Position numbers and translations under genes: made by a program | Notes under the pieces: model-generated | Database searches by the model: none | Seen by the model: the letters and a program-made list of their open reading frames with translations, nothing else | What the model was told of the DNA's origin: nothing | IMG/VR virus record: IMGVR_UViG_2545824644_000011 | Coordinates: 1 to 4,601 of that record | Length of the DNA: 4,601 bases | Strand: one strand, 5' to 3' | Source: a virus | Lineage: Duplodnaviria; Heunggongvirae; Uroviricota; Caudoviricetes | In this document: piece by piece, positions 1-4,601 of the stretch | How positions within the stretch are numbered: the stretch's first letter is position 1 | How the letters are laid out: each line of letters opens with the position of its first letter

Positions 1-289
<289 letters not shown>

Positions 290-710
290 GTCTCCGGCCA
301 ACGTGACGGTTTCCATCCTGTCCACTGAGGGCGACGGCACAGCAACGGAGGCGTTGCTTAATACCGTTCGCGCCGTTCTGAATGCAGAGGATACCCGCCC
401 GGTGGCCGACCGCCTGACCGTACAGAGTGCCAGAATCATGACATGGCGGCTGAATGCAAAACTGTACTTTTACCCCGGCCCGGAATCCGAACCTATTCTG
501 GCCGCGGCAGAATCGTCATTCAGGAAGTGGCTGGCTGAACAGGGGCTTATCGGTCAGGACGTGGCGTTGTCCGCCATTGCTGCCGCACTGCATGTGCACG
601 GTGTGCAACGCGTGGAGATAATCGAACCCACACAGAATATGGCCATCAGCGACATACAGGCAGCGCGCTGTGAGTCATTCACCATCAGTGAAGGTGGGCG
701 CAATGAGTAA
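290..710 (+). pseudogene. Baseplate assembly protein J-like (P2 gpJ family), C-terminal fragment of about 140 aa truncated at its 5' end by the IS insertion
   Basis: The translation ...VRAVLNAEDTRPVADRLTVQSARIMTWRLNAKLYFYPGPESEPILAAAE...LHVHGVQRVEIIEP... resembles the C-terminal half of P2 gpJ-type proteins, which are about 300 aa. The frame is closed by a stop at 285-287 inside the IS terminus, and the only available start is a GTG at 303. The stop TAA at 708-710 overlaps the next gene's start. Confidence 0.7.
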
Positions 711-1233
711 TTCACTGTTACCACCATCAGCCAGCAATTTCATGCGTTGTGCCGAAGCCGTCGGAACACGCATTACAGACATTCCGGTAGACCTCAACAC
801 GCTGTGGTCGCCGGACACCTGCCCGGTGCACCTGCTGCCTTATCTCGCCTGGGCGTTTTCCGTTGACCGCTGGGATCGCAACTGGCCGGAAGAGACAAAG
901 CGACAGGTGATTCGTGATGCATGGCTGATACACCGACACAAAGGGACCATCAGCGCACTGCGCAGGGCCATTGAGCCGCTGGGATACCTCATTCGCGTGT
1001 CTGAGTGGTGGGAGTTCGGCGGAGAACCGGGAACATTTACCGTTGAAGTCGGCACGCTGGACAGTGGCGTGACGGAGGAAATGTATCTGGAAATGGAGCG
1101 GTTGATTGCTGATGCCCGCCCGGTCAGCCGCCACATGACAGGGCTGAATATCATTCAGGAGATCCCGGGGGATATTTTCGCGGCGGCAGCAACTTACGAC
1201 GGTGAAGTCATTACCATTTATCCGGACGATTAA
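703..1233 (+). CDS. Phage tail/baseplate protein I (P2 gpI family), 176 aa
   Basis: ATG at 703 is preceded by AAGGTGGG (691-698) and overlaps the upstream stop. The translation MSNSLLPP...[71 protein letters not shown]...[15 protein letters not shown]... is closely similar to P2 gpI as recalled. The ORF track's start at 670 is probably an N-terminal over-extension. Confidence 0.85.
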
Positions 1234-1235
1234 GC

Positions 1236-3251
1236 ATGAGTACCACAACACGAAAATTTAAAACCATTATCACTGATACTGGTGCCAAAAAATTAGCTCA
1301 GGCTGCCGCGCCAGATGGTAATCCTGTCCGCCTGACTCATATGGCCGTGGGCGACGGTGGCGGCACGTTGCCCACACCAGACAGTAAGCAGACCCGTCTG
1401 GTGCATGAGGTGTGGCGACATACTGTTAATCGCGTCATCCTGGACGCAACACATCAGAACCGCATTATTGCGGAGCTGGTTATTCCTCCTGAAACGGGCG
1501 GATTCTGGATCCGGGAAATTGGTGTATTTGATGAGCACGGCGATTTGATCGCGGTGGGCAATACTGCCGAAAGTTACAAACCAACCGTTGCCGAAGGATC
1601 CGGACGTGCACAAACATTTCGCACCATTCTGACCGTATCCAGCACTGCCACCGTGGCGCTTACCGTGGATAACACCATGGTGATGGCCACAGTGGATTAC
1701 GTGGATGACAAACTGAAAGAGCATGAACAGTCACGACGTCACCCGGACGCCTCGCTGACCGCAAAAGGCTTTGTTCAACTCAGTAGCGCCACTAACAGCG
1801 TGTCTGAAACGCAGGCTGCAACGCCGAAAGCAGTAAAGGCCGCGTATGACCTTGCTAACGGGAAATATACTGCGCAGGATGCCACCACAGCGCGGAAAGG
1901 CCTTGTCCAGCTCAGTAGCGCCACCAACAGCACGTCTGAAGCACTGGCCGCAACACCGAAAGCGGTAAAGACAGCATATGACCTTGCTAACGGGAAATAT
2001 ACCGCTCAGGACGCTACGACAGCACAAAAAGGGATTGTCCAGCTAAGCAGCGCGACTAACAGCACATCTGAAACGCTTGCCGCGACACCGAAAGCAGTGA
2101 AAGCAGCTAATGACAATGCGAATGGTCGGGTACCTTCTGCCCGTAAGGTGAATGGTAAGGCGCTTTCAGCGGATATTACACTGACGCCGAAAGATATTGG
2201 TACGCTTAACTCAACAACTATGTCATTCAGCGGTGGTGCTGGTTGGTTCAAATTAGCAACGGTAACCATGCCGCAGGCGAGTTCTGTTGTTTCAATTACG
2301 TTGATTGGTGGCGCGGGATTTAACGTGGAGTCACCTCAACAGGCAGGTATATCTGAACTTGTTCTTCGTGCGGGAAATGGAAATCCAAAAGGTCTTACTG
2401 GTGCGTTATGGCGACGGACATCGGTTGGATTTACTAATTTTGCATGGGTGAATACATCCGGTGATACCTATGATGTTTATGTTGAAATAGGTAATTACGC
2501 CACAGGTGTTAATATTCAATGGGATTATACCAGTAACGCCAGCGTAACGATTCATACTTCACCAGCATATTCTGCTAATAAGCCGGAAGGATTAACGGAC
2601 GGTTCTGTTTATTCGCTGTATATTTCGCCTCATGAACTTTATCCGGTTGGCGCACCGATCCCTTGGCCATCAGATACCGTTCCGTCTGGTTATGCCCTGA
2701 TGCAGGGGCAGACTTTTGACAAATCTGCATACCCGAAACTTGCAGCCGCTTATCCGTCAGGCGTGATCCCTGATATGCGTAGCTGGACGATTAAGGGCAA
2801 GCCCGCCAGTGGTCGTGCAGTATTGTCTCAGGAACAGGACGGCATTAAATCGCACACCCACAGCGCCAGTGCATCCAGTACGGATTTGGGGACGAAAACC
2901 ACATCGTCGTTTGATTACGGTACCAAGACGTCCAGTTCATTTAACCATGGCACTAAAACCACGAATAGCGCCGGGGATCATTCACACAATATTCCTGTTG
3001 GCAACACTGGTGCTGGTAATGGTGTTTCGGCTGGTTATAACTCAGGGCTTGGCACTGGAAAAACAAGTAACGCAGGGGGGCACTCTCACACAGTAAATAT
3101 TGGCGCACACACTCATACGGTAGGAATTGGCGCACACACACACTCCGTTGCGATAGGTTCACACGGGCATACCATCACCGTTAACGCTACGGGTAACGCA
3201 GAAAACACCGTAAAAAACATCGCATTTAACTATATTGTGAGGCTTGCATGA
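1236..3251 (+). CDS. Tail fibre protein, 671 aa, mosaic: P2 gpH-like N-terminal domain, three tandem 44-aa repeats, divergent central domain, lambda Stf-like C-terminal tip with His-x-His motifs
   Basis: ATG at 1236 lies 2 nt after the gpI stop. The N-terminus (...[27 protein letters not shown]...[48 protein letters not shown]...) is gpH-like. The C-terminus (...[74 protein letters not shown]...[31 protein letters not shown]) matches the lambda side tail fibre terminus. Confidence 0.9.
1764..2132 (+). repeat. In-frame tandem repeat inside the tail-fibre gene: three units of 132 bp (44 aa), starting at 1764, 1896 and 2028; the third unit is partial and degenerate
   Basis: The units encode KG[F/L/I]VQLSSATNS[V/T]SE[T/A][Q/L]AATPKAVK[A/T][17 protein letters not shown][R/Q]. 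Amino-acid identity between units is high, while the DNA differs at many synonymous positions. Confidence 0.85.
3075..3180 (+). other. His-x-His motif array in the tail-fibre tip ([36 protein letters not shown]), presumed metal-coordinating
   Basis: The translation of 3075..3180 shows four consecutive HxH units at a period of about 9-10 aa. Similar HxH repeats occur in tail-fibre distal domains (T4 gp37 and lambda Stf family). At DNA level an imperfect direct repeat of about 27 bp, ...TTGGCGCACACAC..., lies at about 3099-3147. Confidence 0.7.
3238..3242 (+). promoter_or_regulatory. Shine-Dalgarno-like element (TGAGG) for the macrodomain ORF, embedded in the 3' end of the tail-fibre gene
   Basis: TGAGG at 3238-3242 lies 5 nt upstream of ATG 3248. 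The ATG overlaps the tail-fibre stop TGA (3249-3251), giving an ATGA coupling arrangement. Confidence 0.5.
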
Positions 3252-4150
3252 TTACGCTCATTCTTTCTGCACCAGTAACAGAAATGGCTGAAGCATTTAA
3301 GCAGGTATTTGCAAATGCAGATAGTGTGAATATTGTCGGAAAGCCATTTGAAACAATCAGAGAATTTGACTGCATGGTAAGTGCGGCAAATAGTTTCGGC
3401 CTGATGGATGGTGGCGTTGATGCCGCCATTACCGCATTCTTCGGTACTCAGTTACAGTCCCGCGTTCAGAATCATATTCTTCGTGAATATCTCGGCGAAC
3501 AGCCTGTAGGTTCTGCATTTGTCATTGAAACGGGGCATAATCATCACCCCTGGCTGGTACATGCGCCAACAATGCGTGTTCCGTTGACAATTGACGGAAC
3601 AGACGCTGTATATAACGCAACCTGGGCCGCTCTGCTTGCCATCTTTCAGCACAATAAAAACGCAACGACAGACATGAAAATAAAAACAGTGGTATTCCCT
3701 GCAATGGGGGCCGGATGTGGTCAGGTGCCGTTTGAAAGTGTTGCCCGACAGATGAAGCAGGCATGGGATAACTTTAATAAAAAAACAGAATCAATTAACT
3801 GGGAATACGCACAATCTCGCCAGTCGGCAGTATTTGGCACATATGCATACTGTCCGGGTAATTCCGTTTGCCGTTATGCGGATACTAAATATATTGGATG
3901 CGGCGATTATCGGACGTGTTGCTCTCGTTCCGGGCAAGTCTGTATTAACCCTGAACATCAGGCTGATGATGTACTGATACAACATCAGGCTAATAACCGT
4001 TTTCGCCATGGTTCGCATATACACCGGATTAATCCAGAAAATCCCGTAGGTAATGTCACCTCTGGCGCACATAGCCACGGAAGTAGCATCGTTATTGGTA
4101 CTCCTACCCATACGCTCAATAAACAATATTCTGTCTCTGATATTAAGTAG
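3248..4150 (+). CDS. Macrodomain-containing protein, 300 aa: N-terminal macro (ADP-ribose binding/processing) domain of about 180 aa plus a C-terminal extension of about 120 aa carrying a 6-Cys cluster and His-x-His fibre-tip-like motifs
   Basis: The single long ORF starts by overlapping the tail-fibre stop. Residues 43-61 (nt 3374-3430), [19 protein letters not shown], match the macrodomain signature (V/I)NAAN-x-L-x-GGGV-x-x-AI. Residues 148-161 (nt 3689-3730), [14 protein letters not shown], match the second signature (IAFPAISTGVYG-like). The C-terminal part has C202, C208, C218, C224, C225 and C232, then [36 protein letters not shown]. Confidence 0.7.
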
Positions 4151-4156
4151 AGGTGA
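4150..4156 (+). promoter_or_regulatory. Shine-Dalgarno element (GAGGTGA) for tfa
   Basis: GAGGTGA at 4150-4156 lies immediately upstream of ATG 4159 and overlaps the last base of the macrodomain ORF stop codon. Confidence 0.6.
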
Positions 4157-4158
4157 AC

Positions 4159-4601
4159 ATGGATTTCAGAATGAGTGAACAATCACGGACCATAAAAATT
4201 TATAACCTGCTGGCCGGAACTAATGAATTTATTGGGGAAGGTGATGCATACATTCCACCTCATACAGGTCTGCCTGCAAACAGTACCGATATTGCACCAC
4301 CAGATATTCCGGCTGGCTTCGTGGCTGTTTTCAACAGTGATGAGGCATCGTGGCATCTCGTTGAAGACCATCGGGGTAAAACTGTTTATGACGTGGCATC
4401 AGGGGACGCGTTATTTATTTCTGAACTCGGTCCGTTACCGGAAAATGTTACCTGGTTGTCGCCGGATGGAGAGTGTCAGAAGTGGAACGGCACATCCTGG
4501 GTGAAAGATGCAGAAGCAGAAAAACTGTTTCGGGTAAGGGAGGCAGAAGAAACAAAAAACAGCCTGATGCAGGTAGCCAGTGAGCATATTGCGCCACTTC
4601 A
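4159..4601 (+). CDS. tfa: Tail fibre assembly protein (lambda Tfa family), 3'-partial, runs off the window end
   Basis: Hand translation from ATG 4159 gives [147 protein letters not shown] with no stop before the window end. This is nearly identical to lambda Tfa as I recall it. It is missing from the ORF track because it has no stop inside the window. Confidence 0.9.

What the first reader, a model, noticed from the sequence alone, without database searches (positions are those of the whole stretch)
3248..4150. Macrodomain gene inserted exactly at the tail-fibre / tail-fibre-chaperone junction
In lambda-type modules stf is followed directly by tfa. Here a 903-bp ORF lies between a lambda Stf-like fibre terminus (...[11 protein letters not shown]) and a near-lambda Tfa. 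Its N-terminal 180 aa carry both macrodomain signatures ([17 protein letters not shown] at nt 3380-3430; FPAMGAGCG at nt 3695-3721). Macrodomains bind or hydrolyse ADP-ribose adducts, so a phage-borne copy is a plausible counter to ADP-ribosylation-based immunity (for example DarT-type DNA ADP-ribosylation) or to ADP-ribose-derived signalling. A second possibility is a fibre-associated receptor-modifying esterase. A third is a prophage-carried defence or moron gene acting against superinfecting phage. Its position inside the structural tail operon, rather than in a classic moron slot with its own promoter and terminator, is unusual.
Basis: partly seen in the sequence, partly recalled or inferred. 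Interest (0 to 1): 0.85.

Follow-up and report, generated by a model that had tools for sequence, protein, structure and literature searches.

The report
Macrodomain passenger gene in tail-fibre cassette
Between a phage tail-fibre gene and its assembly-chaperone gene sits a real, well-conserved gene for an ADP-ribose-binding "macrodomain" protein with an odd cysteine- and histidine-rich tail; databases already name the domain, but nobody has tested its function, which is most likely to counter bacterial ADP-ribose-based immunity.

Summary

The gene is an optional, precisely placed insert. A sister prophage lacks exactly nt 3256-4164, and lambda carries the same flanks as one joined match without the gene. 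The same fibre-tip/macro/tfa unit occurs in P2-like, P1-like, lambdoid (Gifsy-1) and other myovirus prophages, so it travels with the host-range cassette. It is under purifying selection (omega 0.04-0.14), and the scan found no promoter or terminator of its own.

It is not DarG/AdfM-like: the catalytic Lys is missing and DarG is a distant neighbour. The most likely role (about 0.4) is a late-made ADP-ribose binder or hydrolase that counters ADP-ribose-based immunity. A virion- or fibre-docked role is not excluded.

RefSeq, the Gifsy-1 record and PHROG 2613 already annotate the domain. No functional study was found. Interest is moderate.

The parts
1236..3251 (+). Tail-fibre gene: P2 gpH-type N-terminus, lambda Stf-type C-terminal tip with HxH repeats, ending in [11 protein letters not shown].
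   Evidence: Pfam Phage_tail_fib, Phage_fiber_2 x3 and Collar. The tip matches lambda stf at 88.8% nt identity. The same tip type is found in all 9 loci compared.
3239..3251 (+). Coupling junction. GAGG (3239-3242) is a Shine-Dalgarno-like sequence 5 nt before ATG 3248. The ATG overlaps the fibre stop TGA 3249-3251.
   Evidence: Read directly from the sequence. The same GTGAGGCT(T/G/C)GCATGA junction is present in Chuche, Gifsy-1 and SEN5.
3248..4150 (+). Macro-domain protein gene, 300 aa.
   Evidence: ORF. phrog_2613, E 1e-145. 1714 homologues, the closest named 'macro domain-containing protein'. The exact protein is on record in 210 blocks of the assembly collection; the four places shown are apparently complete P2-like prophages.
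3248..3817 (+). Macrodomain, aa 1-190, Ymx7/MacroD-like.
3389..3421 (+). Pocket loop 1: N48-x6-G55-G56-V57-D58 (Nx6GGVD).
   Evidence: N48, D54, G55 and D58 are invariant in 108 aligned sequences that include ~30%-identical stand-alone relatives.
3695..3721 (+). Pocket loop 2: FPAMGAGCG, a Gly-rich diphosphate loop without the aromatic residue of MacroD's G[VIA][YF]G.
   Evidence: G154 and G158 are invariant; P151, M153 and G156 are >=90% conserved. It aligns to LGTGVGG of TTHA0132.
3848..3958 (+). Cys-rich knuckle, aa 201-237: YCPx4-5C...YIGxGDYRTxC-x6-C-I-x3-HQ.
   Evidence: C202, C208, C225, C232 and H237 are invariant in alignment A1. dN/dS 0.07-0.24. AF2 predicts a beta-hairpin at 211-225 with pLDDT 56-71. 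Outside this family only weak, apparently spurious repeat-protein matches turned up among 1.84 billion representatives.
3968..4147 (+). Variable His-rich tail, aa 241-300, with GxHxH repeats.
   Evidence: His is 12% of the tail against 3% of the macrodomain. HxH occurs 1.9 times per tail against 0.67 expected from shuffles. It aligns weakly to the fibre's own HxH repeats (E 0.003). Length and sequence vary between lineages. AF2 pLDDT <50.
3256..4164 (+). The stretch absent from the macro-less sister locus (the indel).
   Evidence: blastn of the window against L003: window 1763-3255 and 4165-4601 are contiguous there, apart from 1 nt. Junction sequences.
4159..4601 (+). tfa (tail-fibre assembly chaperone); runs off the window end. 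GAGGTG at 4150-4155 is its Shine-Dalgarno-like sequence and overlaps the macro stop TAG 4148-4150.
   Evidence: Pfam Caudo_TAP. 98.6% nt identity to the L003 tfa; the flanks (stf tip plus tfa) match lambda at 88.8%. Sequence read.

Best explanation
The ORF is a functional accessory gene. It rides inside the lambda-type 'fibre tip + Tfa' host-range cassette and is made late, together with the fibre and its chaperone.

Its product has two parts. The first is an N-terminal Ymx7/MacroD-like macrodomain with an intact ADP-ribose pocket (N48 and D58, plus two Gly-rich loops). The second is a family-specific C-terminal module: a four-Cys knuckle followed by GxHxH repeats. That module looks metal-binding. 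It probably drives oligomerisation or docking, possibly onto the Stf/Tfa complex.

The most likely job is to bind or hydrolyse an ADP-ribose-containing molecule in the infected cell. That molecule could be an ADP-ribose-derived immune signal or an ADP-ribosyl adduct, so the protein would protect late steps of infection from ADP-ribose/NAD-based host immunity. It is not a DarG/AdfM-type DNA de-ADP-ribosylase.

Shown: the gene, the domain, the conserved pocket, purifying selection, precise optional insertion, cassette co-transfer, and the absence of predicted own transcription signals. Inferred: ADP-ribose ligand, late co-expression, counter-defence role, and the role of the tail.
For: - N48 and D58 are invariant in 108 sequences. 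Their spacing equals that of the MacroD N/D dyad (my knowledge of MacroD1 N174/D184).
- Purifying selection acts on both the macrodomain and the knuckle.
- The insert is optional and exact.
- The macrodomain is 98-99% identical between P2-like and P1-like hosts whose fibre N-termini are 32% identical. It is 96% identical between lambdoid Gifsy-1 and P2-like SEN5, whose fibre N-termini are 26% identical. It tracks Tfa identity (rho 0.50).
- It has overlapping or closely spaced start and stop codons with its neighbours and its own Shine-Dalgarno-like sequence, but no promoter or terminator.
- Precedent: phage macrodomains do neutralise ADP-ribosylation defence (T4 and PhiKZ AdfM; 10.1101/2025.11.20.689424, PMC13309987).
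- Precedent: side tail fibre plus chaperone is the determinant that sets off type II Thoeris (His-ADPR signalling) in Pseudomonas phages (10.64898/2026.06.04.730250, section 6). E. coli has macro-type ThsA (PDB 8v6q, listed).
- Iyer et al. 2022 (PMC9503650) predict that phage Macro proteins mainly counter soluble ADPr derivatives.
Against: - There are no experimental data for any family member.
- Late expression is an awkward time for a counter-defence enzyme.
- A purely cytoplasmic enzyme does not explain the fibre-like tail, nor the strict linkage to one fibre-tip type.
- Loop 2 lacks the aromatic residue, and His188 of MacroD1 is Thr62 here, so hydrolase activity is uncertain and it may only bind.
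- The link between Thoeris and side fibres comes from one preprint on unrelated phages.
- Linkage to the cassette could be pure hitch-hiking and say nothing about function.
Confidence: 0.4

Rival explanations
1. Virion component. The Cys4/GxHxH tail trimerises like a fibre needle or docks onto the Stf tip or Tfa. The macrodomain would then be displayed on, or carried by, the particle. It could act as a receptor-binding or receptor-modifying (esterase-like) head, or as cargo.
For: - The tail has fibre-like GxHxH repeats that are enriched over shuffles and align weakly to the adjacent fibre's repeats.
- The gene always lies between a fibre with the same tip type and tfa.
- The tail evolves fast, like host-range determinants.
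- Stand-alone relatives sit next to Collar- or S74-type fibre genes, next to P22-type head-completion genes, or beside a polyvalent protein.
- Iyer et al. 2022 infer virion packaging of phage Macro proteins (PMC9503650).
Against: - The Pfam Phage_fiber repeat is not significantly matched.
- AF2 gives no confident structure for the tail.
- Lambda and sister prophages use the same tip and Tfa without this gene, so fibre assembly does not need it.
- The pocket is a canonical nucleotide (ADP-ribose) pocket with no known extracellular ligand.
- Side fibres are not injected.
- No proteomic evidence was found.
Confidence: 0.22
2. Functionally unrelated hitch-hiker. This would be a selfish or generally useful ADP-ribose enzyme that landed between tip and tfa. 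It spreads only because that cassette is the most frequently exchanged piece of tailed-phage genomes. Its role (for example NAD/ADPr metabolism or RNA-repair by-product clearance, like Ymx7/Poa1p) would have nothing to do with fibres.
For: - The cassette moves as a unit across unrelated backbones.
- The gene is rare: 128 of 5426 E. coli genomes, and 6 of 288 phage records that share the flanks.
- The closest solved fold is an ADPr-1''-phosphatase.
- Some stand-alone relatives lie in replication or toxin-antitoxin neighbourhoods.
Against: - It does not explain the conserved, family-specific C-terminal module under purifying selection.
- It does not explain the tight start/stop packing against both neighbours, kept even between E. 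coli and Salmonella versions that are 63-69% identical.
Confidence: 0.2
3. Anti-DarT factor: it removes DarT-type ADP-ribose from phage DNA, like DarG or AdfM.
For: - Phage macrodomains of the AdfM type do exactly this (PMC13309987; 10.1101/2025.11.20.689424).
Against: - The catalytic Lys (PhiKZ AdfM K78) aligns to a gap, and the neighbouring residue here is the invariant Met109.
- The PADLOC DarG match is E 0.007, below significance.
- A tk.4 protein of a T4-like phage (same gene name as T4's AdfM) is only rank 26 in the viral fold search.
- PhiPA3 carries both AdfM (gp108) and a separate relative of this clade (gp271), which implies different jobs (PMC13309987).
- The protein would be made late.
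Confidence: 0.06
4. Prophage-borne defence or lysogenic-conversion gene (moron), expressed in the lysogen against superinfecting phage.
For: - Prophages often carry such genes near the tail-fibre region.
- An acetyltransferase moron lies just beyond tfa in the related P2-like and P1-like loci.
Against: - The gene has the same orientation as the late tail genes around it, overlaps the fibre stop codon, and has no promoter or terminator hit flanking it.
- There is no partner toxin or effector gene.
- No significant PADLOC hit.
Confidence: 0.07

Closest known systems
Yeast Ymx7 (YMR087W, PDB 1njr), ADP-ribose-1''-monophosphatase; Pfam Macro_2-like macrodomains
   Different: Only ~20% identical. 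The Pfam Macro_2 score of 23.3 bits is below its 27-bit cut-off. Ymx7 is a eukaryotic housekeeping enzyme with no Cys/His tail and no phage context.
TTHA0132 (PDB 2dx6) and the MacroD-type hydrolases (OiMacroD, YmdB, MacroD1/2)
   Same: TTHA0132 is the closest solved sequence (E 7e-16). The Nx6GGVD loop and the N/D spacing are as in MacroD, and the second loop is Gly-rich.
   Different: The aromatic residue of G[VIA][YF]G is absent (GAGCG here). The His of MacroD1 (H188) is Thr62. TTHA0132 itself has no known function.
AdfM (T4 Tk.4; PhiKZ gp104), phage DarG-like anti-DarT2 macrodomains
   Same: Both are phage-encoded single macrodomains with a conserved Asn (N48 here, N23 in PhiKZ). AdfM is the best experimental precedent that phage macrodomains are counter-defence enzymes.
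   Different: The catalytic Lys is missing here. The sequence and fold relationship is distant. AdfM is not reported as part of a tail-fibre cassette (PMC13309987; 10.1101/2025.11.20.689424) and has no C-terminal module.
Lambda stf-tfa / P2 H-G / P1 S-U host-range cassette
   Same: The flanks here are this cassette, at 88.8% nt identity to lambda, with the same junction logic of stop/start overlap.
   Different: The canonical cassette has two genes. This one has a third gene wedged between them.
Stand-alone ~185-aa phage and prophage macrodomains (Microcystis phage Mae-JY35, Sinorhizobium phiM7/M12, jumbo phages Noxifer and PhiPA3 gp271; phrog_14717 'tail protein')
   Same: They belong to the same macro clade (30-38% identity). 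Several lie in tail or structural modules.
   Different: They lack the Cys-knuckle and His-rich tail. Their contexts are mixed, including replication and toxin-antitoxin neighbourhoods. In the one 'tail protein' record inspected (Noxifer) the neighbours are all hypothetical proteins, so that label is not backed by context.

Membership tests
Macrodomain superfamily (Pfam PF01661) | Profile match above the curated threshold | tested here: met
   68.1 bits against a cut-off of 22, E 8.5e-19, covering aa 44-169 and the full model length. Eight homologues score 66-79 bits.
Macrodomain superfamily (Pfam PF01661) | Three-layer alpha/beta/alpha macro fold | tested here: met
Macrodomain superfamily (Pfam PF01661) | ADP-ribose binding or hydrolysis | not testable with these tools
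   Only the conservation of pocket residues can be shown (N48, D54, G55, D58, G154, G158 invariant).
MacroD-type hydrolases | Nx6GG[VLI]D catalytic loop | tested here: met
   N48-SFGLMD-G55-G56-V57-D58. The motif definition is from my knowledge of Rack, Perina and Ahel 2016.
MacroD-type hydrolases | G[VIA][YF]G loop with aromatic residue; His four residues after the Asp | tested here: not met
   Loop 2 is G154-A-G-C-G158 with no aromatic residue. The position after D58+4 is T62, invariant in alignment A1.
Ymx7 / Pfam Macro_2 (PF14519) | Profile match above threshold | tested here: inconclusive
   23.3 bits against a cut-off of 27; homologues score 17.8-26.8 bits. Even so, Ymx7 is the top structural neighbour.
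DarG / AdfM anti-DarT macrodomains | Catalytic Lys on the 'PTK' strand (TaqDarG K80, PhiKZ AdfM K78) | tested here: not met
   hhalign of A2 against PhiKZ gp104 aligns FPT-K78-DN-WRNP to APT---MRVP. The Lys falls in a gap and M109 is invariant. The alignment is weak (E 0.025).
DarG / AdfM anti-DarT macrodomains | Significant match to a DarG profile, or DarG as nearest relative | tested here: not met
   PADLOC DarG gives E 0.007 with no stretch passing. The PDB profile search gives DarG 1.8e-6 against TTHA0132 7e-16. A tk.4 protein of a T4-like phage is rank 26 in BFVD.
Tail-fibre proteins with gp37/Stf-type HxH needle repeats (Pfam Phage_fiber PF03335) | Significant repeat-profile match in the C-terminal tail | tested here: not met
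   There is no hit for the window protein at E<=0.01. The best hit among 8 homologues is E 0.76.
Tail-fibre proteins with gp37/Stf-type HxH needle repeats (Pfam Phage_fiber PF03335) | Repeated GxHxH motif, trimeric metal-binding needle | tested here: inconclusive
   HxH occurs 1.9 times per tail against 0.67 in shuffles, nearly always as GxHxH. blastp to the fibre's own repeats gives E 0.003. Oligomeric state and metal binding are not testable here.
Prophage moron / defence gene | Own promoter and terminator; expression independent of the late operon | tested here: not met
   No sigma-70-like site lies upstream and no terminator downstream. The only + strand promoter-like hits lie inside the ORF, and the total count is below the shuffle expectation. 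The start overlaps the fibre stop.
Tail-fibre assembly chaperones (Caudo_TAP) | Profile match | tested here: not met
   Only Macro and Macro_2 are found in the ORF. Caudo_TAP is found in the next gene.

The most novel reading that the evidence does not exclude
The macrodomain protein is a physical part of the side-tail-fibre tip complex. Its Cys4/GxHxH tail would co-assemble with, or mimic, the Stf HxH needle with help from Tfa. It would then be the first macrodomain displayed on a phage fibre. Two variants fit this reading. It could act outside the cell on a receptor-linked substrate. Or it could be a trigger-linked antidote, held on the very fibre-chaperone complex that TIR/Thoeris-type sensors recognise and neutralising the ADP-ribose-derived signal at its source.
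Probability: 0.12. Interest if true: 0.85.

Novelty: new variant of a known kind. Interest (0 to 1): 0.5.

Why it matters
Phage macrodomains have only just been shown to be counter-defence enzymes (AdfM). This family is different. It has a different catalytic make-up and a unique Cys/His C-terminal module. It also has a fixed place inside the most mobile piece of tailed-phage genomes, the fibre-tip/chaperone host-range cassette.

If it counters an ADP-ribose-based defence, then swapping a host-range cassette would deliver receptor specificity and an immune antagonist in one step. That would be relevant to host-range engineering for phage therapy. If it is fibre-bound, it would be a new kind of virion enzyme.

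The question is directly testable. Phage Chuche, SEN4/5 and Gifsy-1 carry the gene, and lambda carries the same cassette without it.

It is not a discovery of a new domain. The annotation 'macro domain-containing protein' already exists in RefSeq and in the Gifsy-1 record.

Tried and rejected
- Single-sequence AF2 gave a useless model (pLDDT 33). It was replaced by a run on a 108-sequence alignment.
- I searched the C-terminal 117 aa against 1.84 billion representatives. Only family members or fragments came back, plus weak hits to unrelated repeat proteins that I judged spurious on inspection (P0244 and P0246 read; P0245 not inspected). No other architecture carries this module.
- The tail does not significantly match the Pfam Phage_fiber repeat. 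The fibre-like reading therefore rests on motif statistics only.
- The PADLOC DarG hit (E 0.007) was rejected as not significant.
- The 'tail protein' labels (phrog_14717, jumbo-phage records, some NCBI names) were checked. In Noxifer the gene sits among hypothetical proteins. I did not take these labels as evidence.
- The promoter and terminator scan found nothing flanking the ORF.
- Literature searches for a characterised member found none (macro domain + tail fibre / tail fiber assembly / Gifsy-1 / virion proteomics). The SEN4/5 paper has no virion proteomics.
- The minus-strand ORF 3791..4126 and other overlapping ORFs were dismissed, because the + frame is the one conserved and under purifying selection.
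- DNA repeats between the fibre and the macro tail amount to a short shared GAH-coding motif (family D1). They are not evidence of recent duplication.
Full report
**What is in the window**

The 4.6-kb window is the tail end of a P2-like prophage cut by an insertion sequence.
- Nt 38-223 encode the last 61 aa of an IS21-family IstB.
- Nt 303-710 encode only the last 135 aa of baseplate protein J.
- Nt 670-1233 encode a P2 gpI-type protein.
- Nt 1236-3251 encode a gpH-type tail fibre with Phage_tail_fib, three Phage_fiber_2 repeats and a Collar domain.
- Nt 4159 onwards encode a Caudo_TAP chaperone.

Homology to intact P2-like prophages of E. coli begins at nt 290.

ORF 3248-4150 (+, 300 aa) exists, and both quoted peptide motifs are at the quoted nucleotides. 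Its ATG overlaps the fibre's TGA (GCATGA), and a GAGG lies 5 nt upstream. Its TAG overlaps the GAGGTG that precedes the tfa ATG at 4159. The fibre ends in ...[11 protein letters not shown]. The fibre tip and tfa match phage lambda stf/tfa at 88.8% nt identity, as a single place joined from two pieces that lacks the macro gene.

A sister P2-like prophage (L003) has window nt 1763-3255 and 4165-4601 contiguous apart from one base, with the stf TAA overlapping the tfa ATG. The gene is therefore a precise, optional 909-bp insert between the two cassette genes.

**The macrodomain is real**

- Pfam Macro scores 68.1 bits (cut-off 22, E 8.5e-19) over aa 44-169. NCBIfam ADP-ribose-binding models give E down to 4e-14 but stay far below their equivalog cut-offs.
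- With a 108-sequence alignment (A2), AlphaFold2 gives pLDDT >90 for aa 1-190.
- By sequence profile, the nearest solved proteins are TTHA0132 (E 7e-16) and Ymx7 (8e-12). DarG is at 1.8e-6.
- Across A2, which includes stand-alone relatives only ~30% identical, the invariant residues are V44, S45, N48, M53, D54, G55, D58, E84, P107, T108, M109, G154 and G158. N48-x6-GGVD58 fits the MacroD-type Nx6GG[VLI]D loop, with the same N-to-D spacing as MacroD1 N174/D184 (my knowledge).
- The second loop is GAGCG, without the usual aromatic residue. The MacroD1 His188 position is Thr62. An ADP-ribose pocket is therefore well supported, but hydrolase activity is not settled.

Residues ~195-300 are not linker.
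- Alignment of E. coli, E. albertii, Salmonella, Erwinia and Citrobacter members shows invariant C202, C208, C225, C232 and H237 inside YCPx4-5C...YIGxGDYRTxCx6CIx3HQ.
- A tail follows whose length and sequence vary by lineage, but which keeps GxHxH units.
- His makes up 12% of the window's tail against 3% of its macrodomain. HxH occurs 1.9 times per tail against 0.67 in composition-matched shuffles, almost always as GxHxH.
- The tail aligns weakly (E 0.003) with the HxH repeats of the adjacent fibre. It does not reach significance against Pfam's Phage_fiber repeat.
- AF2 predicts a beta-hairpin for the knuckle (pLDDT 56-71) and nothing confident for the tail.
- dN/dS is 0.04-0.14 for the macrodomain, 0.07-0.24 for the knuckle and 0.3-0.8 for the tail.
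- A search of 1.84 billion representative proteins with the last 117 aa found only this family, plus weak hits to unrelated repeat proteins that look spurious.

**Distribution and context**

The family has 1714 detectable members, mainly in E. coli, Salmonella, E. albertii/fergusonii, Erwinia and Citrobacter. They are named 'macro domain-containing protein' or 'phage tail protein'. The family is PHROG 2613, function unknown.

The same order, fibre (…NIAFNY[IL]VRLA) then macro then tfa, with an ATGA overlap at the fibre-macro junction, is found in these backbones:
- P2-like phages and prophages: Chuche, SEN4/5, DEC5B, and the window's own allele in apparently complete prophages.
- The lambdoid siphovirus Gifsy-1, STM2588.1n, already annotated as containing pfam01661.
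- P1-like phage-plasmids carrying darA (one copy frameshifted).
- A different myovirus-type prophage in Erwinia and Citrobacter.

The macrodomain is 98-99% identical between P2-like and P1-like carriers whose fibre N-termini are 32% identical. It is 96% identical between Gifsy-1 and SEN5, whose fibre N-termini are 26% identical. Macro identity tracks Tfa identity (Spearman 0.50). The gene therefore moves with the tip+Tfa host-range cassette.

It is uncommon. It occurs in 128 of 5426 complete E. coli genomes, with 22 of the 131 matched places on plasmids. Only 6 of 288 phage records that share the flanks carry it. Lambda and L003 show that the tip and Tfa work without it.

**Relatives without the tail**

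A large clade of ~185-aa stand-alone macrodomains (6125 hits) exists in phages and prophages. Their contexts are mixed but often structural:
- directly after a Collar-domain fibre gene in a Devosia prophage;
- between S74- and Collar-type fibre genes;
- next to an S74 fibre gene in Microcystis phage Mae-JY35;
- between a P22 gp10-like gene and a large lysozyme-domain protein;
- beside a polyvalent protein;
- but also in a replication module and beside HigBA-like genes.

This fits the survey of Iyer et al. 2022 (PMC9503650). That survey places phage Macro genes either in early regions or among morphogenesis genes, and suggests virion packaging.

**Transcription signals**

The consensus scan finds no sigma-70-like promoter upstream of the ORF and no terminator after it. 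The total count of hits is below the shuffle expectation. Together with the overlapping and abutting stop/start codons, this points to expression with the flanking late tail genes. That is an inference, not a measurement.

**Mechanism**

The DarT/DarG idea is disfavoured.
- The PADLOC DarG hit is not significant.
- DarG is a distant neighbour, and a tk.4 protein from a T4-like phage (same gene name as T4's AdfM) is also distant.
- In a weak profile alignment to PhiKZ AdfM, the catalytic K78 falls in a gap beside the invariant M109.
- PhiPA3 carries both AdfM (gp108) and a separate member of this clade (gp271) (PMC13309987).

The moron or defence idea is disfavoured by the lack of transcription signals of its own and of any partner gene.

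My best explanation (confidence 0.4) is a late-made ADP-ribose binder or hydrolase that counters ADP-ribose/NAD-based immunity. A recent preprint supplies a rationale. In Pseudomonas phages, the side tail fibre together with its chaperone determines activation of type II Thoeris, whose signal is His-ADPR (10.64898/2026.06.04.730250, section 6). An antagonist encoded and made with the trigger would be well placed. This link is an inference.

The main rivals are a fibre- or virion-docked protein (0.22), which would explain the tail, and a functionally unrelated hitch-hiker in the mobile cassette (0.20).

**Novelty and verdict**

The domain call is already in RefSeq, in the Gifsy-1 record and in PHROGs. 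I found no functional study. Three things appear undescribed: the conserved Cys4/GxHxH module, the strict position within the host-range cassette across four phage backbones, and the non-DarG catalytic make-up.

I rate this a new variant of a known kind, with interest 0.5.

Noticed in passing
window 38-223 and 303-710: The prophage is truncated by an IS21-family element. Only the last 61 aa of IstB and the last 135 aa of baseplate J remain, and homology to intact P2-like prophages starts at nt 290. The exact macro allele also occurs in apparently complete prophages.
   Followed up: partly
window 1763-2125 (fibre gene): The fibre gene contains tandem ~132-nt repeats encoding Phage_fiber_2 units. 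Fibre length varies (627, 671, 715, 719 aa) among prophages with the same gene order, which suggests repeat expansion and contraction.
   Followed up: no
L002 10636-11208, L003 6716-7288, L011 7485-8030, L012 7520-9206: An opposite-strand acetyltransferase lies just after tfa in P2-like and P1-like loci. It is labelled 'serine acetyltransferase' or DapH/GlmU-like, and L012 also has an LPS GlcNAc-transferase. It is probably a lysogenic-conversion moron and is present with or without the macro gene.
   Followed up: no
L005 (Salmonella phage SEN34) 4001-4183: An orphan fragment matches only aa 184-244 of the macro protein (the Cys knuckle). It lies next to an O-acetyltransferase moron and away from any macrodomain, so it is probably a recombination relic.
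   Followed up: partly
L012 5989-6880 (plasmid p1919D3-2): In this P1-like phage-plasmid the macro gene is frameshifted and the fibre gene is broken into pseudogene pieces. The cassette evidently decays in some carriers.
   Followed up: no
L002 10636-16456; L021 9534-16903: In these P2-like prophages the gpU, tape-measure, gpE, tube and sheath genes lie on the strand opposite to V-W-J-I-H-macro-G, while gpD is again on the + strand. As I recall the P2 map, that operon is co-directional with H-G, so this block may be inverted here. Not checked against P2 itself.
   Followed up: no
PhiPA3 (NC_028999.1) 246683-247123: The jumbo phage PhiPA3 has two macrodomain genes: gp108, the published AdfM, and gp271, a relative of the window's clade. 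This hints at two separate ADP-ribose-related functions in one phage (PMC13309987).
   Followed up: partly
window 3917, 4007-4009, 4088-4093 (aa 224, 254, 281-282): Compared with close homologues, the window's copy has Y224C (an extra Cys in the knuckle), P254H, and GAH changed to GTP in the last GxHxH unit, which loses one His. The GTP change is shared with the 579-member cluster P0001.
   Followed up: no

Follow-up and report, generated by a model that had tools for sequence, protein, structure and literature searches.

A macro-domain gene between fibre and chaperone as a candidate optional third member of the Stf/Tfa host-range module, with a predicted role in counter-defence

Within the window, by which we mean the whole 4,601-nucleotide stretch of tailed-phage DNA analysed here, the segment 3250-4158 is best explained as an optional third gene of the Stf/Tfa host-range module, one that belongs to the late tail operon, has spread by recombination and is predicted to encode a counter-defence ADP-ribose hydrolase. 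We assign this reading as a whole a probability of roughly 0.5. The gene encodes a macro-domain protein and lies, as the original prediction for this DNA had held, between the fibre gene and tfa in a late tail operon; the operon order is gpJ-gpI-H-macro-tfa. The coordinates given by that prediction for the macro, fibre and tfa genes, the ATGA overlap, the TGAGG and GAGGTGA motifs and the 8-nt gap are likewise all correct against the sequence and the list of open reading frames (ORFs). The features are as follows.

1..289, + strand: right end of IS100kyp, an IS21-family element (Pfam IstB_IS21, E 7.9e-31)
1236..3251, + strand: tail fibre gene, P2-type, gpH-like, 671 aa (Pfam Phage_tail_fib, Phage_fiber_2 three times, Collar)
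3101..3249, + strand: conserved fibre 3' end, the left homology arm common to empty sites (nucleotide identity)
3239..3242, + strand: GAGG Shine-Dalgarno sequence inside the fibre gene (read from the sequence)
3248..3251, + strand: ATGA overlap of the macro ATG with the fibre TGA (sequence, ORF list)
3248..4150, + strand: ORF of the macro-domain protein, 300 aa plus stop (ORF list)
3248..3832, + strand: Ymx7-type macro domain, aa 1-195 (Pfam Macro, AF2, profile and fold matches)
3833..3982, + strand: Cys-rich module, aa 196-245 (alignment of relatives)
3983..4147, + strand: variable C-terminal tail, aa 246-300, with fibre-like G-x-H-x-H repeats (repeats, dN/dS, AF2)
3250..4158, + strand: 909-bp segment, a single A in lambda-type empty junctions (alignments to lambda and phage 204576)
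4150..4156, + strand: GAGGTGA Shine-Dalgarno sequence for tfa, carried by the insert (sequence)
4159..4601, + strand: tfa, tail fibre assembly gene of the lambda Tfa type, cut by the window end (Pfam Caudo_TAP)

At the left junction, the macro start codon (ATG, 3248-3250) shares bases with the fibre stop codon (TGA, 3249-3251) and is preceded by a TGAGG within the fibre gene (3238-3242), whose GAGG lies 5 nt 5' of the macro ATG. The macro ORF uses this GAGG here, as tfa does in empty sites, and all junctions examined have kept it. A single ATGA overlap is unremarkable; the part that exceeds chance is the conservation of the 4-nt start/stop overlap, as ATGA or GTGA, in 18/18 occupied loci. On the right, the macro stop codon (TAG, 4148-4150) is separated from the tfa start (ATG, 4159-4161) by 8 nt (4151-4158), and the other occupied loci of E. 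coli have the very same intervening GAGGTGA. Across occupied loci this junction ranges from an 11-nt overlap to a 30-nt gap, and the arrangement in the window, a short gap in which tfa has a strong Shine-Dalgarno sequence of its own, permits translational coupling without requiring it.

The extent of the segment is given by comparison with empty junctions. Lambda reads GAGGCTTGCAT-A-ATGG (GCAT-A-ATGG) and the window reads GAGGCTTGCAT-(909 bp)-ATGG, a difference that is exact to the gene boundary. The classical stf/tfa module consists of two genes, and the 909 bp of the third protein replace one base of it. In the empty allele the tfa start overlaps the stf stop as TAATG in 64/64 loci, whereas the window has ATGA with the macro ORF in its place, and tfa follows 8 nt past the macro stop. 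The flanks, which the original prediction had likened to the lambda stf-tfa junction, do match it (megablast, 93% identity in two pieces, confirmed by alignment). Comparison with lambda Stf and other fibres identifies four HxH nonad repeats and a conserved 15-residue end at the fibre C-terminus, and the same C-terminus is found at lambda stf-tfa, as well as at Rac stfR-tfaR, Qin stfQ-tfaQ and P2 H-G. The lambda-type module further shares with the window the GAGG, a flank nucleotide identity of 79-93% and the Tfa type, the window Tfa being 97% identical to lambda Tfa over its N-terminus; Tfa in occupied loci is of the ordinary lambda type.

Taken singly, the left arm (3101..3249) shows 79-95% nucleotide identity to lambda, phage 204576 and lambdoid prophages, and the right arm, tfa, shows 92-93% to the tfa of lambda and phage 204576. 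Directly 5' of the left arm, fibre positions 2927-3100 are variable and differ among occupied loci, whereas the cassette is 95% identical. We infer that homologous recombination through the fibre 3' end and the tfa 5' end carries the macro gene from phage to phage, and such spread through conserved arms would explain why near-identical macro copies stand behind different fibre bodies. The tight junctions, in turn, would follow from an ancestral coupling of tfa translation to stf that must be preserved: a gene placed at this junction would have to keep tfa translated, and the macro insert supplies a fresh GAGGTGA. The invariant TAATG of the empty allele makes this constraint a better explanation of the tight coupling than the earlier suggestion of an adaptive stoichiometric register with fibre and chaperone.

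At least five phage backbones, drawn from E. coli, Salmonella and Erwinia, contain the fibre-macro-tfa trio. It is found in P2-like prophages and phage Chuche, in lambdoid prophages and one linear phage-plasmid, in Salmonella non-P2 myovirus prophages and an Erwinia prophage, and in Gifsy-1 (STM2588.1n), SEN4 and SEN5. The Gifsy-1, SEN4 and SEN5 genes are orthologues with ~68% amino-acid identity (tblastn), the same position and the same overlapping start. They are annotated as 'conserved hypothetical protein; contains pfam01661, Macro' (STM2588.1n) and 'macro domain-containing protein' (SEN4/SEN5). The Salmonella versions differ from the window copy in length (274 aa), in HxH repeat number and in a 3' end that overlaps the tfa ATG by 11 nt in place of the 8-nt gap. 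Between genera, the E. coli and Salmonella/Erwinia copies at this same position are saturated in synonymous divergence.

The insert is present in 127/5426 E. coli genomes, against 4119/5426 (76%) for the flanks, and among the 104 IMG/VR loci with the conserved fibre end the next gene is Tfa in 98 and macro in 6. All of the ~45 sampled E. coli partial matches are empty sites, and no other cargo was found at the fibre-tfa junction in either of these two sets (104 and ~45 loci). The macro-occupied module is a minority allele, accounting for 2-6% of modules, and any benefit of the gene would therefore be conditional; the gene is not tied to any one fibre tip or Tfa type. From these comparisons, the macro gene appears to be a third gene, old and optional, in a fibre module common to many enterobacterial phages. 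The original prediction had set against insertion the case of a third gene ancestral to this position; the recurrence of the trio bears out that case in part, the trio being nonetheless a minority allele (127/5426, 6/104).

The macro protein would be made only from the late tail transcript, together with fibre and chaperone. A consensus-based scan of the whole window returned three promoter-like and two terminator-like sites, where shuffles give an expectation of 6.5 and 4.9, and none of these sites brackets the macro ORF. Folding of the junction RNAs does not surpass that of shuffles (z = +0.6 and +1.3) and yields no stable hairpin, which agrees with the earlier view that the gene has neither promoter nor terminator hairpin of its own; the locus has no Rfam match. 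The TGT-N12-ACA motif occurs once, at chance level and 3' of the macro start. GC content is 0.39-0.50 across the insert; the adjoining fibre tip and tfa give 0.41-0.52. Expression data came to light only for the predicted operon STM2586-STM2587-STM2588, in which one of three genes is mutagen-induced 3.1-fold, a figure too weak for use.

The protein matches PHROG 2613 ('function unknown') over its full length (E 1e-145), is 99% identical to a RefSeq 'macro domain-containing protein', and is composed of a Ymx7-type macro domain, a conserved four-Cys module and a fast-evolving tail. The whole Pfam Macro profile (PF01661) is covered by aa 44-169 (68.1 bits against a cut-off of 22). AF2 models aa 1-199 with pLDDT >94, and the top Foldseek PDB matches of that model are all macro domains, pointing to the three-layer alpha/beta/alpha macro fold. 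The closest solved relative is 1njr (E 2e-13 by profile; E 2e-11 by Foldseek, TM 0.57 on target), which with 1txz and 1ty8 represents the yeast ADP-ribose-1''-monophosphatase Ymx7/YMR087W, a cellular enzyme connected with a by-product of tRNA splicing. The two proteins align at the N-x6-GG-x-D motif and the glycine-rich loop, with a sequence identity of only ~20%, and the yeast protein has neither the Cys/HxH extension nor the phage context. In the window copy these motifs read N48-x6-G55-G56-V57-D58 and G154-A-G-C-G158; both are invariant in close relatives, and N48, G56, D58 and G158 are invariant or nearly so in 53 diverse relatives. In this copy, the residues of the ADP-ribose-binding and catalytic signature are intact. 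A DarG-like identity is rejected, as DarG models score far below threshold (NCBIfam antitoxin_DarG, 12.1 bits against a cut-off of 250; PADLOC DarG, E 0.007 over 39 residues only).

Selection divides the protein in the same way. The macro domain (dN/dS 0.07-0.15) and the Cys module (0.09-0.13) place aa 1-245 under strong purifying selection. In the Cys module, which has no family match, C202, C208, C225 and C232 are invariant or nearly so; the module is confined to the clade found in phage fibre modules, and standalone relatives are without it. The tail has dN/dS of 0.4-0.6 and pLDDT <40, and across members it carries one to four HxH repeats, spaced by 9, 11 or 18 residues where the fibre has a regular 9; a 1-nt indel alters its last 11 residues. 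A fibre HxH HMM beats all composition-matched shuffles in 13/19 and 8/21 family members. It does not rise above shuffles on the window copy, which has one degenerate repeat (GTPTHT). The macro protein of the window matches its own fibre at E 0.03 (BLASTP), and its relatives match PF03335 at E ~0.8.

Given its domain, the protein may be an ADP-ribose hydrolase or binder, and it probably acts as a counter-defence enzyme, this functional part being the least certain of the proposed account. It would work late in infection, or after carriage with virions, against NAD+/ADP-ribose-based host immunity, with ADP-ribosylation of phage macromolecules or ADP-ribose-derived alarm signals as candidate targets, and the module that determines adsorption specificity would thereby widen host range as well. 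Functional precedent comes from AdfM (PhiKZ gp104, PhiPA3 gp108), likewise a phage-encoded macro enzyme directed against an ADP-ribosylating defence, which strips DarT2 ADP-ribose from DNA (PMC13309987). AdfM and bacterial DarG2 belong to a different macro subfamily, and AdfM, a protein of jumbo phages, is taken into the phage nucleus, whereas the window protein is encoded in a tail-fibre module. Phage Macro, NADAR and Nudix genes among morphogenesis genes have been predicted to counter NAD-derived signals, and virion-borne macro proteins have been predicted in myoviruses (PMC9503650). Our literature search found no paper on this fibre-tfa macro family. Against a counter-defence role, a classical anti-defence protein would be badly timed if expressed late, unless virions carried it; the relative with a solved structure that stands nearest is a housekeeping-type Appr-1''-p phosphatase.

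A more specific version, to which we attach only a small chance, is that the macro enzyme destroys or sequesters an ADP-ribose-derived signal where and when the fibre, as the trigger of defence, is made; the fibre-like HxH tail might then tether the enzyme to the fibre/Tfa complex. In Pseudomonas N4-like phages, chaperone-folded side tail fibres have recently been reported to set sensitivity to type II Thoeris, a TIR-based system whose signal is His-ADPR (bioRxiv 10.64898/2026.06.04.730250). No linkage to Thoeris cargo was seen in three macro-positive P2-like prophages. If true, such an antidote would be a new class of counter-defence, wired into the very module that triggers the defence.

A recent local insertion of a cassette at this prophage's H-G junction, site-specific or illegitimate, would suit breakpoints that are base-exact relative to lambda, yet we give it hardly any credence, since junctions identical to this one are seen across genera and in backbones unrelated to each other, synonymous divergence between the E. 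coli and Salmonella/Erwinia copies is saturated, and neither a duplication, scar or repeat at the insert ends nor an associated recombinase was detectable. Of the precise cassette insertion first envisaged, with a scar to be sought by junction alignment, what survives is the exact boundary and not a one-off event here. Morons are extra genes between conserved phage genes that have their own promoter and terminator, and the macro gene resembles them in being an extra gene at a fixed boundary in a minority of otherwise collinear phages, with the presence/absence polymorphism typical of the class. As a lysogenic-conversion or defence gene it would owe its expression in the lysogen to a cryptic fibre-3' promoter or to read-through, for instance from lom in lambdoid contexts, and would protect the host, for example by reversing ADP-ribosylation by superinfecting phages; even defective prophages (this window, strain F8704-2) keep it intact, with purifying selection acting on it. 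We regard this as very improbable, because the gene is embedded translationally in the late operon with its start codon inside the fibre gene, leaves no intergenic space, shows no promoter- or terminator-like elements above shuffle expectation (the sole TGT-N12-ACA motif included) and may resemble fibre tip and tfa in base composition. It is also rather improbable that a housekeeping-type ADP-ribose-1''-phosphate phosphatase gene of little or no phage benefit persists because a position between the two most widely shared homology arms of enterobacterial prophages maximises its horizontal transfer. The metabolic nature of the nearest solved relative, the presence of the arms in 76% of E. coli genomes, the low frequency of 2-6% and the absence of a tie to fibre tip or Tfa type would all fit. 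Strong purifying selection across genera at saturated dS, the acquisition of a clade-specific conserved Cys module and retention of the trio in at least five backbones argue otherwise.

A role as a physical accessory of the side tail fibre is unlikely, though less so than these. Here the HxH repeats would form a metal-binding trimeric stalk resembling the fibre tip, perhaps folded by Tfa or docked on fibre/Tfa, and the macro domain would ride on the virion, where a surface ligand might be bound or modified by it, or where it would be on hand at the moment of infection. The Cys/HxH extension is confined to macro proteins encoded between fibre and tfa, the position directly 5' of the chaperone is kept in all backbones, the repeats share the G-x-H-x-H form of the fibre and exceed composition-matched shuffles in many members, and disorder of the tail in a monomer model is what an obligate oligomer would show. 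The predicted virion-borne macro proteins of myoviruses already mentioned (PMC9503650) point the same way. On the other side, the HxH tail is the least constrained part of the protein in dN/dS, repeat number and indel, does not exceed shuffles in the window copy and is without the conserved 15-residue fibre end; occupied loci have a Tfa of the ordinary lambda type, and database labels of 'tail protein' reflect context, not data. Furthermore, we know of no extracellular ligand for a macro domain, which also counts against this role.

Should the counter-defence function of the optional third gene be confirmed, the side-tail-fibre module would hold two host-range determinants that recombination passes jointly between unrelated phages: the specificity of adsorption, and an enzyme directed post-entry or at a late stage against ADP-ribose-based immunity. 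A role would then also be assigned to a gene left unannotated in a model prophage, Gifsy-1 (STM2588.1n), and in ~2% of E. coli genomes. The locus further suggests that accessory genes can live in an essential, translationally coupled operon without signals of their own.

In this particular host, late-operon expression is doubtful because IS100kyp truncates baseplate gene J, upstream in the same operon, by cutting off its 5' part. The IS100kyp portion of the window comprises the IstB C-terminus, with its stop at 221-223, followed by terminal sequence with TTGACA at the end. The istB end is 100% identical to annotated IS100kyp istB ends, and the homology of intact P2-like prophages to the window starts at base 290.

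The window contains the following features:

1–289, right end of an IS21-family element, with the IstB C-terminus (stop at 221–223)
303–710, P2-type baseplate J gene, 3' part
703–1233, gpI
1236–3251, P2-type tail fibre of 671 aa, with Phage_tail_fib, three Phage_fiber_2 repeats and Collar
3248–4150, ORF with a Macro domain, 300 aa
4159 to the window end, Caudo_TAP tail-fibre assembly gene (tfa)

Read in the sequence, the ATG of the macro ORF at 3248 lies over the fibre TGA (3249–3251) and its TAG occupies 4148–4150, as originally predicted. The Shine-Dalgarno elements also fall where they had been placed, with GAGG at 3239–3242, 5 nt before the macro ATG, and GAGGTGA at 4150–4156, upstream of the tfa ATG at 4159. 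The claim that the gene has no promoter or terminator of its own agrees with a consensus scan, in which the window has fewer promoter-like and terminator-like sites than shuffles do, none of them bracketing the macro ORF. RNA folding at either junction gives no gain in stability over shuffles, and Rfam gives zero matches. The lone TGT-N12-ACA, the half-site pattern of P2 late promoters, lies at 4054–4071 inside the macro ORF, ~90 nt upstream of the tfa ATG; with ~1.8 expected by chance in the window, it was rejected as an Ogr-type late promoter. An MX microarray operon entry was too weak to serve as expression evidence.

Comparison with lambda defines the boundaries of the segment. In a megablast of 3100–4300 against phage genomes, lambda and many lambdoid phages match in two pieces at ~93% identity, and the junctions align base-exactly, bearing out the proposed resemblance of the flanks to lambda stf-tfa. 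The lambda junction reads GAGGCTTGCAT-A-ATGGCATTCAG, with one base common to the stf TAA and the tfa ATG, and that of the window reads GAGGCTTGCAT-[3250–4158, 909 bp]-ATGGATTTCAG; hence, the presence/absence difference is exact to the gene boundary. In the window the macro ORF takes over the GAGG used by tfa in lambda, and the 909-bp segment brings a new GAGGTGA for tfa. A scar or duplication was rejected, as local alignments pairing the 3' ends of the fibre and macro genes, and the 5' ends of the macro gene and tfa, do not outscore shuffles (p = 0.16, 0.33, and 0.96).

Among 5426 complete E. coli genomes, 4119 contain the flanks and 127 the insert. A spread sample of partial E. coli matches (~45 places, K-12 Rac and Qin included) consists entirely of plain empty junctions, and in an IMG/VR scan for the conserved end of the fibre, the ORF that follows is Tfa at 98 loci and the macro gene at the other 6. 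Thus, no other cargo occupies the stf-tfa junction in the ~45 sampled E. coli places or the 104 IMG/VR loci. The backbones with an occupied junction, and the junction statistics over all loci collected (64 empty and 18 occupied), are as follows:

Backbones with an occupied junction, and junction types
Occupied backbone: P2-like prophages and the P2-like phage Chuche
Occupied backbone: lambdoid prophages, in the order gpJ-lom-stf-macro-tfa
Occupied backbone: a linear lambdoid phage-plasmid of 47.6 kb
Occupied backbone: Salmonella prophages with a different myoviral baseplate, and one Erwinia prophage
Occupied backbone: Gifsy-1, gene annotated STM2588.1n, "contains Macro domain"
Occupied backbone: P2-like Salmonella phages SEN4 and SEN5
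Empty junction: TAATG in 64 of 64
Occupied junction, left: 18 of 18, as ATGA (13) or GTGA (5)
Occupied junction, right: 11-nt overlap (8), 4-nt overlap (2), 8-nt gap (6), 24–30-nt gap (2)

Across these backbones the layout is conserved: the macro gene lacks detectable transcription signals, has a start codon overlapping the fibre stop, and supplies the tfa ribosome binding site. It would be transcribed solely with the late tail genes, and a moron expressed in the lysogen is a less likely alternative. For the tight junctions, constraint is the preferred reading. Translation of tfa would have been coupled to stf ancestrally, and because of this ancestral state a newcomer gene at the junction would survive only if the coupling were kept.

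Synonymous sites are saturated between the E. coli macro copy and those of Salmonella and Erwinia, so the trio of fibre, macro gene, and tfa is old. Within E. coli, ~95% identical cassettes lie behind fibres with an unrelated variable region (2927–3100), and the Tfa of occupied loci is of the ordinary lambda type; we found no special Tfa or fibre-tip variant tied to them. This pattern fits movement of the macro gene by homologous recombination through the conserved fibre 3' end and tfa 5' end, and does not fit site-specific insertion. The position would place the gene between the two homology arms that enterobacterial prophages share most widely, which would explain its spread. The precise cassette insertion of the original prediction is therefore boundary-exact against lambda, but it is not a local event, since the trio recurs in many backbones. 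The opposing possibility, that a third gene is ancestral at this position, is likewise only partly borne out: the trio is old and extends across E. coli, Salmonella, and Erwinia, but few E. coli genomes are occupied.

In the window itself, the end of IS100kyp (IS21-family, 100% identity) meets the J gene at the 289/290 junction, base 290 being where the match to intact prophages begins, and the 5' part of J is gone. This IS/J junction is absent from all complete E. coli genomes in the collection. With the late operon interrupted upstream, the prophage is probably defective in the window's host, and expression of the macro ORF there cannot be assumed. The IS100kyp terminus TTGACA (284–289) is a perfect -35 hexamer pointing outward, with a usable -10 absent downstream. 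The three tandem Phage_fiber_2 repeats of the fibre lie at 1745–2160; the central segment of the fibre at ~2159–2641 is unmatched in the H3 prophage and Chuche fibres, which are elsewhere 95–97% identical, indicating a mosaic fibre body.

Residues 1–195 of the macro protein match Pfam Macro (68 bits). A first AF2 model from 16 close sequences (pLDDT 54) was replaced by one from a 53-sequence alignment, with pLDDT >94 over these residues. The N48-x6-G55-G56-V57-D58 motif and the G154–G158 loop are conserved in close relatives, with N48, G56, D58, and G158 invariant or nearly so in 53 diverse ones. The best solved relative is yeast Ymx7/YMR087W, an ADP-ribose-1''-monophosphatase (profile E 2e-13, fold E 2e-11); the domain is not DarG-like. 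An exhaustive search places the core in a widespread subfamily of ~200-aa standalone proteins. Four multidomain proteins (P0134, P0138, P0155, and P0211) carry the subfamily at 44–50% identity over ~190 aa, joined to WD40 propellers, rhodanese and dual-specificity phosphatase domains, or an RRM.

Residues 196–245 hold four conserved cysteines (C202, C208, C225, and C232) in a module seen only in the phage-module clade, and residues 246–300 hold G-x-H-x-H units, one to four by family member. For aa 193–300, a word-index search gave only fragments of the same gene, and Pfam and NCBIfam nothing. dN/dS is 0.07–0.15 on residues 1–245, strongly purifying, and 0.4–0.6 on the tail, which is relaxed. 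The 289-aa and 300-aa forms differ by a 1-nt indel close to the 3' end, and the downstream DNA is conserved regardless of frame. The indel lies at 4125–4150 (CAATATT versus CAATAATT; ~6990–7034 in phage Chuche, L002) and shortens the ORF by 11 codons; 289-aa variants occur in E. coli, E. albertii, and E. fergusonii, and Chuche likewise ends 11 codons early. In P0008, a 463-aa protein on a Logan contig, ParM/StbA-like domains are predicted to be joined to 80% of the macro protein (99% identity); a deletion or a chimeric assembly in a related prophage is the probable source.

With its ligand motifs conserved and its sequence under strong constraint, the protein looks like an active enzyme that processes ADP-ribose; a neutral hitch-hiker is less likely. 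Phage AdfM provides a functional precedent for such a domain (PMC13309987), and a comparative-genomic prediction for phage Macro genes located among morphogenesis genes underlies the counter-defence idea (PMC9503650). Given these together, we favour counter-defence against NAD+/ADP-ribose-based immunity, function being the weakest link in our reading. In the main rival reading, the protein would be a physical fibre accessory or second Tfa client by virtue of its HxH tail. An HMM of the fibre repeats scores the tail above every composition-matched shuffle in 13 of 19 and in 8 of 21 family members; the window's copy, with one unit decayed to GTPTHT, does not exceed all shuffles. The units are spaced by 9, 11, or 18 residues, in contrast to a regular 9 in the fibre C-terminal repeats. 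Nor is the tail a decayed whole fibre C-terminus, as a 58-aa fibre-end HMM aligns at the HxH units only, never at the conserved fibre end.

The gene is already annotated in RefSeq and Gifsy-1 and belongs to PHROG 2613, function unknown. Literature searches on the macro gene, the Gifsy-1 macro, a P2-like macrodomain, and phage Chuche gave nothing specific, and no work describing the three-gene module or testing the protein was found. We regard the product as a predicted accessory enzyme of phages, built on a macro domain, whose embedding and fibre-like tail are both unusual.

The E. coli H3 prophage (L003), the closest intact relative of the window prophage, encodes type I Thoeris next to ogr (24359–26274; ThsB TIR and ThsA SIR2, PADLOC E 3e-70 and 6e-203), but two other macro-positive P2-like prophages have GapS6a or DUF3800 at that spot, and a macro-Thoeris linkage was rejected. 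Directly after tfa, on the opposite strand, each of the three macro-positive P2-like prophages studied has a "serine acetyltransferase" gene (L003 16682–17254, L015 14525–15097, and L016 15682–16254), in the slot of Z/fun in P2. In Salmonella phage SEN34 (L013), a lone Cys-rich module remnant (4001–4183, 59% identity to aa 184–244) sits downstream of the genes for fibre and chaperone, behind an acyltransferase gene, and is apparently a decayed macro gene copy. Two lambdoid occupied loci have a Pin/Gin-type "recombinase family protein" gene after tfa on the opposite strand (L009 9731–10321 and L017 15733–16323), as in Rac and Qin.

Follow-up and report, generated by a model that had tools for sequence, protein, structure and literature searches.

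Tail-fibre mosaicism is textbook knowledge. In the fibre protein gp37 of phage T4, HxH motifs coordinate iron ions in a trimeric needle, and gp38 can be replaced by lambda Tfa. Exchange of stf among unrelated temperate and virulent phages has been called "well documented", experiments have shown that lambda recombines with two defective prophages, Rac and Qin, where their stf-tfa regions are homologous, and ancient stf exchange has been ascribed partly to associated invertases (PMC3945230). The window analyzed here is a stretch of 4,601 nucleotides (positions 1 to 4,601 of the IMG/VR virus record IMGVR_UViG_2545824644_000011), and all the features described below lie on its + strand. Comparison of its tail-fibre gene with these systems indicates, with high confidence, a mosaic: the P2-type anchor is kept, and all that lies past residue ~300 was acquired by horizontal exchange along with the chaperone gene. 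The same confidence extends jointly to the prediction that the product of this mosaic gene is a trimeric tail fibre.

The tail fibre, its neighbours and its modules

The window opens with the right end of an IS21-family element, IS100kyp (1..289), including the 3' part of istB with its stop at 223 (PF01695 IstB_IS21, E 8e-24). This stretch is 99.7% identical to E. coli loci annotated as IS100kyp istB. All prophage matches begin at 290, the prophage being truncated by the element within gpJ. The baseplate protein gpJ, of the P2 J/gp47 family, has lost its 5' part to the IS and is left as a 3' fragment at 290..710 (PF04865 Baseplate_J, profile positions 163-255 of 255), the DNA of which is 96-98% identical to gpJ of P88 and of the DEC5B prophage. 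It is followed by the baseplate/tail protein gpI (703..1233; 176 residues from the ATG at 703; PF09684 Tail_P2_I, E 1e-50), which is 61% identical to P2 gpI and co-linear with the annotated DEC5B gpI. The earlier note had taken these two upstream genes for P2-type baseplate genes, and both profile matches agree with it. On these comparisons, the backbone is that of a P2-like contractile-tail prophage of the Xuanwuvirus/P88 type. Rfam and tRNA scans of the window returned no matches.

The tail-fibre gene, identified as an ATG-to-TGA ORF with domain matches (1236..3251; 671 residues), adjoins gpI, which ends at 1233, giving the gene order gpJ-gpI-fibre as in the P2 gpH type of the Peduoviridae, the family to which P88 also belongs. 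The E-values of the fibre lie far beyond chance, and an NCBIfam profile search reports no family for either the fibre or Tfa. As judged from segment-wise alignments, the fibre is made up of at least four modules: an anchor, repeats, a middle module and a tip.

The first module (residues 1-154; 1236..1697) is a P2-type N-terminal baseplate-anchor domain (PF12571 Phage_tail_fib, residues 6-153, E 6e-54, above the Pfam cut-off). P2 gpH aligns with fibre residues 7-291 at 67% identity (E 3e-118), that is 62% over residues 7-154, 93% over 155-246 and 81% over 247-300. In the segment-wise comparison it returns no significant alignment past residue 300, the distal part thus not being gpH-homologous. 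Likewise, residues 1-300 are 94% identical to the P88 fibre. The gpH likeness that the earlier note had seen in the N-terminal ~170 residues is therefore real, but its extent was underestimated, since it runs to residue ~300. A tblastn search finds the anchor in 436 phage records, of which the sampled rows are all P2-like or other temperate contractile-tail phages, and in the IMG/VR loci examined it co-occurs only with P2-type gpI/gpJ. The PF12571 domain would dock the fibre on the gpJ/gpI baseplate wedge, and such docking would explain why the anchor stays with the P2-type backbone.

The second module (residues 155-300; 1698..2135) consists of a conserved linker and three 44-residue Phage_fiber_2 repeats (PF03406 three times, E 2e-60), visible in the DNA as a 132-nt tandem array at 1764-2159 (TRF: period 132, 2.7 copies). 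It is 93% identical to P2 H and 62-67% identical to lambda orf-401, and it is common to P2, lambda and lambdoid Stf proteins. Within this module, at 2112, the DNA similarity to P88 stops, while that to phage Chuche stops at 2158. The third module, a middle shaft/knob module (residues 301-468; 2136..2639), is neither P2- nor lambda-like, as neither P2 H nor lambda Stf aligns with it significantly. It is 80-86% identical to the fibres of phi458 and of the P1-like phages JL22, Cyrano and CMS-2020a, 82-84% identical to those of Yersinia P2-like phages and 44-54% identical to T-even gp37; by these identities, it is a module common to P1-like Stf and T-even gp37. The Phage_fiber_2 repeats and the middle module together would form the shaft.

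The fourth module (residues 469-671; 2640..3251) is the putative receptor-binding tip, with a collar, an HxH needle and a hypervariable head. The collar domain lies at 2649-2789 (PF07484, residues 472-518, E 2e-11), the six HxH motifs of the needle are found at residues 540, 582, 616, 625, 634 and 643, and the hypervariable head region covers about 2926-3101 (residues 564-622). The tip matches lambda orf-314, the C-terminus of Stf, over residues 469-671 (E 2e-99), with 91% identity for residues 469-563, 49% for residues 564-622 and 86% for residues 623-671. It also matches the tip of T4 gp37 (PDB 2XGF) with 70% identity over 213 aligned residues (E 1e-81), and in terms of these alignments it is as much T4 gp37-like as lambda-like. 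Even against DEC5B, otherwise 96-100% identical, positions 2900-3200 vary (59-77% identity). In the last 203 residues, beyond the collar, the HxH needle would bind metal and the small head would contact the receptor; a trimeric needle with HxH-bound iron ions is predicted for this fibre from its homology to 2XGF. Further downstream, the 5' 443 nt of tfa (4159..4601, running off the window end) encode a lambda-type tail fibre assembly chaperone. Over 147 residues, it shares 94% identity with lambda Tfa, and its DNA is 92% identical to that of lambda; the gene has its own Shine-Dalgarno sequence (GAGGTGAACATG). The tfa fragment in the window has no BLAST match with P2 G, indicating that the downstream chaperone is not of the gpG type. 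Encoded just downstream of the tip cassette, the lambda-type Tfa would fold the tip.

These results fit the proposal of the earlier note that the C-terminal ~200 residues and tfa are lambda-like. Its picture of a P2 anchor joined to a lambda tip holds for both ends but not for the two-part layout, as an extra module that is neither P2- nor lambda-like occupies residues 301-468. Uniform similarity to a single fibre lineage was not seen, the segments matching P2 H up to residue 300 and lambda and T4 from residue 469.

The ORFs of the fibre and of the macro-domain gene described below are intact, as is that of tfa as far as the window reaches. With its gpJ cut by IS100kyp, this prophage copy is probably unable to build virions on its own, yet it would still be able to donate fibre modules to incoming phages. 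We lean slightly towards the reading that fibre, macro gene and tfa are here the silent cargo of a dead prophage, their sole role in this genome being that of a module reservoir for recombination with infecting phages. The loss of the 5' part of an essential baseplate gene points this way, as does the donation of stf-tfa sequence to lambda by defective prophages (PMC3945230). The integrity of the three ORFs and the strong purifying selection on the macro gene across lineages weigh on the other side; however, this selection reflects the history of the family and not that of this copy, and the window spans a part of the prophage. The silent-cargo reading concerns this copy only and is compatible with the mosaic origin of the fibre by horizontal exchange.

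The macro-domain gene between fibre and tfa

An optional passenger gene of 300 codons (3248..4150) separates the fibre from tfa, its ATG overlapping the fibre stop (ATGA). It encodes a macro-domain protein (PF01661, E 8.5e-19, above the cut-off; phrog_2613, E 1e-145) comprising the macro domain (residues 1-190), an invariant Cys4/His motif (residues 198-241) and an HxH tail (residues 246-300). Both phosphate-binding loops of the macro fold signature, N-x6-GG[VLI]D and G-x-G, are present. An alignment of 13 diverse homologues shows no variation at N48, at G55-G56-V57-D58 or, in the GAGCG loop, at G154, A155, G156 and G158. A search of the PDB reports a weak match with TTHA0132 (E 1e-5), and the NCBIfam equivalog matches are all far under their cut-offs (53 bits vs 246). 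For the C-terminal 111 residues, only the protein's own phrog_2613 was matched, with nothing credible in Pfam or the PDB. AlphaFold2 prediction from a 13-sequence alignment gave an unusable model (mean pLDDT 52.9, the C-terminal 110 residues below 50). Membership in the DarG antitoxins of DarTG systems was rejected because the PADLOC match with DarG is sub-threshold (E 0.007, 13.9 bits, no stretch passing); the neighbours are the fibre and tfa, with no DarT.

The macro domain is under strong purifying selection across lineages (dN/dS 0.04-0.19), and the Cys4/His region gives values of 0.07-0.23. The HxH tail resembles the C-terminal needle strand of the fibre (hhalign probability 93.8%, with a shuffle control). 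We considered that it might be a strongly conserved functional needle, but its dN/dS of 0.4-0.9 indicates relaxed constraint, so that the tail is more probably the remnant of a captured fibre 3' end, or else a fast-evolving segment. A promoter/terminator scan returned fewer matches than it did for shuffled sequence; neither the macro gene nor tfa had one upstream. The searchable literature yielded no specific description of a macro gene in fibre loci, and the paper on Gifsy-1 Stf does not mention the gene (PMC12312913). The macro passenger is a modest observation and apparently an undescribed one.

The gene is a precise 906-bp insertion that separates the stop of the fibre gene from the start of tfa, lambda similarity stopping at 3252 and resuming at 4159. 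E. coli A1 agrees with the window in backbone and fibre type, and its tfa is 98.6% identical; its junction is lambda-like, the macro gene being precisely absent. In complete E. coli genomes, the gene occurs at 131 places, as compared with 8511 for lambda-type tfa (~1.5%), or in 128 genomes out of 5426, while lambda-type tfa is present in 4437. Wherever it occurs among the 45 IMG/VR loci and all inspected GenBank/RefSeq loci, the order is tip-macro-tfa. In Escherichia, the IMG/VR loci span 13 P2-like, 13 lambdoid and 4 P1-like backbones. The order is also found in the lambdoid Salmonella prophage Gifsy-1, an ST131 prophage, P1-like phage-plasmids and the P2-like Salmonella phages SEN4/5. Macro identity co-varies with tfa identity (Spearman 0.78), with a lower value against tip identity (0.22). 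Distant homologues in the jumbo phages phiRSL1 and FBKp24 lie among metabolic or early-type genes and not among fibre genes. Taking their "tail protein" name as a sign of real fibre linkage is contradicted by this context, and the name looks like annotation transfer.

The macro gene is very unlikely to be a moron local to this prophage lineage, unconnected with the fibre cassette and not travelling with it. Its lack from ~98% of lambda-type tip/tfa cassettes and from the otherwise matching A1 prophage, the metabolic neighbourhood of the jumbo-phage homologues and the failure of macro identity to track tip identity are what such a moron might leave; however, its invariable position between a collar-type tip and tfa, on three types of Escherichia backbone as well as in Gifsy-1 and SEN4/5, the covariation with tfa and the likeness of its C-terminal tail to the fibre needle strand all argue against it. 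We favor instead the view that the macro gene rides along with the tip-chaperone cassette as the latter passes between P2-like, lambdoid and P1-like phages. The earlier note had suggested such joint travel, which the shared order in these three groups supports; its placement of the gene at the 3' edge of the exchanged block was mistaken, the gene lying in the interior, between tip and tfa. A more specific role is speculative and, in our view, rather unlikely: this subfamily (macro domain, Cys4/His motif and HxH tail, confined to the interval between a gp37/Stf-type tip and tfa and translationally coupled to the fibre) might be a hitherto undescribed accessory of the fibre cassette. It would be an ADP-ribose-processing enzyme, expressed late and possibly both assisted by Tfa and associated with the virion, which is delivered or deployed at entry against ADP-ribosylation or NAD-derived immune signalling and has spread via the most recombinogenic phage module.

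Breakpoints and exchange of the distal fibre

Breakpoints were taken from BLAST boundaries and from identity in 100-bp bins. On the left, DNA 290-2112 is 95-96% identical to P88/Xuanwuvirus phages (93-100% in 100-bp bins), with nothing beyond. On the right, similarity to the P1-like JL22 begins at 2208, while that to lambdoid phages, P1-like plasmids, Gifsy-1, Chuche and lambda all begins at 2638-2655 and runs on into tfa. Over 2638-3251 and 4159-4601, identity to lambdoid phages is about 93% overall and 99% in the best 100-bp bins, and that of JL22 to the tip and tfa DNA reaches 100% per bin. P88 itself carries a P2-type distal fibre and a chaperone that is 95% identical to P2 gpG. The same tip and tfa are found behind P2-type, lambdoid (J-lom-Stf N-terminus) and P1-like backbones. 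With the P88 match ending at 2112 and the lambdoid match starting at 2638, these boundaries speak for a horizontally shuffled host-range module, as had been proposed from the sequence at the outset.

Vertical descent from a P2-like ancestor without any exchange, the N-terminus being kept by baseplate contacts and the C-terminus being lambda- and T4-like through ancient ancestry and unequal rates, is extremely improbable. It could appeal to some ancient motifs common to all long phage fibres, to Phage_fiber_2 repeats in the fibres of P2, lambda, P1 and Mu, and to an N-terminus that is the more conserved part among P2-like phages. It does not account for the highly similar tip and tfa DNA of lambdoid phages and JL22, where the similarity starts abruptly and where the remaining DNA has no detectable counterpart in the P2-like backbone, nor for P88, the closest backbone relative, being unrelated after residue 300 and carrying a gpG-type chaperone. 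Lastly, an artefact of assembly or window joining, conceivable in view of the IS element in the window since IS copies often cause misassembly, can be dismissed for practical purposes: at least seven complete E. coli genomes and phage Chuche carry gpJ, gpI, fibre, macro gene and tfa in co-linear order with 95-96% identity, the exact 671-residue protein is present on 120 independent public contigs (recorded as "phage tail protein [Escherichia coli]"), and two further IMG/VR loci (L050 and L051) match the whole of 290-4601 with 97-99% identity.

Horizontal exchange thus being retained, its most likely route would be homologous recombination at sequence islands common to unrelated phages. Four such islands are proposed, namely the Phage_fiber_2 repeats, whose DNA is 76-90% identical between P2, lambda and lambdoid Stf, the collar start, the invariant 3' end of the fibre gene and tfa. 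Together they would define "tip + chaperone" as the portable unit; a further, nested swap would occur at the head region. As invertases have been implicated in stf exchange (PMC3945230), the route may also have been site-specific; the window contains neither an invertase nor an inversion site.

The fibre is one more clean natural case of modular host-range exchange, with little that is new in the fibre itself: the P2-type anchor would stay with the baseplate, while the gp37/Stf tip and its chaperone move between myoviruses, siphoviruses and phage-plasmids. Its natural junctions could guide the engineering of chimeric fibres on P2, tailocin or lambda chassis: one falls where the Phage_fiber_2 repeats end (residue ~300), one where the collar begins (residue 469), and others flank the head (residues 564-622). 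The macro gene carries more potential, as a conserved gene of an enzyme family embedded in, and spread by, a tip-chaperone cassette. If its product proves to be virion-associated or an anti-defence enzyme, host-range cassettes would also carry counter-defence cargo.

Comparison with known systems

The locus shares with P2 gpH/gpG and with P88 the position of the fibre gene after gpJ-gpI, the PF12571 anchor, and the linker with its Phage_fiber_2 repeats. It differs from them by the lack of similarity past residue ~300, by a chaperone of the lambda Tfa type instead of the gpG type, and by the intervening macro gene. With the Stf-Tfa systems of lambda and lambdoid phages (e.g. PhiR26_1), it shares the C-terminal 203 residues and Tfa; DNA identity is 82-92% with lambda and higher with other lambdoid phages (about 93% overall, up to 99% in the best bins). 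In contrast, the N-terminal domain of lambda Stf is absent from the window fibre, orf-401 matching only in the repeats (residues 103-296, 28-37% identity), and in the loci examined the lambdoid Stf N-terminus is found only together with J and lom. The head is 43 residues shorter than that of lambda and 49% identical to it, and the middle module is not lambda-like. Moreover, the stf stop and the tfa start overlap in lambda, whereas the macro gene separates them here.

The T4 gp37 tip (2XGF) has in common with the window the collar, the six HxH motifs and the invariant C-terminus, although the window fibre is much shorter and sits on a temperate P2-like backbone. Since the residues aligned with the gp37 head differ, the receptor may differ as well. 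The Punavirus JL22 resembles the window in its middle module (86% amino acid identity) and tip (91%), with DNA identity of up to 99-100% over 2500-2900. A lambda-type tfa comes next in JL22 and, past the region that the window covers, a serine acetyltransferase as in the DEC5B relative. It departs from the window in its P1-type N-terminus and baseplate, in the head region (2900-3200, 72-88% identical) and in having no macro gene. Lastly, Gifsy-1 (STM2588, STM2588.1n and STM2586) and SEN4/SEN5 exhibit the same stf-macro-tfa order, with the ATGA overlap, a collar-type tip and a Tfa homologue, and their macro proteins are 68-69% identical to that of the window. Gifsy-1, however, is a lambdoid siphovirus, its macro protein is shorter (274 residues, with fewer HxH repeats), and DNA identity amounts to 66-78%.

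Gene layout and the insertion sequence junction

All features of the 4601-bp window lie on the + strand. An IS21-family element occupies nucleotides 1-289 with its right end, including the 3' part of istB (PF01695; 99.7% identity to copies annotated IS100kyp), and this end sits in gpJ, with the junction at 289/290. Since every prophage-type database match starts at nt 290, the 5' part of gpJ and anything upstream have been removed by the element. The remaining 3' fragment of this baseplate gene (290-710) covers only positions 163-255 of the PF04865 profile and is followed by gpI (703-1233; PF09684, 61% identity to P2 gpI), as the earlier note had proposed for the upstream genes. Downstream come the fibre ORF (671 aa; 1236-3251, exact coordinates), a macro-domain ORF of 300 aa (3248-4150; PF01661) whose ATG overlaps the fibre stop codon, and, preceded by a Shine-Dalgarno sequence, a partial tfa of 147 codons that runs off the window end (4159->4601). 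Because gpJ is an essential baseplate gene, the loss of its 5' part to IS100kyp indicates that the P2-like prophage is defective in the source strain, and the window copy more likely serves as a reservoir of modules than belongs to a viable phage. The DNA derives from E. coli. A protein identical to the fibre is listed on 120 contigs as "phage tail protein [Escherichia coli]", and one identical to the macro protein on 171.

Modules and breakpoints of the tail fibre

Pfam assigns residues 6-153 of the fibre to the P2-type N-terminal fibre domain (E 6e-54), finds three copies of the Phage_fiber_2 repeat after it (E 2e-60), and places a Collar domain at residues 472-518 (E 2e-11). The fibre was compared segment by segment with the authentic P2 and lambda proteins. 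Residues 7-154 share 62% identity with P2 gpH and have no match in lambda Stf, while residues 155-246 and 247-300 share 93% and 81% with gpH, and 62% and 67% with orf-401, one of the parts of lambda Stf. Residues 301-468 return no significant match to either protein. From residue 469 onwards gpH is no longer matched, and lambda identity amounts to 91% (orf-314, another Stf part; residues 469-563), 49% with a 43-residue deletion (Stf; 564-622), and 86% (orf-314; 623-671). The partial Tfa shares 94% identity with its lambda counterpart and does not match the P2 chaperone gpG. Given these segment identities and the Tfa match, the mosaic fibre predicted from sequence is confirmed well beyond what chance would give, and two points are corrected. 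The lambda-like character of the C-terminal ~200 residues and of tfa holds, as does the likeness of the N-terminus to P2 gpH; the latter, however, is not limited to ~170 residues but runs to residue ~300. Likewise, both the P2-like and the lambda-like parts exist, but they are not the only ones: the domain-wise comparison, in which P2 identity ends at ~300 and lambda tip identity starts at 469, leaves a third module (301-468) between them.

Each module has its own circle of relatives. The N-terminal 160 residues are present in 436 phage records, and every row sampled belongs to a P2-like phage or another temperate phage with a contractile tail (among them Peduoviridae, phiCTX, Ralstonia RSY1, and Clostridioides myophages); this N-terminus is backbone-specific. 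The middle module (residues 293-469) is 80-86% identical to fibres of the P1-like phage-plasmids JL22, Cyrano, and CMS-2020a and of phi458, 82-84% to some Yersinia P2-like phages, 56-65% to Salmonella phages such as ST64B, and 44-54% to T-even gp37. The tip (469-671) contains six HxH motifs. It is represented in 653 records, among them lambdoid Stf, P1-like Stf, and T4-like gp37, and shares 70% identity with the solved receptor-binding tip of T4 gp37 (PDB 2XGF, E 1e-81).

At the DNA level, a 100-bp identity profile against 14 references, together with BLAST boundaries, places the module limits sharply. P88 (Xuanwuvirus), the closest backbone relative, is 93-100% identical from 290 to ~2110 and returns nothing beyond, JL22 similarity (78-100%) runs from 2208 onward, and the repeat region 1800-2100 (76-90%) is the only DNA common to P2, lambda, and lambdoid Stf. 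Similarity to lambda, four other lambdoid/P1-like loci, Gifsy-1, and Chuche starts at 2638-2655, at the opening codons of the collar domain, and runs into tfa. The boundaries at ~2110, 2208, and 2638-2655 bear out the view of a horizontally shuffled module on a P2-type anchor. The P88 fibre matches that of the window at 94% identity over residues 1-300 but shows no relation beyond, and its chaperone is 95% identical to P2 gpG; relative to P88, the window lineage has therefore exchanged everything distal to residue ~300 along with the chaperone.

A nested mosaic lies within the tip itself. The DEC5B O55:H7 prophage is 96-100% identical to the window everywhere but 2900-3200 (59-77%), and the IMG/VR locus L012 displays the reverse pattern. 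The tip contains a hypervariable stretch (nt ~2926-3101, residues 564-622), the sole part of the tip-chaperone cassette that varies between otherwise near-identical copies. Within it, residues ~588-611 correspond in the alignment to the distal portion of the gp37 tip, which we take to be the "head" domain of 2XGF. Because of this coincidence, the stretch is probably a nested host-range swap. The Phage_fiber_2 array (132-nt/44-aa unit; 1764-2159) is polymorphic in copy number, with three units in the window and four in the near-identical DEC5B/O157 prophage fibre (719 aa; L001 3947-6106).

The macro gene between fibre and tfa

Lambda similarity ends at nt 3252 and restarts at 4159. The lambda fibre-tfa junction reads ...GTGAGGCTTGCATAATGGCATTCAGAATGAGTGAA, and that of the window ...GTGAGGCTTGCATGATTACG...[macro]...TAGAGGTGAACATGGATTTCAGAATGAGTGAA. 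The E. coli A1 prophage matches the window in its P2-like backbone (97%), fibre type, and tfa (98.6%), but has the lambda-like junction without the macro gene. As both junctions lack exactly this gene, it is a precise, gene-sized presence/absence polymorphism. It does not lie at the 3' edge of the exchanged block, where the earlier note had placed it, but inside the block, between the fibre stop and tfa.

The order tip-macro-tfa crosses backbones: it is found in P2-like prophages and phages (DEC5B, O157:H7 PV15-279, Chuche, Salmonella SEN4/5), in lambdoid prophages (Gifsy-1, and an ST131 prophage with J-lom-stf-macro-tfa), and in P1-like phage-plasmids carrying darA. In 45/45 IMG/VR loci (13 P2-like, 13 lambdoid, 4 P1-like, 15 of undetermined backbone), a collar-type tip ends at the macro start and tfa lies downstream; tfa starts 12-34 nt past the macro match end in 39, and in the remaining 6 the match is truncated or the gene disrupted. 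The identities of macro and tfa rise and fall together (Spearman 0.78, the loci not being independent), whereas those of macro and tip do not (0.22); the variable head region dominates tip identity. The recurrent order, the agreement of all 45 loci, and the co-variation with tfa support the proposal of a macro gene moving together with tip and chaperone, though as an optional member. Of 5426 complete E. coli genomes, 128 contain it (131 places) and 4437 contain lambda-type tfa (8511 places), so that it is found at ~1.5% of these places. Plasmid p1919D3-2 (L009 2758-5880) has a fibre gene in fragments and a frameshift in the macro gene, and the latter is cut short or interrupted in four IMG/VR loci (L051, L053, L055, L056). 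With several macro-bearing cassettes decayed, the macro gene is dispensable in at least some prophages.

Database searching yields 1714 relatives of the macro protein (E <= 0.001), which come from Escherichia, Shigella, Salmonella, Citrobacter, and Erwinia and are annotated either as "macro domain-containing protein" or as "phage tail protein". When 13 diverse members are aligned, three parts emerge: a macro core with invariant N48, GGVD (55-58), and G154/A155/G156/G158 of the GAGCG loop (154-158), an invariant Cys4/His motif (C202, C208, C225, C232, H237), and a C-terminal tail of one to four GAHxH repeats. The dN/dS ratios are 0.04-0.19, 0.07-0.23, and 0.4-0.9 for the macro domain, Cys4 motif, and HxH tail, respectively. 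In our reading, the enzyme core would be functional and under strong constraint. The last ~50 residues align with the C-terminal needle strand of the fibre in hhalign profile-profile comparison (probability 93.8%, score 47.9; 100 column shuffles, 11.8 +/- 2.5, maximum 22.4), and the tail probably represents a fibre 3' end that the gene captured on entering the cassette and that persists as a weakly constrained vestige. A scan of the window revealed no independent promoter for the gene, and its ATGA overlap points to expression that is late and translationally coupled. Distant homologues in jumbo phages do not adjoin fibres. A survey of viral NAD/ADP-ribose systems reports phage Macro genes in early regions or among morphogenesis genes, their products being likely packaged (PMC9503650). 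The searchable literature, including this survey and the Gifsy-1 Stf paper (PMC12312913), returned no description of a macro gene in a fibre cassette.

Exchange, neighbouring genes, and known fibre systems

By analogy with the named homologues, the fibre would be a homotrimer docked by its PF12571 domain onto the gpJ/gpI wedge, with a receptor-binding collar-needle-head tip that needs Tfa to fold. New combinations may arise by homologous recombination at islands common to unrelated phages, namely the Phage_fiber_2 repeats, the collar start, the invariant fibre 3' end, and tfa. Experiments have shown lambda recombining within stf-tfa homology with Rac and Qin, two defective prophages, stf exchange between unrelated temperate and virulent phages is "well documented", and associated invertases have been suggested to take part in ancient exchanges (PMC3945230). 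The window contains no invertase. The chimeric fibre is a correct but ordinary finding, and the macro passenger is the sole element that might reward follow-up.

Outside the window, related cassettes of P2-like, P1-like, and JL22 relatives carry an opposite-strand serine O-acetyltransferase gene after tfa or, in one plasmid, an LPS N-acetylglucosaminyltransferase and an acetyltransferase instead (L001 7636-8208, L008 6488-7033, L058 5666-6142, L062 5216-5788, L009 6520-8206). These are candidate surface-modification (lysogenic conversion) genes, and the mobile block may extend beyond tfa. In the ST131 lambdoid prophage (L010 6604-8503), genes with reverse-transcriptase and SLATT domains directly follow stf-macro-tfa and resemble a defence-type moron that occupies the same hotspot. 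P88 possesses, past its own fibre and chaperone, a second, inverted tail-fibre fragment and chaperone pair (L057 7301-8580), which resembles the invertible host-range segments of Mu and P1; no such segment is present in the window.

Engineered P2 gpH-gp37 chimeras exist (PMC9594776). The window fibre shares its N-terminus and synteny with P2 gpH-type fibres, but neither their distal domain nor their gpG chaperone, and it shares the tip and chaperone of the Stf/gp37 family, but not the Stf N-terminus. As it resembles each family only in part, it is a genuine chimera that belongs to neither whole-protein family.

Follow-up and report, generated by a model that had tools for sequence, protein, structure and literature searches.

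The tail fibre repeat catalogued as Pfam family PF03406 has units of about 42-44 residues, occurs in tail fibres and has no confidently known fold (PMC8078820). We analysed such a repeat in a 4601-base stretch of DNA, called the window below, whose units show no essential difference from the family. An HMM built from the window's own units was used to count the motif in named fibres. Lambda Stf and Mu S each hold one copy, P2 gpH and the fibre of Citrobacter phage Shae hold two, the P88 and Chuche fibres hold three, and the fibre of Escherichia coli O55:H7 DEC5B holds four. The S protein of P7/P1 holds one copy and one degenerate copy. In the named fibres that we counted, the array always consists of (n-1) full units followed by a truncated core. 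Sharing of the motif among P2, lambda, Mu and P1 fibres was reportedly already in the literature of 1992-1994, in a 1992 paper on the P2 fibre and in work by Sandmeier from 1994.

Among described fibres, P2 gpH (NP_046775) resembles the window in its gene order (J, I, H, tfa/G) and has the same N-terminal domain. Its repeat begins at the same place (aa 174, compared with aa 177 in the window) and comprises one full unit and then a truncated core, which gives two units where the window has three. Beyond the last core, gpH has TVMDETNKK and a distal part of the P2/lambda type; in the window, AANDNANGR and a tip like that of T4 gp37 follow. A macro-domain gene between H and tfa is a further feature of the window that sets it apart from P2. 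An earlier note on this DNA had described a single-copy motif common to P2 gpH and lambda Stf. The two proteins do share the motif, but it is present twice in gpH.

Lambda Stf (orf-401) has a single core at aa 361-394, the first 25 residues of which are identical to unit 3 of the window, and Mu S has a single core, KGLVQLTSATDSPSETLAATAKAVKIAMDNANAR. In both proteins the core stands just before an exchangeable distal part. They differ from the window in having one copy, other N-terminal domains and other virion types, and the distal part of the Mu fibre is swapped by Gin inversion. The collagen-like fibres of Stx phages (EPclB; PMC3368898) contain the same core as an internal module of a trimeric fibre, but here one copy is flanked by collagen Gly-X-Y repeats and there is no tandem array.

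The motif is widespread. Among 1.84 billion representative proteins, 3959 carry it at E <= 1e-3. Some of these have up to 12 tandem 44-aa units, and in others the core recurs with a 56-aa period. In the Pseudomonas jumbo phage Ettore the period is 63 aa, and in Stx-phage fibres the core is a single copy between collagen repeats, known as the 'Pf2' domain (PMC3368898). This recurrence with other linkers (56-aa and 63-aa periods, collagen) speaks for a modular core.

Results

The repeat lies in the fibre gene of a P2-type tail module

Open reading frames and Pfam matches identify the window as the fibre end of the tail module of a P2-like prophage. Its features are as follows; the strand is given for the fibre gene, its parts and tfa.

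38-223: C-terminus of IS21 IstB
303-710: last 135 codons of baseplate gene J (Baseplate_J C-terminal fragment, Pfam)
670-1233: gene I (Tail_P2_I, Pfam E 1e-50)
1236-3251, plus strand: tail-fibre gene of the P2 gpH type, 671 aa, which carries the repeat (ORF and Pfam)
1236-1763, plus strand: N-terminal domain upstream of the array (PF12571 over aa 6-153)
1764-1895, plus strand: repeat unit 1, 44 aa (aa 177-220), HMM match
1896-2027, plus strand: repeat unit 2, 44 aa (aa 221-264), HMM match
2028-2129, plus strand: repeat unit 3, truncated to a 34-aa core (aa 265-298), HMM match to profile positions 1-34
1845-1870, with a second copy at 1977-2002, plus strand: 26-nt exact match between units 1 and 2, TATGACCTTGCTAACGGGAAATATAC
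2130-2606, plus strand: post-array shaft segment of the distal module, common to fibres of the DEC5B, L010 and Chuche type
2607-3248, plus strand: receptor-binding tip, homologue of the T4 gp37 needle domain (PDB 2XGF, E 2.1e-80, aa 458-671)
3248-4150: macro-domain ORF, 300 aa, between H and tfa
4159-4601, plus strand: 5' part of the tail-fibre assembly chaperone gene tfa, an open frame of 147 codons that leaves the window

Gene J is reduced to its last 135 codons and adjoins the C-terminus of IS21 IstB, which indicates that the prophage is truncated. Public E. coli assemblies show the same arrangement, including the IS21 junction. An intact version of this prophage is on record, and the full P2-type context is seen in locus L092. 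The order J, I, H, tfa of P2-type tail modules is preserved in the window, with the macro-domain gene as the one departure. In contigs identical to the window, the full tfa gene codes for 192 aa with Caudo_TAP domains. The best match among complete E. coli genomes is O55:H7 DEC5B, with 96% identity over 90% of the window, and the exact 671-aa fibre protein occurs in 119 blocks of public assemblies.

The fibre ORF matches PF12571 at its N-terminus (E 6e-54), PF03406 three times (E 2.4e-60) and the Collar domain PF07484, which lies in the tip at aa 472-518. Pfam names PF12571 'Phage tail-collar fibre protein, N-terminal'. This name and the position of the gene after J and I suggest that the N-terminal domain attaches the fibre to the baseplate. 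The post-array segment at 2130-2606 is absent from P88-type and P2-type fibres. The last 214 residues, which form the tip, contain His-x-His repeats as in 2XGF, with HTHS, HSH and HTH motifs aligned. At the DNA level, side-tail-fibre genes of other, mostly lambda-like, phages match the tip with 89-94% identity.

Together, the three units score 200.3 bits against PF03406 (Phage_fiber_2, 'Phage tail fibre repeat'), for which the gathering cut-off is 22. The ORF that holds them carries PF12571 and a gp37-like tip, lies between gene I and tfa, and repeats with a tandem period of 44 aa. The repeat is a PF03406 tandem array in a gpH-type fibre of a P2-like prophage.

The units are old copies whose peptide is conserved

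Tandem Repeats Finder reported a period of 132 with 2.7 copies, 81% matches and a score of 453 at 1763-2114. When 1700-2200 was compared with itself, the best 200-nt stretch was 83% identical at an offset of 132. At other offsets between 20 and 259, self-identity did not exceed 39.5% and had a median of 28.5%. All three units are in frame with the ORF at 1236-3251. The third matches over its first 33-34 residues only and is followed by unrelated sequence, and the array at 1764-2129 consists of three cores of about 33 aa and two linkers of 11 aa. The description of the array as a triplicated 132-bp in-frame repeat thus holds for the period and the frame, but the third copy is a 34-aa core and not a full 44-aa unit. 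The earlier note had ended the array at 2132, within one codon of the end of the truncated core.

The DNA of units 1 and 2 is 83% identical, and either of them is 73-76% identical to the core of unit 3. Of the 132 nucleotides compared between units 1 and 2, 23 differ, and 16 of these lie at third codon positions. By the Nei-Gojobori method, dS between these two units is 0.79, dN is 0.074 and dN/dS is 0.09. Comparisons of unit 1 or 2 with unit 3 over 33 codons gave dS values of 1.5-2.5, which are near saturation, and dN/dS of 0.04-0.06. Overall, dN/dS ranged from 0.04 to 0.17 and dS from 0.5 to 2.5, and the excess of synonymous changes between units had a binomial P of about 4e-6 to 8e-6. The longest exact run common to units 1 and 2 is TATGACCTTGCTAACGGGAAATATAC, at unit positions 82-107. 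These results confirm that the copies have diverged at synonymous sites and that the divergence is old. The unit peptide is under strong purifying selection, and the DNA copies that encode it are old and diverged.

Copy number varies among close relatives

We compared copy number across 80 IMG/VR loci that were picked solely by their fibre N-terminal domain. This domain is 96-99% identical to that of the window in 66 of the 80 loci and 59-65% identical in the other 14. Arrays were fully contained in 73 loci. Copy number among these close relatives varies from one to eight: one unit was found in 9 of the 73 arrays, two units in 21, three in 29, four in 12, seven in 1 and eight in 1. Three copies, as in the window, is the commonest state.

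The arrays can also be sorted by the distal part that follows them. Those ahead of the gp37-like AANDNANGR class mostly have 3-4 units and reach 7, those ahead of the P2/lambda-type AVMDETNKK class have 1-3, and those ahead of the AYDNAEKR class have 1-4, with 8 found once. One reading of the array is that its length is adaptive. The PF03406 unit count would then match the fibre's reach or flexibility to the distal module that it carries and to how thick the surface layer of the host is. We regard this reading as unlikely. It draws on the variation of copy number by distal class, a pattern that shared ancestry explains equally well.

Arrays change by whole units, and the window appears to have lost one

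Clustering of the 99-nt cores at 96% identity defined unit types, and each array was then spelled out as a string of these types. The window reads ABC. Other strings are AMBC for the IMG/VR loci L010, L015 and L016, KLBC for DEC5B, AFG for P88 and AG for Shae. We also found QQRC beside QRC, ALXYXYZ, and TUVW beside efUgggVW. Every unit of the window has a much closer counterpart in some other phage than among its own neighbours. In DNA, the unit 1 core matches unit 1 of P88 and Shae with 100% identity. Unit 2 is 100% identical to the third unit of the four-unit DEC5B array, and unit 3 is 100% identical to the last (fourth) unit of the same array. The unit 3 type always stands last and is always followed by AANDNANGR. 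Copies with 100% identical DNA occur in the 7- and 8-unit arrays (XYXY and ggg), which points to recent duplications there. The unit-type strings and the identical copies indicate that whole units are gained and lost as these arrays evolve, and that arrays exchange sequence with one another.

The closest relatives of the window are the DEC5B fibre (WP_000108497.1) and the fibres of L010, L015 and L016. DEC5B is 96% identical to the window in DNA over the module, and L010 is 98.5% identical downstream of the proposed deletion described below. All four share with the window the same distal part, macro gene and tfa, and their last two units are identical or nearly so. They differ in having four units (KLBC or AMBC), so that the window, with ABC, is short of exactly one 132-bp unit.

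The two ends of unit 1 have different counterparts in other arrays. Relatives carry its 5' 81 nt solely in their first unit (18 arrays). Exact matches to its 3' 51 nt were confined to the second unit of four-unit arrays (6 arrays) and did not occur in the first unit of any other array. Sequence resembling unit 1 gives way to sequence resembling unit 2 at unit positions 82-86, within TATGACCTTGCTAACGGGAAATATAC. Unit 1 is thus a chimera that joins the head of unit 1 to the tail of unit 2 of a four-unit relative; compared with an L010-type AMBC array, it is a recombinant of A and M. This structure points to a past in-register loss of 132 bp from the array, and TATGACCTTGCTAACGGGAAATATAC is the likely crossover zone of that deletion. 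In its 5' part, unit M has about 10 differences from each of the two window units that would flank it, so AMBC cannot have been produced by a duplication within ABC. The economical reading is that a four-unit array lost exactly 132 bp through in-register recombination or slippage.

Neighbouring units are no more diverged than random pairs

The earlier note had proposed that the array is stabilised against recombinational collapse. In one form of this idea, selection for the synonymous divergence, or some other means of stabilisation, keeps homologous recombination from collapsing a useful three-copy array. Copies with identical DNA are indeed rare: of 101 pairs of full units within arrays, only 5 reach 99% identity or more, all of them in the 7- and 8-unit arrays. 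Many assemblies also stably carry the exact 671-aa protein. The scarcity of identical neighbours fits their fast loss, however, and would be expected if such pairs collapse quickly, which requires no selection on synonymous sites. We compared adjacent full units with random cross-array pairs and found median identities of 86.4% and 85.6%, respectively. A one-sided test of whether neighbours are less alike gave P = 0.94, and no selection for neighbour divergence was seen among full units. Because neighbours are no more diverged than random unit pairs, the claim of stabilisation is unsupported.

The arrays also keep substrates for recombination. A length of about 30 nt is roughly the minimum for RecA-dependent exchange. 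Adjacent units retain in-register exact runs with a median of 30 nt, and the corresponding run in the window is 26 nt. Rad52-like phage recombinases act on short, diverged homology, and phage recombinases were found to recombine 12%-diverged sequence only about 100-fold less than identical sequence (PMC3945230). Close relatives are separated by gains and losses of whole units, and unit 1 of the window itself appears to bear the scar of an in-register 132-bp deletion. A collapse by 132 bp thus seems already to have taken place in this array, its relatives hold 1-8 copies, neighbours show no extra divergence, and a 26-nt run is still shared. These observations contradict the proposed stabilisation, and we consider selection against collapse quite unlikely.

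The array ends where unrelated distal modules begin

Three unrelated distal modules start directly after ...AATPKAVK in the IMG/VR loci, behind N-terminal domains that are 96-99% identical. These distal classes begin with AANDNANGR (the class of the window, with a gp37-like tip), A/TVMDETNKK (the P2, lambda and P88 type) and xAYDNAEKRLQK. Each end of the array stays with its flank: the truncated last unit goes with the distal module and the first unit with the N-terminal domain. Type A first units occur together with last units from each of the three distal classes. Megablast finds homology to P88-like phages up to 2112 of the window, a position within the last core. Across these comparisons, the array is the last conserved stretch before unrelated distal modules.

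An engineered fibre provides a second line of evidence. Brödel et al. described a functional lambda-P2 chimera in which residues 1-393 of lambda Stf were joined to P2 gpH from residue 251 onward (PMC11338833). In our motif HMM coordinates, this joint (Stf 393 / gpH 251) is the C-terminal edge of the motif in both proteins. The end of homology in the array and the working chimera joined at the motif edge support the suggestion that the motif is a recombination linker between fibre halves. Comparative patterns and one engineered chimera of other fibres thus suggest that the array may act as a junction. We also considered P2-S16 pseudotyping as evidence on the motif and set it aside; its fusion points lie elsewhere and have no bearing on the motif (PMC9594776).

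De Paepe et al. ascribed old fibre-gene exchanges to site-specific invertases and not to homologous recombination (PMC3945230), which counts against a junction of the homologous kind. We also considered whether the repeat acts as DNA or RNA: it might supply crossover sites to a Gin/Cin-type invertase, serve as a regulatory element or hold a gene on the opposite strand. In Mu, the boundary of the invertible G segment lies about 60 nt after the single motif, and P88-like relatives of the window have an invertase and an invertible distal segment. The parallel with the Mu G segment is not general, however, because the inverted-repeat pair that brackets the alternative distal segment of P88 lies about 120 codons beyond the array. 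Neither the window nor the contigs identical to it contain an invertase gene, and the AAACCNNGGTTT dyad (Din-type crossover core) has no match beyond chance in the window. The locus therefore lacks both marks of a Gin/Cin/Min invertible segment. Minus-strand and alternative-frame ORFs within the repeat gave no family matches, and a search of Rfam gave no matches. The dN/dS values of 0.04-0.17 place the constraint on the peptide. Since the peptide is constrained and we found no invertase, crossover core, Rfam match or family in another frame, a function of the repeat at the DNA or RNA level is highly improbable.

Structural predictions and the role of the units

We modelled the fibre with AF2. 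A single-sequence prediction of aa 1-355 had a pLDDT of 36 and was unusable. A prediction of aa 165-312 from a 35-row alignment had a pLDDT of 51.8, which is low, and only its secondary-structure pattern is usable. In this low-confidence model, all three units are predicted to form two short strands (around VQL and AAT) and then a helix of 12-14 residues, and the linkers are the parts with the lowest confidence. The recurrence of this pattern in each unit agrees with a modular core. A Foldseek search of the aa 165-312 model against the PDB gave no match at E <= 0.001 and none to Mu S. A search with the unit profile found the motif only in the Mu S entries of the PDB (5YVQ, 9KI1 and 8JU3), at residues 117-150. 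In rotary-shadowing EM of a collagen-like Stx-phage fibre, the authors read a globular internal domain that holds Pf2 (PMC3368898). By analogy, a globular domain of this kind would fit a node in the fibre as well as a stretch of shaft.

We considered whether the units are modules with a specific activity, such as nucleation or registration of trimerisation, docking of Tfa or weak binding to surface glycans, with copy number tuning that activity. The core is extremely conserved across unrelated fibres, including those of lambda, Mu, P1/P7, P2, Stx phages and a Pseudomonas jumbo phage. In Stx-phage fibres it is flanked by collagen triple-helix segments, a position that would suit a registration node (PMC3368898). 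Copy number, on the other hand, is free to vary between 1 and 8 behind the same N-terminal domain and before the same distal modules, which is easier to reconcile with additive structural units, and we found no experimental or structural support for a specific activity of the core. We consider such an activity distinctly unlikely.

Discussion

We favour the explanation that the repeat is a PF03406 array placed between a conserved N-terminal domain and a distal part with a gp37-like tip, in which the units serve both as additive modules and as a patch for swapping. We judge this explanation as a whole to be probable. In this model, PF03406 modules would be autonomous, additive building blocks of a trimeric fibre, and each extra unit would add a node or length to the proximal shaft. 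The additivity of units is suggested by the free variation of copy number between fixed flanks. Lengthening of the shaft by extra units, which the earlier note had proposed, is plausible. The conserved core, in both DNA and peptide, could at the same time provide a patch of homology through which distal host-range cassettes are swapped between phages.

The repeat belongs to a curated Pfam family, its copy number is ordinary and the exact protein is present in public databases, including many E. coli assemblies. It is therefore already known and carries little weight as a discovery. A by-product of the analysis is the finding that such arrays change through whole-unit, in-register recombination, which has left a clear scar in the window. 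A second is that the last core ends at the natural seam between the conserved proximal part of the fibre and the swappable parts that determine host range, a seam that engineers have already used with success. These findings may be of modest use for fibre engineering and for reading prophage mosaics, in which the arrays can be treated as strings of interchangeable unit types.

Expansion of the fibre repeat

The 132-bp repeat of the fibre gene also occurs in longer arrays. We found seven units in the fibre gene of IMG/VR 2579778952_000011, where DNA-identical units include a 264-bp duplication of the unit pair XY, and eight units in that of IMG/VR 2609459857_000006, where the DNA-identical units form a triple "g". 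These arrays are recent expansions of the same repeat as that in the window. Nearly all of the best database matches (P0001-P0120) are labelled "partial" and stop inside the fibre gene or shortly past it. This repeat or mosaic region is probably a place where assemblies of short reads tend to break off, and copy-number counts based on draft genomes could be biased by such breaks.

Mosaic structure downstream of the repeats

The fibre tip and the reading frame that follows it were annotated as follows.

2607-3248, + strand: fibre C-terminal tip, 214 aa, homologous to the needle tip of T4 gp37 (2XGF)
3085-3139: 27-bp tandem repeat detected by TRF
3248-4150, + strand: macro-domain ORF, 300 aa, matching Pfam Macro and phrog_2613

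The T4 gp37 needle tip is a close homologue of the C-terminal 214 aa (E = 2e-80). The tip contains His-x-His repeats, which account for the 27-bp tandem repeat. The DNA of the tip and of the tail-fibre assembly chaperone gene tfa is 89-94% identical to side-tail-fibre genes of other, mostly lambda-like, phages, and we therefore place a second mosaic boundary near 2640.

The macro-domain ORF lies between the fibre gene and tfa and starts at an ATG that shares bases with the stop codon of the fibre gene (ATGA). The Pfam Macro match covers aa 44-169 (E = 8.5e-19), and the phrog_2613 match (E = 1e-145) is annotated "unknown function". Some close relatives (H8-H10) lack this ORF and carry tfa directly 3' of the fibre gene. 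The ORF thus has the look of an accessory gene that was inserted here.

Truncation of the prophage by IS21

38-223: C-terminus of IS21 IstB
303-710: baseplate gene J, final 135 codons only, after the IstB C-terminus

An IS21 insertion truncates the prophage, which is presumably defective. GCA_002464205.1 has the same junction between IS21 and gene J. In GCA_014178705.1 the prophage is intact, and its fibre is identical to that of the window.

The repeat core in other lineages

The ~33-aa core of the repeat recurs with other linkers in the jumbo Pseudomonas phage Ettore and among the database proteins P0121-P0270. Its period is 63 aa in ETTORE_0477 (aa 711-869) and 56 aa, with a linker that contains HTHPW, in enterobacterial fibres. 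Giant proteins, 2-3 thousand residues long, contain numerous cores; for P0152, the search reported 20 stretches, whereas a recount gave 11. Because the linkers between cores are lineage-specific, their sequences suggest that core arrays expanded separately in different lineages.

What the first reader, a model, noticed from the sequence alone, without database searches (positions are those of the whole stretch)
3851..4150. Macrodomain protein carries a Cys-cluster and a tail-fibre-tip-like His-x-His C-terminal extension
After the macro fold the ORF continues for about 120 aa. Residues 202-232 (nt 3851-3943) hold six cysteines ([31 protein letters not shown]), suggestive of a metal-binding knuckle. 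Residues 254-289 (nt 4007-4114), [36 protein letters not shown], echo the fibre's own tip motifs (compare [15 protein letters not shown]... and [10 protein letters not shown] in the upstream gene). The resemblance is at protein level only; the DNA is not an obvious duplicate. This could mean the enzyme docks onto the fibre or the Tfa chaperone, or that the ORF is a fusion of a macro gene with the remnant of a displaced fibre tip.
Basis: inference. Interest (0 to 1): 0.6.

Follow-up and report, generated by a model that had tools for sequence, protein, structure and literature searches.

The report
Macrodomain enzyme with fibre-tip-like tail
An optional ADP-ribose-processing (macrodomain) gene wedged between a prophage's tail-fibre gene and its chaperone gene ends in a cysteine module and worn copies of the metal-binding His-x-His repeat of the fibre tip. 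The feature is real and conserved across the family, but its function is untested.

Summary
ORF 3248-4150 (300 aa) is a macrodomain protein with about 105 extra C-terminal residues, and the Cys cluster and His-x-His stretch lie exactly where stated.

The frameshift-artefact reading is refuted: 89 of 90 related enterobacterial loci keep one reading frame.

Only four of the six cysteines are conserved (C202, C208, C225, C232). They form an orphan module with no relatives outside this family. H254 is unique to this window, and its third HxH is degenerate.

The HxH tail resembles the fibre tip beyond composition (hhalign 96%, E 2.4e-9; shuffle tests). The upstream fibre ends in the phage T4 gp37 C-terminus (PDB 2XGF), whose HxH motifs bind iron on the trimer axis. 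There is no DNA-level duplication.

The gene is a precise, optional insertion between the fibre stop codon and the tfa start codon. It occurs in 128 of 5426 E. coli genomes, also in Gifsy-1, SEN4/5 and Chuche, and is co-transcribed with the late genes.

The tail evolves about three times faster than the true fibre needle (dN/dS 0.43-0.51 against 0.14-0.20).

Best reading: late-expressed ADP-ribose-processing cargo whose fibre-derived tail acts as a metal-stapled, possibly Tfa-assisted, trimerisation or docking module. This is inferred, not shown. I class it as a new variant of a known kind.

The parts
1236..3251 (+). Tail-fibre gene (671 aa), P2 H / lambda Stf type, with a T4 gp37-type C-terminus.
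   Evidence: Pfam Phage_tail_fib N-terminal domain, 3x Phage_fiber_2 and Collar. The C-terminal profile hits T4 gp37 (PDB 2XGF) at E 6.8e-28.
3075..3248 (+). Fibre-tip HxH repeats ([35 protein letters not shown], 9-residue period) followed by [19 protein letters not shown].
   Evidence: In T4 gp37 these histidines coordinate seven iron atoms on the trimer axis (PMC6957217).
3248..3251 (+). ATGA overlap: the macro ORF start codon overlaps the fibre stop codon, implying translational coupling.
   Evidence: Sequence. The same 4-nt overlap occurs at every related locus where the junction could be read.
3248..4150 (+). Macrodomain ORF (300 aa), member of phrog_2613; NCBI name 'macro domain-containing protein'.
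3377..3754 (+). Macro fold proper (residues 44-169). The family core spans residues 1 to about 197.
   Evidence: PF01661, 68 bits. Stand-alone ~200-aa homologues at ~50% identity match residues 1-195 only. The nearest solved fold is yeast Ymx7, 1njr. dN/dS 0.12-0.14.
3839..3982 (+). Orphan Cys module (residues 198-245): AYCPx4Cx..YIGxGDYRTxCx2SGx2CIx3HQxDD. Conserved residues are C202, C208, C225, C232, H237, D240 and D241.
   Evidence: Alignment A1. AF2 on the extension alone gives a small beta-sheet with block-mean pLDDT 70-75 over most of this module. No relatives outside the family in 1.84e9 representatives, in PDB sequences or by fold. dN/dS 0.20-0.39.
3954..3994 (+). 27-nt-spaced direct repeat (AACATCAGGCTGAT / AACATCAGGCTAAT) encoding EHQAD.../QHQAN....
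   Evidence: The shorter 289- and 296-aa alleles lack the second copy.
4007..4114 (+). Degenerate gp37-type HxH repeats: GSHIH (255-259), GAHSH (273-277) and GTPTH (284-288, degenerate).
   Evidence: dN/dS 0.43-0.51. AF2 monomer pLDDT below 30.
4115..4147 (+). C-terminal tail [11 protein letters not shown], aligned by hhalign to the fibre's [10 protein letters not shown]. The final AFNYIVRLA of the fibre is absent.
   Evidence: Salmonella alleles read LNPEYLSGVKNDV.
4159..4601 (+). Tail-fibre assembly chaperone gene tfa (lambda Tfa type). The 5' part runs off the window.
   Evidence: PF02413 and phrog_105. It lies downstream at every locus where the downstream region could be read.

Best explanation
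ORF 3248-4150 encodes an accessory macrodomain protein, a binder or hydrolase of ADP-ribose derivatives. It has been inserted precisely between the stop codon of a gp37-type tail-fibre gene and the start codon of its chaperone gene tfa.

It has no promoter of its own and overlaps the fibre stop codon (ATGA). It should therefore be made late in infection, together with the fibre and Tfa. It spreads among P2-like, lambdoid and plasmid-borne enterobacterial phage elements by riding the conserved fibre-tip/tfa cassette.

Its enterobacteria-specific C-terminal extension has two parts. The first is an orphan beta-rich module with four conserved cysteines, probably a metal or disulfide knot. The second is two to four worn copies of the 9-residue G-x-H-x-H repeat of the gp37-type fibre tip, plus a vestige of the following [10 protein letters not shown] segment.

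In the real fibre, each HxH motif from three chains coordinates one iron atom on the three-fold axis. By analogy, the tail most likely makes the enzyme a metal-stapled trimer, possibly folded by the co-expressed Tfa. The macro domain would then act in the cytoplasm on ADP-ribose-derived molecules as a counter-defence or NAD-economy function.

Shown: the anatomy, the conservation, the insertion site, the similarity to the fibre tip, and the selection pattern. Inferred: trimerisation, metal binding, Tfa dependence and the substrate.
For: - Macro domain above the Pfam threshold, with N48 and the GGVD loop (G55, G56, V57, D58) invariant. Nearest fold is an ADP-ribose-1''-phosphatase.
- One frame in 89/90 loci.
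- Same fibre-macro-tfa order with the ATGA overlap in P2-like Chuche and SEN4/5, lambdoid Gifsy-1 and E. coli prophages. In E. coli, 22 of the 131 matching places lie on plasmid records.
- A direct stf-tfa junction without the gene is found in genomes across E. coli (a junction-spanning query matched 4434 of 5426), including K-12 stfR-tfaR. The insertion boundaries are exact.
- The gene is present in 128/5426 E. coli genomes.
- No promoter or terminator signal above background.
- The fibre C-terminus equals the T4 gp37 C-terminus, where His triplets bind seven Fe atoms and are essential (PMC6957217).
- Extension against fibre tip: hhalign 96%, E 2.4e-9; it beats shuffles in all 11 lineages; HxH count 2.13 against 0.60 expected.
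- His and Gly columns are more conserved than other tail columns (0.87 and 0.94 against 0.79).
- HxH repeats persist in Izhakiella alleles even though the Cys linker there is entirely different.
- dN/dS is below 1 throughout.
- Macro, NADAR and Nudix genes embedded in virion-morphogenesis clusters are a described theme in phages (PMC9503650).
Against: - No direct evidence for oligomerisation or metal binding.
- The AF2 monomer model leaves the HxH tail disordered, with pLDDT below 30.
- The tail evolves about three times faster than the genuine fibre needle (dN/dS 0.43-0.51 against 0.14-0.20).
- The tail varies in length. Eight of 54 alleles keep one HxH and one keeps none. One Erwinia allele and a 255-aa E. 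coli allele lack the repeats.
- This window's own copy is one of the most degenerate, and it sits in an IS-disrupted, defective prophage.
- In gp37 the needle is a six-stranded interweave of ascending and descending segments. Three short strands alone may not fold.
- Pfam Phage_fiber is not reached (best E 0.76). Fibres are only non-significant hits in database-wide searches.
Confidence: 0.42

Rival explanations
1. The HxH tail is a largely functionless, slowly decaying vestige. A macro gene once read into, or recombined with, the 3' end of a fibre gene. The leftover fibre-tip coding sequence has drifted since then, and only the macro domain, and perhaps the Cys module, matters.
For: - Relaxed constraint on the tail (dN/dS 0.43-0.51, against 0.12-0.14 for the macro domain and 0.14-0.20 for true fibre repeats).
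- Variable length and different stop positions across lineages.
- Alleles lacking HxH repeats (P0023, P0119).
- The terminal AFNYIVRLA is lost.
- The tail is disordered in AF2 models.
- Stand-alone macro homologues work without any extension.
Against: - dN/dS is still clearly below 1.
- His and Gly positions are preferentially kept.
- The first HxH is nearly invariant across genera.
- HxH repeats are retained in Izhakiella despite a replaced linker.
- No premature stop has removed the tail in 89/90 loci.
- There is no residual DNA homology, so any capture is old, yet the motif pattern has survived.
Confidence: 0.27
2. The tail is a docking module. By mimicking the Tfa-recognised C-terminal segment of the fibre, it binds Tfa or the fibre tip. 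The macro domain would then become a virion-associated decoration at the fibre end, or would modulate fibre assembly.
For: - Gene position between the fibre and tfa genes, with translational coupling.
- The tail resembles exactly the segment shared by T4 gp37 and lambda Stf-type fibres.
- Some source annotations call the family 'phage tail protein'. This is annotation only.
- ADPr-processing enzymes are proposed to be packaged into virions (PMC9503650).
Against: - The same fibre-tip/tfa cassette functions without the gene in most E. coli genomes. Fibre and Tfa sequences next to the gene look ordinary, about 90% identical to K-12 stfR/tfaR across the junction.
- Known macro substrates are intracellular, and a fibre-tip decoration would not enter the cell.
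- No proteomic evidence was found in the paper library.
Confidence: 0.16
3. The resemblance is chance low-complexity (His/Gly-rich sequence), or the ORF is a frameshift or annotation artefact.
For: - The window's own pairwise score is weak (BLASTP E 0.003; 7 bits against the fibre HMM).
- Pfam Phage_fiber is not reached.
Against: - Shuffles that preserve composition are beaten in all 11 lineages.
- hhalign E 2.4e-9.
- The 9-residue period and the trailing N-x-E..VKN segment are shared.
- One frame in 89/90 loci, and dN/dS below 1 in that frame.
Confidence: 0.03

Closest known systems
T4 gp37 long-tail-fibre tip (PDB 2XGF) and the homologous C-termini of lambda Stf and P2 H-type fibres
   Same: G-x-H-x-H motifs at a 9-residue period, followed by an N-x-E..V-K-N-like segment (hhalign 96%). 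The genuine copy sits in the gene immediately upstream.
   Different: Only 2-4 worn repeats. No collar domain, no ascending strands, no head or tip domain, and no terminal AFNYIVRLA. It is attached to an enzyme rather than a fibre shaft, and it evolves about three times faster.
Stand-alone bacterial macro proteins of the Ymx7/Poa1p-like (Pfam Macro / Macro_2) type
   Same: Residues 1 to ~197 are ~50% identical to ~200-aa proteins of Chloroflexota, Cyanobacteria, Acidobacteriota and other phyla. Nearest solved fold is yeast Ymx7, an ADP-ribose-1''-monophosphatase.
   Different: Those proteins end at about residue 200 and have no conserved or phage-related neighbourhood. The Cys/HxH extension and the fibre-tfa location are specific to Enterobacterales prophages.
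Macro, NADAR and Nudix genes embedded in phage virion-morphogenesis clusters (Iyer et al. 2022, PMC9503650)
   Same: An ADPr-processing domain encoded among late structural genes, presumed to counter NAD+/ADPr-based immunity.
   Different: That survey describes head-associated contexts (terminase, portal, MuF) and mostly stand-alone proteins. It does not mention tail fibres or a fibre-like HxH extension ('tail fiber' occurs 0 times).
Phage morons / accessory cargo genes
   Same: Optional gene, present in about 2% of E. coli genomes, inserted between two conserved phage genes.
   Different: No promoter or terminator of its own. It is translationally coupled to the fibre gene, so it is late lytic cargo rather than a lysogenic-conversion gene.

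Membership tests
Macro domain (PF01661) | Match to the family HMM above the curated threshold | tested here: met
   68.1 bits against a cut-off of 22, residues 44-169. All 16 aligned homologues match.
Macro domain (PF01661) | Conserved ADP-ribose-binding loops: Asn of the 'AAN' motif, the GGV[DA] loop and the second Gly-rich loop | tested here: met
   N48, G55, G56, V57, D58 and G154/G156/G158 are invariant in A1. Assigning these residues to ligand contacts rests on general knowledge of macrodomains, not on a test made here.
Macro domain (PF01661) | Binding or hydrolysis of ADP-ribose derivatives | not testable with these tools
   Needs biochemistry.
gp37-type fibre tip / Phage_fiber repeat (PF03335) | Repeated HxH motifs at a ~9-residue period | tested here: met
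   Family consensus GAHxHxxxI in 2-4 copies. 2.13 HxH per tail against 0.60 expected. This window has two intact motifs and one degenerate motif.
gp37-type fibre tip / Phage_fiber repeat (PF03335) | Match to the Pfam model above threshold | tested here: not met
   Only 3 of 16 homologues match, best E 0.76; this window does not match.
gp37-type fibre tip / Phage_fiber repeat (PF03335) | Terminal [11 protein letters not shown] strand and a preceding collar domain | tested here: not met
   Both absent from the extension. Only a vestigial N..(S/T)V(S/K)(D/N)I segment aligns.
gp37-type fibre tip / Phage_fiber repeat (PF03335) | Homotrimer with Fe(II) coordinated by six His per site | not testable with these tools
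   Only monomer prediction was available, and it left the tail disordered.
Zinc ribbon / zinc knuckle | Two CxxC-type knuckles, or a match to a known zinc-finger family or fold | tested here: not met
   Spacing is Cx5C...Cx6C. No significant Pfam hit on the module: the best zinc-finger match was E 0.16, in one of 16 members. No PDB sequence match. No Foldseek match with E below 1. Only family members in 1.84e9 representatives.
Zinc ribbon / zinc knuckle | Four conserved metal-ligand residues on a small beta structure | tested here: inconclusive
   Four conserved Cys plus H237. AF2 beta-hairpins with block-mean pLDDT 70-75 over most of the module. Disulfides are equally possible.
Moron (autonomous accessory gene) | Own promoter and terminator | tested here: not met
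   Consensus hits do not exceed shuffled controls (3 against 3.5). The ATGA overlap with the fibre gene argues for coupled expression.
Known anti-phage defence components (PADLOC) | Match to a defence-system protein model | tested here: not met
   Only a weak DarG hit, E 0.007, 13.9 bits, over 39 residues.

The most novel reading that the evidence does not exclude
The gene is an in-cis antidote to immunity that senses tail fibres.

A 2026 preprint reports that the folded C-terminal knob of a side tail fibre, together with its chaperone, determines sensitivity to type II Thoeris. In that system a TIR protein makes His-ADPR, which is read by a macro-domain effector.

A macrodomain translationally coupled to the fibre and its chaperone would be made exactly when and where the trigger appears. 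It could then hydrolyse or sequester the ADPR-derived signal.

The fibre-tip-like HxH tail could place the enzyme on the Tfa/fibre-tip complex, or act as a decoy for the sensor. Counter-defence would thus travel inside the host-range cassette.
Probability: 0.1. Interest if true: 0.85.

Novelty: new variant of a known kind. Interest (0 to 1): 0.5.

Why it matters
The fibre-tip/tfa cassette is the most frequently exchanged host-range module among otherwise unrelated coliphages (T4, lambda, P2 and P1 types). This finding shows that the cassette can carry an enzyme as cargo. The cargo has acquired part of the fibre's own metal-binding assembly motif.

If the tail drives Tfa-assisted trimerisation or docking, it would be a natural example of a fibre-folding tag reused on a soluble enzyme. 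That could be useful for engineering.

If the macro domain counters ADP-ribose-based immunity, host range and counter-defence would be inherited as one unit. The gene is common enough to be tested directly: Gifsy-1 of Salmonella LT2, phages SEN4, SEN5 and Chuche, and about 2% of E. coli genomes.

Tried and rejected
- **AF2, full length.** With a 16-sequence alignment the model had mean pLDDT 54 and an unstructured extension. It was good enough only to recover macro folds.
- **AF2, extension alone.** Only the Cys module was moderately confident. Foldseek against the PDB gave nothing with E below 1.
- **Word-indexed search with the extension profile (5.8e9 proteins).** It returned only family fragments. 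Two fibre C-terminal fragments appeared at non-significant E-values of 0.59 and 7.3.
- **Full HMMER search with the extension profile (1.84e9 representatives).** Six hits. The only non-family hit, P0155 (E 2e-4), is a repetitive, unrelated-looking protein matching 'YIGDSDFRTQC'. I judged it spurious.
- **PDB sequence search with the extension profile.** No hit.
- **DNA-level duplication between the macro 3' end and the fibre 3' end.** Rejected; only 13-18-nt matches.
- **Conserved neighbourhood of the stand-alone macro homologues.** None found among 93 neighbouring ORFs, so their context gives no clue to the substrate.
- **Own promoter or terminator.** None above background.
- **Programmed frameshift fusing fibre and macro.** Considered because the macro frame is -1 relative to the fibre. 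No slippery sequence is visible at GCATGA, and I did not pursue it.
- **PADLOC.** Only a weak DarG match.
- **Literature searches.** Seven searches found no description of this architecture.
- **Multimer modelling.** Not possible with the tools provided.

Full report
**What is in the window.**

| Coordinates | Feature | Evidence |
|---|---|---|
| 1 to ~289 | Right end of an IS21-family element (IstB C-terminus) | |
| 303-710 | Remnant of baseplate gene J | |
| 670-1233 | Gene I | |
| 1236-3251 | 671-aa tail-fibre gene | |
| 3248-4150 | The 300-aa ORF of the finding | |
| 4159 onward | 5' part of a lambda-type tfa chaperone gene | |

The start codon of the finding's ORF overlaps the fibre stop codon (ATGA).

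**Checking the observation.** Translation reproduces both quoted peptides at the stated residues and nucleotides. The Pfam Macro domain covers residues 44-169. Stand-alone homologues show that the macro family core runs to about residue 197. About 105 residues are therefore an add-on.

**The single frame is real.** The gene occurs in 128 of 5426 complete E. coli genomes, and 127 of these matches cover at least 80% of it. It also occurs in phage Chuche, Salmonella phages SEN4 and SEN5, and Gifsy-1. Many Salmonella, E. albertii, E. fergusonii, Erwinia, Citrobacter and Izhakiella records carry it too.

Of 90 enterobacterial loci fetched, 89 keep one reading frame across the macro/extension boundary. 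The exception, L121, has slipped in an A7 run. Nei-Gojobori dN/dS in this frame is as follows.

| Region | dN/dS |
|---|---|
| Macro domain | 0.12-0.14 |
| Cys module | 0.20-0.39 |
| HxH tail | 0.43-0.51 |
| Genuine HxH repeats of the adjacent fibre genes | 0.14-0.20 |

The extension is translated and constrained, but its last 55 residues are constrained only weakly.

**Anatomy of the extension.** Across genera, four cysteines (C202, C208, C225, C232), H237 and D240/D241 are conserved. C218 and C224 are not.

This module has no detectable relative. It gave only family members in a full HMMER scan of 1.84 billion representatives. It gave nothing in PDB sequences, and no fold match with E below 1. 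AF2 on the extension alone gives a small beta-sheet, with block-mean pLDDT 70-75 over most of the module. I call it an orphan Cys4 module. Whether it binds zinc or forms disulfides is undecided.

After 'HQxDD' come repeats of consensus G-A-H-x-H-x-x-x-I. Salmonella alleles make this plain, for example IGAHTHTIDIGAHNHAIHTG...GIHSHGYHLNPEYLSGVKNDV.

This window's allele is one of the most worn. Its third motif is GTPTH where others have GAHTH. Its H254 is a private Pro-to-His change.

**Relation to the fibre tip.** The upstream fibre ends in ...[59 protein letters not shown] profile of such ends hits the C-terminus of T4 gp37 (PDB 2XGF) at E 6.8e-28.

In gp37, trimer-related histidines bind seven iron atoms along the needle and are essential (PMC6957217).

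The evidence that the macro tail resembles this segment is:
- Profile-profile comparison of the extension family with the fibre-tip family gives probability 96%, E 2.4e-9, over 46 columns. The alignment includes the tail [10 protein letters not shown] against [10 protein letters not shown].
- Against a fibre-tip HMM, every one of 11 lineages beats 1000 composition-preserving shuffles (at most 16/1000; seven at 0/1000).
- HxH motifs are 3.5-fold more frequent than shuffling predicts.
- His and Gly columns are the best conserved in the tail.
- Izhakiella alleles replace the Cys linker with a different Cys-rich sequence but keep the HxH repeats.

The limits of the resemblance are:
- Pfam Phage_fiber is not reached.
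- Database-wide searches give fibres only as non-significant hits.
- There is no DNA-level duplication.

So the resemblance is real and specific, but old or convergent. The extension is not a member of the fibre family in the full sense. It lacks the collar domain, the ascending strands and the terminal AFNYIVRLA.

**Genomic logic.** At every locus where the junctions could be read, the gene follows a fibre gene ending in [11 protein letters not shown], with the same ATGA overlap, and precedes tfa. This holds whatever the rest of the fibre looks like: upstream reading frames of up to about 1180 aa, in P2-like and lambdoid elements. In E. coli, 22 of the 131 matching places lie on plasmid records.

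A synthetic fibre-end/tfa-start junction lacking the gene matched 4434 of 5426 E. coli genomes. The listed matches run across the junction in a single aligned piece, as in K-12 stfR-tfaR.

Alignment of the junctions shows the insertion lies exactly between 'GCAT' of the fibre end and the tfa ATG. No promoter or terminator signal exceeds background.

The gene is therefore optional late-operon cargo. It is flanked by two of the most conserved DNA segments shared among unrelated coliphages, which explains its spread.

**The macro domain.** It is about 50% identical to ~200-aa stand-alone proteins of Chloroflexota, Cyanobacteria, Acidobacteriota and other phyla. Those proteins have no conserved or phage-related neighbours.

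The Asn of the AAN motif and the GGVD loop are invariant. The nearest solved fold is yeast Ymx7, an ADP-ribose-1''-monophosphatase (from a low-confidence model). PADLOC gives only a weak DarG hit.

**Mechanism.** I commit to the following. The protein is a late-expressed ADP-ribose-derivative hydrolase or binder. Its fibre-derived HxH tail forms a metal-stapled three-fold assembly, possibly with the help of the co-expressed Tfa.

Only the anatomy, distribution and selection pattern are shown. Oligomerisation, metal binding and substrate are inferred by analogy with gp37.

The main rival is that the tail is a decaying vestige. This is supported by relaxed dN/dS, variable stop positions and HxH-less alleles. 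A docking or virion-decoration role is possible, but it is weakened because the cassette works unchanged without the gene.

**Context from the literature.**
- Macro, NADAR and Nudix genes within virion-morphogenesis clusters have been described, mostly in head-associated contexts. No fibre-like extension is mentioned (PMC9503650).
- A 2026 preprint reports that the folded side-tail-fibre knob plus its chaperone determines sensitivity to type II Thoeris. That system signals with His-ADPR, which is read by a macro domain (10.64898/2026.06.04.730250). This makes an 'in-cis antidote' reading testable, though it is speculative here.
- Seven literature searches found no description of this macro-Cys-HxH architecture.
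- PHROGs lists the family (phrog_2613) as of unknown function.

**Verdict.** The frameshift and chance explanations are refuted. The Cys 'knuckle' is reduced to four conserved cysteines of unknown chemistry. The fibre-tip resemblance is genuine but ancient. Function remains inferred. I class it as a new variant of a known kind, of moderate interest.

Noticed in passing
window 1-710: The right end of an IS21-family element (IstB C-terminus, to about nt 289) is inserted into baseplate gene J, leaving only its last ~135 codons (303-710). No complete E. coli genome in the collection has this junction. This prophage is therefore defective.
   Followed up: partly
window 3954-3994: A direct repeat 27 nt apart (AACATCAGGCTGAT / AACATCAGGCTAAT) lies inside the macro ORF and duplicates the 'HQA' segment. 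The 289- and 296-aa alleles lack it, so it is a recent small duplication in the linker before the HxH tail.
   Followed up: partly
window 4007-4009 (H254), 3917-3919 (C224), 4097-4102 (T285-P286): This allele carries changes at ligand-like positions. P254H was seen in no other allele retrieved. Y224C and AH-to-TP (which breaks the third HxH) are shared only with its closest clade.
   Followed up: yes
L121 (IMG/VR 2529292735_000009), about 3904-4632: This is the only locus of 90 with a broken frame. A slip in the A-run corresponding to window ~3779-3785 sends translation into the alternative frame, giving a 242-aa product.
   Followed up: yes
L123, 2051-2659 and 4001-4825: One Salmonella viral contig carries a second, truncated fibre-tail plus macro copy upstream of the intact one. 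This suggests tandem duplication or recombination within the cassette.
   Followed up: no
L008, L009, L010 (Izhakiella australiensis): One genome holds three copies of a 300-aa variant. The Cys module is replaced by a different Cys-rich linker (..CDCGCG..ECRCG..), but 3-4 HxH motifs and the ending HGVKK are kept.
   Followed up: partly
Salmonella proteins P0121, P0123, P0126, P0128, P0129, P0136, P0142: Many Salmonella genomes annotate 100-126-aa 'hypothetical proteins'. These are the C-terminal part of this family, starting at an internal Met (about residue 169 or later). They are apparently remnants of alleles whose macro domain is disrupted. P0128 and P0142 each occur on more than 100 contigs.
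   Followed up: partly
window 3075-3248 versus PDB 2XGF: The last ~50 residues of this P2-type prophage fibre are nearly identical to the C-terminus of phage T4 gp37 (E 6.8e-28). This shows how widely the tip/chaperone module is shared.
   Followed up: yes
phrog_14717 (hit to residues 45-170): A PHROG annotated 'tail protein' (228 positions) matches the macro domain very strongly (E 3.9e-63) through its C-terminal half. It may be a reverse-order fusion or a mis-annotated fragment. Its N-terminal 100 positions were not examined.
   Followed up: no
L001 7534-8106 (E. coli O39:NM F8704-2): In the closest complete-genome relative, an acetyltransferase gene (annotated 'serine acetyltransferase') lies on the opposite strand immediately after tfa. 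It is a second accessory gene at the same cassette boundary.
   Followed up: no
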